From a virus (taxonomy: Duplodnaviria; Caudoviricetes): 43,308 nt of DNA. How positions within the stretch are numbered: position 1 is the first letter of the stretch; every line of letters begins with the position of its first letter. The stretch spans positions 1 to 43,308 of the IMG/VR virus record IMGVR_UViG_3300048998_000214. One strand, given 5' to 3'. The position numbers and the translations under genes are program-made. Under the pieces are notes generated by a model. That model had not been told where the DNA came from. It ran no database searches and saw only the letters and a list, made by a program, of their open reading frames with translations. Below are positions 1-43,308 of the stretch, in pieces.

Positions 1-352
1 CTCAGCGTCATCCAAGCAGAGAGTTGCCATGGCATCCCCCGTTGCGGCGACGTGATCTGCCGCAAGGCAACAGCGGTGATTACGATTGCTGCAGCGAGCG
101 CGCTGCCATCGGCGCTGACGACCGAGCGCCCGTAGACTGAGGCGGGAAGCATTGCGATGGCGGCAAGCGCCCAGCCGAGCTGCGGCGAGATCGCTATTGA
201 ATAGGCGATCAGTGCGGTGAGAACAGCGAGACCGCCAAAGCGCATCAGATAGAACGTGCTCAGGAAATCGAGGTCGAGCAGACGGGCAACCAGTGCCGCT
301 GCTGCCTGCGGCAGGTACGCGACAGGCGAATAGCCTTCCGATCCACCATAGG
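1..352 (-). pseudogene. Host gene fragment: DUF2142-like integral membrane protein, 5' part removed at the phage end, runs off the window
   Basis: My translation from 350 to the window edge is open: YGGSEGYSPVAYLPQAAAALVARLLDLDFLSTFYLMRFGGLAV...AMLPASVYGRSVVSADG; the YSPxxYLPQA and SAD motifs resemble DUF2142 proteins. The frame abuts the phage TG at 353. Confidence 0.65.
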
Positions 353-417
353 TGTAGCCGGACACATGATTTCGGAGTCGTGCCCACTTGATTTTGTAGC
401 GCGCGAATTCAGTGCCG
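353..417 (+). repeat. Phage right end (attR-like): terminal TG plus transposase-binding-like sites
   Basis: TGTAGCC, then GGACACATGATTTCGGAG (360-377) and GCCCACTTGATTTTGTAG (382-399) in tandem at a 22-bp period; weak inverted third copy at 400-417 (about 10/18 match), resembling Mu R1/R2/R3. Confidence 0.85.
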
Positions 418-612
418 CGGCCCCTTCTGGTCGATCGTCGCTCTGAAGCCGGAGGGTAGTTGCGGCGGCTCCTCGGTGTTGCACGCGAGGCATGGCATCC
501 CCGGCATCCCGCATCGACATCCTCTCTCCCCTGACCCTTCCATCGGCCGATCGGGATGGGCCTCGCACACCCACCGCGTGTCGTCGCAGGCGGAGCATTT
601 CGGCATGATCAC
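409..612 (-). CDS. Small Cys/His-rich putative zinc-binding protein
   Basis: CSAC...CEAH...CRC...CLAC in 67 aa; start may be the ATG at 606. Confidence 0.65.
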   Translation of the reverse strand: MIMPKCSACDDTRWVCEAHPDRPMEGSGERGCRCGMPGMPCLACNTEEPPQLPSGFRATIDQKGPRH

Positions 613-625
613 CCCGAACCTTCCG

Positions 626-799
626 TCAGGGAGCCGGCCGCGCTGCCAGGCGCTTGAGTTGCTCTGGGTCGGTGATCTGGGAGGTCTCGATCACCTGCCG
701 GATGGCTGCCTCGGCGGTGGGTGCTCGCACGGTGCCATAGGCATGAGCTGAGCTGCCCTTAATCCGGGTCACCACCCATTTCTTTTCGCTTTTTGACAT
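626..799 (-). CDS. 57-aa hypothetical protein (not in ORF track)
   Basis: My translation: MSKSEKKWVVTRIKGSSAHAYGTVRAPTAEAAIRQVIETSQITDPEQLKRLAARPAP; fills the gap between the methylase remnant and the zinc-finger gene. Confidence 0.6.
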   Translation of the reverse strand: MSKSEKKWVVTRIKGSSAHAYGTVRAPTAEAAIRQVIETSQITDPEQLKRLAARPAP

Positions 800-829
800 G
801 CCCTGAATCTGTGCTCCACCCCAGCGGAA

Positions 830-1013
830 TCAAGGTCCGCGCCCGTTGCTGGCATTGGTGATGATCAGCTCGCGGGCCGCGCTGCGCGGTCCTCTGGACA
901 CCCGTGTAGGTCAGCCGCACATGGCTCAATTTGAGGCCGGCGAAGATCTCCCGCACCTTTGGATGGTCGTTGAAGGTCAGAATGAAGCGGCCTCGAAGGC
1001 CCTTCAAAAGCCG
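830..1013 (-). pseudogene. C-terminal remnant of a D12-class DNA adenine methyltransferase, frameshifted
   Basis: LLKGLRGRFILTFNDHPKVREIFAGLKLSHVRLTYT; removing one base in the run at 901-903 continues as VSRGPRSAARELIITN, the typical Dam-family C-terminus. No N-terminal or DPPY portion is present. Confidence 0.75.
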
Positions 1014-1108
1014 CTGCGGCGCGCGAGGAATATCCGGTGATCGCCTCGCCTTGCGGATAGCCGATTTAGGAGGTACCCAATCTAATTCTGCAACTGGGGG
1101 TTCTCAGA

Positions 1109-2245
1109 ATGTCCATTGAGGCCATCGCGGCTCCAGCCGCGCCTACTCTTGTGGTCCCGCGCTACTTGCGACTTCCTGCGATCTTCGCCGCTTGCCTCGT
1201 GATCGCGACCGTGGTGCCGTTCTTCGCGGGTGCGCTCAGCGGGCAATACAAGGGCTCCTATGTTCCGCTGCAATGGACGATCACGCTGTTGGCGACGATC
1301 CATGTGCCGATGACGCTCTATCTGCTATTCGATGCCAGGGTACGCGAGCGCATGTATCAGCAGCCGTTGCTACTGATCGGCGTGCCAATCCTGCTCATCG
1401 GCATCAGCCTGTTTGCTTTCAGCTACCTCGGTGCCCTGATGCCGGAAGGCAGGAACTGGCCGCTGGTCTATCTGCTTTGCGCCATGACGGTCTGGCAGAC
1501 TTGGCATTTCGGCAAGCAGAACCTTGGAGTCTATTCGTTCATGCGGATCGCGCAGTCCGCCGGCAGCATGGCTAAGATTGACCGTCATATGATCATCGGC
1601 GGTGCGACCCTCGGTGCCATAAGCGGCGTGCTGTCGATGTCGATTTACACGAGCTACGCCCCGCAATCGGACCTGGGCTTTTTGAGCGCCCACAACGACG
1701 TGATCTTTATGATTGGATCGTGGCTGCAATACGCGCTCGCCGCAGCATCGGTCGTCTATGTGGTGCTGCGGTATCGCAAGTTCACACTAGGGACCGGACT
1801 AATCTTTCTGCTTTCCGTGAACTTTTTTCTGCCGACATATCTGACCGGGGATGCGCGAGCATTCTCCAATGTGTTTGCCTGTAGTGCGCTCGGTCATGGG
1901 ACTCAGTATTGCGTGTTCCTGGCCTTCCATGCTGGAGGTCATGACAGCGGCGAGATCGGCCCAAGACGATGGGTGATGCCTGTTATCTTGATCCTCGTCA
2001 CGGCGCTGACCTCAGAACTATTTATCCTGCATTGGATCGTACCGGAGTTCTGGGTCGGCAGCGTGATCGCCAGATTGATTGGCTATGGCAGCGGCGGGTC
2101 GCTTTGGCTTGGACTGGTGATCGGGGTAACGCTGGTGCATTTCTGGCTGGACTCGTTCTTATGGCGGTTCAAAGATTCGACCGCGCGAACCTGGATGATG
2201 CAACGGTATGCATTCCTTTTTCCTATCAAACGTAATGTTCAATGA
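1109..2245 (+). CDS. Multi-pass membrane protein with four His-containing motifs (accessory gene)
   Basis: 378 aa, about 9-10 hydrophobic segments; IHVPMT, WHFGKQN, GHGTQY, VHFWLD; opposite strand to late genes; visibly more AT-rich. Confidence 0.85.
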   Translation: MSIEAIAAPAAPTLVVPRYLRLPAIFAACLVIATVVPFFAGALSGQYKGSYVPLQWTITLLATIHVPMTLYLLFDARVRERMYQQPLLLIGVPILLIGISLFAFSYLGALMPEGRNWPLVYLLCAMTVWQTWHFGKQNLGVYSFMRIAQSAGSMAKIDRHMIIGGATLGAISGVLSMSIYTSYAPQSDLGFLSAHNDVIFMIGSWLQYALAAASVVYVVLRYRKFTLGTGLIFLLSVNFFLPTYLTGDARAFSNVFACSALGHGTQYCVFLAFHAGGHDSGEIGPRRWVMPVILILVTALTSELFILHWIVPEFWVGSVIARLIGYGSGGSLWLGLVIGVTLVHFWLDSFLWRFKDSTARTWMMQRYAFLFPIKRNVQ

Positions 2246-4619
2246 CGGTGATGCGGCCGTTGCTCCCCGTGCCGCCGGCAGCGCCGCCAGTTCCCGCCGA
2301 TCCTGCCGTTCCCGCCGCACCGACGCTGTAGGAGTAGGTTGCGGCCGGTGCATTGATGATATGATAGACATAGCCACCGGCCGCGCCGCCGCCGCCAGCA
2401 TTCGCGGTCGTGGCTCCCCCACCGCCGCCGCCCGAGCCGCTGTTTACAGCGGCCCCGACGCCCGCTCCAGCGACACCACCGCCAGCACCGCCGCCCCCGT
2501 AAAATGAATTGCCGCCGGCCGCACCGCGGTTTGGCACGGTGCCATCTGCGCCGTTGGCGCCCCCGCCAACCTGATTGATAATGCCGCCGGAAGCTGCGCC
2601 ACCTACGACAACCGCCGCGGAACTTGTGGACCCTGCACTCCCGCCAGTGCCGGTCAGCGTGCCAAAAGTCGTGTTACCGCCCGCGGTGCCGTTGCCGGCG
2701 CCCGAACCAGAGCCGCCACCGCCACCGCCGCCGCCAACCAAGTGTATCTCGATCGAGAGTACGTTGGCTGGCTTGGTATACGTGCCAGAGCCAGCCAGGA
2801 ATGTCTGTGTGGTCGGTTGTGTCAGTAATGCGGCTAGGTTGCTTGGCGTGACGGCGCGCTGCGTATCGGCAAGGGCCTTTGTCTCGGCATCGGTGGCGAG
2901 TTCGACCGGTCCCTTGGCCGTTGTTGATGCTGTTTGCAGAATCTTATTCGTGCCTGTCCCGCCGTCGGTGATGGTCGGCGGCCCGCCGTTGCCCGAAATA
3001 GTGTAGTTATCACTCGTGCCCGCAGCGACGGTTATCGAGCAGCCCGAAAAATGGTTGTTCGTGATAAAGAAGTTCGACGTATTGGCCGCCAGAGCAACAG
3101 TCAACACGGCGAGCGCCACGTTGCCATCGACTATAGTGACCCCAAACGGGGCAGAGACGTTGATGTCACCCCCAAGAGTGCAGCCGCGAATTGTGCACGT
3201 CGTTCCGGCGACAAGATCAACGGTCGAATTCAACACACAATCGGTGAGGTTTGTATAAGACCCTCCAGCCGCGTCGACAACGATGCTGTGGGCGTAACCG
3301 GCTCCGGTGAAATCGGTTTGGACGAAGTGATTCTCGCCTGCGCCGGTCGCGATGCGACAACCGGCAAAATCAACCGGTGCCAGCAATAGCCATGTCACGG
3401 TGCCGTCAATGATTGGCGCACCGTAGTTCTTTAGAGACGGTGGAGAACCGCCGCTAGTCCCGGCCACGGAACATTGGATCAGATAGCCGCTGAGTGAGCG
3501 CACTTGGCCGAGGGTATAGGCAGTGGTGTTCGCCCGAGCCGCGTAGGGTGGAGAGCCGGAAATGCCGATGCCCGTTGCCGAGTGATCAAATATGTTTCGC
3601 ACATACCAGTTTGCGCCGGTCGTATAGACATTGGCGGGTCCATACGCGTTGGCCGCATTGACGTTATGAATGGTGCAGTCGGTTCCGGTAATCTCCAACG
3701 CATAGTAGCCGTACCAGACACGGAGATTGTTGGCGTGACCGGAAAGTTTCAGCGCGCTTTTGGTCGCCCCGAAAGTTTCTGCGGCCCCGAAGTTCGAGCC
3801 CTTGCCGTAAATACTCAGATGCTCAATCCACGAGTGCGAGCTTCCGAGCGTGACCACGTTCACATCGGCGGCACCGCAGAACAAGACAGTGCCGTTAATT
3901 CCAGCGCCGATGATTCGGATCGAATCGATAGTGGTGATGCCTCCCGACAGCAGAAAGAAACCAGCCGTCGTATAGAGCGTGCCACCAGTGACGGCTGACG
4001 TTTGCAGATAGTTGATTGCATTTTGGGCGGGTGTCGTATCGTCAGTCCCATCGCCCTTCGCGCCGAACTGTCTCCAGTTGGCGGACCCCTCCTGCACATA
4101 CTCGAACCATATGCCGTCCGCCGACTGCACCTTGCCGGCGTGCGAGGGTGCCGACGAGACGCGCTTGTAGAGGGCGCCGCCGCCGTCGCCGACCGCATAG
4201 TAACCGGCGGTTCGGATATAGGTCAGCGACGCATTGGTCCCGACCGTGAGCATTGCGATGGCCGCGCGCGACTCCAGCGTCGTGACGTTGGTCGGCACAT
4301 TGATGGCCTGCCAGACGCCGTTCTCCAGCGCGAGGAAAGTCATCGCTTGGCCGGGAGCGGCTTGAATGGTCGAGCTGCTGGCCCCCGGATAAAGCAGATA
4401 AGATGAAAGGACGATTTGCGGCGAGCCTAAAAACAACAGTGTGATCTGCGCGCCCGGCTGCAATGGCGCGATCCGCTTGATCGTGGCGTTGCCCTCGACC
4501 ACATAGAACGTGCCGCGCGCGGCCGAGAGCGCCAGCTCGGCTTGCGCCGCGATCTTGCCGCCGAAGCCATCGACCGGCGGATAGGACGGATGCAGCGGAA
4601 ACGAAGCAAACTTGTTCAT
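2226..4619 (-). CDS. Tail spike / receptor-binding protein with pectate-lyase-like beta-helix and Gly-rich C-terminus
   Basis: FGAKGDGTDDT...AI motif that typically starts a beta-helix, GYYAVGDGGGALY head motif, ASTTAKGPVELATDAE fibre repeat, Gly-rich tail; end of the tail module. Confidence 0.8.
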   Translation of the reverse strand: MNKFASFPLHPSYPPVDGFGGKIAAQAELALSAARGTFYVVEGNATIKRIAPLQPGAQITLLFLGSPQIVLSSYLLYPGASSSTIQAAPGQAMTFLALENGVWQAINVPTNVTTLESRAAIAMLTVGTNASLTYIRTAGYYAVGDGGGALYKRVSSAPSHAGKVQSADGIWFEYVQEGSANWRQFGAKGDGTDDTTPAQNAINYLQTSAVTGGTLYTTAGFFLLSGGITTIDSIRIIGAGINGTVLFCGAADVNVVTLGSSHSWIEHLSIYGKGSNFGAAETFGATKSALKLSGHANNLRVWYGYYALEITGTDCTIHNVNAANAYGPANVYTTGANWYVRNIFDHSATGIGISGSPPYAARANTTAYTLGQVRSLSGYLIQCSVAGTSGGSPPSLKNYGAPIIDGTVTWLLLAPVDFAGCRIATGAGENHFVQTDFTGAGYAHSIVVDAAGGSYTNLTDCVLNSTVDLVAGTTCTIRGCTLGGDINVSAPFGVTIVDGNVALAVLTVALAANTSNFFITNNHFSGCSITVAAGTSDNYTISGNGGPPTITDGGTGTNKILQTASTTAKGPVELATDAETKALADTQRAVTPSNLAALLTQPTTQTFLAGSGTYTKPANVLSIEIHLVGGGGGGGGSGSGAGNGTAGGNTTFGTLTGTGGSAGSTSSAAVVVGGAASGGIINQVGGGANGADGTVPNRGAAGGNSFYGGGGAGGGVAGAGVGAAVNSGSGGGGGGATTANAGGGGAAGGYVYHIINAPAATYSYSVGAAGTAGSAGTGGAAGGTGSNGRITVIEHYV

Positions 4620-5005
4620 CAGAAATCACCGCCGAACGCGAAGGCGTTGAAGCTCTCGGCATTGTGGGTCGATACCCGCAAAGTCCAGCCGTTCGGGATC
4701 GGCAAGCCGTCCGGGAATGTGATCTCGCCCGACCATGCCTCGATCAAGGTCGAGGGCGTGATGGCTTCGACCAGCTTCTCGCGGATCAATCGCTTGTTGG
4801 CGGAATTATCCTGCATGAACAGCCGGATGACTCCAGCTGTAGTCGCACCTCGTGCTTGCACTCGCACGCGGTCAACGCGGCTGCCAATGGAGCCGCCCGA
4901 CACTAGGTCTTCGAGCGTGCCGGTGCCGTCGCGATTGGCGTTCGCAGTGGCGAGCACCTGGTGCCAGGTTTTCGGGGTGCCGACGTAAACAGAACTAGCA
5001 GCCAT
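4619..5005 (-). CDS. Tail-fibre-associated hypothetical protein
   Basis: 128 aa, beta-rich, coupled to the spike gene by a 1-bp overlap. Confidence 0.75.
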   Translation of the reverse strand: MAASSVYVGTPKTWHQVLATANANRDGTGTLEDLVSGGSIGSRVDRVRVQARGATTAGVIRLFMQDNSANKRLIREKLVEAITPSTLIEAWSGEITFPDGLPIPNGWTLRVSTHNAESFNAFAFGGDF

Positions 5006-5018
5006 GGAAGATGTCCTT

Positions 5019-5261
5019 TCAGCTGTTGTAGAGCCAGTTGACGAAGTTGACGGTGTTGCCGGCGGTAAGCGCCGCGATCTGCGCCTGCACGTAAGGCTCG
5101 GTCGCCAGCGCGACGAAGTTGCCGGCGCCGGTGCCGAGCATGATCACGACGCGCGAATTCGTCAGGTCGTAGACCAGCTCATAAGGGATGCCGGCGCCGG
5201 CGTTGTAGGCGGCGATCTGCACCGCGGTGCCATAGCCGAGGCCGAACTGCGTATGACTCAT
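5019..5261 (-). CDS. Small tail-fibre-associated protein
   Basis: 80 aa; ATGA overlap with the upstream fibre gene; ELVYDLTNSRVVI resembles fibre N-terminal modules. Confidence 0.65.
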   Translation of the reverse strand: MSHTQFGLGYGTAVQIAAYNAGAGIPYELVYDLTNSRVVIMLGTGAGNFVALATEPYVQAQIAALTAGNTVNFVNWLYNS

Positions 5262-6616
5262 GCGATGGCTCCACAGCTGAAGGATGCGACGACGCTATCG
5301 GCGACCGAGCCCATGCTGCCGACCGGCACGCTGGCGCCTATCGGCGTCGGCCCGGCCCAATCACCGCTGGTGTTCGAGGCTTTCACGTACAGCCGGAACG
5401 GCGCCACGTCGGTTTGCAGGAAGGCGAAGCCGGTCGGCTGGTTGTCGTAGGTGACGCGCTCCGTGAGCGTGCCGCTGGCGCCGTAAGTGAATCCTTGACC
5501 CGCTGCGCCTGGAGGGCCGGGCGGTCCAGTCAGCGCTCGTCCCGCCGGCCAGACGCCGCCAGATTTCGGGCCGTAGATCGTGTTGGTGTCGGTCGCGATA
5601 TAGAAATCTTCTTCGGCGCCGATAACGCCGCTCGGTGGACCGGCGTTGTAGCGAATGGTCTTGCCATTGAGGCCGGCTTGGCCGGTTGCTCCCGCAGCAC
5701 CGCTGCCGCCGGAGGGGCCGACCATATTGGTGCCGGCCGGCCACGCACCACCAGCCTTCGGGCCATAGAGAAAATGCGTGTCGGTCGCGACATAGAAATT
5801 CCCATCGACGCCCAAGCTGTTGGTGGGAGCGCCCGTGTTGTAAAGAACGGTATTGCCGGCCACACCTTGCGGGCCGACCAGCGAAACGCCTGCCGGCCAC
5901 ACGCCCGCGGCCTTCGGCCCGTAAAGCGTGTTGGTGCTGGTCGCCAGATAGAAGTCGCCATTGACGCCGAGAACGTTGGAGGGCGCGCCGGGACCGTTGA
6001 GCACCTGGTTGCCGGTATCGCCCTTGTCACCCTTGGCCCCGAGCAGGGTCCAGTCGGATGGATTGGAGGTCGGCGGCTTGTTGAGATTGACGCTGTTCGA
6101 GAGGTAGGCGGTGCCGGCCGACGTGACGATATCGTTGATCGCGTAAGTCGTGACTGACGACCACGCGAAACGGTTGGTCACGCCGATCGGCGTTCCCTGT
6201 AGTACCCAGACTCCGGCGACTTTGAGCCACTGCTTCCAGTTTCCTGTATTGGTTTTCAGCGCATATTGACCGTCTTCACCAAGGCCTGGATCAGGCTCAG
6301 TACCGGTCACCGACCAGATCACGCCAAGGCCAGAGGTCGCGGCGAGAAAATCGCGCAGCTGCTTGGTCGCCTGCAAGGACGATTGTGGAATCTGCGCCAG
6401 CCGATAGGCCGAGCCGCTGATTAGCGGGCCTTGCCACGCCGGGATCGTCAGATGCGTGTCGTCGACGATCGCGTCAACGAATCCGACATACGGGCCGACC
6501 ACCAGCAGGTTGGCCTGATTGGCGAGCGGCGACCAGAAGGTGCCGGCACCGATCACTGTCGTTGCGCCAACCGCAATCGAGATCGTGCCGGTGAAGTAGA
6601 CGTTGGGCCAGGACAT
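5258..6616 (-). CDS. Collagen-like tail fibre protein with internal repeats
   Basis: Gly-X-Y runs (GAKGDKGDTG, GPPGPPGAAG), three ~50-aa repeats, and a carbohydrate-binding-like WSSVTTYAINDIVT segment. Confidence 0.8.
   Translation of the reverse strand: MSWPNVYFTGTISIAVGATTVIGAGTFWSPLANQANLLVVGPYVGFVDAIVDDTHLTIPAWQGPLISGSAYRLAQIPQSSLQATKQLRDFLAATSGLGVIWSVTGTEPDPGLGEDGQYALKTNTGNWKQWLKVAGVWVLQGTPIGVTNRFAWSSVTTYAINDIVTSAGTAYLSNSVNLNKPPTSNPSDWTLLGAKGDKGDTGNQVLNGPGAPSNVLGVNGDFYLATSTNTLYGPKAAGVWPAGVSLVGPQGVAGNTVLYNTGAPTNSLGVDGNFYVATDTHFLYGPKAGGAWPAGTNMVGPSGGSGAAGATGQAGLNGKTIRYNAGPPSGVIGAEEDFYIATDTNTIYGPKSGGVWPAGRALTGPPGPPGAAGQGFTYGASGTLTERVTYDNQPTGFAFLQTDVAPFRLYVKASNTSGDWAGPTPIGASVPVGSMGSVADSVVASFSCGAIA
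5516..6013 (-). repeat. Three ~50-aa coding repeats in the fibre gene
   Basis: Consensus G-x-P-x4-G-x3-(D/N)FY-x-AT-x-T-x3-YGPK-x2-G-x-WPAG-x4-GP-x-G, present three times. Confidence 0.9.
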
Positions 6617-6620
6617 TTTT

Positions 6621-6851
6621 TTAGGTCACGCCCTCCTGATCAGAACCAGCAGGCATGAGCTCACCGGTTGCGAGATCGACATGCGTCTCATTCATATGCG
6701 GCCGCCGCTCGATCATCACCAAAGTATGCTCGTCTGGAATCGGAATCCGCTGCACGTTGTCCGGCTGCACGATGTACCAGGCGGCGATCTTGCCTTCGGC
6801 GTCGATCACCGCATGGACGGGATCGGACGAGACGATTTCCAGTGTGCTCAT
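6621..6851 (-). CDS. Small tail-associated hypothetical protein
   Basis: 76 aa; ATGA overlap with the tail-tip gene. Confidence 0.7.
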   Translation of the reverse strand: MSTLEIVSSDPVHAVIDAEGKIAAWYIVQPDNVQRIPIPDEHTLVMIERRPHMNETHVDLATGELMPAGSDQEGVT

Positions 6852-9800
6852 CGCTTCGCCTCCAGCGAAATCAATGTCGAGGGCACGGTAATCGGCCCCG
6901 GCGTGCCGACCGTGAGTGGCTGCGCTATAAGTTGAATGGTGTGATTGCCGACGGCCGGGACGATGACAGTCGAGACATGAAATGTCCCCTCCACGTCAAC
7001 GCCGACCCGCATGTTGGAAAGAGCGCCGCCACCGAAGGAGGAGGTCCCGGTAATGCTTCCCCGCATGCGCGCAGGGACCCTTGCGCTCGCCAGCGGCGTG
7101 CCGTCCATGAACATGGCGAGGATTACGTCGTACTGCTGAACGTTGTCGGCGGCGCTACTTATGCTTCCCGACTCAAAGGTAACGGAGCCTTCCAAGAAGG
7201 TTTTGCCGCCCGATGATGTGATCGGCAGCGCCAGTAACTGTTGCGCCGCGCCGTCATACCATGCGAAAGAGCCGTTCCCCGCGGCCGCATCCATGCGGGT
7301 GGCGGCATCGGCAACCAGATTGTTGGTGGTGATGCTGTCGGCCGTAAGATGCCTGGCAGCGACGGAGCCATCGAAGAATGCGTCTCCGCGAAAGCCAAGA
7401 GCAGGCGCGCCGTTGATCAAGCCGACGCTGAACGGCGGCAGGTCGGTGTAGCCGGTGAGCGAAATCTGGAACACGTCGGCCCTGAACCGAACGCCGGCAA
7501 GAGTCCCGTCGCTCGCCAGCTGCATGCTGGCGATGTGACCGTCGGCGTCAACCGACAGCCCATAGAACGCCGCCATCCGCCCGTTGATCTGAATGATGGC
7601 GTTCTGGCTGGTGATGATCGAGGCGCTGTGGCTGCCGAGCGTGGCGCTGGTCGTGGTCTGGAACGACGTGAAAACACCGTTCAGGTTGGCGAACGCGTCG
7701 GCATTGATCGTGATGCGCGAGCTGTGATCGCCGAGCGTTGCGTTGACCGCGACCCGGAATGACCCGAAGGCGGTGTCGAGCGTCGATATGGCGGTGGCGT
7801 TTATATCGACTCTCGCAATCACGTCCGCGAACTGCGTCGTGACCGTGATCCGATAATTCGCGAAGGCGCCGTCGAGATCGGCAATGGCGCTGGCGTTGAG
7901 GTCGACGAGCGCGCTCAGATCGTGGAACTGCACGCTGACCGTGATGCGATAGGCTGCAAAGCTACCGTCAAGCGCGGCCAGCGCGGTCGTGGTCGTCTGC
8001 ACCTGCGCTTTGGTGGTATCAAGATCGTCCTCGACCGTGACGATGTGGGTGTTAAGCGCGGCGCGCGTCTCCCACTGCGTCTTCTTGACCGAAGTCTTGT
8101 CGAGCCAATTGGCGGCATCTTGGCGACCGACCACCTCGCCGACAAAATCCTCGATGCTCTGCAGCCGATCGCTGTACTCCTGGAATTTCTTCAGCACCTC
8201 GGTGGTCAACGACGCCGGCTCGACCAGGATGTTGGGCGTCAACACGTCGAGCCAGTTTGACCACAACACCGGCCGCGGCGATGCCGGCCGATATTGTCCG
8301 CGCGCCTGGTAGAGCGTGTTCGGCAGCAGGTTTTGGCTCACCACCAGCGCGCCGATCGCCAGCACGTTGGCGTCCTTGTCGTCGCGCAGCACCACGTCGC
8401 TGGTGGCCTTGACCCGCACCTCGAAGCGAATGCCGTCGACGTCGTGCGTGTTCGGGTCCCAGCCGATCAGGATCGCGGGTTTCGAGAATGCGCCGGCGGT
8501 GATGGTGTAGGGATCGGCGAACCAGTCGATGATCGGCTGCGCCGGCGGGCGCAATATCTGAATCGTGCCGTCGACCACCGGCTGTTCGTCGGTGGCCGCA
8601 TGCCAGTCGTAAGCGTTCGGGTCGAGCTCCCTGACCGCCAGCGCCATGTTGAGGTTCGGCAGATCATCGGCGGAGACGATCTCGAAGGTCTTGTTGACAT
8701 AGCCGTTGCGCGTCGAGCTCCAGGAGACGACATCGAGCGGCTCCAGCACGAAGGCTTCCGGCGGCATCGGCAGCGCGTGCCGGCGAAACGCGCGCTGCTC
8801 GTCGCGCGCCGATTTCATCAAGCGCTGCACGCGCGTGCCGGAGGTCACCACGTTGTAGACGACGTTGACCGATTGCCGGCGCCCGCCGTCGAGTGCCTCC
8901 AGCGCGCTGCTCTGCAGCGGCGGCGCATCCTTGACGTTCCAGGCCTCGGCCGGGCTGACATATTTCGCGGTCACATGATTGATGACCTGGCCGAGGCTCG
9001 GGAACGGATCGAACGTTTGCGGCTCGGTCGACAGAATGTCGGCATCGGTGAACGAGAACACCGCGGCCCCGGCCGCGCCGGCGCGCACCTTATAGGTGCC
9101 GCCGATCTCGGCGAGCTTGCCGTTGCATCCCTTGAGCAGCTCGTCGAGCATGTCGGCCGGCTGCACGTCGAGACGGATCTCCGCGCCGCCGGCAAATTGC
9201 GGTTCGGTGCCGCCGCCTGCGAGATCGATCGGCACGTCGCATTCGCTCGCCGCCGCCGTCCACGATGCGAACGGCAGCTGCGGACCGGTCACGGTCTGCG
9301 CGCCATAGAGCCACTGCCCGGCATAGGAAATGCCGCGCAGGATGTTCTCGCTGATCACGATGAGGTTGCTGGTCAGCACCCAGGTCGATTGATCTGTTAA
9401 GCGCTGCGGACCAGAACCGCCGGCGGTGGAGTCAAAACGTCGGTCATAAAACGGCACGCCATCGAGCACGAATTTGCAGGCCGGAAAGCCGGAGAACAGT
9501 TCCTGATCGACCAGCGCGGTCACCACCGCATAGGCGACGCCCGTGCCGATGCGGCGATCGGTGTAGGGCCGGTCGGGGTCGCTGCCGAACAACGCGACCA
9601 GGCGCGCGTCGGCGGTCGTTTGCCGGCCGTCGTAGAAGCGCACCCACAGATGGTCCGCGCCGCCGGACGCGTATTCCGGAATCGCAATGCCTTCTGTCGC
9701 CGGCGTCGCGCCCGGATTCCAGGTGACCGGCTCCCCGCCAACCAGCAGCCCGGCGAGGCCGGTCACCGGAATGTCGGACAGCGCGATCACCTGCACGAAG

Positions 9801-10195
9801 TAAGCGTTCGGCGTATTGCCGGCCTGGCCGAACGTGTTGCCATAGGCCAGCGAGCCGGCCGTCATGTAGCGGCCGACAATGAAGCTGCGCGGTAGTGCGC
9901 CGCCCGCCTGCAGCCGGCCGGTAGTGCCGCCGGTCGTCTCGGTCGGTTGCGTCGCCTTCTTCGATTGCAGCGCCGTTGCGAGATAGGAGACGCCGAGCGC
10001 AGCCGCTGTCGTAAGCACGAACGTGGTGAGCGCGACGGCAACGCTGCCAGCAACTGCAAATTCGCTAAGCCCGATGGCCGTTAGGATGGCGATCGAGACC
10101 GGCTCCGCGCGTGCGGGAGCCGACGGTCCGGCAATGAGCGAGACAGCGACCGCCGCCGAAAACAGCGCGCGTCTTGCGGTGCGCCTTACGGACAT
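6848..10195 (-). CDS. Tail tip / central fibre (J-like host specificity protein)
   Basis: About 1115 aa from the ATG at 10195; PRSFIVGRYMTAGSL, YDRRFDSTAGGSG, FN3-like region, ~33-aa coiled-coil repeats (about 7590-7995), DUF1983-like FRADVFQI. Confidence 0.85.
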   Translation of the reverse strand: MSVRRTARRALFSAAVAVSLIAGPSAPARAEPVSIAILTAIGLSEFAVAGSVAVALTTFVLTTAAALGVSYLATALQSKKATQPTETTGGTTGRLQAGGALPRSFIVGRYMTAGSLAYGNTFGQAGNTPNAYFVQVIALSDIPVTGLAGLLVGGEPVTWNPGATPATEGIAIPEYASGGADHLWVRFYDGRQTTADARLVALFGSDPDRPYTDRRIGTGVAYAVVTALVDQELFSGFPACKFVLDGVPFYDRRFDSTAGGSGPQRLTDQSTWVLTSNLIVISENILRGISYAGQWLYGAQTVTGPQLPFASWTAAASECDVPIDLAGGGTEPQFAGGAEIRLDVQPADMLDELLKGCNGKLAEIGGTYKVRAGAAGAAVFSFTDADILSTEPQTFDPFPSLGQVINHVTAKYVSPAEAWNVKDAPPLQSSALEALDGGRRQSVNVVYNVVTSGTRVQRLMKSARDEQRAFRRHALPMPPEAFVLEPLDVVSWSSTRNGYVNKTFEIVSADDLPNLNMALAVRELDPNAYDWHAATDEQPVVDGTIQILRPPAQPIIDWFADPYTITAGAFSKPAILIGWDPNTHDVDGIRFEVRVKATSDVVLRDDKDANVLAIGALVVSQNLLPNTLYQARGQYRPASPRPVLWSNWLDVLTPNILVEPASLTTEVLKKFQEYSDRLQSIEDFVGEVVGRQDAANWLDKTSVKKTQWETRAALNTHIVTVEDDLDTTKAQVQTTTTALAALDGSFAAYRITVSVQFHDLSALVDLNASAIADLDGAFANYRITVTTQFADVIARVDINATAISTLDTAFGSFRVAVNATLGDHSSRITINADAFANLNGVFTSFQTTTSATLGSHSASIITSQNAIIQINGRMAAFYGLSVDADGHIASMQLASDGTLAGVRFRADVFQISLTGYTDLPPFSVGLINGAPALGFRGDAFFDGSVAARHLTADSITTNNLVADAATRMDAAAGNGSFAWYDGAAQQLLALPITSSGGKTFLEGSVTFESGSISSAADNVQQYDVILAMFMDGTPLASARVPARMRGSITGTSSFGGGALSNMRVGVDVEGTFHVSTVIVPAVGNHTIQLIAQPLTVGTPGPITVPSTLISLEAKR

Positions 10196-10596
10196 CGGAA
10201 TGCCCTCGTGGCTTGCTCGCGTGACAATGTGCCGAGACCGTCCTCGCGCAGCACCGTCACCCGCTCGCCATTGACGATGCCGAGCGCCCAACCGGTGCGT
10301 TCCGCTGGGAAAGCCATCACGTCGCCGGCACGCGCCAGCGCCGGATGGATTTCCTCGAACTGCAAGGCAATGAGCGCGCAGACGTCGTCATGACCGGCGG
10401 CGCGCAGCACCTGCATGGCCTCGTTGGCGCTCGTGTAGCGGCCGCGGTAGAGCACGGCGAGATCGACGCCGGTCATGGCCTCGACACAGGAGGCGACGAA
10501 CAGCGCGCAATCGTTGCGCCCATAAGCGAACGGCAGGCGGCGATGCGCCTCGATCGTCGCCGACAGTTTCGATCGCCAGTCGGTGAGCCGCTTCAT
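10186..10596 (-). CDS. Tail-associated NlpC/P60-like protein
   Basis: PFAYGRNDCALFVASCVEAMTGVD motif and ARAGDV; lies between hub and tip genes; ATGA-coupled start at 10596. Confidence 0.8.
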   Translation of the reverse strand: MKRLTDWRSKLSATIEAHRRLPFAYGRNDCALFVASCVEAMTGVDLAVLYRGRYTSANEAMQVLRAAGHDDVCALIALQFEEIHPALARAGDVMAFPAERTGWALGIVNGERVTVLREDGLGTLSREQATRAFRCP

Positions 10597-11252
10597 CCCT
10601 GCCGTCCTCCGGCAGCGGCGCTCGGCACCGGCCCGCGGTTGACACCCCAAGCCAGGTCCCATTCCCCGACCACGCCGGTGTCGATGTAAAAGTCGTCGGC
10701 GCCGGCGGTGCGCGCGAGCTGGCTTTCGTGCGAGCGGACTTCGGCGCTGGTGCGGGTCAGCTCGCGCGTGGTCGACACGCATTTGAGCGTGATCGAGCCT
10801 TCGCCGCCTTCCTTCGGCGTCATGATCGGCGCGCCGTCGACATAGCCGACAAAGCGCGGCTTCGCCGCCGCCGCCAGCAACCTGGTCGCCGGATCGAAAT
10901 AGCCGCGGTAGAGCTGCATCGGCGCGCCGCGCACGTCATAGCCGCGCACAAGCAGTTGCGTGATGTCGTCGAGCTGCGGCAGCTCGATGTCGACCGAGCG
11001 GATGGTGATGTCGGAGGTGAGCGGGATCGAGCCGACCACGAGCGCACCGCCGATGCCGCGGAAGTCACGCGCCACGATGGCGCCGGTGCGGCCGTCCTTG
11101 ACGTTGACTGAGACGGTGCGCACGTCATTCCAAAAGCCCTTTGAGACCGGCAGGCTGGTGGCGCGATCGGTGGCCGTCACCCACAGGAAGTCGCGCGCCA
11201 CCACGCTGCGGGCTTGGATGGCAGTAATTTCGGCGGCGTCGAGATCGCGCAT
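10593..11252 (-). CDS. Minor tail protein (hub-like)
   Basis: 219 aa; FVGYVDG and RSHESQ...GDDF-like motifs; siphovirus gene order after the distal tail gene. Confidence 0.7.
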   Translation of the reverse strand: MRDLDAAEITAIQARSVVARDFLWVTATDRATSLPVSKGFWNDVRTVSVNVKDGRTGAIVARDFRGIGGALVVGSIPLTSDITIRSVDIELPQLDDITQLLVRGYDVRGAPMQLYRGYFDPATRLLAAAAKPRFVGYVDGAPIMTPKEGGEGSITLKCVSTTRELTRTSAEVRSHESQLARTAGADDFYIDTGVVGEWDLAWGVNRGPVPSAAAGGRQG

Positions 11253-11884
11253 CAGGGCACCTGCACAGCGTTGAGCGTGATCGCGCTAAAGCCGCGCCGC
11301 ACCGATTGCGTGTCGTAGGAGCCGGGCACGATGATCATTTCGGCGGCCGGCTTCTTCAGCGAGACCACAAGGCCGGTGGTGGCGCCGGCGCGAATGTGCG
11401 GCGCCACCTCGGTCAGCGCGATCTGACCGCTGCCATTGGCGACTGCTGACGCCACGAATTGATGCAGGCAGCGGTGCACCGGCGCCGAGCCGTGATCGAA
11501 GGCCAGATAATCGCCGCGCGTGATCGCGTAGCCGACCGGCAGCCCGGCGAGCTGCAGACTCTTGTTGTCACCGCCGAGCGCGAGAATGGTGACCGTGCTG
11601 GCGCCGAGGATGGTGCCGTTCGGATCGCTGCGCGGATAGCGCGCCTTCGGATTCCAGACGTAGAAGCTATCGAGCGAGCCGCGCATCTGATTGACGTAAG
11701 CCTCGGCATCGGCGGCCTCGGCGTCAGTCATCGTCGATGAAGTCAGCTTCGCCAGCCACACTTCCGGTCCGAGATCGGCCACGCGCGGCGTGCCGCCGGC
11801 CTGGCGGCTGAGCTCCTGCCGCCACAGCGGCATAAAGCTCGTCTTGTCGATGCGGAGCGCCTCCATCAGGTTGGTGCTCGGCAT
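11252..11884 (-). CDS. Distal tail protein-like minor tail protein
   Basis: 210 aa directly after the tape measure; YPRSDP and GLPVGYAITRGDYLAF motifs. Confidence 0.7.
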   Translation of the reverse strand: MPSTNLMEALRIDKTSFMPLWRQELSRQAGGTPRVADLGPEVWLAKLTSSTMTDAEAADAEAYVNQMRGSLDSFYVWNPKARYPRSDPNGTILGASTVTILALGGDNKSLQLAGLPVGYAITRGDYLAFDHGSAPVHRCLHQFVASAVANGSGQIALTEVAPHIRAGATTGLVVSLKKPAAEMIIVPGSYDTQSVRRGFSAITLNAVQVP

Positions 11885-14226
11885 CAGCGCGCCCTCGGAT
11901 CAAGGCCGATGGCATGCACGCGATCGGGCAACCGGCGGTCATAGCTCTTGAGCTTGTCGTCGATCATCCTGCCGACGATGTCGAAGGAGCCGTCGTCGTT
12001 TTGCTTCACGTCCGCGGTGCTGCCGGCGACCGGATAGATGTTGATGACGGGAGCGGCCGAGCGCGCGCCACCGAGCGCCCGCATCTGACCGGGCGTGAGC
12101 ACGCTCTCGTCATCGCGGATGATGGCCGGCCGCTCACCCGGACCGATGCCGCTGTGGAGGCGCGGCGCGTTCTTGAAGTCGGCAGGAAAAGCCACACGGC
12201 CATGCGTGATGCGATCGCCAGGGCCGTAGCCGGAGTGATGCACGGCGGCGAGCGCGCCCGCGGTACCGCCGGCATTGCCGAGGGAGAGGCTGCCGCCGAA
12301 GCTGCCGATCGCGGCGCCGAACGCCTTGCTGACCAGCTGTTGGGTCGCGATGTCGATCAGCTTGTCGGAAATCTTGCCGAGTGCATTGACTCCGGCCTGC
12401 TTGAACGCCTCCCATTTGGTGGCGCCCTGCTCCAAGGCATTGCGGAAATCCTTGGCGAAGCCGGAGACGACATCGGTGACGAGCCCTTTGGTCGAAGCCA
12501 GCGCCTGGTTGAGCCTCAACTCCTGCGCCGTGGCTTGCGCGGCGGCCGAGGCGATCTGTCCGTTCTGCAGCAATCCCGCGGCATTGAGCCGGTTGAACAC
12601 TTCCTGCTCGCTGTCGGTGCGGCCCAGCTGGCTACGTTCGAAGCCGATGTCTTTCTGCAGTTTCAGATCGGCGAGATTCTCGCCCGCCGCACGATACGCA
12701 TCCGACTCTTTCCGGATGGCGGCGAGCTGCGCCGGCGACAGCGTGATGTTTTTAAGCCGCGCTTGCGCCAGCGCTTCCTGCTCCATGCGATAAGCGGCCG
12801 CCGCGGCGCCCGTCATGTTCAGCGAAGCCGCCTCCGCTACCGTGGCGGCAGTCTGCCCCTTGATCTGATCGGTAATCTGCCGCGTCTCGTTAAGCGCGTG
12901 GATGGCATTGACCTTCGCGCCGATCGCGCGCGTCGCCGCCTCGTCGCCGACGATGCCCGCCTTCACCGCGAGGTTGTAGACTTCCTGTTGCACCGCCGAC
13001 ATGCCGGCGGTGCGCGATTCCAACAACAGGGCGTCGTTGACCTCGTCGATGCGCTTCTTGCGCTCGATGAAGTCCTTGTTGAGCGGACTGGTAACTGCGG
13101 GGGCGAAACGCTGATCGAATGACGGCACGCCGGTGCGGTCGCCTCGCGTCGGCAGTCCTCCATCTGGCGCGAGCGTGCCGGCGCGATTACGACGTGCCAG
13201 CTCGCGCAGCGTCGCCTGATTGGCGGCGGCTTCTATCGCACCGGCCGCTCCCGGCGCCGCGTTGGCGATGCCATTGAGCACGTCCTTGAGCCGCAGACCT
13301 TCGGAGATCTGCTTGCCCCATTGCTCCAGCACCGAACTGCCGGATTGCGTGACCCGATTCCAGGCGGCGCTGAGTGTGTTGGCGGCCGGTGCGTCGGCGC
13401 CCTGCACCTGCGCGGTCACCGCCTTGAGAATGACCTGCTGCGCCTGCGCGGCTTTGCCGGCGGCATAGAGGTCGGACGCCAGCCGCTGCTCGGCAACCGA
13501 GAGTTTGAGTCCGACACCGGCCAACGCTTCGGTGGCTTTGGTGGGGTCCTGCAGCGCGGTCGCGATTGCCGCCGTCGCTGATTTCAGATCGGCGAAGCCG
13601 CTGCCCGCGAGATCCTTGGCGGCCTTGAGCACCTGGCCGAAGGCATCGCCGCCAACCGCTTTGTATTTCAGCAGCTCGGCTTCGGCGGCGCGGATGTCCT
13701 CGATCGATTGCGTGCCGCTGGCCGAGAGTTCGCGCGCCAGCGCTTCGAGGCTGGCGATGGTCTGCCCCGATGCATTCTTGGTGACGATGAGCGCACCGGC
13801 CGCCTTGGCCTGCTGATCTTCGAGCGCGGCATAAGCGGCGGCCGCCTTGTAGGCGACGGCAGCACTCGCGGCGATGGCCAGCGTACCCACGGTGATGGCG
13901 ATGCCGAGCCGGCTTGAGCCGATCGCCAGCACCCCGACCTGAGAAATCATACCACCGAGCGGGCCGCCGGTGAGCGCAGCTTCGCGCGCCAGCGTGCGGA
14001 ACGTCATCCGTAAGCTGCCGGAGGATCGGTTGGCGGTATCGATCGCGCCCGCCGCGCGGCGCGACGAGTCTTCGATCGCCCTGTTGCCGGACGCGACGCC
14101 TTGCGCGGCTACGGCGGTGCCACCGGTCCCCTTGACCACGCTGTTGATGGCGCGCGTCGCTTCGTCCGCCGCCTTCTTGGCGCCGGTGGCATCGCCGTCA
14201 ATGATCAGCGAGACCCGAAGAGTCAT
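11884..14226 (-). CDS. Tail tape measure protein
   Basis: 780 aa, Ala-rich and helical, follows the chaperone frameshift pair; C-terminal HSG...GE.PAI...E.VLT motif. Confidence 0.92.
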   Translation of the reverse strand: MTLRVSLIIDGDATGAKKAADEATRAINSVVKGTGGTAVAAQGVASGNRAIEDSSRRAAGAIDTANRSSGSLRMTFRTLAREAALTGGPLGGMISQVGVLAIGSSRLGIAITVGTLAIAASAAVAYKAAAAYAALEDQQAKAAGALIVTKNASGQTIASLEALARELSASGTQSIEDIRAAEAELLKYKAVGGDAFGQVLKAAKDLAGSGFADLKSATAAIATALQDPTKATEALAGVGLKLSVAEQRLASDLYAAGKAAQAQQVILKAVTAQVQGADAPAANTLSAAWNRVTQSGSSVLEQWGKQISEGLRLKDVLNGIANAAPGAAGAIEAAANQATLRELARRNRAGTLAPDGGLPTRGDRTGVPSFDQRFAPAVTSPLNKDFIERKKRIDEVNDALLLESRTAGMSAVQQEVYNLAVKAGIVGDEAATRAIGAKVNAIHALNETRQITDQIKGQTAATVAEAASLNMTGAAAAAYRMEQEALAQARLKNITLSPAQLAAIRKESDAYRAAGENLADLKLQKDIGFERSQLGRTDSEQEVFNRLNAAGLLQNGQIASAAAQATAQELRLNQALASTKGLVTDVVSGFAKDFRNALEQGATKWEAFKQAGVNALGKISDKLIDIATQQLVSKAFGAAIGSFGGSLSLGNAGGTAGALAAVHHSGYGPGDRITHGRVAFPADFKNAPRLHSGIGPGERPAIIRDDESVLTPGQMRALGGARSAAPVINIYPVAGSTADVKQNDDGSFDIVGRMIDDKLKSYDRRLPDRVHAIGLDPRAR

Positions 14227-14630
14227 TCCCTCACACCGTTGAGCGCGTCACGCGCTGCCCCCTCCATCACCCGCACGCCGGCCCACAGCTCCGGCGTGAT
14301 CGCAATCCCGGCCAGCTCGATGCCGATGCGCGCGCCGGCATAGTCGAGACCGAGCCAGAACACGTTGACCGGTGCCGCCATGCCGCCGCCGATCGGCGAC
14401 GTCCGCCATTGCGACGAAGCGGCGAGGAACGCGTCGACAATGTCGGCATGCTCCGGCCAGACTTCGACCTCGCCGGCGGCGGACAATGACAGTGCGCTGC
14501 GGATGGCATCGATCGCCTCTTCGGGAAGTCCGAAGCGCCGCGCGTCCTGCACTGCTTCGGGTTCGTCATCATCATCGGACCGCGTGCCGCCGCCTTCCGC
14601 CCAGCGCCGCGCGGCCCGTTTCAGTTTCCC
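14223..14630 (-). CDS. Tail assembly chaperone, -1 frameshift extension (GT-like, DUF1799-like)
   Basis: The -1 frame is open from the slippery site: KLKRAARRWAEGGGTRSDDDDEPEAVQDARRF...SQWR...GLDYAG...VRVME. Confidence 0.85.
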   Translation of the reverse strand, partial: GKLKRAARRWAEGGGTRSDDDDEPEAVQDARRFGLPEEAIDAIRSALSLSAAGEVEVWPEHADIVDAFLAASSQWRTSPIGGGMAAPVNVFWLGLDYAGARIGIELAGIAITPELWAGVRVMEGAARDALNGVRE

Positions 14631-14950
14631 GTCTTGACCTTGGTGACGGCATCGAAATAGGCGGTGGCCAAGGCGAGCCGCACATAGGGAAACCGCAGCA
14701 CCTGGTCGCGCACCTCGTCGCTATAGGGCACCGCCGCGCCGGCTTCGTTGGTGAGATCGTCGAGCTGCACGAGTGCGGCCTGCAGGAATTTCGAGGAGTC
14801 GGTGGCGCTCTCAAGATTGAAGGCGTCGATTTCCTCGGATGGCAGCACGCGATAGGTCGCCTTGACCGTATCGTCGCGGAAGCCGCCGTCGACAGGCACC
14901 TGCACGTGCACCACGCGGGTGAAGGTTGGATTGGCGACGATCTTGAACAT
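14621..14950 (-). CDS. Tail assembly chaperone (G-like)
   Basis: 109 aa starting MFKIVANPTFTRVVHVQVP, AGGAG upstream, ends TGN* at the slippery site. Confidence 0.85.
   Translation of the reverse strand: MFKIVANPTFTRVVHVQVPVDGGFRDDTVKATYRVLPSEEIDAFNLESATDSSKFLQAALVQLDDLTNEAGAAVPYSDEVRDQVLRFPYVRLALATAYFDAVTKVKTGN
14624..14630 (-). promoter_or_regulatory. Programmed -1 ribosomal frameshift site GGGAAAC
   Basis: G GGA AAC TGA (X XXY YYZ) directly before the chaperone stop; the -1 frame joins the downstream ORF. Confidence 0.88.
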
Positions 14951-14978
14951 GCTTCGAAGCTCCTTTGCGGTGACAATG

Positions 14979-15002
14979 AAACGGCCGCGGCGATCGCGGC
15001 CG
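14979..15002 (-). terminator. Hairpin after the tail tube gene (possible terminator or mRNA stabiliser)
   Basis: 8-bp stem CGGCCGCG-N5-CGCGGCCG followed by TTT on the - strand. Confidence 0.5.
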
Positions 15003-15003
15003 A

Positions 15004-15936
15004 TCAGGTGAGCGTGATCGAGAACTGGTCGTTGCCGGCATCGGTCGGCAGCGGCGCGAGCTTGAGCGTCCACATCAGGTCGCCGTTGTCGTTCTGGTAC
15101 TCCTGCGGCCGCCGCACGGTGCATACCGGACCGGCGACCGCGACCTTGTAGCCGGCACGCGTATCCTGCTGCATCGCGACCGCGACCCGGGCGAGCGTGT
15201 TGGCCTTGTCGAACGGATCGAAGGTCGCGAGCGGCACCGCCTCGACGTTGACGGTGATCTCTTCGTTCGAATCGACGATCTGGATTTCCTCGCGGCCGAT
15301 CAGCAGCCGCGGCTGCACGTCATTGGCCAGATCGAAGGTGAAGGACTTGGTCACCAGCGCTACGCCGTCGACCGTCATGATTGGCGTGTTGACGTTGGTC
15401 GAGAGCTTCGGCGTTTTGAACGCCGAGAAGTCGGCGACCGGGAGTGCCACGTCGGTTGGCTTCGCCCACAGCCCAGTGAAGGTGAAGCGGATCACCGGAA
15501 TGCCCTGCGCGTTGATCGTGAACACCGCCGTGCCGCGGCAGCCGAGCAACGCCTGCTTGGTGGCGCCGATGAAAAAATAGAACGCCGCGGACTCGTAAGC
15601 CGACGACACCGGCGCATAGACGACACTGACGCCGGCGCTCACCGTTTGTGAGAGCCCGACCGCGCGCATCAGCATCGAATAAGGCGGCGCGGCGCCGGCG
15701 GTGCCGCCGCCAACCATTTCGATGTCGAACTGCAGCACGGTGTGGAGATCCGCCGCGAACATTTCCTGCGGCCCGCGGAACGGCCGCTCCAGGTTGCGGC
15801 CGACGTCCTGGCCTTCCATCGGCCGGCAGACGACGTTGGTCGCCAGGATCGACTGCGTCGGCACCGGATCAACGCCATAGGTGGCCTCGATCTTCGCCTG
15901 GATCAGCTTCGACTTCCACCTAAAGGCTGCGGGCAT
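15004..15936 (-). CDS. Major tail tube protein
   Basis: 310 aa, AKIEATYGVDP N-terminal motif, directly upstream of the chaperone. Confidence 0.85.
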   Translation of the reverse strand: MPAAFRWKSKLIQAKIEATYGVDPVPTQSILATNVVCRPMEGQDVGRNLERPFRGPQEMFAADLHTVLQFDIEMVGGGTAGAAPPYSMLMRAVGLSQTVSAGVSVVYAPVSSAYESAAFYFFIGATKQALLGCRGTAVFTINAQGIPVIRFTFTGLWAKPTDVALPVADFSAFKTPKLSTNVNTPIMTVDGVALVTKSFTFDLANDVQPRLLIGREEIQIVDSNEEITVNVEAVPLATFDPFDKANTLARVAVAMQQDTRAGYKVAVAGPVCTVRRPQEYQNDNGDLMWTLKLAPLPTDAGNDQFSITLT

Positions 15937-15938
15937 GT

Positions 15939-16112
15939 TCAGCGATCCTTCTGCTTCGTCTTGCTGCCGTCGCTCGGCGCGGCAGCCGGTGTCACCGGTT
16001 CGGTGGCGGCAGGCTCGGGCGGCGCATCAGCCGGCCGGGTAAACTCGACGCGCTCCAGCGTGCCGTCCGGGCGCCGGACGTAGCTGCCGCCTTCTGTGGG
16101 ATGCTCGGTCAT
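15939..16112 (-). CDS. 57-aa hypothetical protein preceding the tail tube
   Basis: MTEHPTEGGSYVRRPDGTLERVE; ATGA overlap with the upstream gene. Confidence 0.7.
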   Translation of the reverse strand: MTEHPTEGGSYVRRPDGTLERVEFTRPADAPPEPAATEPVTPAAAPSDGSKTKQKDR

Positions 16113-16552
16113 GGGGGCGCGAACCTCAGCTGGGTCTGGATGGAAAACTCGATCTGGAAGAACACAGTGCCGGCGTTGACCGAGATCAGCCGGCCGCGCA
16201 GCGCGCGAAAGTCGCCGACCGCCTCGGCCGGATGCCACCCGCACACCGCCAGCAGGATGGATTGCGTGAGCGTGGCGACGGTGGCGATCGCGCGCTTGGC
16301 CTTCGGGTCGCCGAGCGACTGCACCACCAGCACGATGCCGACAACCTCATCGAGCGTCTGCTTATAGAACTGCGCGATATCGGACTGCGCTTCGCCGGCA
16401 TTGAAGCCGAGCGGCAGCACGAACGCTGCTTCCTTGCGCTGCGGCAGCGCGCCTTGCCGCACCAGCTCGGCGAAGTCGAATGCTTCGTCGACGGTCAGCC
16501 CGCTGACCTGCGCTTCGATGCGATCCTTCACTTGCTCGACCAGGCTGCTCAC
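16109..16552 (-). CDS. Tail terminator-like protein (Mu gp37 position)
   Basis: 147 aa; AAFVLPLG and AVCGW.P motifs; neck region. Confidence 0.7.
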   Translation of the reverse strand: MSSLVEQVKDRIEAQVSGLTVDEAFDFAELVRQGALPQRKEAAFVLPLGFNAGEAQSDIAQFYKQTLDEVVGIVLVVQSLGDPKAKRAIATVATLTQSILLAVCGWHPAEAVGDFRALRGRLISVNAGTVFFQIEFSIQTQLRFAPP

Positions 16553-17100
16553 GGGCGCGCCTCCGCTCGCAGCCAGTCTTCGGCGATCAGCACGATCTCG
16601 CGCGCGTCATCGACGTCGATGCCGAGGAACGGCCGCGCCGGGATGTGCGTCGTGTGCGCGCCGACCGCGACCTCCTGCGCATGCGTGGCCTTGCCCTTCT
16701 TAACAAAGCCCGACAGCTTGCCGGTGCTCTTGTTGACTTTGCGGTGAACCGTTTGCGTGCGCGCCGGATGCGCGATGTCGCCGCCGAATTGATGGATCGC
16801 GGCATAGATCACATTGCTGCCGACCTCGACGCCGGACTCGGAGGCAATGAACGTGATGGACTGCATAAGCCGCGCGGTATCGACCAGCGTCTTGCCGCCG
16901 GTTGCCAGTGCGCGCAGCGACGGCGGCCAGGGCGAGCCGCCCGGTTCGGTGCCGGTCTCGAAGCGGCGTTGCGTCGAGGCGACCAGCGACGCCCCGATGC
17001 GCTCGAACATGCCGCGCGGATTTCCGGCACGCGCCACCAGGCGGCCGAGCTCCTGCAGCGCCGCATCCTGACCGGTGATCCTGACGCCGGCGCCGCTCAT
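16549..17100 (-). CDS. Virion morphogenesis protein (Mu gpG-like)
   Basis: RRFETGTEPGGSPW, VGSNVIYAAIHQFGG, IPARPFLG motifs. Confidence 0.9.
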   Translation of the reverse strand: MSGAGVRITGQDAALQELGRLVARAGNPRGMFERIGASLVASTQRRFETGTEPGGSPWPPSLRALATGGKTLVDTARLMQSITFIASESGVEVGSNVIYAAIHQFGGDIAHPARTQTVHRKVNKSTGKLSGFVKKGKATHAQEVAVGAHTTHIPARPFLGIDVDDAREIVLIAEDWLRAEARP

Positions 17101-17522
17101 ACAAAGCCCTTCAGGTTCTCGGACGTGAACGGCCGTTCGCGATCATTGGTGCGCACGCCAGTGGCGCCGCTCGCGGTCGGCTCGACGCCGGCGACATCGA
17201 GACGCACGATGCCGGCTGCGATGTCGCGCAAGGTGCGCAGCGCATCGTCGTAGTCGCGGCGGATTTTGTCGGAGGCGACATTGCCGTGCAGCTTGTAGAT
17301 CGAGATCGTCAGCGCCAGGTCGCGCACGATCGCCGGCGTCGCGGTCAGCGGCAGCAGATAGCGACCCTTGAGAAATCCATCGATGAAGGCATCGGCGTCG
17401 GCGAGGGCGCGATCGACAACGCTTGTATCGATCGCATCGGCCGCACCGGTACGGTCGGTCAGCTCCATGAGCATGTCCGCGCCGAACCGATCGGTCAGCT
17501 GCTGGAGGGTCGCGTAGCTCAT
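17097..17522 (-). CDS. Head-tail adaptor (Mu gp36 / DUF1320-like)
   Basis: MSYATLQQLTDRFG, ALADADAFIDGFLKGRYLLPL, YDDALRTLRDIAAG. Confidence 0.9.
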   Translation of the reverse strand: MSYATLQQLTDRFGADMLMELTDRTGAADAIDTSVVDRALADADAFIDGFLKGRYLLPLTATPAIVRDLALTISIYKLHGNVASDKIRRDYDDALRTLRDIAAGIVRLDVAGVEPTASGATGVRTNDRERPFTSENLKGFV

Positions 17523-17692
17523 CGCACGATGGCCCGCAGCAGGTCGAGCGCGGCATCGGCAAAACCGAGCGCGAAGCTCACCCCGGTGTCCGCGTCGTTG
17601 GCGTCCACAAAGCCGACGACATCGCGCAGCGACTTGCCTTCGCGGAACGCAGCACGGCCGCGCTCGTAGCTCGGTGCGTCGATCTTGTTCAT
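17519..17692 (-). CDS. 57-aa protein, possible Rmf/CrpP-like fold (not in ORF track)
   Basis: My translation: MNKIDAPSYERGRAAFREGKSLRDVVGFVDANDADTGVSFALGFADAALDLLRAIVR; ATGA overlaps at both ends. Confidence 0.65.
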   Translation of the reverse strand: MNKIDAPSYERGRAAFREGKSLRDVVGFVDANDADTGVSFALGFADAALDLLRAIVR

Positions 17693-17922
17693 GACGCGCG
17701 GCTCTCCAGAAAGCGGACGGCATCGCCGACTGTGTGAAACGTCTCGATGGTGGCGTCATCGATCTCGCAGTTGAATGCTTCCTCGAATGCCATCACGATT
17801 TCGATGCGCTCCAGATCATCGGCGCCGAGGTCTTCGCAGAAGGTCGCTTCGTCGGTCACCTTGTCGGCCACGACCTTGAGGTGCTTGACGATGATCTCCT
17901 TGGCGCGCGCGCCGATGCTCAT
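17689..17922 (-). CDS. Acyl carrier protein homologue lacking the phosphopantetheine serine
   Basis: 77 aa aligning end to end with AcpP, but DLGADDLERIEIVMAFEEAF replaces DLGADSLDTVELVMA.EEEF; also has TVGDAV. Confidence 0.9.
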   Translation of the reverse strand: MSIGARAKEIIVKHLKVVADKVTDEATFCEDLGADDLERIEIVMAFEEAFNCEIDDATIETFHTVGDAVRFLESRAS

Positions 17923-17936
17923 CAGCTCATTCCGGG

Positions 17937-18182
17937 TTAGGCCTTGCGGACTTCGACGGTCGCGCTCGTCACGTCGTAAGAGTCCTTGTTCGGCACGTCG
18001 CACAGATGCCCGTAGCCGGTGACGGTCACGCGCACGTCTTCGCCATAGCGAGCGGCCAGACCATCGATGCCCGCGGCGACGTAGTCCTTGATCGACTGCG
18101 GCGCCGTGTTGGTGGCAAGCAACCGCTTCGCCTCGACGGCCGGCTGCGACTTGATTTCCGGATAGGTCAAATTCCAGCTCAC
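17937..18182 (-). CDS. 81-aa hypothetical protein
   Basis: GTG start behind a strong AGGAGGAG RBS; MSWNLTYPEIKSQPAVEAK. Confidence 0.75.
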   Translation of the reverse strand: MSWNLTYPEIKSQPAVEAKRLLATNTAPQSIKDYVAAGIDGLAARYGEDVRVTVTGYGHLCDVPNKDSYDVTSATVEVRKA

Positions 18183-18205
18183 GATTTGCTCCTCCTGCGT
18201 TGCGA

Positions 18206-18233
18206 AAGGCCGGGCCAGATTGAGCCCGGCCTT
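18206..18233. terminator. Intergenic hairpin downstream of the capsid genes
   Basis: AAGGCCGGGC-N8-GCCCGGCCTT, a perfect 10-bp stem. Confidence 0.5.
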
Positions 18234-18267
18234 CAAATGACGTGCGCCCGCGACGCGGACGAAGAAT

Positions 18268-18615
18268 TCAGCCCGCCGACGGCGCGAGCGCGGCGTCGAT
18301 CTCGGCGCGCGACGTGTCGAAGCCGACGATCTTGGCGAGCGCCGCAATCTTCGGCTTGCCATCGGCGGTCAGGTCATCGGCGCCAAGCGTCGCCACCGCA
18401 GCGCGGATCGCCGCATCACGGCCGGCCTGGTCGAGAGCGGCGGCCTTCTCGGCGGCGAGATCGACGATCGCAACCAGGAGGTTGGGATCGCCGAACAGCT
18501 GGTCGAACTGTGCGCTGCTGAAAGCCTCGATCGGATGATCGACGGCCTGCTTGAAGTGCGCGATGCCGGCGCGGCGGTAGCCGTCGCGGCGAGCGCTGAT
18601 GCGGAGGACCTTCAT
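18268..18615 (-). CDS. Mu gp35 / HI1506-like protein
   Basis: LRISARRDGYRRAGIAH, L.DPNL.V, TADGKPKIAAL...SRAEID; directly after the capsid gene. Confidence 0.8.
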   Translation of the reverse strand: MKVLRISARRDGYRRAGIAHFKQAVDHPIEAFSSAQFDQLFGDPNLLVAIVDLAAEKAAALDQAGRDAAIRAAVATLGADDLTADGKPKIAALAKIVGFDTSRAEIDAALAPSAG

Positions 18616-18629
18616 GCCACCGCCCTCCG

Positions 18630-19637
18630 TTACGGCAGCCAGGGCACGACGAGCAGCTCGGCGGTGCCAGCCCAGGGGTTCGACTCGCCGCCGTTGACCA
18701 ACAGCGAGTTGAGCAGCTTGCGGCCGGCGCCCTCATTGGTCGAGCCGACCACCAGCAGATCGGGCTGGTTGCCGAGCGGGCGCGCGTAGTCGCCCTTCAT
18801 GCCGATGATGGCGTTGCGCGCCGTCTCGTAATGCGTGGCGTCGAGCGTCTGCTTCGAACCCCAGGCGAATTGCCAGAAGCCATAGCCGACATTGCCGCGC
18901 GCATCGGAGCCGTAGATGAATTCCTTGTTCATGAACACGTTGTCGTCGTCGAGCTTGTCCTTGGCGACGAACTGGAAATCGCGGCGCTTCTGCAGGATGA
19001 TCGGCTTCAGCACGCGCTTGGTGCAGAGCAGATACCAGGCCGCGCCGGAGCCGCCATCGGTGTTGGCGACCGACTGCGGCACGCCGGCGGCATCGAGCAC
19101 CGGATGATCGGTGTCGAAATAGAACTGGCCGTCGTAGCAGGTCTTGCTGAAGCCGTCGGAGACGCACTGCCACACCATGCGCTCCCACTCCGAGCCGGTG
19201 GACTCGCCCATCTGCTGAAACAGCGTGCCGTAGATGCCGAGATTATCGGTCTCGATGTCGTCGCGGTCGACGCCGATGGTCAGCTCCAGCGCCTTCTCCT
19301 TGATGGAGTAGTCGTGCTGCGCCAAGTTCTGCACGACGCGGGGACCGATCCATTCGCGCACGCCCGGCATCTTGCCGAGCCAGCCGTATTTCTGCTCCTT
19401 GGTGGTCGACGGCACGACGGTCGCGACCCGCGTATATTGCGTGGGCGCGACGCCGAGCCCTTGGTCGAAAGCCGTGCTGAAGGTGACGCGCAGGCTGTCG
19501 AGATTGCCGGCGTTCACGAGCATCGCCATGGTGACGCCGGCGCCGACATCGTGCGCCGGGGCGAGCATCGCGATAGCGACAACAAGGCACACGATCACGG
19601 CGACCGTCAGCGCCAGGTGAAGGGATTTAAGCATCAA
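18630..19637 (-). CDS. Major capsid protein (Mu gpT family) with hydrophobic N-terminal extension
   Basis: YGWLGKMPGVREWIGPR, ELTIGVDRDDIETD, CYDGQFYFDTDHPV, GYGFWQFAWGS; AGGAG RBS at 19644-19648. Confidence 0.95.
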   Translation of the reverse strand: MMLKSLHLALTVAVIVCLVVAIAMLAPAHDVGAGVTMAMLVNAGNLDSLRVTFSTAFDQGLGVAPTQYTRVATVVPSTTKEQKYGWLGKMPGVREWIGPRVVQNLAQHDYSIKEKALELTIGVDRDDIETDNLGIYGTLFQQMGESTGSEWERMVWQCVSDGFSKTCYDGQFYFDTDHPVLDAAGVPQSVANTDGGSGAAWYLLCTKRVLKPIILQKRRDFQFVAKDKLDDDNVFMNKEFIYGSDARGNVGYGFWQFAWGSKQTLDATHYETARNAIIGMKGDYARPLGNQPDLLVVGSTNEGAGRKLLNSLLVNGGESNPWAGTAELLVVPWLP

Positions 19638-19681
19638 GGTGGACTCCTGGTTGGTGGCGTCTTGGGGTTACGTCGGCGCGA

Positions 19682-20458
19682 TCAGTCGCGCTCGATTTCG
19701 AACATGGCGTTGGCGACGGAGGCGGTGGCGTTGCTGCCGCCCACGGTGAGCGAGAGCTCGCCGCCGACCGGCACGACATTGGCGGCGGTCGGAACGGCGG
19801 TATCCTTGTCGCCGGCGGCGGAGCCGGCCTGGGTGATGGTGATCACGCCATTGGTGATGGCGACCCCATCGATCTTGCCGGTGAGCGTCGCGTCGCCGGT
19901 GGTGAGCACGCCTTCGATCACCGACCAGATTTTCACGACGCGGCCAGCAAACGGCGACAGCACCCGGTAGACGTTGGCGCCGACCAGCGTGGCGACGCGC
20001 ACCGGCACGAGCACCCGGCGATAGGCGAGATAGGCGGCGAGGTTCTCTTCCTCGAAACAGACGTGCACGCCCTGCGCGTCGAGACCGACGACAACACCGG
20101 CAACGGAGCGCGTGTTGCTGCCGTTGGTCTTGGCGACGGTCTGATCATCGACGATGTAGCAAAGCGAGCCGATGTCATCATCGACGATCTCGTCGCCGCC
20201 GGCCGAGTTGGCGACGCGGAACACGCCCTCCATGACATTGATGCTGAGGTCGCCGGCGGCGCCCGCGCTATTGTCGATGCGTTGGCGCGCGATGCCGGCG
20301 CCGCGATAGCCGACCGCGGTGGCGCCCTTGGCGGCGTAGCCGGTCGAGCTGCGCATGACGATGGCGCCCGCGTAGATCAGGGCGCTCGCCGCCACCAGCA
20401 TCGACTTCAGTTCGCCCGCGACGCGCGGCGTATTTCGATCCCCACTCAGAGCGGTCAT
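19682..20458 (-). CDS. Capsid decoration/cement-like protein with an extra C-terminal domain
   Basis: MTALSGDRNTP...IYAGAIV...CYIVDDQTVAKT typical of the gene before the capsid, plus about 115 extra beta-rich residues. Confidence 0.75.
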   Translation of the reverse strand: MTALSGDRNTPRVAGELKSMLVAASALIYAGAIVMRSSTGYAAKGATAVGYRGAGIARQRIDNSAGAAGDLSINVMEGVFRVANSAGGDEIVDDDIGSLCYIVDDQTVAKTNGSNTRSVAGVVVGLDAQGVHVCFEEENLAAYLAYRRVLVPVRVATLVGANVYRVLSPFAGRVVKIWSVIEGVLTTGDATLTGKIDGVAITNGVITITQAGSAAGDKDTAVPTAANVVPVGGELSLTVGGSNATASVANAMFEIERD

Positions 20459-20510
20459 TTAGGTCTCCAGGTTGCGGCCGCGGGCCGCGGTTACGACTCT
20501 CAAGCCCCGA

Positions 20511-21086
20511 TCAGGCGGCTCGCTCGCTGGCGAGTTTCTTGGCGACGGCATCCTTCGGCACGCCGACCAGCTCGGCGATCCTGGCCTGATCGGCGTTGAG
20601 CGCGACCTTGCCGTCTTTCAATTCTTCGGGCGGCGTGACGAGCGCGCCGGATGCACCGAGGATCGGCATCGCGCCGATCTCTTTCTCGACGCGCGCGGCA
20701 TCAACCGCATGCATCGCGATGTAATGCTCGCGCAGCGGCTTCACGCCGACGCGGCCCTTCGCGATCTCGCCATCGACGTAAGCCGTGGCGGTCTTCTTCG
20801 CGCCATCAGCCTGCAGCGTGTTCAGCTTGGTGGTGACGGTGGTGAGCTCAGCCTGCAGTGCGGTGATGGTGGTCGCATCGGTCTTGCCGGCGGCGAGCGT
20901 GGTCACCGCGCCGAGGATGGCGGTGGCATCGGCATCGTCCTTCAGCCCGGCGGCCTTGGCGATCGGCGCCAGCGCGGACTGCAAAGCCGTCGAGGTCTTT
21001 AAGTCCTTGACGGCGGTGAGCGTGATCTCCTCCGTGGCATCGTCCTTGAGGCCGAGGGCAGCACGAAGCTTCGCGAGAAAATCCAT
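20511..21086 (-). CDS. Nested in-frame scaffolding protein (Mu gpZ-like)
   Basis: Internal ATG (MDFLAKLRAALG) behind CAGGAGTCCAAC; 191 aa helical; same arrangement as Mu I/Z. Confidence 0.8.
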   Translation of the reverse strand: MDFLAKLRAALGLKDDATEEITLTAVKDLKTSTALQSALAPIAKAAGLKDDADATAILGAVTTLAAGKTDATTITALQAELTTVTTKLNTLQADGAKKTATAYVDGEIAKGRVGVKPLREHYIAMHAVDAARVEKEIGAMPILGASGALVTPPEELKDGKVALNADQARIAELVGVPKDAVAKKLASERAA

Positions 21087-21572
21087 GTTGGACTCCTGAT
21101 GGAGCGCGGCCATGCCGCGCAGGTTGGGTCGATTGATCAGCGAGGCCCGCAGAATGCTGAGGACCTGATTGTCGGCGCTGTGGTGGATGACGGGCGAAAT
21201 GTAGCGGTAGGCGCGATCAGCCATCAGCGCGGCGCCGGACGGTGTCCACTCGGCTTTGCCCCAGATGCTGCCATCGGCATGCGCCTCGATGCCTACGATC
21301 CAGCCGCGCGCCGGCGCTGGTTCGCCGCGCGGAGCGGCAAGGTCGGTGGCGTGGCACTCGTCGATCGGAAGCGGACCGCCCGCGGCCTGAAGGCTGGCGG
21401 CGGCGAGCGCGACCGCATCGGCAACCTTGTAGGGACCGCGGCCATCGACTGTGCGGATGGAGGCGCCGGCCGGCCACAGCATGATTTCGGTCGGCGGCTT
21501 CCCGTCGACCGCCTGCAGTGCCACCGAATCCAAAATTGCGGTAAGATGCTTCCCCGGCATGGCGTGCACCAT
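20511..21572 (-). CDS. Prohead protease (Mu gpI-like)
   Basis: LPIDECH, APARGWI, EWTPSG, YRYISPV, ASLINRPNL; start 21572 or 21560. Confidence 0.92.
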   Translation of the reverse strand: MVHAMPGKHLTAILDSVALQAVDGKPPTEIMLWPAGASIRTVDGRGPYKVADAVALAAASLQAAGGPLPIDECHATDLAAPRGEPAPARGWIVGIEAHADGSIWGKAEWTPSGAALMADRAYRYISPVIHHSADNQVLSILRASLINRPNLRGMAALHQESNMDFLAKLRAALGLKDDATEEITLTAVKDLKTSTALQSALAPIAKAAGLKDDADATAILGAVTTLAAGKTDATTITALQAELTTVTTKLNTLQADGAKKTATAYVDGEIAKGRVGVKPLREHYIAMHAVDAARVEKEIGAMPILGASGALVTPPEELKDGKVALNADQARIAELVGVPKDAVAKKLASERAA

Positions 21573-21750
21573 GCCGGAAGCGGCCCGTAAGCATCATGCC
21601 CGCAGCGTCGGGCAGGACCTTCCCCCACAGTCGCCCCGTGGCGCGCCCGCCCCCGCCCAGGCCCCGTTCTACCCGAAAACGCCGGGACCGGCTTTTAGGG
21701 GCTTTTAAACGCCTTCAAAAACGAAAATAACGGGATGGGGAGAATGGCCG

Positions 21751-21924
21751 ATGGGCTGGCGGGCGCAGGAGGCCTATGACCGGGCCGAACGGGAGCGGCA
21801 AAAGGCGTTGCGGGCAGCGCTGCCGCGCCGGGACAAAATGCGCCTTCACGGCCAGCAGCTCCTACGCGCCGGAATCCTGGTCGCGATTGCCATCGTGACG
21901 GTGATCGCGCTGCTCAGATCGTGA
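21751..21924 (+). CDS. 57-aa C-terminally anchored membrane protein, antisense to late genes (not in ORF track)
   Basis: My translation: MGWRAQEAYDRAERERQKALRAALPRRDKMRLHGQQLLRAGILVAIAIVTVIALLRS; GGGGAGA RBS upstream. Confidence 0.6.
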   Translation: MGWRAQEAYDRAERERQKALRAALPRRDKMRLHGQQLLRAGILVAIAIVTVIALLRS

Positions 21925-21935
21925 GCGCACCACAT

Positions 21936-21997
21936 CCGCTCATTCCCGCGCAAGCGGGAATCCAGAGCTGGGTCCCCGCTTGCGCGGGGACGAGCGG
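21936..21997. repeat. REP-like doublet (two inverted 30-bp units, each itself palindromic)
   Basis: CCGCTCATTCCCGCGCAAGCGGGAATCCAG-AG-CTGGGTCCCCGCTTGCGCGGGGACGAGCGG; arms match 26/30. Confidence 0.85.
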
Positions 21998-22005
21998 CAG
22001 AGATT

Positions 22006-22725
22006 CTATTTGGCGGCGCGCTCGGCCAGCGCCTGGCGCAGCGCCTCGGCCGGCGGTTCGCCCGGCCGATAGGCGAAGCCGGGATCGATGCCTTCCGGCA
22101 CCTGGATCGTCACCTTGCCGTCCGGCGTGTTGACGGTGCGGTCGACCAGCGGCGATGGCGGTGCCTCATCCGAGACAGCGAGACCGTAGCGCGCGAGATC
22201 GCGCTCGTTGAGATTCTGCACCGTGCAGCGGCAATTCCATCCGTTGGGCGGGAAATGCGTCTGCCACCACGGATCGTCGACCGGCAGCACCGTGTCGTGC
22301 CAGGCGGCGTGCTCCGGCCGCGTGCGATCGTCCATCACCGCGACATAGCGCAGATACGGCCGATCGTCTTTGACCTGCTGAATCTGATCCCACTTGCCCG
22401 CGGCGTAGGACGTGCGCAGGTTGGTCTGAAAGATCACGCGCGAGCGCCAGCCGCGGCTGCCGTTGTAGCTCCAGCCGTGCTGCGCGACGATGCGATCGAA
22501 GTCTTTGCGGAATTCCTCCAGCGTGATGCCTTCGGCGATCGCCTTGGTCACCGCGCCGTGAAAATCGGCCACCAGCGCGTCGCTCTGCGCGCCGGCGACC
22601 ACGAAGGCGGCTGAGTGTTCCTGCTGCCAGATGTCGGTCCAGGTGCGCGTCGGCACGTTGAGCTTCTTGCGCATGAAGTCGATGGCTTCGAGCGGCGCGA
22701 CCGCGAATGGCTTAGGCTCCGCCAC
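22006..22725 (-). CDS. Head morphogenesis protein (Mu gpF/gp30, short MuF)
   Basis: IFQTNLRTSYAAG, YLRYVAVMDDRTRPEH, PPNGWNCRC, IDPGF; no C-terminal toxin extension. Confidence 0.93.
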   Translation of the reverse strand: MAEPKPFAVAPLEAIDFMRKKLNVPTRTWTDIWQQEHSAAFVVAGAQSDALVADFHGAVTKAIAEGITLEEFRKDFDRIVAQHGWSYNGSRGWRSRVIFQTNLRTSYAAGKWDQIQQVKDDRPYLRYVAVMDDRTRPEHAAWHDTVLPVDDPWWQTHFPPNGWNCRCTVQNLNERDLARYGLAVSDEAPPSPLVDRTVNTPDGKVTIQVPEGIDPGFAYRPGEPPAEALRQALAERAAK

Positions 22726-23002
22726 GCTCGAACCTTTCCTTCAGCACCGTCGCGACTTCGGGCGGCAGCTCCTTGTCGTAAACCCACACGACCATCATGC
22801 CGCGGTTGGCCAGTGACTGGAGCGCGCCTTCAGCTTGCACAACGCAATCACGTGATCGACGATGGCAGGTGACGGGCGCCGGTGCATGGTCATCGGGTCC
22901 ACAGAAGCCATCCGTCAGATCGGTCACGCACCGATGATTAGCAATCGCCGCCAATGCGCGGCGGTGATGCTTATCATTGAAGGCGGCTTTTCGATCGCTC
23001 AC
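22712..23002 (-). CDS. Hypothetical Cys/His-containing protein between portal and gpF
   Basis: 96 aa, overlaps both neighbours. Confidence 0.6.
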   Translation of the reverse strand: MSDRKAAFNDKHHRRALAAIANHRCVTDLTDGFCGPDDHAPAPVTCHRRSRDCVVQAEGALQSLANRGMMVVWVYDKELPPEVATVLKERFERGGA

Positions 23003-24597
23003 TGCGCCGCCGCCTCGTGCGTGATCTCGGCGCGGCCGGACAGATCGGCCATCACCATCGCCATGCTCATCAGCTCGGCGAAGCGATCCTTCGGCACCTG
23101 CAGCTTTTCCAGCCCGGCGCTCAATTCGGCGAAGCTGTGCGAACGGTTCACCAATGCGCGCACGGCATTGATCATCGCGTCGACGCCGGGCGCGACCACG
23201 TGCTCGGCCGCATCGGCAAGATGATCGACGGCATCGGTGGCGCGCACCGCGATTTGTGAATCATTGACCGCGTGCAGCGTGGCGCGGGCTGCATCGGTGG
23301 TGCCGGGCAGCGGCAACGCTGTTTGACCGGGCAATGCAGGCGGTGCTGGCTTCGGCGCTTCGAGCAGCTCGGCGCCGTCATCGGGATCGGCGAGGCCGAG
23401 CAGGTCGCGGATTTCGCTCTGCTGCACTTTGAGACCGAGCGGCACCAGCTTCTCCACGCCATCGATCACCAGCGCGATGTTCTTTTCTTCGGTGCGGCCA
23501 ACCTTCAGCTTCGGATATTTTTCTTGCGGGCCATATTCGAGATCAATCCACGGCCGCACCAGGTCGCGATTGAGAATGGCGGACAGCACGCGCGCGTCGG
23601 AACGCTCGATGTCCTCCTGCACCTGGCGGTGCTCCTGGCCGACCGCATGGCCGCCGGCGATCGCGTCGGTGGTGGCGGTCTGGCCGAGCACCGCCTTGGA
23701 GATCTGTCGGTCGAGCCAGTTGGCACGCTTCTCGAACAGGTCGGAACCGGCGCCGACGTTCTTCGACTCGATGAAGTCGAGGACCATCGAGTCGGGAATG
23801 ATCGCGGCGCAGTCGCCGGCGATGTTGGCGACGGCGCGGAACAGCGTATCCTTGTCGGCTTCGGTGGTGCCGCTCGGATATTTGCCAACCCGCACCGGCT
23901 GCCCGAACGTCTGCGCGAAGATCGCCCAGTCGCGCAGCGTGAAGGCCTTGAACATCCACGACCAGGCGGCGAGGCGCGCCAGCCCCGAGCGCACCGGCAA
24001 TCCCGACTTGGCGCGGATCACCGCTTGAATGAATTTCATCGGCGGCAGCGGCAGGAAGCCGGCCACGTCGCGCAGCTGCGGCGTCACGCCATCGACGCGG
24101 TCGAAGCGGAACCAACGCGGGTCGCGCCAGGCGAGCTTGCCCGGACGCCATTGCCCCATCGACGTGTCCCAGATGATCTCGGTGAAGGAGACGCCCTTAC
24201 CGATGCAGTCGAGAATGTCGAACAACTCATCCTGCAGCTCGTCGCGATCGAGCCAGGCGCGCACCGTGTCGGCGTGCTTGACGTGCTCGGCATTGTCGGA
24301 GGCGGCGTCGACCTTCACTTCGAGCTGCGCGATCGAGCGCTTGCGGGTGCCGAGCACGCCGGCATAGTGCAGGTCGCGTTCCTCGATCTGCTCGGCCAAC
24401 TCGAAATAGCGCAGCGGCTCGCCCTGATCGGCTTCGCGCAGCAGTGCTGCCAGCCGGCGCGGGTTGAGCCCATCGCCCGGATAACCGGAATAGGGCGAGC
24501 GCACGCCCGTGATCGTCGGCGCCGCAATCTCTTGCGTCAGCACCGCGCGCTCGATCGGACGGTTGAATTGATCGTAGAGGATCGGCTTGTCAGCCAC
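22999..24597 (-). CDS. Portal protein (Mu gp29 / DUF935)
   Basis: EERDLHYAGVLGTRK, DWAIFAQTFGQPVRVGKY, ISKAVLGQTATT. Confidence 0.95.
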   Translation of the reverse strand: MADKPILYDQFNRPIERAVLTQEIAAPTITGVRSPYSGYPGDGLNPRRLAALLREADQGEPLRYFELAEQIEERDLHYAGVLGTRKRSIAQLEVKVDAASDNAEHVKHADTVRAWLDRDELQDELFDILDCIGKGVSFTEIIWDTSMGQWRPGKLAWRDPRWFRFDRVDGVTPQLRDVAGFLPLPPMKFIQAVIRAKSGLPVRSGLARLAAWSWMFKAFTLRDWAIFAQTFGQPVRVGKYPSGTTEADKDTLFRAVANIAGDCAAIIPDSMVLDFIESKNVGAGSDLFEKRANWLDRQISKAVLGQTATTDAIAGGHAVGQEHRQVQEDIERSDARVLSAILNRDLVRPWIDLEYGPQEKYPKLKVGRTEEKNIALVIDGVEKLVPLGLKVQQSEIRDLLGLADPDDGAELLEAPKPAPPALPGQTALPLPGTTDAARATLHAVNDSQIAVRATDAVDHLADAAEHVVAPGVDAMINAVRALVNRSHSFAELSAGLEKLQVPKDRFAELMSMAMVMADLSGRAEITHEAAAQ

Positions 24598-24766
24598 TGG
24601 CTTTCTCCGCTCGCTTGTCGGCGACGATGGCCGCGCATTGATCGACGCAGTTGTCGCAAATGTAGACCGATGGGCCGGAGAGCAGCAGCATGACTTCGCT
24701 TTGCGCCCGGCCGCAGAATGAGCAGTAGAGCGTGCGCCGCAGCGGCGTGACGTTGCTGCTGCTCAT
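24590..24766 (-). CDS. Stand-alone ClpX C4-type zinc-finger domain protein
   Basis: 58 aa, [33 protein letters not shown] versus ClpX [32 protein letters not shown]; ATGA-coupled to terL. Confidence 0.9.
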   Translation of the reverse strand: [58 protein letters not shown]

Positions 24767-26409
24767 AGCGAGCCCCGCATTCCCGCCCCGAGCGGCGAGC
24801 GCCACCAGTCCGACCGGCGACCGTCATTATCCTCGGGCGTGTCACGCATTTCACCTTCCGCCGGCGATGACGTTGCCGCCGAGCGATAGCCGAACTCGAC
24901 CACGTCGCTCTTCGCCGCCGCGACCGCGAGCGCGCCCGCCACCGCGGCATCGCCGTGGCGCTGCCCGCCATCGACGCCCTTGGTGTGGACGTTGTCGGGA
25001 ATGAGCGGAATGCCGCGCACCATCCTGATCAGGCGGAAGTCGCCTTTGACATCGGCGTCGCGCGGCAGCTCGACGGTGCGATCTTCGAACGCCGCCTTCA
25101 TCACCGGCATGTTGGCGAGATACCAGGGCTGCGACAGCATCACCGCCTCGATCCGCAGCGGCCCATATTTCTGCACGGCATATTCGGCGAGGAACTGACC
25201 GTTGCCGCGCGCGTCATGCTTGCCGGCCGAGAACCGCGGCAGCTTGTCGACGACCCAGAACAGCACCTGCTCCTGTTGCCGGAACGGCACGTTGCGCAGC
25301 TCCAGCATGAAGGGCGCGCGCAGCACGAGGTTCGGCTGCTGGGCGAGCGGCAGGAAAATCGAGAGGTCACCGGAGCGGCCGAAGTCGAAGCCGTAGAAAT
25401 GGCGCAGCCGTTTGTCGAGCGCGTCGATCACCGGCCGCAGATTTTCTTCGAGCCAATCGTTGACGTAGGACTTGCGGTGATCATCGGGCTGCAGCTCGAA
25501 GCCGATCGGGCAGCGCAGCCGCAAGACCTGCGAGTCCGGCGACATGCACGATTCGATCAGCGCGCCGGTGAGATAGACGCCCGAGCCTTGCGAGGGAATG
25601 CAATCGAGCTCCTCCGCCGCGTCGCTGCCATAGAAGTCGCGGATGCCGGCGCGCCACTCGGCTTCGGCTTCCGCCGACCAGGTCTTGCCCGTGACGAGAC
25701 AGATGCGCTGATAGAGCCCTTGCTCCAGCGCATCGTCGAACGTGCAGCGCACCACCTTGCCGCGCCGCTTGCCGGCACGGATCTCCGTGATCAGCTCGTT
25801 GAACGGGCTGTCCTCGCCGTTGTGGGTGCTGATCACTAAAATCTTGCCGCCCCAGATCAGCAGCGCCACCGCCGCCTTCAACAGCGCCGCGGCGTCGTCA
25901 TGGAAGGCGAACTCGTCGAGGATGACAAAGCCCTGCCGGCCGCGCAGCGAGCGCGGCCGCGATGACAGCGCCACGATCTCGAAGCCCGACGCAAAGCTGA
26001 TGCGGAACGCCTGGATGGAACGATCGGCACCTTTCTCATCCTGCTCGCGAAACAGAAACTCCTCGACCGCCGAGCAGGCCGGCATGAACGCCTTCGCCCA
26101 CATCGCGCAGACGTCGATGAACTCGCGCGCCATGTCGAGGTTGTAACCGAGATAGAGCGTGTCCATGCCGCCCGCGCTCTTCGCCGCGCCGGAGGTGAGC
26201 ACCGCATCAGCGCCAACGCCCCAGGTGGCGCCGATGCGCCGCGACTTGTCGGTGACGACGAGCTGGTTGGCGGCGGTCGCTCCGAGCAGCTCCTTCTGAT
26301 ACGGCAGCAGCACGTCGGGCAACGCCACGCCCTGCAGCGCCACCGGCAGCGTCTCCATCGTCTCGCGACGATGGCGCGCCCAATCTTCGGCGGTGACGAG
26401 CGCGGTCAT
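24763..26409 (-). CDS. terL: Terminase large subunit (Mu gp28-like)
   Basis: LLPYQ, KSRRIGATW, VILDEFAF, ISTHNG, GFDFGRSGD, RHGD.AVA; start at MTALVTAEDW. Confidence 0.95.
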   Translation of the reverse strand: MTALVTAEDWARHRRETMETLPVALQGVALPDVLLPYQKELLGATAANQLVVTDKSRRIGATWGVGADAVLTSGAAKSAGGMDTLYLGYNLDMAREFIDVCAMWAKAFMPACSAVEEFLFREQDEKGADRSIQAFRISFASGFEIVALSSRPRSLRGRQGFVILDEFAFHDDAAALLKAAVALLIWGGKILVISTHNGEDSPFNELITEIRAGKRRGKVVRCTFDDALEQGLYQRICLVTGKTWSAEAEAEWRAGIRDFYGSDAAEELDCIPSQGSGVYLTGALIESCMSPDSQVLRLRCPIGFELQPDDHRKSYVNDWLEENLRPVIDALDKRLRHFYGFDFGRSGDLSIFLPLAQQPNLVLRAPFMLELRNVPFRQQEQVLFWVVDKLPRFSAGKHDARGNGQFLAEYAVQKYGPLRIEAVMLSQPWYLANMPVMKAAFEDRTVELPRDADVKGDFRLIRMVRGIPLIPDNVHTKGVDGGQRHGDAAVAGALAVAAAKSDVVEFGYRSAATSSPAEGEMRDTPEDNDGRRSDWWRSPLGAGMRGSL

Positions 26410-26417
26410 TGCAGTGC

Positions 26418-26594
26418 TTATCCGGTTTTCAGCCACGAGCCGCTCACAGCGCAAGTAATGATGAGCTGCGCCACCAAAGCATCGACAACGATCCCGATTG
26501 GCACCGCGTTGCGAATTGTCGGCATAGCAACCCACAGCAGCGTGAGGACGTTCGTCGCGATCAAAACAAACACCGTCCACCGCCGCCAATTCAT
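26418..26594 (-). CDS. Small two-TM membrane protein
   Basis: MNWRRWTVFVLIATNVLTLLWVAMP...IGIVVDALVAQLIITCAVS; AT-richer; alternative GTG start at 26606. Confidence 0.6.
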   Translation of the reverse strand: MNWRRWTVFVLIATNVLTLLWVAMPTIRNAVPIGIVVDALVAQLIITCAVSGSWLKTG

Positions 26595-26602
26595 TTTAAT
26601 GT

Positions 26603-26941
26603 TCACAGCCCGATCTCCTGCAGGAAGCCTTCGAGCCCGACCGGCCGTTCCGGCGCGGTGAAGCAGCGTTTGATGGCGGCCCAGTTGGCGTGCAGGCGGT
26701 TGGCGCTGAACAGGCGCACGCGCTCTACCTGCACGGGCGTGATCGTTCCTCGGGCAACGCGCCTTTCCACCAGCCGCAGCAGCCGGCGATCGCGGCGCTC
26801 CAATGCGCGGCGGTGCACCCTCAGCGCAAGCGGCAACGCGCGGAAGCATTTGCCGCAAACGATCTCGGTGCCCTCGTCATATTTCTCCGCCGGCGCGGTG
26901 CGTCGACAGCGCGGATTGATGCAGGGGATGCGGTCGTTCAT
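26603..26941 (-). CDS. Putative zinc-finger protein
   Basis: CINPRC...VCGKC, Arg-rich; coupled overlaps. Confidence 0.7.
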   Translation of the reverse strand: MNDRIPCINPRCRRTAPAEKYDEGTEIVCGKCFRALPLALRVHRRALERRDRRLLRLVERRVARGTITPVQVERVRLFSANRLHANWAAIKRCFTAPERPVGLEGFLQEIGL

Positions 26942-27177
26942 GCCGACATCCGCTGCAGCAACCGATTGCCGGCGAGATAGCGTGCGTCACCGCGATCAAA
27001 GCCGGCGGCCTCGTAAGCCGTGAGCAGACCGGCGAGGAAGCCGCGCTCGAAGTCACACCCGGCGAGCGGCTCGAACGGAAACCGCGCGATGAAGCCCGCG
27101 AGATACTCGCGCAGGTCCGGCGCCGTTTCGACCGGCTGCCCTGTGGTCGGGAACGGGATGATCGTCGCGTCGCTCAT
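26938..27177 (-). CDS. Hypothetical protein
   Basis: 79 aa; ATGA overlaps on both sides. Confidence 0.7.
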   Translation of the reverse strand: MSDATIIPFPTTGQPVETAPDLREYLAGFIARFPFEPLAGCDFERGFLAGLLTAYEAAGFDRGDARYLAGNRLLQRMSA

Positions 27178-27365
27178 GGGAGCGCCATGAATGCCGAAAT
27201 GGCCAGCCAGACCAGGCCGGCCACGATCAACGCGATGCCCGCCAATACCTTGACGATCTCAAGGAGGAAGCTTCCATCCTCGAACGAAGCGGCGCGGTCG
27301 CCTTTGAACGCGCGGGCCAGCACCACAAGGCCGACAATGATCAGCCCAACCGGTATCCACTTCAT
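27174..27365 (-). CDS. Small two-TM membrane protein (holin candidate)
   Basis: 63 aa with two clear hydrophobic helices; ATGA-coupled. Confidence 0.7.
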   Translation of the reverse strand: MKWIPVGLIIVGLVVLARAFKGDRAASFEDGSFLLEIVKVLAGIALIVAGLVWLAISAFMALP

Positions 27366-27997
27366 TGCTTCGTCTCCGGCGGGTCGCGCGTGATGCCGAG
27401 AATCTTGGCCTTGATCTTTTCGACGGTGTCGGCCGACAGGCCTTCCGTCTTCGCCACGTGGTCGACGGCGGCATTGGTCTCCGTCACAAGCTCCTTGTTC
27501 CTTCGCTCGCGGATGATCTGGGATTGGTTCTTGGCGGTCTCGGTATGCCGTAGCGCCTGCGCGGCGAACATCAGCATCTGCGCGGTGGCGCCGTTGGCGT
27601 CGACCTCGCCGGCGTTCGACAGCATTTCGTGAATCAGCATCTTGATCGATTCCGCGATCAAAAGCGTGATCGAGTCGTCGCCGGCCTTGTCGAGCTTGGG
27701 CGCGAGCACGGCGGCGATCTCGCGCGTCTCCTCGAGACGGCGGCCGAGCACGGCAAGCCGCATGGCGGTGCGGTTGAACGCCGAACGCGAGACCGGCTGC
27801 TGATCGGTGACGCCGTTCGACCAGGCCGCGGTCTTGAGCCGCTCGTTGAACTCGTCGAGAATTTCGAGCTGCGCGCGCTTGCGCTCCTTCAGCTCGTTGA
27901 AGGCCCAGAGCTTGATCTCATCGGCCCATGGCGGCAGCTGGTCGAGCGCGGAGAGACGTCCACGGCCGCGGCCGTTGCCATCGCGGGCGCGCACCAT
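27362..27997 (-). CDS. Terminase small subunit candidate (Mu gp27 / DUF3486)
   Basis: GRGRLSALDQLP, VSRSAFNR, GLSADTVEKIKAKILGI. Confidence 0.88.
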   Translation of the reverse strand: MVRARDGNGRGRGRLSALDQLPPWADEIKLWAFNELKERKRAQLEILDEFNERLKTAAWSNGVTDQQPVSRSAFNRTAMRLAVLGRRLEETREIAAVLAPKLDKAGDDSITLLIAESIKMLIHEMLSNAGEVDANGATAQMLMFAAQALRHTETAKNQSQIIRERRNKELVTETNAAVDHVAKTEGLSADTVEKIKAKILGITRDPPETKQ

Positions 27998-27998
27998 A

Positions 27999-28298
27999 TC
28001 ATTCTCCCGGCCGGCCGGGCCGCTTGACGCCTTCGATCACGAGCTGGCGGCGAAGATGCTGCGCGCCTTTCTCGGTCAGGGTCGCGACGCGCACGCTGCC
28101 GGCTTCGACGATGGTGACCGCGCCCATTTCCTTCAGGTAGGACAGCTCGTCATGCACCCAGGCGCGCGGCTTCGAAATACCGAACGTCTCCAGCTCCAGC
28201 CGCAGCAGCTCGGAATTGAGCCGCTCGTCGGTCTGCAACGCCAGCGCCTTCAGAATGATCAGCCGCGCTTCCTCGCGCATGTGGAGATCGAGGCTCAT
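27999..28298 (-). CDS. Mu gp26-like winged-helix protein
   Basis: RLIILKAL, ELSYLKEMG, ATLTEKG, GVKRP. Confidence 0.85.
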   Translation of the reverse strand: MSLDLHMREEARLIILKALALQTDERLNSELLRLELETFGISKPRAWVHDELSYLKEMGAVTIVEAGSVRVATLTEKGAQHLRRQLVIEGVKRPGRPGE

Positions 28299-28669
28299 CC
28301 GCGCATCCTTTCGTGTTCCTGCGTCGCGCGTTCGAGGATGGCTTCCTGCAGCCGCACCGAGATCGCCTTGATGGGCTTGACGCTCTCGGCGAGGATGCCG
28401 AGCTCGCCCTTGACCTGCAGCATGGCGACCTCCAGCCGGTGCATGCTTTCGCGATCGGGCATGTGCCTGAGACCCTCGCCGAGACGGATACAGTTGTCCT
28501 CGACGAGGCCCACCTTGGCGCTGAGCGCCTGCACGGAGACGTTGTCGGCTTTGCCTTCGAGCGCCTTCTCGCAATCAGTAATGCGTTTGGAGCGCGCGCT
28601 ATGGATGGCAAATGCGAGTGATGCCGACGCAATCGCGAGCGCCAGCCATGGCACGAATTCCTGCAACAC
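28295..28669 (-). CDS. Mu gp25 / DUF2730-like membrane-anchored coiled-coil protein
   Basis: N-terminal TM, HMPDRESMHRLE motif, position before gp26. Confidence 0.8.
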   Translation of the reverse strand: MLQEFVPWLALAIASASLAFAIHSARSKRITDCEKALEGKADNVSVQALSAKVGLVEDNCIRLGEGLRHMPDRESMHRLEVAMLQVKGELGILAESVKPIKAISVRLQEAILERATQEHERMRG

Positions 28670-29016
28670 TACTTCTCCTCTTCGTCGCCGCAGCGCGGAC
28701 CGTCCGGTGGCGGCAGCCCGGCGAGGCCGGCGCTCATCCGCTTCCAGTCGCGATCGGCGGCGCAGATGATGATGTTCTGCTTGACGCGCGCGTCCTGCTC
28801 ACGGGCTGCGAGCTGCAGCAGGCTTTCGCCCTTTTTGGGCTTTGCCGGCAGCACCTGCTGCAGGTAGGCGGGCGGTGGCGGCGCGTGCGCCTTGGCTTCT
28901 TCCCGCGCGGGTAAAGAACTGCACGCCGCGGTCGGTAAGATTGCAGCCGCGACCACTAACCAGCGGATTGGCTGCAGGCTTCGCAGTGGTCGCCTGTCGC
29001 AGCTTGTCGATTTCAT
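28669..29016 (-). CDS. Outer-membrane spanin-like lipoprotein (Rz1-like), overlapping the i-spanin
   Basis: WLVVAAAILPTAAC lipobox then Pro-rich PPPPAYL; different frame within the Rz-like gene; start uncertain. Confidence 0.7.
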   Translation of the reverse strand: MKSTSCDRRPLRSLQPIRWLVVAAAILPTAACSSLPAREEAKAHAPPPPAYLQQVLPAKPKKGESLLQLAAREQDARVKQNIIICAADRDWKRMSAGLAGLPPPDGPRCGDEEEK

Positions 29017-29293
29017 TTTGCAGCTCCTGCTGTCGCACTTGCGCCTTCTCGTCACCGGCCTGCAGCTGCTTCACCGTCTCGGCCGATGAGGTGGCGAGAT
29101 CGGTTGCCACCTTCAATTCCAGTTCGAGCTTCTCGATCTTGGCCTGCAGCGCGGCGGCCTCGCACTTGCCCTCCGCGGACTCATAGCCGGCGTTGTAGAT
29201 GGCGTAGCCGAGCCACGCGACGCCGAGCACGGCAGCGGCGCCAACGACGTAGCGCCAACCGCCCGCGAGAAACCATGCGATGCCGAGACTCAT
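28799..29293 (-). CDS. Inner-membrane spanin (Rz-like)
   Basis: N-terminal TM, coiled coil, C-terminal Cys; directly after the endolysin. Confidence 0.75.
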   Translation of the reverse strand: MSLGIAWFLAGGWRYVVGAAAVLGVAWLGYAIYNAGYESAEGKCEAAALQAKIEKLELELKVATDLATSSAETVKQLQAGDEKAQVRQQELQNEIDKLRQATTAKPAANPLVSGRGCNLTDRGVQFFTRAGRSQGARAATARLPAAGAAGKAQKGRKPAAARSP

Positions 29294-30171
29294 GCGGGTT
29301 GCGTCTCCACTGCGAAAGGATCGACCGTCGCCGTCGCCTCGCCCGACCAGGCGCGCTCGGCGCTCTTACGTTTGCGCGCGGCATAGATCGCGTAGCCGGC
29401 GCCGGCGATGCCGATGACGATGCCGAGCACCGTCAACACGGCGAAGATCGTATCGATCCACTTGTTCGAGCCGACCATCGGCTCCAGCTGCTGCTGCGCG
29501 GCCTGCACCGTCGCGGCACCGCCGCCGCCGACCACGGTCGTTTGCGTGGCCGCCTCCGCGGAGACGGTCGGCAGCGCAACGTCAGCGACGAGACCCTTGG
29601 CATCGCCGCCCTGCTCGTGCGCATCGATCGGTCGCGGACCGACCGAGCCGGAAGCCCACGCTTGTCCGATGGCCTTGCAGTTCGAAACGCGCGCGCTCCA
29701 GCCTGTGCCGAACGCATCCCAGGTCGAAAGGTGCTGCAGCATGCCGAGCCGGCGGCTCAGAATGTCGGCGATCAGCGCGTCGTGATCGGGATGCGAAGCG
29801 ACCGCGGCCAGCGTGGCTTCGCCGAGCTCACCGTCAACCTGATTCATGTGGAGCGCGCGCTGCAGCCATTTGGTCGCTTGCGAGACTCCGGAATTGACGC
29901 AGCAGTCGAACACCACGAAATCGACGCCGGCGGGCAGCTGGTCGCCGTGAATCTTGTTCCAGTATTGCCGCCGATAAATGTCGCGCAGCTCTTCGGTGGT
30001 GAGCTGCCGCACGCTGCGCGTCGGCACTCCCTTGTTGCGGCGGTAGCCGTCATAGACGCGCTGGATGATGCCCTTGTTGGTCGGGCCGCCAGGATCGCGC
30101 GGATGATTGCTGTAGCCGCCCTCGTAGACGAGGACGCGCTGCAGCGACTTGTTGAAATTGGCGGCGGTCAT
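29290..30171 (-). CDS. Endolysin, glycoside hydrolase family 108, with C-terminal TM segment
   Basis: EGGYSNHPRDPGGPTNKGI, IYRRQYW, FDCCVNSG, FGTGWSARV; C-terminal IFAVLTVLGIVIGIAGAGYAIYA. Confidence 0.92.
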   Translation of the reverse strand: MTAANFNKSLQRVLVYEGGYSNHPRDPGGPTNKGIIQRVYDGYRRNKGVPTRSVRQLTTEELRDIYRRQYWNKIHGDQLPAGVDFVVFDCCVNSGVSQATKWLQRALHMNQVDGELGEATLAAVASHPDHDALIADILSRRLGMLQHLSTWDAFGTGWSARVSNCKAIGQAWASGSVGPRPIDAHEQGGDAKGLVADVALPTVSAEAATQTTVVGGGGAATVQAAQQQLEPMVGSNKWIDTIFAVLTVLGIVIGIAGAGYAIYAARKRKSAERAWSGEATATVDPFAVETQPA

Positions 30172-30494
30172 CAGATCTCGCCCGGCGGCGCGAAGAAGCA
30201 CTTGCGTCCGCCGCCCCAGGCGCAGCGCCAGTAATGGCCATCGATCGACGGCTGCGCCTCGTCCTGCGGCACGAACTCGTTGATCGACCTGATCAGGAAG
30301 CCGTGCGGGACAACCTGCACGTCGCCGTCAGTCACCATCAGGCAATCGCGCTCGCCGCAGCAGAACTGGTTGGCGGCGTTCTTGTAGCCGCCCCGCTCGA
30401 TCCATTCCGCGGCTCCGTGCGCGTGTGCGCTGGCAGCAATGGCGATGGTGTGAGCGACGAGCAGGACGCGGAACAAAATCGGGCGGAGCGGCAT
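30171..30494 (-). CDS. Small secreted Cys-rich protein
   Basis: Signal peptide ending AHA; CCGERDC, SIDGHYWRC, CFFAP. Confidence 0.8.
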   Translation of the reverse strand: MPLRPILFRVLLVAHTIAIAASAHAHGAAEWIERGGYKNAANQFCCGERDCLMVTDGDVQVVPHGFLIRSINEFVPQDEAQPSIDGHYWRCAWGGGRKCFFAPPGEI

Positions 30495-30501
30495 TGCCGG
30501 A

Positions 30502-30522
30502 AATTACGGGAATCCCGCAATT
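30502..30522. promoter_or_regulatory. Palindrome centred on GAATC upstream of the lysis/late operon
   Basis: AATTACGGGA-A-TCCCGCAATT (9/10 symmetric) between the Mor/C-like gene and the first late gene. Confidence 0.45.
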
Positions 30523-30555
30523 CGGGTACCACCGCGCGCGCGGGTCTAAAGCCCC

Positions 30556-30921
30556 CTACCGCGCCTGAAACAGATCGAATTGCTTTGCGGTGCGCTCGTG
30601 CCGCGAGAGGACACGCCAGACGGTGTCCTCGCTGCACCCGGCCTTGCGGGCGATCGCCGGGTAGCTCATGCCGCGAGCCTGATAGACGAGCACGCGCCAG
30701 GCGCGGCCGAGCGGCATCTTGATGGTGTCACCGCCCCACGCTTCCGACAATGCCTTGGCACATCCTTCGTCGATCAGCTCGATAAGACCTTTCGTCGGCT
30801 GCTTCGGCACATAGAGCCGCGTCCCGCCATACGTCTCGATCAGCGTCAACGCCGCTTCGGCGCCGACGATCTGCACGACGCGACGGACCTCTTCGGTCGG
30901 GGGCGGCAGCGTCTCGGTCAT
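30556..30921 (-). CDS. Mor/C-family late transcription activator
   Basis: LIETYGGTRLYVP, LSEAWGGDTIKMP, C-terminal HTH GMSYPAIARKAGCSEDTVWRVL; position before lysis genes. Confidence 0.88.
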   Translation of the reverse strand: MTETLPPPTEEVRRVVQIVGAEAALTLIETYGGTRLYVPKQPTKGLIELIDEGCAKALSEAWGGDTIKMPLGRAWRVLVYQARGMSYPAIARKAGCSEDTVWRVLSRHERTAKQFDLFQAR

Positions 30922-31142
30922 GCGAGCACGAGACCTCGCACGGTGAAGGTGATGGTCGAGAGAATGTCAGCGCGTTTGCGCCACACCAGGCGTGCGGTGT
31001 AGCTGCCGTCGCGGCATTGCCAGAGCCGCGCGCTGGAGCGGACGTAGCCCTTGCCGACCCACATCGCATCCGATTCCGCGAGCCCGGTGTCGGCCGCGAG
31101 AACACGATCCATGTCGATGACCAGGCGGCGCGCGCGTGTCAT
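30918..31142 (-). CDS. Hypothetical protein
   Basis: 74 aa from an ATG overlapping the gcrA stop (ATGA); also ATGA-coupled to the Mor/C gene. Confidence 0.65.
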   Translation of the reverse strand: MTRARRLVIDMDRVLAADTGLAESDAMWVGKGYVRSSARLWQCRDGSYTARLVWRKRADILSTITFTVRGLVLA

Positions 31143-31651
31143 GCGTGCCGCCCGATCCATGACGAGCTCACCGGCCGCTTGCCGAAGCCGGCGCCGACCC
31201 GGCAGGCGTGATCGGCGCAATAGGGAGAGTCCTCGAAGGTCTGCGCGCCGCAGAAAAAGAAACCCGCATCATGCGGATCGCCGACCGGATAGCGGCAAGT
31301 CTCGTCGGTCAGCTGCAGCAAGGTGCGGCGCTGTTCGACCGGGATCTGTGAGTCATCGAACTCCGGCAGCGGCTCCGCTTCAATTCCAGCCGCGGTCAAT
31401 GGGTCGGCGAATTCGCCCATCGCGGCACGGCGCATGCGTGCGGCCCGCGCGAGCTGCGGCTTACGCGGTCGCGGTATTCGGGCTGCTCGTGGCGTGCGTA
31501 CCTTGACGCGGCCGGAAAGACCGAGGCGGTGCACCTTGCCAATGATGGCATTGCGCGTGACGCCGCCCAGCTCGGCGGCGATCTCGCTGCAGGACAGCCC
31601 GTCCGCCCACAGCGTCTTAAGCCGTTCGACGCGCGATTGGTCCCAGCTCAT
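31139..31651 (-). CDS. gcrA: GcrA-family cell-cycle regulator homologue
   Basis: MSWDQSRVERLKTLWADGLSCSEIAAELGGVTRNAIIGKVHRLGLSGR and LLQLTDETCRYPVGDP...FFFCG...PYCADH. Confidence 0.93.
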   Translation of the reverse strand: MSWDQSRVERLKTLWADGLSCSEIAAELGGVTRNAIIGKVHRLGLSGRVKVRTPRAARIPRPRKPQLARAARMRRAAMGEFADPLTAAGIEAEPLPEFDDSQIPVEQRRTLLQLTDETCRYPVGDPHDAGFFFCGAQTFEDSPYCADHACRVGAGFGKRPVSSSWIGRHA

Positions 31652-32045
31652 CGTTGTCTCCTTTGGTGTTGAGCGATTGCAGGCGCGGCAGCGCACGCAC
31701 TTCGCGTTCGAACGGAATGAGGGATTTCAGGAGGGCATGCAGGTCGGCGAGCCGGCGGGCGTCGTTGAGCATTTCGACGTAGCCGGCCATGGTGCCGGGG
31801 AAACTGCCGAGCAGGCAGACGCGCTGCGCGAACACGGCCGCGAGATCGACCTGAAACACCTGGTGATGCAGTTCCTCGCGCAGCAACACGGCGAGTTCGG
31901 CGAAGCTCGACTCCTGCCGATCGGCGAGCAGCCGATCGAACAGCGCCTTGCTGCGCTCCAGGTGCGCGTTCCAGTCCTCGGTCGTGAGCCCGACATTCTG
32001 CGCGCGTCGCAGGACTAGTTCTTGCTGGTAGCTGTATTCGTCCAC
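31617..32045 (-). CDS. Hypothetical protein
   Basis: GTG start behind AAGGGGGG; 142 aa, helical. Confidence 0.65.
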   Translation of the reverse strand: MDEYSYQQELVLRRAQNVGLTTEDWNAHLERSKALFDRLLADRQESSFAELAVLLREELHHQVFQVDLAAVFAQRVCLLGSFPGTMAGYVEMLNDARRLADLHALLKSLIPFEREVRALPRLQSLNTKGDNDELGPIARRTA

Positions 32046-32071
32046 GTTCCCCCCTTTGCTTCGGCCGGCCG

Positions 32072-32542
32072 CTATGCCGCCACCGGCTGTTGTTCTGATT
32101 GGCACGGCTGCGACATGAGCCCGCCGGCGTTGGCGAGCTCGAAGATGTCGAGCGTGTGCGTGATGAAGTTGGCGAAGGCGTCGACATCGAGGCGCGCGAT
32201 CGCCGGGGCGAAGTGCTGCTCGTCGTGCAGCTCGATCTGGATGGTGTCGCGATCGACCGCGAACAGGCGCACCGCCGCGGCCACAACCACATCGGCGGCG
32301 ACCGCATCGCAAGTTATTGCTTGCGGCAGCTCGATGGACACGGCGAGGCCGCCGGCATCGCGCGCTTCGATCACCGCATAGCCGTTGCGGCGAAACAGCC
32401 TCAAGCACCGCTCGTCGAGCACGGCGCGGGCGAGGACGGTGTTACCCTGCGCAAACACCAGGTGGAGGTGATGAACGAGCCGCGCGAAGCTCTGCTCGTC
32501 GGGCACGCAGGCGCGCGCGATGATGGCGTCGGCGATGATCAT
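32072..32542 (-). CDS. Hypothetical protein
   Basis: 156 aa from an ATGA-coupled start, MIIADAIIARAC. Confidence 0.7.
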   Translation of the reverse strand: MIIADAIIARACVPDEQSFARLVHHLHLVFAQGNTVLARAVLDERCLRLFRRNGYAVIEARDAGGLAVSIELPQAITCDAVAADVVVAAAVRLFAVDRDTIQIELHDEQHFAPAIARLDVDAFANFITHTLDIFELANAGGLMSQPCQSEQQPVAA

Positions 32543-32898
32543 GACGTGCGCTCCACGTCGTCGAGGTGGAGCACGATGGCGTCGCAAATGACGGCGATCG
32601 GCTGCTCGGTATGGCGAGCGCAGTAGGTATGGAGGCGCGCGTGGAGGTGCTGCGGCAACTCGTACATGCGTCCGTCGCGATCCTGCCCCAGCAGCACGAT
32701 CGAGCAGGCTCTATACGGCGTCCAAGTGATGAAGCCGCGTTCCTTGAGGCAGGACAGCAGCCGGACGACATTGCTTTTGCTGCAGCCAATCTCCGTCACG
32801 ATTTCGCCCATCGATGGCGACCGGCCAAGGCGGTCCGTCAAAGTGGATACGGCGTCGAGTACGACCTTTTGCCGGGCGGTGACCGCGGGCGCGTTCAT
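32539..32898 (-). CDS. LexA-like winged-helix DNA-binding protein without peptidase domain
   Basis: TARQKVVLDAV...GRSPSMGEIVTEIGCSKSNVVRLLSCLKERGFI...ACSI; 119 aa. Confidence 0.8.
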   Translation of the reverse strand: MNAPAVTARQKVVLDAVSTLTDRLGRSPSMGEIVTEIGCSKSNVVRLLSCLKERGFITWTPYRACSIVLLGQDRDGRMYELPQHLHARLHTYCARHTEQPIAVICDAIVLHLDDVERTS

Positions 32899-33542
32899 GA
32901 TGGTTCTCCTTCGGTTGTGTTGGTGGGTGCGGGCTGTTGCGCCAGCGCGCGGCGCAGACGGGCGCCGAGGATGTTGGCGATGTCGTCGAGTTCGACCGCA
33001 TCGGTCGCGGGCGATTGATCGAGCGCGACGAGGCGCGCGGTCTGCGCTTCGACGACCGCGAGCTTGACATCGAGCACGTCGGCATCGCGCGGCGGCCAGA
33101 CCACGCCGGCCTCGCGCGCGAGCCACGCCTTCAATCCCTCGATCGCCTTGGCCGCCAATGCCGGCTCGCGCAGGAAGCGCGGGTGCGAGACCTTGGTCTG
33201 CCGCTCGATGAAGGCGCACAGCGCCTTATCGGTGCGGTCGCGCACCACGCCGAGGTTCCAGCCGGAAATCCACAGCGCCCGGAGCTTCATCGCGAACGGG
33301 CCGTCGAGCTTGACGGCGCCATGCGCCGCCGGTGCTGGACCGCCGTTCAAACTGTTGTTCACAACAAGTTTGGCCTTGAGCTTCTCGATCACGCGGCCGG
33401 CCTCGGCGAAGGTCAGCTCGCGCGACGAGTGCTTGCCGGTCTCCAGGCGGATGACATCGCGGCGCAGCTCGTCGTCGAGGCCGGCCCGTTTGGCGATGGC
33501 GTGAATGGCGACAATCTGTCGGGGTGAGACGTGTGCTGCCAT
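32895..33542 (-). CDS. gemA: GemA / Mu gp16-family protein (DUF1018)
   Basis: AIHAIAKRAGLDD...TGKHSSRELT, KLRALWISGWNLG, ALCAFIERQT, IEGLKAW. Confidence 0.88.
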   Translation of the reverse strand: MAAHVSPRQIVAIHAIAKRAGLDDELRRDVIRLETGKHSSRELTFAEAGRVIEKLKAKLVVNNSLNGGPAPAAHGAVKLDGPFAMKLRALWISGWNLGVVRDRTDKALCAFIERQTKVSHPRFLREPALAAKAIEGLKAWLAREAGVVWPPRDADVLDVKLAVVEAQTARLVALDQSPATDAVELDDIANILGARLRRALAQQPAPTNTTEGEPS

Positions 33543-33901
33543 CACGCGCCTCCGAGGTTGATGGAGGCGTAGGCGGCGCGCGCGCTCTTCGCGCCGATGA
33601 TCAGCGCCGCAACGCTCGCGCGGCACTGCAGCAGCTTGCGAACCTTGTAGGCTTTGCCGCGGGCGGCTTCCGCATCATCTTTGCTGGTGAACACGAGTGC
33701 CGTATCGACCCAGCGCGGATGACTCCATGAGGTGATGCGATCAGCGCGCCCGTGCGGTAGCCGCAGCCGCAGCTTGATCTCGCGGCGGTGCCCGCGCCGA
33801 CGCACCACGTCGATGCCGCCGCCGATGAACCAATCGGCATCGCGAGCCAAGCGGACGATGCCGCCCGTTCCGCCGCCGAGAACCACGAACAGGTCCCTCA
33901 T
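33542..33901 (-). CDS. Hypothetical protein
   Basis: 119 aa, coupled to neighbours on both sides. Confidence 0.65.
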   Translation of the reverse strand: MRDLFVVLGGGTGGIVRLARDADWFIGGGIDVVRRRGHRREIKLRLRLPHGRADRITSWSHPRWVDTALVFTSKDDAEAARGKAYKVRKLLQCRASVAALIIGAKSARAAYASINLGGA

Positions 33902-34590
33902 CACACCCCCGCCAGATCGATGACGATGGGCTGCCACAGCGCCTTCGAATTCGTGCGCCGATAGAAGCGGACGTATTCTTTGGAGCCGATGACGCGGATG
34001 GCATCGCTAAGCGCCTGCATGGCGGCAAGCCATTGCTTGTCGGCGATGTCGAGCCGGCGCAGCTGGAACAGCGCCGAGCGATTGATGCGGCCTTCCTTGT
34101 CGACCTGGAACGCGTGCTCGACCAACGCGCGGATTTCCGGGCGCGCATCCACCGCCCAGGCGGTGATACACTCGTCAACCAGGCCTTTGGCGATCTGCAG
34201 CTCGGGACCGAAGGTGAGCTGCTCGGCCACCTGCACGGTGACCTTCATGCAGCCGTCGTAGGACGTGAGCGTGATGTTGCCCTTCTTGCCGCCGCGCTTG
34301 GCGCCGTATTTCTCGGCGAGCAGGTCGACCAAGGTGGTGACATCATCGAAGGTGTGGCCGCGGAATCTGCCGATCTCGGCGGAAAGCCCCTGCGCGTAGC
34401 TGATGATCTTGCGCACGGTCTGATCTTCGAGCGCGTGTTCGGCCTTCACGACAGCCACCGGCACCATGCGGCCGACGGCGTCGCGCATGTACTGCTCGCC
34501 GGCGACTTCGGTGATGCCGTTGGTGATGCCGGCGTTCGCCTGGATCACATCATCAATTGCGCTTTGAGAGGTCGTTTGAACGTCAGTCAT
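33901..34590 (-). CDS. DUF3164-family protein of Mu-like phages
   Basis: YMRDAVGRMVP, GGKKGNITLTSYDG, FGPELQIAKGLVDEC, AFQVDKEG, SKEYVRFY. Confidence 0.9.
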   Translation of the reverse strand: MTDVQTTSQSAIDDVIQANAGITNGITEVAGEQYMRDAVGRMVPVAVVKAEHALEDQTVRKIISYAQGLSAEIGRFRGHTFDDVTTLVDLLAEKYGAKRGGKKGNITLTSYDGCMKVTVQVAEQLTFGPELQIAKGLVDECITAWAVDARPEIRALVEHAFQVDKEGRINRSALFQLRRLDIADKQWLAAMQALSDAIRVIGSKEYVRFYRRTNSKALWQPIVIDLAGV

Positions 34591-34966
34591 TGATCGTCTC
34601 CGTTGCTGGTTTTGGACTTTGGTCTTGGGTGAGTTCTTGCGGCACGTAGCCGAGCGCGCCGAGCGCGTTGCCGATTTGTTCGACACACGCAAAAACCGCG
34701 CGCCGCTGCTGCGCGATGTCGGGCGCCTTCGGATCGTCGTGCATGCGATCGATGGACGTGAGCAGCTCGAAGGTTGCGGCAGCGCAGCCTTCGAGCCGGA
34801 GCAATCGCCGCGCGAGCGCGACGATCTCGATCGAGGAAGCCGCCATCGCGCCGCGCAGCGCCTGCCGGCCGATGCGATCGGCAACCGCGAGCGCGTCGAT
34901 CGCGGCGATGCGATCATCCAGCGTGGGCGGCGTGGCGGATGCCGGAGCGGTGGCGGCTTCGGTCAT
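34583..34966 (-). CDS. Hypothetical protein
   Basis: 127 aa, ATGA-coupled, GGAG RBS. Confidence 0.7.
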   Translation of the reverse strand: MTEAATAPASATPPTLDDRIAAIDALAVADRIGRQALRGAMAASSIEIVALARRLLRLEGCAAATFELLTSIDRMHDDPKAPDIAQQRRAVFACVEQIGNALGALGYVPQELTQDQSPKPATETIND

Positions 34967-35265
34967 GCCGCGTCTCCGTTGTGAGGAAAGCGGCGACGCG
35001 GCGCGCGCGGAAACAGCACCACGTTGTCGGGCCGGTCCTTTACGCAAGACTCCGGCTCACTCTCGATGCCGGCCATCGCCTCGACCACGTTGGCGGCGAG
35101 CTGCACGCCGTCTTCGAGTGCTTCGGCGCGCCGGACTGCGAGGTCGAGCTGATTGGAAAACTCGACCGCGCCTTCGCGGGTCATTTCGGTGCCATCGCGC
35201 AGGCACTCGTCGAACCAGACTTGCAGCGCGATGAGGTCGCTGGAGAGGCGTCTGTTGGCTGCCAT
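34963..35265 (-). CDS. Hypothetical protein
   Basis: 100 aa after MuB, GAGG RBS, NVVLFP motif. Confidence 0.7.
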   Translation of the reverse strand: MAANRRLSSDLIALQVWFDECLRDGTEMTREGAVEFSNQLDLAVRRAEALEDGVQLAANVVEAMAGIESEPESCVKDRPDNVVLFPRAPRRRFPHNGDAA

Positions 35266-35275
35266 GGCGCTGCCC

Positions 35276-36322
35276 TCACGCGGCCACGGCGGCAGGACGC
35301 GCGCCGTTGGTGCGCGGCGCTTCCTCGCCGCGCTGCTCCCAGGCGGTGCGCACGTAATCGGCCGACACCGGCTTCTCGTCGGCGGCGGCGAGCATGTGCG
35401 CGAGCTTGAGCGTCTCGGCGATCTGACCGAGCGCGCCGGGCTTCTTGCCGATGGCGCGGCACAGCTCGACCGCCTCCGGGTCGGGCAAACGCCAGGCCTT
35501 GACGTAAGCGTCGACGTCGCCATCGAGCGGGCGCACGCGGTAAAGCCGCCGCGTGATGCGCCGATGCAGCTGCGCATAGGCCGGCTTCGGGGTGGGGCCG
35601 CCAAGGCGGCTGTAGAGCTCCTCGTTGCCCATCAGCACGAGGCCGCATTCGTATTCGTCGAGGAAGAAGCGCAGCTGATTGATCGCGCTGTCGACGAGGT
35701 TCTGCACTTCGTCGACGATCAGCAGGGTCTGACGGCCGTTGCGCTTGAGCCGCTCGCCGATCAGCCGATCGAGCTTGGCCGGATTGCGGTCGGGAATGCC
35801 GAGCGCGCCCGCGAGGTCCGTCAGCATGTTGCGGACGTTCGCTGTCGTTGGCCGCATCGTGATCAGCGTCGTGTGCGGCCGCGTCTGCTGGTAATGCCGC
35901 GCGGTGAAGGTCTTGCCGAGGCCGGGACCGAGCACCACGACCGCCATCGCCGGCATTGCCTGCGCGTAGCCGCAGATCGCGATCAGCTCATCGGCAGTGC
36001 GCGTGCGCACGAAGCCCGGTCCCATCGAGCCGGCGGTGAAGCGCGCGCTCTCCTCGACGGAATCAACCCAGCGCTCGACCAGCCGCGTCTGCCGCGAAAT
36101 GACGCCGGTATATTTGCCGTCGTACCAGGGACTGAACGTTCCCATCGGAACGCCGGAACGGTTCGCCACTTCTGTCTTGCTGAGCCCTTCGCGCTCGGCG
36201 ATCGCGCGCACCGCGGCGGTGACTTCGTGCCAGCGCTGCAGGTCTTCCGGTGACAGCCTTGCCGGCGCCGATGTCGGCACCGCCCATCCGGGCTTCGGCT
36301 CTTGCGATGATGTCGTGTTCAT
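35276..36322 (-). CDS. MuB-like transposition AAA+ ATPase
   Basis: N-terminal HTH, Walker A GPGLGKT, Walker B LLIVDEVQ, GLVLMGN; follows the transposase. Confidence 0.95.
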   Translation of the reverse strand: MNTTSSQEPKPGWAVPTSAPARLSPEDLQRWHEVTAAVRAIAEREGLSKTEVANRSGVPMGTFSPWYDGKYTGVISRQTRLVERWVDSVEESARFTAGSMGPGFVRTRTADELIAICGYAQAMPAMAVVVLGPGLGKTFTARHYQQTRPHTTLITMRPTTANVRNMLTDLAGALGIPDRNPAKLDRLIGERLKRNGRQTLLIVDEVQNLVDSAINQLRFFLDEYECGLVLMGNEELYSRLGGPTPKPAYAQLHRRITRRLYRVRPLDGDVDAYVKAWRLPDPEAVELCRAIGKKPGALGQIAETLKLAHMLAAADEKPVSADYVRTAWEQRGEEAPRTNGARPAAVAA

Positions 36323-36370
36323 GAGAGAATCCTTTTCTCGTTGCCGTTGATGTTTGGGCGGTCCCGCGGG

Positions 36371-38308
36371 TCAGGCGGGGCCGCCCTCTTCTTTTCGAAA
36401 CGGCAGCACGCTGCCCTGCTGGAGCAGCGCCACGCCGCGTTCGAAACTCTCCGCACCGGCCCATTGCGTTTCGGCGGGCTCGGCTGCAGCCGGCCGATGT
36501 GTCGCGCCGCCGTTCGCAATGAGCCGGATGACGCCGGGCTTCGGCGGCTGCGGTATTTCGGGAGCGGGCAGCGCGCGCGCGATCTCGTCGATCGACATCG
36601 CCACTTCGAGGTCGCGGACCTCGCGCAGCGCGCGCAGATAGGTTTGCTTTTTCTTGGCGTGCAGGCGCGACGCCTCGATGTCGTTGAAGCCGGTCTGCTC
36701 GATGCATTCGGCATCGCAGATGAAGCGGCCGTCGCGCTCGTACACGGCGACCGGCAGGAACAGGCTCTGCGGATCGAAGCGGATGACCACCTTGTGGCCG
36801 ATCGCTTCGACCAGGCGCTCCGACCAGTAGCGGTTGTCACCAAGATAGAGGCTGCCGTCCGGCGCGCGGCAGGTGCGCTCCTCGGCCGCGAGCAGCAGCT
36901 CGCGCAGCTGACCGGGCGCGGCCTTGCGGATCAGCGCCTGCTCGTAGCTGGCTCGGAAGGTCTCGGCGAAGCTGCGGCCCTTGGCGACGGCAGTGCGGCG
37001 GCCGGAGCGCATGTTGTGACGCGCGATCTGTTGCGCGACGAAGGTCTCGAAGGCGTCGATCGGCAGCGCCTTGGCGCCGTAATTGTCGGGCTTCGCGGCC
37101 GGCGAGTTGCCGGTGTAGGCGCCGGCGCAGAACGGATGCTTGGCGATCTCTTCGCAGAAATCACGGAAGGCGCGCTCGATCGGCTTGGCCTGCCCGTGAT
37201 AGGGCGTGACCCAGCTCACCCGGATGCCGAGCTTGGTGAGCAGGCCTTGCGGCTCGTCGTCGAGCACCTTGAAGCGGTAGCGCGTCGGTTGCCGCCCGCT
37301 GATCAGCTTCGAGGCGAAGGCGCGGCCGTTATCGAGATAAGCGACCTCCGGAATCCCGAAGCTGCCGACCGCATCGGCGAACGCGAGCCGCACCGCGCTC
37401 CAGTTCTCGCTGCGGTCGAGGCGATGGCCGACAATCTGGCCGCTGTAGAGGTCCTGCACCGCGACCACGACGGGCCGCGCGATGGTGCCGTCCTCCCAGC
37501 GCACGAACACATCGAAGGTATGTCCGTCGGCGGTGACCGCCTGCATGGCGTGAAACACCGAACGGTCGCGGGTCTGATGCGGGAAGGTGCGCGCCGCCGC
37601 CTCGGCGCCGCTGCGCAGCATCACGCGCAGCGCATTCGGAACCTCTTTCTGCAGACGCCGGCGCAGCGTTTTCATTGACGGGATCGACCACTTGTCTTTT
37701 TGCGCGGCCGCGGCTTCGAGCAGCCGCCGATAGCAGGCATCGAAGGCCGGCTGCTCGGGCCGCAGATAATCGGTCTTGATGAATTCCCACGCCTGCGGAT
37801 GACACTCGGCGGTCTTGCTGCGGCCGGCATGACGCGTGGCGAGCGCCGCCAGCCGATCGGAGCGATGCACCGCATCGGCGGCGCGCAACCAGGTCCAGAT
37901 GATCGAGGTCGAGACCTTGGCTTCGCCGGCGGCAAGCGCGACCGCGGCGCTGCGGGTCATGCCGGCGGCGAGCAGCTCGACGCGATCGATGATCGCCAGC
38001 TTGTTCTGCGCCTCGCTCTTGGCCTTGCTGGAAAGCCGTGCGAAGCGGTCCCACAGCGCATGGGCGCGCGTGCCGTCCTGCGATTTCTGATCGGCCTTAA
38101 GTTGCGCGATCAGCTTGGCCTGCACTTCGGCCGGCAAGAGCGAGAGGTGATACTCGAAGCCGCCACCGCGCCCGGTGCGCGGGCGGGCGCGGCGCTCGTC
38201 GGCATGCCAGCGCTCGCGGTCGATCAGGCGATTGAGCGCGCGCATGTCGGTCGGCAGCGCGGATGAACCAACGGCGAGAATGTCGGCGGCGGTGAACCAG
38301 TCGCGCAT
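36371..38308 (-). CDS. MuA-like DDE transposase
   Basis: Mu-type N-terminal HTH (WFTAADI...GRGGGFEYHLSLLP); catalytic ADGHTFD, LDNGRAF, KPIERAF; Mu C-terminal domain. Confidence 0.97.
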   Translation of the reverse strand: MRDWFTAADILAVGSSALPTDMRALNRLIDRERWHADERRARPRTGRGGGFEYHLSLLPAEVQAKLIAQLKADQKSQDGTRAHALWDRFARLSSKAKSEAQNKLAIIDRVELLAAGMTRSAAVALAAGEAKVSTSIIWTWLRAADAVHRSDRLAALATRHAGRSKTAECHPQAWEFIKTDYLRPEQPAFDACYRRLLEAAAAQKDKWSIPSMKTLRRRLQKEVPNALRVMLRSGAEAAARTFPHQTRDRSVFHAMQAVTADGHTFDVFVRWEDGTIARPVVVAVQDLYSGQIVGHRLDRSENWSAVRLAFADAVGSFGIPEVAYLDNGRAFASKLISGRQPTRYRFKVLDDEPQGLLTKLGIRVSWVTPYHGQAKPIERAFRDFCEEIAKHPFCAGAYTGNSPAAKPDNYGAKALPIDAFETFVAQQIARHNMRSGRRTAVAKGRSFAETFRASYEQALIRKAAPGQLRELLLAAEERTCRAPDGSLYLGDNRYWSERLVEAIGHKVVIRFDPQSLFLPVAVYERDGRFICDAECIEQTGFNDIEASRLHAKKKQTYLRALREVRDLEVAMSIDEIARALPAPEIPQPPKPGVIRLIANGGATHRPAAAEPAETQWAGAESFERGVALLQQGSVLPFRKEEGGPA

Positions 38309-38664
38309 CAGCGGCTCGCCTCCCCACCATCATCGAGGACGGCGTCGACCAAGTTGTCATCGAGAATGTCGTCGATCAGCCGCCGGATCAGCGCGTTGAC
38401 GCTCGTGTTTCGCTTGCGCGCATGGGGACCGAGCCGGACCAGCACCTCGGTAGAGAAGATGATTGTGCGCGCGTCGCTGCGGGTGCCGTTTACCTTGCGA
38501 AAGAGTGGGATGGGCTCGCCGCCGTTGCGCGCCCGCATAACGACCTTGGTGACGTCGTGCGCGGGAAAACGGTGGCCGAGCTTCACGACGATCTGGCGCG
38601 GCGGGTTGCCGGCCTTCGCCAGCTCGACGATCTCTCGCTGGAAGTGCGGAGCGATTATCATCAC
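38308..38664 (-). CDS. Putative DNA-binding protein
   Basis: 118 aa; HTH-like N-terminus and ARKRNTSVNALIRRLI segment; coupled to the transposase. Confidence 0.7.
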   Translation of the reverse strand: MMIIAPHFQREIVELAKAGNPPRQIVVKLGHRFPAHDVTKVVMRARNGGEPIPLFRKVNGTRSDARTIIFSTEVLVRLGPHARKRNTSVNALIRRLIDDILDDNLVDAVLDDGGEASR

Positions 38665-39149
38665 CGCGCTCCCCGCCGGCGACGGATGACGACGGGCCGC
38701 TCTTTCAGCTCGCGCTTGAGGAAGGCAATGGTGCTGTCGAGACGGCCGCGTTCCTGCTGCAGCAGGCCGAGCTGCGCGAGGTGGGCCTCGCGGCCTTCCA
38801 TCACGATCAGGCCTTCATCCTCGACCAGCACGTCGTAGAGCCAAGCGGCGCCGGTGGCGCGCACGAAGGCAACAAAGCGGGTGATGCTGATGTCGTGTTC
38901 GGGCTTCGACGGCGCGGTGTAGGCATAGAGCGCGTCGGCGGTGATCTCGCGGCCGGTCAGTTCGCTCATTCGCGCGGCGATGATGGTGACGCTGTCCGCG
39001 CATTCCTTAAGCGCCTGGCCGAGCGCGGTCTTGATGCGCAGCGACAGGTCGACCGGACGGACGCGCTCGGTGCGTTGCCGCACTGGAAACAGCGGCGAGG
39101 TGAACAGATCGTGCTGATCTGCTGTTGGTAGCGGCCTGCGGCTTCCCAT
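38661..39149 (-). CDS. Early DNA-binding-like protein typical upstream of Mu-like transposases
   Basis: IAARMSELTGREITADALYAYTA...HDIS..RF.A...AT motif; 162 aa from the ATG at 39149. Confidence 0.7.
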   Translation of the reverse strand: MGSRRPLPTADQHDLFTSPLFPVRQRTERVRPVDLSLRIKTALGQALKECADSVTIIAARMSELTGREITADALYAYTAPSKPEHDISITRFVAFVRATGAAWLYDVLVEDEGLIVMEGREAHLAQLGLLQQERGRLDSTIAFLKRELKERPVVIRRRRGAR

Positions 39150-39165
39150 TTCCCCCGTGGTCCCC

Positions 39166-39813
39166 TCAGCCCGATTTCTTTTTTTGCTTGCGCCAACGCT
39201 CGACAATCACCGCTGCGCCGGCCTCGGTGACGCCGACGTGATCGAGGATGCGGCGCTTGAGCTTGCTGCTCGCCGGCGCCCACATCGCCGCGAACCGCTG
39301 GAACGCCTGCTCTTCGGAATCGACGGCGGCGCGCAGCCGCGCAGTCACGAGCGCGCGCGCGAACGGCAATTCGGGCTGTTCGGTGATGACGGCGATCAGC
39401 CGGCTGCGCAGCTCGGGCTTAAGCTTGGCGACGACGCGCAGAGCGGCGGCATTGTCCGCGTGCTGCGTTGGCCAGAGCGTCTTGATGTCTTGCGGGCCGA
39501 GGTCCTCGGCGAGCTTGACGTCGAGCTGGATGGTGCGCTCGGTCGCGTTGAGCCTTTCAGCCGCGACGGAACAAAACGAAATCTTTTCGTTTTGATTTTG
39601 AGCGCGATAGGAACGGGACTTCCGATCGCCGCCGCGATTGTTGCCGTGATTCTGCTCCCAGATCAACTTCCAGGCCCAGAGACTGGTCGCGCGGGCGAGC
39701 GCGGTGGGCGGCTCGATGATCAGCGAGGACTCGATCTCCCGCACGAGCGCTTCGGCCTCGACCGGTTGCCCGCCGCTGATGACGCGCAGGAGCTGCTGGG
39801 CGGCCGGCATCAT
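39166..39813 (-). CDS. ParB-like protein lacking the N-terminal ParB domain
   Basis: REIESSLI (vs EIDENL), RGGDRKS, SFCSVAAERLNATERTIQLDVKLAEDL HTH. Confidence 0.7.
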   Translation of the reverse strand: MMPAAQQLLRVISGGQPVEAEALVREIESSLIIEPPTALARATSLWAWKLIWEQNHGNNRGGDRKSRSYRAQNQNEKISFCSVAAERLNATERTIQLDVKLAEDLGPQDIKTLWPTQHADNAAALRVVAKLKPELRSRLIAVITEQPELPFARALVTARLRAAVDSEEQAFQRFAAMWAPASSKLKRRILDHVGVTEAGAAVIVERWRKQKKKSG

Positions 39814-40013
39814 GGGCGTCGCTCTAGATCGTCGGCTTGTAGGCGGAGGTCATCGGCGAGATCGACCAGGCCGTGCTGGGCAAGCTGATCGGCGACGACC
39901 CTCATGCCGATCGCGGCGCTCGCGGCTTTCAGCTCCAATTTGCGAAGACGCTGTGTAAGGCGGACGTTGTTCGCCCGAATAACTTCTTCCTCGAAGCGGG
40001 CCACGGTGCTCAT
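39810..40013 (-). CDS. Hypothetical coiled-coil protein
   Basis: 67 aa; ATGA overlaps on both sides. Confidence 0.7.
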   Translation of the reverse strand: MSTVARFEEEVIRANNVRLTQRLRKLELKAASAAIGMRVVADQLAQHGLVDLADDLRLQADDLERRP

Positions 40014-40273
40014 GCGCCGCGCTCCATCGGCAGCTCGACCACGAACCAGGTGCGCGGCTGCTTCGGCGGCAGCAGCCCGCATAGCTCGGTGAGCGAAGCG
40101 GCCATGCAGTCGGCGGCTGCCTTCTCGTCGATCTGGAAAGCATCGTCGCGATCGGCGGTCGTCTGCGGGATGAAGTGACACGCGGGCACGATGCGCGGGG
40201 TGCCGATGTCGATGGCGCCGGTGAAGAACAGCCTGCCATGGTCGAAATTGGAGGCGACCGCGTAGCGCGTCAT
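40010..40273 (-). CDS. Hypothetical protein
   Basis: 87 aa, GGAGG RBS, ATGA overlaps. Confidence 0.7.
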   Translation of the reverse strand: MTRYAVASNFDHGRLFFTGAIDIGTPRIVPACHFIPQTTADRDDAFQIDEKAAADCMAASLTELCGLLPPKQPRTWFVVELPMERGA

Positions 40274-40638
40274 GACATCGCCTCCGCTGCACGCGGATCG
40301 AAGATCAGGCTGAAATAGACCGGGTAGCGATGCGCGTTCTTCTTCGGGTCGCTCTGGCAGGGCCGCGTCTCGGTGGTGCGCTGGATGATCCCGCTGCGGA
40401 TCGCGCGCAGCCACACCGGACCCCAGGCGTTGGGATGGTGCGGTGCCGGCGCGCCGGTGACCGCCATGGCGGCGAGCACGGCATCGATATGGACGTGCAC
40501 CTGCTGGCGGGCGACGCGCTCGATGGCGGCGAAGGCGGCTGCCGAAAAATCCGGGCGCGCGTTGGCCTCGGCCTGCGCCATGCCGGCATCGCGGCGGGCC
40601 TGCGCGAAGGCGAAGAGATCGGGCGGGCTGCCGCTCAT
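40270..40638 (-). CDS. Hypothetical protein (possible winged helix)
   Basis: 122 aa; ARRDAGMAQA, PHHPNAWG.V...A...GII motifs; ATGA-coupled. Confidence 0.75.
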   Translation of the reverse strand: MSGSPPDLFAFAQARRDAGMAQAEANARPDFSAAAFAAIERVARQQVHVHIDAVLAAMAVTGAPAPHHPNAWGPVWLRAIRSGIIQRTTETRPCQSDPKKNAHRYPVYFSLIFDPRAAEAMS

Positions 40639-40766
40639 CGCTGCCCGCCGTGGCGGCGCTTGTGGACCGCATAGACGATCGCGAACACGATCCAGTTGAT
40701 GGCGATCGAGGCGAGCAGCCAGCCAAGGCCGTCTCCTGCGATTTCCCGTGAAACAGTCGTGAGCAT
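40635..40766 (-). CDS. 43-aa single-TM protein
   Basis: MLTTVSREIAGDGLGWLLASIAINWIVFAIVYAVHKRRHGGQR; AGGGGGA RBS; ATGA-coupled to the next gene. Confidence 0.65.
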   Translation of the reverse strand: MLTTVSREIAGDGLGWLLASIAINWIVFAIVYAVHKRRHGGQR

Positions 40767-40803
40767 CGTTCCCCCTGACCCGCTGAACGGGTCGACGGAT
40801 GGT

Positions 40804-41091
40804 CTAAGCAGCGTCTTGTTTTGGACTCGCGGGGGCGGGGCGGCCGGTGCTAGCCTTCGGCCGTGAGGGTTTGAGATTCCCGTCGGCGTCGAACCAGTCC
40901 GGCCAGAGCTCGTGCATCGGCACGCCGATGAACGTCGCAATGATCCGGTTTGACCTGGTTCGCGGCTGCTGGAGGGCCGCGCGCAACGTCGAATCGGCAA
41001 GGCCGTTGGCCAAGCTGAGTCGACTGAGATTGCTGCCCTTCTTCTTCACCGCGGCGACGATGTCGGCGTGGTGCCAGCCGGCGTTCGGCAT
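40804..41091 (-). CDS. ner: Ner-like transcriptional regulator
   Basis: WHHADIVAAVKKKGSNLSRLS...STLRAAL...IIATFIGVPMHELWP; divergent from the repressor. Confidence 0.92.
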   Translation of the reverse strand: MPNAGWHHADIVAAVKKKGSNLSRLSLANGLADSTLRAALQQPRTRSNRIIATFIGVPMHELWPDWFDADGNLKPSRPKASTGRPAPASPKQDAA

Positions 41092-41157
41092 CTGAAGCCC
41101 CTCAGCCGCCCCTGCCAGGGCGGTAGTTTTTGGGATATGCACGTAACGAACGTGGCA

Positions 41158-41185
41158 ACAATGGCACGAAAACGTACTATGTCAA
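41158..41185 (-). promoter_or_regulatory. Candidate early promoter in the repressor/ner switch region
   Basis: TTGACA-16 nt-CATTGT with an extended TGn on the - strand; AT-rich, with short CGAA(A)A/C repeats nearby. Confidence 0.5.
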
Positions 41186-41213
41186 CCGAAAAACTTCCTA
41201 TCGGGGCCTGTAA

Positions 41214-41951
41214 GTGACCGCCAAGGGTTCAAAAAAGGGCGGATTTTCGGAGCAACCGGCCTCATACAATTTTGCGGAAAACCCGGATTCGGGATCGCCG
41301 CCTGTCGTCACGGACCTGCCAGACGGCGCGCGGGTGAGCTTTGGCGACCGGTTTCGGTTCGCGCTCAGACGGATTCCGGTGAAGCAGCGCGAGGCCGCGC
41401 TCGGTCGCAGCGACAAGATTCTGCGCGGCTACACCGACGAGAAGGTCGCGCTCGAAGTCGTGCTGGCGCTGGCACGCGTGACCGGGATTCCAGCCGAATG
41501 GATCGTGTTCGGCCGCATGCCCAGCAATGTCGGCAGCGAATTCACAATGCTGCATCGGCTCGATGTGCGCGCCAGCGCCGGCGGCGGCGCCATCGCGACG
41601 ACCGAGCAGCCGGTCGACCTCGTAGCCTTTCGGTCGGAATGGCTGCGGCGGCTCGGCATCAATCCGCGCGCGGCGCGCACGCTATTCGCTTCCGGCGACA
41701 GCATGGAGCCGACCATCGGCGACGGCGATCTGCTGCTGGTCGACGAGTCCATCGATCGCGTCGTCGACCACGGCATCTATGTCATCGTTTACCAGGGCAT
41801 GGTGCTGGTGAAACGCGTGCAGCTGCGGCGCGACGGCACTTTGGTGCTCAAGAGCGACAACGCACGCTATGATGAGGAGGTTGTCCCGCCGGCCGAAATG
41901 CCGGAGATCAGGATCGCGGGGAGAGTGCGGTGGTACGGAAAGACGATCTGA
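41214..41951 (+). CDS. CI/LexA-type repressor with S24 peptidase domain
   Basis: HTH (LALARVTGIPAEWIVFG), cleavage site ASAG, catalytic GDSMEP and LVKR; start uncertain. Confidence 0.92.
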   Translation: MTAKGSKKGGFSEQPASYNFAENPDSGSPPVVTDLPDGARVSFGDRFRFALRRIPVKQREAALGRSDKILRGYTDEKVALEVVLALARVTGIPAEWIVFGRMPSNVGSEFTMLHRLDVRASAGGGAIATTEQPVDLVAFRSEWLRRLGINPRAARTLFASGDSMEPTIGDGDLLLVDESIDRVVDHGIYVIVYQGMVLVKRVQLRRDGTLVLKSDNARYDEEVVPPAEMPEIRIAGRVRWYGKTI

Positions 41952-42532
41952 CGATCGCCGTGACCATGGCGAGCTGCTTGTTATCGCCCGCGCTGGCACA
42001 AGAACCGCTCAGCCGGACGATCGGTAGCTGGGAGATCATCGCCACCACGGACAACATGACCGATGAAAAATCGGTCGGGGCCGTCAACGCCAACCGCGCT
42101 ATTGACGGCCGGGATGATCCCACGGCGCTGATGATCTCGTGCCCATACAGCCAGAGCCTTTCGGTTTCGCTGCGCACGGACGGCTATTGGCCGACGAACG
42201 AATACCACATGGGCGTGACTTATCGGGTCGACGGCAAGCCGGCGGTCCGCGAACTCTGGCTCACGTCGCCGATCAATCCCCACCGGGTGCAGTTCAACAA
42301 TCCGCGCGCATTGCTGGCGGCGCTGCGTCAAGGCAGCCGCGTGCGGTTTCGGATTAGCCCGCTCTACGGCGAGCACGAGGGCGCGTTCGACCTTGCCGGC
42401 ACCGGCGAAATGATTGCCGCAATGGAAAAGCTGTGTGCGGCGACTTGGTCGAGCGGCCGGAAGGAGCCGGGGCAAAAAGCCCAAGTTCCGAAGCGCATTC
42501 CGGGCTCGCCGTTGTCACTCGAAGCCCGCTGA
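41930..42532 (+). CDS. Putative exported protein following the repressor
   Basis: Signal-peptide-like CLLSPALA-QEP; W....D.MTD, LMISC, YRVDG, FDLAG pattern; start uncertain (41930-41966). Confidence 0.75.
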   Translation: MVRKDDLTIAVTMASCLLSPALAQEPLSRTIGSWEIIATTDNMTDEKSVGAVNANRAIDGRDDPTALMISCPYSQSLSVSLRTDGYWPTNEYHMGVTYRVDGKPAVRELWLTSPINPHRVQFNNPRALLAALRQGSRVRFRISPLYGEHEGAFDLAGTGEMIAAMEKLCAATWSSGRKEPGQKAQVPKRIPGSPLSLEAR

Positions 42533-42722
42533 TTATCGGCGCTTCCTCTCGATTTACCCGTGGCTCCGCCGAACTTGGGCGTGACGCCCATGTTCGCGCC
42601 TCCGATCGCGGTCCGCAGCGCGCCGATTCCTGCGGCGCCGATCGCGCGCTGAGTGCCCTTTAAAAGCGGACTTGTGTGGCGTCGAGCGCGCTTTTGAACG
42701 ACACCGCGAGCCCGCCCCCTTG

Positions 42723-42893
42723 CTCCAGCTTCATGTGTCCGGCCGGCGCAGGACTCCGAAATCAAGTGTCTAATCGGCTCGCGCAATTAGACTGCGAGCG
42801 CCCGCCAGAAATGCCCTATCCATCGGCCTTCCCGCGAAATCCCGGATAATTCCGCCCATTCCCGCCGACTCCAGATTCAAGTGTCCCCTAACA
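42723..42893 (-). repeat. Phage left end (attL-like): three transposase-binding-like sites plus terminal CA
   Basis: CTCCAGCTTCATGTGTCC (42723-42740), CTCCGAAATCAAGTGTCT (42754-42771), CTCCAGATTCAAGTGTCC (42869-42886), then CCTAACA; the 97-bp gap between the outer two sites recalls Mu L1-L2. Confidence 0.9.
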
Positions 42894-43308
42894 GCCAGGG
42901 CGGCGCGTCGGCGTCCCGATTGTGTGCATAGGCAATCCGACCGTTGGCGGAGCCGGCAAGACGCCGCTCGCGTTGGCGGTCGTGCGCATGCTGGCGGCCG
43001 CGCGCGAGCAGCCGGCATTGCTCAGCCGCGGTTATGGGGGCAGCCTCTCGGGTCCGGTGCAGGTTGGCCCGGCGCGGCACCGGGCGGCCGATGTCGGCGA
43101 CGAGCCCCTTCTGCTTGCCCGCGTGGCGCCGACAATCGTCGCGCGTGATCGGACAAAGGGCGCAGCGATGGCACTGACCGCGGGTGCAGGCGTTATCGTC
43201 ATGGACGATGGCTTCCAGAACTCCGCGCTCATGAAAGATTTTTCCGTCCTGGTGGTGGATGCGCGGCGGGGTCTGGGCAACGGCGCGGTCATTCCGGCCG
43301 GTCCGTTA
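42894..43308 (+). pseudogene. lpxK: Host tetraacyldisaccharide 4'-kinase, 5' part cut off by the phage end, runs off the window
   Basis: PGRRVGVPIVCIGNPTVGGAGKTP, LSRGYGG, VGDEPLLLA, MDDGFQN, GNG.VIPAGPL; in-frame TAA at 42889 inside the phage end, so no fusion start. Confidence 0.92.

Follow-up and report, generated by a model that had tools for sequence, protein, structure and literature searches.

The closest described relatives of the protein considered here are the acyl carrier proteins (ACPs) of bacterial type II fatty acid synthesis, AcpP (PF00550; TIGR00517; NF002151), with which it shares a four-helix fold (TM ~0.9), the DLGAD loop, several acidic residues of helix II and a length of 77 aa. 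In these proteins, loading by the PPTase route requires the hydroxyl of a Ser (PMC9542644, PMC3340395). Stand-alone ACP genes are also borne by phages, where they are referred to as auxiliary metabolic genes (PHROG 5934; the acpP of roseobacter prophages, PMC8224337; the ACPs of jumbo phages). The jumbo-phage versions from fHe-Yen9-03, XbC2 and HRDY3 all keep the Ser. Two further kinds of protein invite comparison. The first comprises two E. coli proteins that are likewise unloadable ACP bodies, namely apo-ACP and an engineered version, ACP(S36T), the latter being reported as non-functional as a carrier (PMC3340395). The second is an ACP look-alike from the Serratia phages phiMAM1 and Kevin (Ackermannviridae), which has Glu at the Ser position, an acidic helix II and Arg39, and is annotated as 'acyl carrier protein'. 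In print, phage ACP genes figure as auxiliary metabolic genes or as plain annotations (PMC8224337, 10.64898/2026.04.22.720137, PMC3220722, PMC10892097), and loss of the Ser is not mentioned in the accessible portions of these sources. We found no description of serine-less phage ACPs in the literature searched, which covered few subscription journals.

The stretch of DNA that we analyzed (hereinafter the window) spans 43.3 kb and constitutes a transposable prophage of the Mu-like kind, with genes for MuA, MuB, gp27, portal, gpF, protease I, gpT, gp35, gp36 and tail proteins, all on the minus strand; it represents a temperate Mu-like phage of soil Alphaproteobacteria. Translation of its minus strand at 17689..17922 gives a 77-aa protein with DLGADDLERIEIVMA, and direct reading of codon 36 (17815..17817, minus strand) gives GAT, i.e., Asp at the phosphopantetheine-attachment position; the original prediction of an intact AcpP-like frame with this codon was thus borne out. 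We term this protein the pseudo-ACP. It matches the Pfam PP-binding domain (PF00550, E 4.6e-10) and phrog_5934 (E 1.7e-15), and lies above the NCBIfam 'acyl carrier protein' cut-offs (TIGR00517, 74.8 > 70.45; NF002151, 94.6 > 92), and is therefore expected to be annotated as a normal ACP. Its numbering corresponds one-to-one with that of PDB 1acp (3-73 to 3-73). In an AF2 model (pLDDT 91.9, pTM 0.80) the helices span residues 3-15, 36-50, 56-59 and 65-76, with residue 36 as the first of helix II, and the best 50 PDB matches recovered with Foldseek are all ACP-containing entries (TM 0.82-0.96). A longer, 104-aa version with a GTG start (17689-18003) was rejected, as it overlaps the upstream gene and homologues are 77-87 aa long. 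We also observed a Met-Ser-stop mini frame at 17922-17930 (minus strand), whose TGA overlaps the start of the pseudo-ACP (ATGAGCTGATG) and which may be due to chance or a duplicated start.

Compared with AcpP, the pseudo-ACP is distinguished by Asp36, Glu38, Arg39, Asp55, Ile59 and Phe62, and is less acidic (net charge -10 versus a median of -14). It retains D35, E38, E41, M44, E47 and E48, with R39 as an added positive charge. The Ser of the DSL motif, which bears 4'-phosphopantetheine, is absent; in the first 93 homologues this column holds 89 Ser, 3 Asp (the query included) and 1 Glu. Without a hydroxyl at residue 36, loading with 4'-phosphopantetheine by the known PPTase route is impossible, in keeping with the earlier view of the protein as a non-carrier. 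Positions 59 and 62, which we take to form the acyl pocket and to be small and aliphatic, respectively, in functional ACPs, also differ: the Ser-bearing ACP hits have A59 in 148/158 and I/L62 in 151/158 cases, and in the pseudo-ACP the pocket is probably filled by Ile59 and Phe62. With the attachment Ser absent, the pseudo-ACP is neither a functional AcpP nor a competent auxiliary metabolic copy of acpP. In this it departs from the phage auxiliary metabolic ACPs, which mostly keep the Ser (at least 120, with ~330 estimated, against 14 non-Ser versions in our motif scans). It differs from apo-ACP and ACP(S36T) in being natural, phage-encoded, acidic at residue 36 and remodelled in helices II and III.

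Whereas cellular AcpP belongs to fatty acid synthesis, the pseudo-ACP gene is part of the late operon of the phage and is flanked by neither fab genes nor a PPTase gene. The head-neck setting proposed for it was confirmed, with the gene order gpT, gp35, ORF-A, pseudo-ACP, ORF-B, gp36, all on the minus strand. The first co-oriented late gene upstream encodes the Mu gpT major head protein (ORF limits 18630..19637, the true start being likely at ~19520; PF10124, E 3.6e-115). The slot is bordered upstream by a Mu gp35-like (FluMu_N) gene (18268..18615; PF17891, E 1.7e-10) and downstream by the gene for the Mu gp36 head-tail adaptor (17097..17522; PF07030, E 9.6e-36). Within it, ORF-A (17937..18182, 81 aa) is an accessory gene of the same slot with a GTG start after GGAGGAG, matched by no Pfam or PHROG family, and ORF-B (17519..17692, 57 aa) is ATGA-coupled to both the pseudo-ACP and gp36. 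The proposed translational coupling of the pseudo-ACP consequently holds on its downstream side (ATGA overlap with ORF-B at 17689-17692) but not upstream, where a 14-nt spacer (17923..17936) with a weak Shine-Dalgarno-like GGA/GAG element follows the TAA of ORF-A. A search with the sigma-70 consensus revealed no promoter-like site in 17000-19000, nor was a terminator-like site found on the coding strand, and the GC3 of the gene (0.82) resembles that of its neighbors (0.82-0.91). As it has neither a detectable promoter or terminator of its own nor an atypical base composition, the pseudo-ACP is an operon-embedded accessory gene rather than a classical moron, and its operon position suggests late expression together with the head genes.

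We then compared the gp35-gp36 interval across 35 gp36-related viral loci and found that its content varies. The pseudo-ACP gene is present in just one of them (L260), making it a rare accessory gene. Homologues of ORF-B occupy the slot without an ACP in three (L264, L276, L279), and another locus (L263) has no ORF-A-like gene by BLAST; since neither ORF travels with the ACP, both were rejected as its partners. Three of the seven sequences scanned carry a tRNA-Met(CAT) in this slot (L260:3563-3634, L263:3533-3609, L276:3551-3626). The orthologue in L260 is found in the same slot and has Ala36, and a prophage in a Hyphomicrobiales metagenome-assembled genome (MAG; L186) has an orthologue at the same position with Glu36. 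Three further Mu-like types carry a slot ACP that keeps the Ser: L362/364/365, which share one identical protein, L080, and L417, whose ACP follows gpT and a gp35-like ORF in a locus with no gp36 match. Phe62 is seen in all six Mu-slot ACP types, L417 having been retrieved with a pattern that requires it. In trees of 71 columns the Ser-bearing Mu-slot ACPs fall outside the clade of the query, a weak hint from sequence that acp genes might have been captured repeatedly into one slot.

Several other features of the window deserve mention. Between the terminase and portal genes, a ClpX C4 zinc-finger domain is encoded on its own (24590-24763, minus strand; PF06689, E 1.4e-17), adding another host hub-protein fragment to the late operon. 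This gene was not found in five related records by a search that was incomplete, as it also missed the host MAG's own clpX. The phage further carries a homologue of the cell-cycle regulator GcrA (31139-31696, minus strand; PF07750, E 3.3e-42). A fragment of host lpxK, the lipid A 4'-kinase gene, lies at the prophage end (42922-43308, plus strand) and is probably just the flank of the Mu insertion; it was matched in three of four genomes, with 69% identity to LpxK of the Hyphomicrobiales MAG and 54-55% to those of two other Alphaproteobacteria. Finally, a low-GC stretch on the opposite strand encodes a 378-aa hydrophobic membrane-type protein (1109-2245, plus strand) with no Pfam or PHROG match.

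To place the pseudo-ACP among its homologues, trees were built with residue 36 left out. Profile searches had contributed P0096 and P0097 (both Ser) as well as P0190 and P0267 (both Glu). The query clade was recovered as six rows (support 99/91) in one tree and as eight rows (93/99) in another, placed among alphaproteobacterial-type AcpPs. The query is 62% identical to the fab-operon acpP of the Hyphomicrobiales draft genome G001, host of the L186 orthologue; AcpS was not found in this draft. The best explanation of these affinities is that the pseudo-ACP is a captured alphaproteobacterial acpP. The six serine-less members, query included, are 47-81% identical to the query and full length at 77-80 aa. 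Across the clade, L15, A26, D31-D35, L37, R39, E47, I54, D56, I59, E60, F62, G66 and D67 are invariant (8/8), whereas among the 158 Ser-bearing ACP hits R39 occurs in one, I/V/L/F59 in seven and F62 in none. Positions 38 (E/D/S/G) and 41 (E/A/R) vary, with E41A in the Ser-bearing P0097 and E41R in P0267.

Residue 36 itself is Asp in two, Glu in three, Ala in one and Ser in two of the eight members. Hence, as far as the sequences tell, Ser36 is dispensable in this clade rather than always replaced, and this weakens a strict phosphate-mimic reading for its members. The best trees require two to three changes for the serine-less state, and one loss of the Ser is also compatible with the AU tests (p 0.158 and p 0.213). 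We infer that dependence on the cofactor was lost first and clade-wide, probably with the pocket filled by I59 and F62, and that position 36 was freed afterwards; the whole clade would accordingly be cofactor-independent. The recurrence of Ser loss, which the original prediction put forward as a check, is seen in the syntenic orthologues with Glu36 and Ala36. The opposite outcome, that close homologues retain the Ser, holds in part, namely for two of the eight clade members and the three other Mu-slot types. Scanning metagenomes with an R39-type motif that left residue 36 free retrieved 57 stretches, of which 55 had Ser, one Asp and one Pro; no Mu head genes adjoined any of them, and no new orthologue was among them; a single-sequence viral scan gave one distant Ser ACP; and a scan with the helix-III signature gave 58 stretches, 13 of them ACP-like. 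The phiMAM1 protein falls outside the eight-member clade in a tree of 71 columns with weak support and few starred branches. The Ackermannviridae with such look-alikes are large lytic phages. In the Mu-like phages the gene is accessory and rare, and residue 36 varies among D, E, A and S in its clade, which, judged from the sequences, may have originated separately, in temperate phages.

Taken together, we consider it likely that the pseudo-ACP is a selected, non-carrier protein binder, and about half of that confidence extends to lipid enzymes as its target. Our preferred reading, adopted by analogy and at somewhat less than even chance, is that it blocks the ACP docking sites of host lipid-synthesis enzymes. 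Under this scenario, an acpP would have been captured from Alphaproteobacteria, keeping the ACP fold and losing the cofactor-bearing Ser36 to Asp. A stable, cargo-free ACP body would be made alongside the late head proteins, and this unloadable mimic would occupy the ACP-docking site of enzymes of the Fab, PlsX or Lpx type, damping membrane and lipid A synthesis before lysis. One precedent, although from E. coli, is that apo-ACP is reported to inhibit glycerol-3-phosphate acyltransferase more than holo-ACP does (review PMC3896788), and the binding partners of ACP include FabZ, FabA and PlsX (PMC3340395). An Arg-rich patch of FabA docks ACP helices II and III (PMC7949117), and a contact between a phage ACP and FabZ has been predicted, the accessible text not giving its Ser state (10.64898/2026.03.01.708874). 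PlsX was found in all four alphaproteobacterial genomes checked. SpoT, one of the partners first suggested, is a poor candidate, as it is reported not to bind apo-ACP (review PMC3896788). Binding of IscS likewise needs Ser36 of ACP (PMC13343975), and both were down-weighted as targets that require the modified Ser36 in E. coli (PMC3896788, PMC13343975). Neither broad mimicry of Fab substrates nor broad titration sits well with R39, the reduced charge or the drift at positions 38 and 41, and host AcpP is so abundant (~100 uM in E. coli; PMC8602292) that it would be hard to out-compete. Because the clade has not preserved acidity at residues 38 and 41 throughout, titration of many partners, as originally envisaged, appears less likely than binding of one or a few.

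Behind this docking block of lipid enzymes we place, as unlikely, a role in counter-defense, whereby the pseudo-ACP would act late in infection as a decoy that binds and neutralizes one host defense or toxin protein needing or watching ACP. A single, changing partner would fit the patchy presence, fast evolution and clade-specific surface (R39, I59, E60, F62) of the protein. Small accessory genes are exchanged at this slot, as illustrated by the tRNA-Met(CAT) and the ORF-B homologues. Phage tRNAs can counter host defenses. In Mu-like phages of Pseudomonas, anti-CRISPR genes are located at accessory sites (PMC4378225), and the stimulation of MukB by AcpP in its apo as well as its holo form (PMC8602292) illustrates cofactor-free action of an ACP; however, MukB was not found in any of the four alphaproteobacterial draft genomes. 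Similarly, the Glu36 ACP domain at the C-terminus of a Trypsin-STAND-TPR protein from Kitasatospora would be consistent with a defense link, but this protein comes from an unrelated phylum. No ACP-dependent anti-phage system was found in the literature searched, nor was a link of ACP to GNAT toxins (TacT).

Less probable still is that the pseudo-ACP is a relic under relaxed constraint, i.e., an acpP captured with its Ser that is losing function, with residue 36 reflecting tolerance in the first turn of helix II and the remaining conservation due to folding alone. The Ser-bearing ACPs in the slot of three other Mu-like types and the interchange of D, E, A and S at the residue that starts helix II in the model are compatible with this. 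So is the rate of change: NG86 dN of the pseudo-ACP is 0.38-0.54 against 0.20-0.21 for gp36, about twice as high at similar third-position identity. However, substitutions avoid the conserved sites. P0001 and P0002 differ at 15/72 sites, with only 1/28 ACP-conserved sites among them (p 0.003); the same test on clade pairs gave p <= 0.003 for five of six, with p 0.085 for P0095/P0097; and site variability tracks ACP conservation (rho -0.52). Purifying selection is accordingly present on the fold. The dN/dS ratio (NG86 0.53-0.88, ML 0.01-0.07) is not fixed, as dS is saturated. The near saturation of orthologue third positions points to long-term preservation of the reading frame, and the full length of all six serine-less members and the fixation of new invariant residues also speak against a relic. 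By these comparisons, selection preserves the fold, though less strictly than it does a structural gene.

To gauge how widespread the serine-less state is, we scanned for the motif LGAD-x-[LMIF]-[DE]xxExxM, counting matches of at least 30 bits as ACP-like. In viral contigs, the motif with a G/C-initial codon at x matched 15 stretches, of which one was dropped and 14 were ACP-like (10 E, 3 D, 1 R), while with an A/T-initial codon it matched at least 120, all Ser among the matches listed (~330 estimated). Genomes were scanned for G/C-initial codons at residue 36, which renders A/T-initial replacements (T, N, C, K and others) invisible; 120 of ~200 loci were covered, with 123 matches, from which 49 below 30 bits and two Ser neighbors were dropped, leaving 72 (33 E, 27 D, 4 R, 4 G, 2 A, 1 H, 1 P). 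In these motif scans combined, 73/86 serine-less ACP-like domains are acidic, and 52/62 clusters at 60% identity are all-acidic. An acid-leaning profile search recovered 16 non-Ser versions among 167 domains, nine of them acidic and the rest including two Thr and two Leu. No gene recurs among the 87 ORFs neighboring the viral D/E pseudo-ACPs at 23 loci.

This census bears on a third alternative, which we regard as very doubtful, namely that the pseudo-ACP is a constitutive holo-ACP mimic that helps rather than blocks, with Asp36 standing in for the cofactor phosphate to supply an ACP-requiring phage or host step, in the manner of ACP and MukB. In its favor, the acidic bias exists even though going from any Ser codon to D or E takes two base changes, a 196-row tree with weak support has 35 changes, three or more of them forced, and a Glu36 ACP is kept in the plsX-acp-rnc operon of gut clostridial MAGs. 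On the other hand, the genome scan is blind to residues with A/T-initial codons, and Ala36 and Ser36 in the same clade imply that an acid is not required there. Acids are preferred at helix starts, and the bias fits this preference as well as it does phosphate mimicry.

The census also brought up serine-less domains in other contexts. A Kitasatospora Trypsin-nSTAND5-TPR protein, with Trypco2 upstream, ends in a Glu36 ACP domain (L194:4902-8498, minus strand; L198:1542-5138, plus strand) and resembles an NLR-type receptor into which a dead ACP has been integrated. The clostridial plsX-acp-rnc operons are those of MAGs L196 and L210, with similar proteins in L202, L216 and L255; a separate Ser ACP was found in three of four such drafts, and a full FabF-like match in none of the four. 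Asp/Glu ACP domains also follow hydrophobic N-termini that by eye resemble signal peptides (L146:4827-5141, L177, L184, L140, L141, L174, L178), and in Rubellimicrobium a version of this type directly follows the true acpP in the fab operon. A cyanobacterial family of ~250-aa proteins has an ACP-like domain with mostly Glu, and also Ala or Gly, at residue 36 (L150, L175, L182, L203, L211 and others).

A virion or assembly accessory, in which the ACP fold would bind gp36 or the head-neck junction, is improbable. The ACP gene does abut gp36 in L186, L260, L362 and L080, and a single putative-ACP peptide was reported when virions of a Vi01-like phage were analyzed by mass spectrometry (PMC10892097); however, that lone peptide may be carry-over, the gene is absent from 34/35 related loci, unrelated genes occupy the same slot, and ORF-B separates the pseudo-ACP from gp36 in the window. 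An error of sequencing or assembly in a normal ACP gene has next to no chance, as the homologues refute it: only one sample is known to contain the DNA (the sole run with it, a soil metagenome with contig depth 12.6 and 0 differences, may be the window's own source rather than independent), but P0002, 81% identical and on another contig, also has DDLER, orthologues lack the Ser independently, and Ser to GAT takes two base changes, much as was argued at the outset. We commit to the block of lipid-enzyme docking ahead of the decoy, relic, helper and virion readings.

Phage ACPs as such are known; what is new here is a clade of mostly serine-less ACPs in temperate Mu-like phages, with an S/A/D/E series at residue 36. 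This natural series at one position in a shared background is suited to a direct test of cofactor-independent ACP roles and of phosphate mimicry. It also bears on annotation, as phage 'acpP' genes are counted as lipid-boosting auxiliary metabolic genes and the pseudo-ACP passes the HMM cut-offs yet cannot be a carrier. In a broader and unlikely scenario, Ser-to-Asp/Glu pseudo-ACPs would be a recurrent, unrecognized class of constitutive holo-ACP mimics, evolved many times by phages (by the temperate Mu-like phages and, independently, by Ackermannviridae and by jumbo phages) for seizing or blinding host machinery that depends on ACP, the same dead domain serving as bait or regulator in bacterial STAND immune receptors, lipoproteins and the plsX operon. 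If such a class of mimics exists, ACP would be a contested hub in phage-host conflict; and if the phage protein does block an ACP docking site, it would indicate a vulnerability of lipid synthesis in Gram-negative bacteria.

What the first reader, a model, noticed from the sequence alone, without database searches (positions are those of the whole stretch)
19524..19648. Major capsid protein carries a signal-peptide-like hydrophobic leader
Seen: the only clear Shine-Dalgarno (AGGAG, 19644-19648) precedes TTG/ATG at 19637/19634, adding MLKSLHLALTVAVIVCLVVAIAMLAPAHDVGAGVTMA ahead of the usual-looking gpT start MLVNAGNL (19523), which has no SD. The leader has a basic n-region, an ~18-aa hydrophobic core and an A-P-A site. 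Established: HK97-fold capsids assemble in the cytoplasm. Inference: capsid subunits may be tethered to the membrane and released by the prohead protease or a host peptidase, or a membrane-bound isoform is made.
Basis: partly seen in the sequence, partly recalled or inferred. Interest (0 to 1): 0.8.

Follow-up and report, generated by a model that had tools for sequence, protein, structure and literature searches.

The report
Membrane-type leader on Mu-like capsid protein
The capsid gene of this Mu-like phage, like a small scattered minority of its relatives, has moved its ribosome-binding site upstream so that the shell protein is very likely made with an extra greasy 37-residue head piece, which would tie the subunits to the cell membrane until it is cut off, an untested step for a tailed phage.

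Summary
Observation confirmed. In this 43-kb Mu-like phage the only Shine-Dalgarno site for gpT precedes a 37-codon in-frame hydrophobic leader; the usual start (19523) has none. The leader is coding. 20 of 277 distinct gpT loci carry SD+start hydrophobic leaders (set enriched by targeted searches; about 4% in less targeted scans). 13 of the 20 lack ATG at the usual start, whereas all 257 leaderless loci have Met/GTG at or within three codons of it. Close leaders change mostly synonymously, with triplet indels only. Leaders are basic before the hydrophobic helix (51 K/R, 1 D/E), never basic after it (0 K/R, 34 D/E), and end in Ala/Gly at the capsid junction (27 of 27). They are optional: at least nine gains or losses; the window's nearest relatives lack one; protease and scaffold stay intact. 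The A-P-A site is not conserved. Best model (untested, 0.4): a membrane-inserted precursor cut at A37|M38, likely by a host membrane protease. One paper notes signal peptides on Porphyromonas phage capsids in passing, and this scan noted similar leaders on other capsid proteins in other genomes; I found no report for Mu gpT.

The parts
19644..19648 (-). Shine-Dalgarno AGGAG serving the leader start
   Evidence: Sequence; -6.9 kcal/mol anti-SD pairing; GGAG 6-9 nt before the leader ATG in the window and 7 related loci
19524..19634 (-). 37-codon leader of gpT (ATG 19634; alternative TTG 19637)
   Evidence: In frame with gpT; homologous leaders in 13 other sequences; mostly synonymous change among close copies
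19554..19616 (-). Hydrophobic segment, residues 7-27 (uncharged run, predicted helix)
   Evidence: KD19 3.05; AlphaFold helix 2-23 / 2-22
19500..19547 (-). Second, weakly hydrophobic uncharged stretch (residues 30-45) across the A37|M38 junction, the likely processing site
   Evidence: 16 uncharged residues, best 15-residue KD 1.11; P1 Ala/Gly in 27 of 27 leaders; cleavage itself inferred
18630..19523 (-). Mu-like major capsid protein gpT core (HK97 fold)
   Evidence: PF10124 E 3.5e-115, phrog_371; solved relatives 8RKC/9JOD align from residue 38-42 onward; fold search hits HK97-type capsids
19682..20458 (-). Upstream virion structural (likely capsid cement) gene, no leader
   Evidence: phrog_1731 on residues 1-134; present upstream in 19 of 20 leader loci and 233 of 257 leaderless
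20511..21572 (-). gpI prohead protease/scaffold gene, full length
   Evidence: PF10123, phrog_328; length after the YxSP motif alike in leader and leaderless loci

Best explanation
The phage's major capsid protein gpT is very likely made as a 334-residue precursor whose 37-residue leader likely inserts in the host inner membrane and is likely cut off at Ala37|Met38, releasing an ordinary Mu-type capsid subunit. Shown: SD placement, in-frame coding, conservation, loss of the usual start in relatives, charge asymmetry, and the conserved small residue at the junction. Inferred: the basic N-terminus stays in the cytoplasm, the acidic Pro/His loop faces the periplasm, and the weak Gly-rich stretch over the junction brings the capsid domain back inside (a procoat-like hairpin). 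Also inferred: the cut is made by a host membrane protease of the rhomboid type before the shell closes. The step would hold capsid subunits at the membrane and meter their release; it is optional. My odds for the steps: translated leader about 0.93, removal near the junction about 0.75, membrane insertion about 0.6, host membrane protease about 0.4.
For: SD only at the leader start, usual start buried. 72 of 75 leaderless relatives have an SD of -3.4 or better right before the core ATG. 20 of 277 distinct loci have leaders; 13 of 20 lack ATG at the core start and 9 of 20 have no start-like codon in the first 7 core codons, against 257 of 257 leaderless with Met/GTG at or within 3 codons. Synonymous excess in close leaders, e.g. 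L082 vs L096 6/30 synonymous vs 1/84 non-synonymous sites; GC3 0.74-0.95; indels only in triplets. In 26 leaders: 51 K/R and 1 D/E before the helix, 0 K/R and 34 D/E between helix and junction. P1 is Ala or Gly in 27 of 27, against 0.37 at P10-P2; P4 is V/L/F in all 14 window-type leaders, fitting the small-P1, hydrophobic-P4/P2' rhomboid motif (PMC2941825, passages). Solved Mu/JBD30 capsids align only from the junction on. Both host genomes checked encode a rhomboid; no phage rhomboid was found in 11 virus records; no leader-specific gene in 5 vs 8 genomes.
Against: No expression, proteomic or membrane data. The second segment is only weakly hydrophobic (best 15-residue KD 1.11 in the window, 1.1-1.85 overall; core windows reach 0.6-1.1 over 19 residues). 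AlphaFold leaves residues 24-37 without confidence and shows no hairpin. The apparent lack of charge at the core N-terminus of leader-bearing gpT (Fisher p 0.006) vanished against nearest leaderless relatives (2 fewer, 2 more, 12 equal). The rhomboid motif is loose, its P2' residue is inherited from the core, and P4 is large hydrophobic in only 17 of 27. Rhomboids occur in 14 of 14 control genomes, so host presence says little. Ala/Gly at P1 fits signal peptidase or gpI just as well. Among distant window-type pairs synonymous and non-synonymous rates are similar.
Confidence: 0.4

Rival explanations
1. The leader is a pro-peptide removed by the phage's own gpI prohead protease after shell assembly, as for T4 gp23 or the HK97 delta domain. 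It acts as a hydrophobic assembly aid inside the prohead, or holds a few subunits at the membrane.
For: gpI found upstream in 18 of 20 leader loci (the other two loci are cut short), with its His motif visible in most. T4 gp21 removes 65 N-terminal residues of gp23 and proheads assemble on the membrane (PMC9958956, passages). PMC10367356 proposes prohead-protease cleavage for signal peptides on Porphyromonas phage capsids (passage).
Against: The scaffold part of gpI is as long in leader loci as in leaderless ones (median 241 vs 240 residues after YxSP; 11 and 123 loci), so the leader does not replace a scaffold. The strict in/out charge pattern is that of membrane insertion. Membrane-embedded N-termini on every subunit are hard to reconcile with a closed shell cut from inside (inference).
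Confidence: 0.27
2. The leader is a true Sec signal peptide cut by signal peptidase I at the junction. It exports part of gpT to the periplasm (decoy or disposal), while capsids come from a short cytoplasmic isoform started at Met38.
For: n/h/c-like layout and N-in charge bias; -1 Ala and small -3 residue (T/S/A/V) in 14 of 14 window-type junctions; Met retained at the junction in the window and in 7 of 20 loci.
Against: 9 of 20 leader loci have no start-like codon in the first 7 core codons, so they could make no cytoplasmic isoform. The window's Met38 has no SD and lies in a hairpin. The junction is about 10 residues past the hydrophobic run, further than usual for signal peptidase (recalled).
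Confidence: 0.12
3. The leader is translated but stays on the capsid protein, or is cut without consequence: a tolerated add-on that tunes expression, folding rate or lipid contact.
For: Optional and repeatedly gained or lost (at least 9 forced changes); one host genome holds both kinds. In phage 80alpha, pre-cleaved and uncleavable capsid protein are both viable (PMC5744158, abstract).
Against: Purifying selection in close copies; unrelated leader sequences converge on the same charge layout and on Ala/Gly exactly at the junction.
Confidence: 0.14
4. The stretch is untranslated or is kept as an RNA element; translation starts at 19523.
For: Most relatives start at the equivalent ATG; no direct translation data here.
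Against: No SD at 19523; core ATG replaced by Leu codons in close relatives L019/L020 and by Leu in P0016; codon-level conservation; RNA folding z-score only -1.45 and no Rfam match.
Confidence: 0.04

Closest known systems
Mu gpT / JBD30 gp38 major capsid proteins (PF10124, phrog_371; PDB 9JOD, 8RKC)
   Same: Core is a clear member; same gene order gpI - structural gene - gpT.
   Different: Solved chains begin at the position of residue 37-38 and carry no leader. In 100 listed rows of 320 GenBank phage hits no match starts before query residue 26.
Protease-removed N-terminal pro-regions: T4 gp23 (65 residues, cut by gp21; PMC9958956 passages) and the HK97 delta domain (recalled)
   Same: N-terminal extension outside the mature HK97-fold shell protein, probably removed.
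   Different: Those are not membrane-type hydrophobic helices (recalled). Here the scaffold gene is intact and the leader is optional among close relatives.
Staphylococcus phage 80alpha capsid and scaffold leaders cut by host Prp (PMC5744158, abstract)
   Same: Short capsid leader, processed by a host protease; cleavage not essential there.
   Different: Prp is a soluble Firmicutes protease (recalled). Here the leader has a 21-residue hydrophobic run, ends in Ala/Gly, is found only on gpT, and the two named hosts are Alphaproteobacteria.
Signal peptides on major capsid proteins of Porphyromonas gingivalis 'Nixviridae' prophages (PMC10367356, one sentence)
   Same: Predicted signal-type leader on a tailed-phage capsid protein, cleavage proposed but untested.
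   Different: Different phage group and host phylum; in the passages I read no start-site, selection or topology analysis is given.
Filamentous phage M13 procoat (recalled) and rhomboid substrate TatA of Providencia (PMC2941825, passages)
   Same: Procoat: coat protein made with a leader and inserted in the inner membrane as a hairpin. TatA: N-terminal extension cut after a small P1 residue.
   Different: M13 coat is itself a membrane protein extruded through the envelope; gpT must end up soluble in the cytoplasm, and its second segment is much less hydrophobic.

Membership tests
Mu-like gpT major capsid protein | Profile match over the full domain and Mu-like head module context | tested here: met
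   PF10124 residues 45-333, 385 bits; transposase, MuB, portal, gpF, gpI in the window
Mu-like gpT major capsid protein | HK97 fold | tested here: met
   AlphaFold model pTM 0.79; Foldseek hits are HK97-type capsids; phmmer to 8RKC and 9JOD
Sec/SPI signal peptide | Basic n-region and hydrophobic h-region | tested here: met
   K3; uncharged 7-27, KD19 3.05; 26 of 26 leaders have 1-3 K/R before the helix
Sec/SPI signal peptide | Conserved small-X-small site just after the h-region | tested here: inconclusive
   A-P-A in 4 of 14 window-type leaders; a loose rule finds sites in 11 of 14 window-type and 13 of 13 other leaders, which are Ala/Gly rich. SignalP was not available.
Sec/SPI signal peptide | Export of the downstream domain | not testable with these tools
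   Needs fractionation or reporter fusions; export of all gpT conflicts with cytoplasmic head assembly in loci that have no second start
Rhomboid substrate | Small P1, large hydrophobic P4 and P2' | tested here: inconclusive
   Met in 14 of 14 window-type junctions; P1 27 of 27, P4 large hydrophobic 17 of 27 overall; P2' inherited from the core
Rhomboid substrate | Transmembrane segment at or after the cut with the N-side outside | tested here: inconclusive
   Uncharged stretch of 12-24 residues over the junction but KD only 1.1-1.85; no hairpin in models
HK97 delta-type scaffolding domain | Replaces a separate scaffold protein | tested here: not met
   gpI/scaffold length unchanged in leader loci
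Prohead-protease-removed pro-peptide | Cleavage by the phage protease during maturation | not testable with these tools
   gpI present; its specificity was not found in the papers read

The most novel reading that the evidence does not exclude
Some tailed phages pass their HK97-fold capsid protein through a membrane-inserted 'procoat' stage and rely on a host intramembrane protease to release it. Mu-like phages have gained and lost this step many times with unrelated leader sequences, possibly to time or place head assembly or to hide free capsid subunits from capsid-sensing defences.
Probability: 0.3. Interest if true: 0.85.

Novelty: new variant of a known kind. Interest (0 to 1): 0.62.

Why it matters
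HK97-fold heads are assumed to be built from soluble subunits, with membrane contact, where known, through the portal (T4). A membrane-type leader on every capsid subunit would add a membrane step and possibly a host protease to tailed-phage assembly. This family makes the question testable: sister phages with and without the leader differ by about 20% in gpT, a named bacterial strain carries both kinds as prophages, and solved leaderless structures exist. It also matters for annotation, since gene callers miss the leader (P0204 is called short although locus L092 has it).

Tried and rejected
A-P-A as cut site: not conserved. Salinibacter phage gpT annotated 'sig_peptide' or 'transmembrane': the feature spans the whole gene and the proteins have no hydrophobic leader; rejected as precedent. 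Villandry and Mx4 matches starting at query residue 26 reach upstream of the annotated gene start and are not leaders. Leader as a mobile domain on other proteins: the leader HMM hit only gpT 5' ends in the loci then held; the 50%-cluster search gave 11 hits, all on the core part; Atlas feature search gave no usable hit. Phage-encoded rhomboid: not found in 11 virus records, 5 of them at least 90% complete. Leader-specific partner gene: none evident in 5 leader vs 8 leaderless genomes. Less charge at the core N-terminus: significant unpaired, null when paired. RNA structure: z -1.45, no Rfam match. AlphaFold with 95-row and 26-row alignments: leader helix, linker without confidence, no topology information. 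Sequencing runs: no RNA holder listed; the one DNA holder may be the source of the window and matches the stretch without differences, so it is not independent. Pattern scans also returned chance matches outside gpT (L085, L086, L088-L091, L093, L094), which were dropped. No complex prediction was run.

Full report
Setting. The window is a whole 43.3-kb virus record of a Mu-like transposable phage: Mu transposase, MuB, gp27, portal, gpF, gpI, gp36 and tail genes are on the minus strand. The head module reads gpI (20511-21572), a phrog_1731 structural gene (19682-20458) and gpT (18630-19637). The host is unknown; the best-scoring relatives that carry an organism name are mostly alphaproteobacterial.

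Observation. AGGAG (19648-19644) precedes TTG 19637 and ATG 19634, and 37 codons run in frame into MLVNAGNL. Pairing with a recalled anti-SD motif gives -6.9 kcal/mol there and -1.7 at 19523 and 19529. The core ATG lies in a -27 kcal/mol local fold, while the leader ATG region folds at -9.6. Residues 7-27 are uncharged with KD19 3.05. One of 2340 tiles of the window and none of 20000 shuffles reach that level.

The leader is coding. Five of the other 119 best protein hits are annotated long and carry a recognisably related leader; a profile search added three clusters and cluster look-up more members. At DNA level, 355 of 371 sequences held had a gpT hit, 7 were dropped for lack of upstream DNA or of the core start, and 348 collapsed to 277 distinct loci. 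Of these, 20 have a hydrophobic in-frame leader (KD15 at least 1.5); the best of the other 257 reaches 0.99. All 20 have an SD-preceded start codon (ATG in 19, GTG in one; for L249 read). The set is enriched by targeted queries; the less targeted scans gave 3 of 78, 3 of 79 and 1 of 25. Thirteen of 20 leader loci lack ATG at the usual start (Leu or Ile codons, one TTG) and 9 of 20 have no ATG/GTG/TTG in the first 7 core codons, whereas 245 of 257 leaderless loci have ATG/GTG at that position and the other 12 have Met within three codons. 72 of 75 leaderless loci have an SD directly before the core ATG. In five window-type relatives the core start scores -4.8 to -4.9 through GGCGG/GGTGG codons, so a minor internal start there is not excluded. 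Among close leaders synonymous change dominates (L082/L096 6 of 30 vs 1 of 84; L082/L083 7 of 29 vs 5 of 85), GC3 is 0.74-0.95 and length differences are whole codons; among distant pairs the two rates are similar.

Anatomy. There is a window-type family (7 loci and 7 proteins, motif P..H..GG...A) and 13 loci with other leaders of 36-57 residues on cores 42-59% identical to the window's. Across 26 leaders (L249 left out of this count) the region before the helix has 51 K/R and 1 D/E in 189 residues, and the region from helix to junction 0 K/R and 34 D/E in 484. By the positive-inside rule (recalled) this puts the N-terminus inside and the linker outside. An uncharged, Gly-rich stretch of 12-24 residues spans the junction but is only weakly hydrophobic. 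The last leader residue is Ala (19) or Gly (8) in 27 of 27, against 0.37 Ala/Gly at P10-P2; these sequences are related, so they are not 27 independent cases. Solved Mu and JBD30 capsid chains align from residues 38 and 42 and have no room for a leader. AlphaFold gives a helix at 2-23, no confidence at 24-37 and a normal capsid core.

Distribution. On a FastTree of 277 cores the leader label needs 13 changes, at least 9 forced by well-supported branches; the window's nearest cores (L005, L010, L063; up to 79% identity) are leaderless with their own SD. An earlier IQ-TREE on annotated proteins gave 7 changes, but short annotations can be wrong: P0204 is the short call of locus L092, which has a leader. 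Related window-type leaders sit on separate core lineages, which suggests exchange by recombination or many losses; I did not test which. One Astrobacterium genome holds two leader-bearing and one leaderless gpT, so the host does not dictate the trait. In a sample of 401 genomes of its family, 36 had a match and only that genome's locus had a leader among 25 scored. gpI with a full-length scaffold part and the upstream structural gene are present as in leaderless phages. No rhomboid was found in 11 virus records, and no leader-specific gene in 5 vs 8 genomes.

Mechanism. Where no second start exists, every capsid subunit must be made with the leader and must still end up in the cytoplasm. A simple Sec signal would export the capsid domain, so either the chain doubles back through the membrane or the helix never enters it. 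The charge layout favours insertion, and the small residue fixed at the junction favours a cut there. T4 gp21 digests from inside the prohead and removes the gp23 N-terminus; if gpT N-termini likewise face inward, membrane-embedded leaders would have to go before the shell closes, which points to a host membrane protease (inference). The window-type junction fits the rhomboid motif and both host genomes checked have a rhomboid. Against it: the second segment is weak, the motif is loose, rhomboids are nearly universal, and a test for adaptation of the core N-terminus was null when paired. I give the full model 0.4, removal by gpI 0.27, a retained or neutral add-on 0.14, export with a short isoform 0.12 and no translation 0.04.

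Literature. Ten searches were answered; none listed a paper whose title or abstract start describes a hydrophobic leader on Mu-type gpT. The library lacks most subscription papers, including the classic Mu head papers. PMC10367356 (passages; a two-term supplement search showed only its first rows) states in one sentence that some Porphyromonas phage major capsid proteins have signal peptides likely cut by prohead proteases; whether its tables list a gpT-family case I did not see. I read passages of PMC11445458 (JBD30), PMC9958956 (T4), PMC2941825 (rhomboid), PMC2628397, PMC3517404, PMC3338817 and bioRxiv 10.64898/2026.09.13.751334, and the abstract of PMC5744158. HK97 delta, M13 procoat, Prp specificity and signal-peptidase spacing are recalled. 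This scan has noted hydrophobic capsid leaders in at least six other genomes and none by sequence likeness to this protein; those notes are unchecked and are not counted as support.

Verdict. A real, translated, optional membrane-type leader on a Mu-family capsid protein: a new variant of capsid pro-peptides, with an untested but testable membrane step. Interest 0.62.

Noticed in passing
window 17689-17925 (-): A 78-aa acyl carrier protein gene (NF002151 95 bits, above its cut-off; PF00550) sits inside the head-tail module between the FluMu-N and gp36 genes, an odd place for an ACP in a Mu-like phage.
   Followed up: partly
window 1109-2245 (+): 378-aa protein with about 7 predicted membrane segments on the opposite strand near the genome end; no Pfam or NCBIfam match and no hit in 12 compared phage genomes. 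Possibly a cell-surface-modifying moron.
   Followed up: partly
window 19682-20458 (-): The phrog_1731 structural protein is 258 aa, about 120 residues longer than the usual 133-138 aa; the long form is shared with L001, L095, L096 and L081 but also occurs with leaderless gpT (L005/L006), so it is not tied to the leader.
   Followed up: partly
L001/L095 leader: A six-codon insertion that repeats the K-W motif lengthens the leader's basic region to give 44 residues, in frame.
   Followed up: no
L132:2372-3379, L134:604-1875: RefSeq records of Salinibacter phages carry sig_peptide features spanning whole genes (major head protein, protease); for the head proteins I found no hydrophobic leader, so these look like annotation artefacts.
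   Followed up: yes
ESM Atlas: A 181-member gpT cluster has a 338-aa representative whose model aligns with residues 1-38 of the window protein; it may be a further leader-bearing gpT or this protein's own cluster.
   Followed up: no
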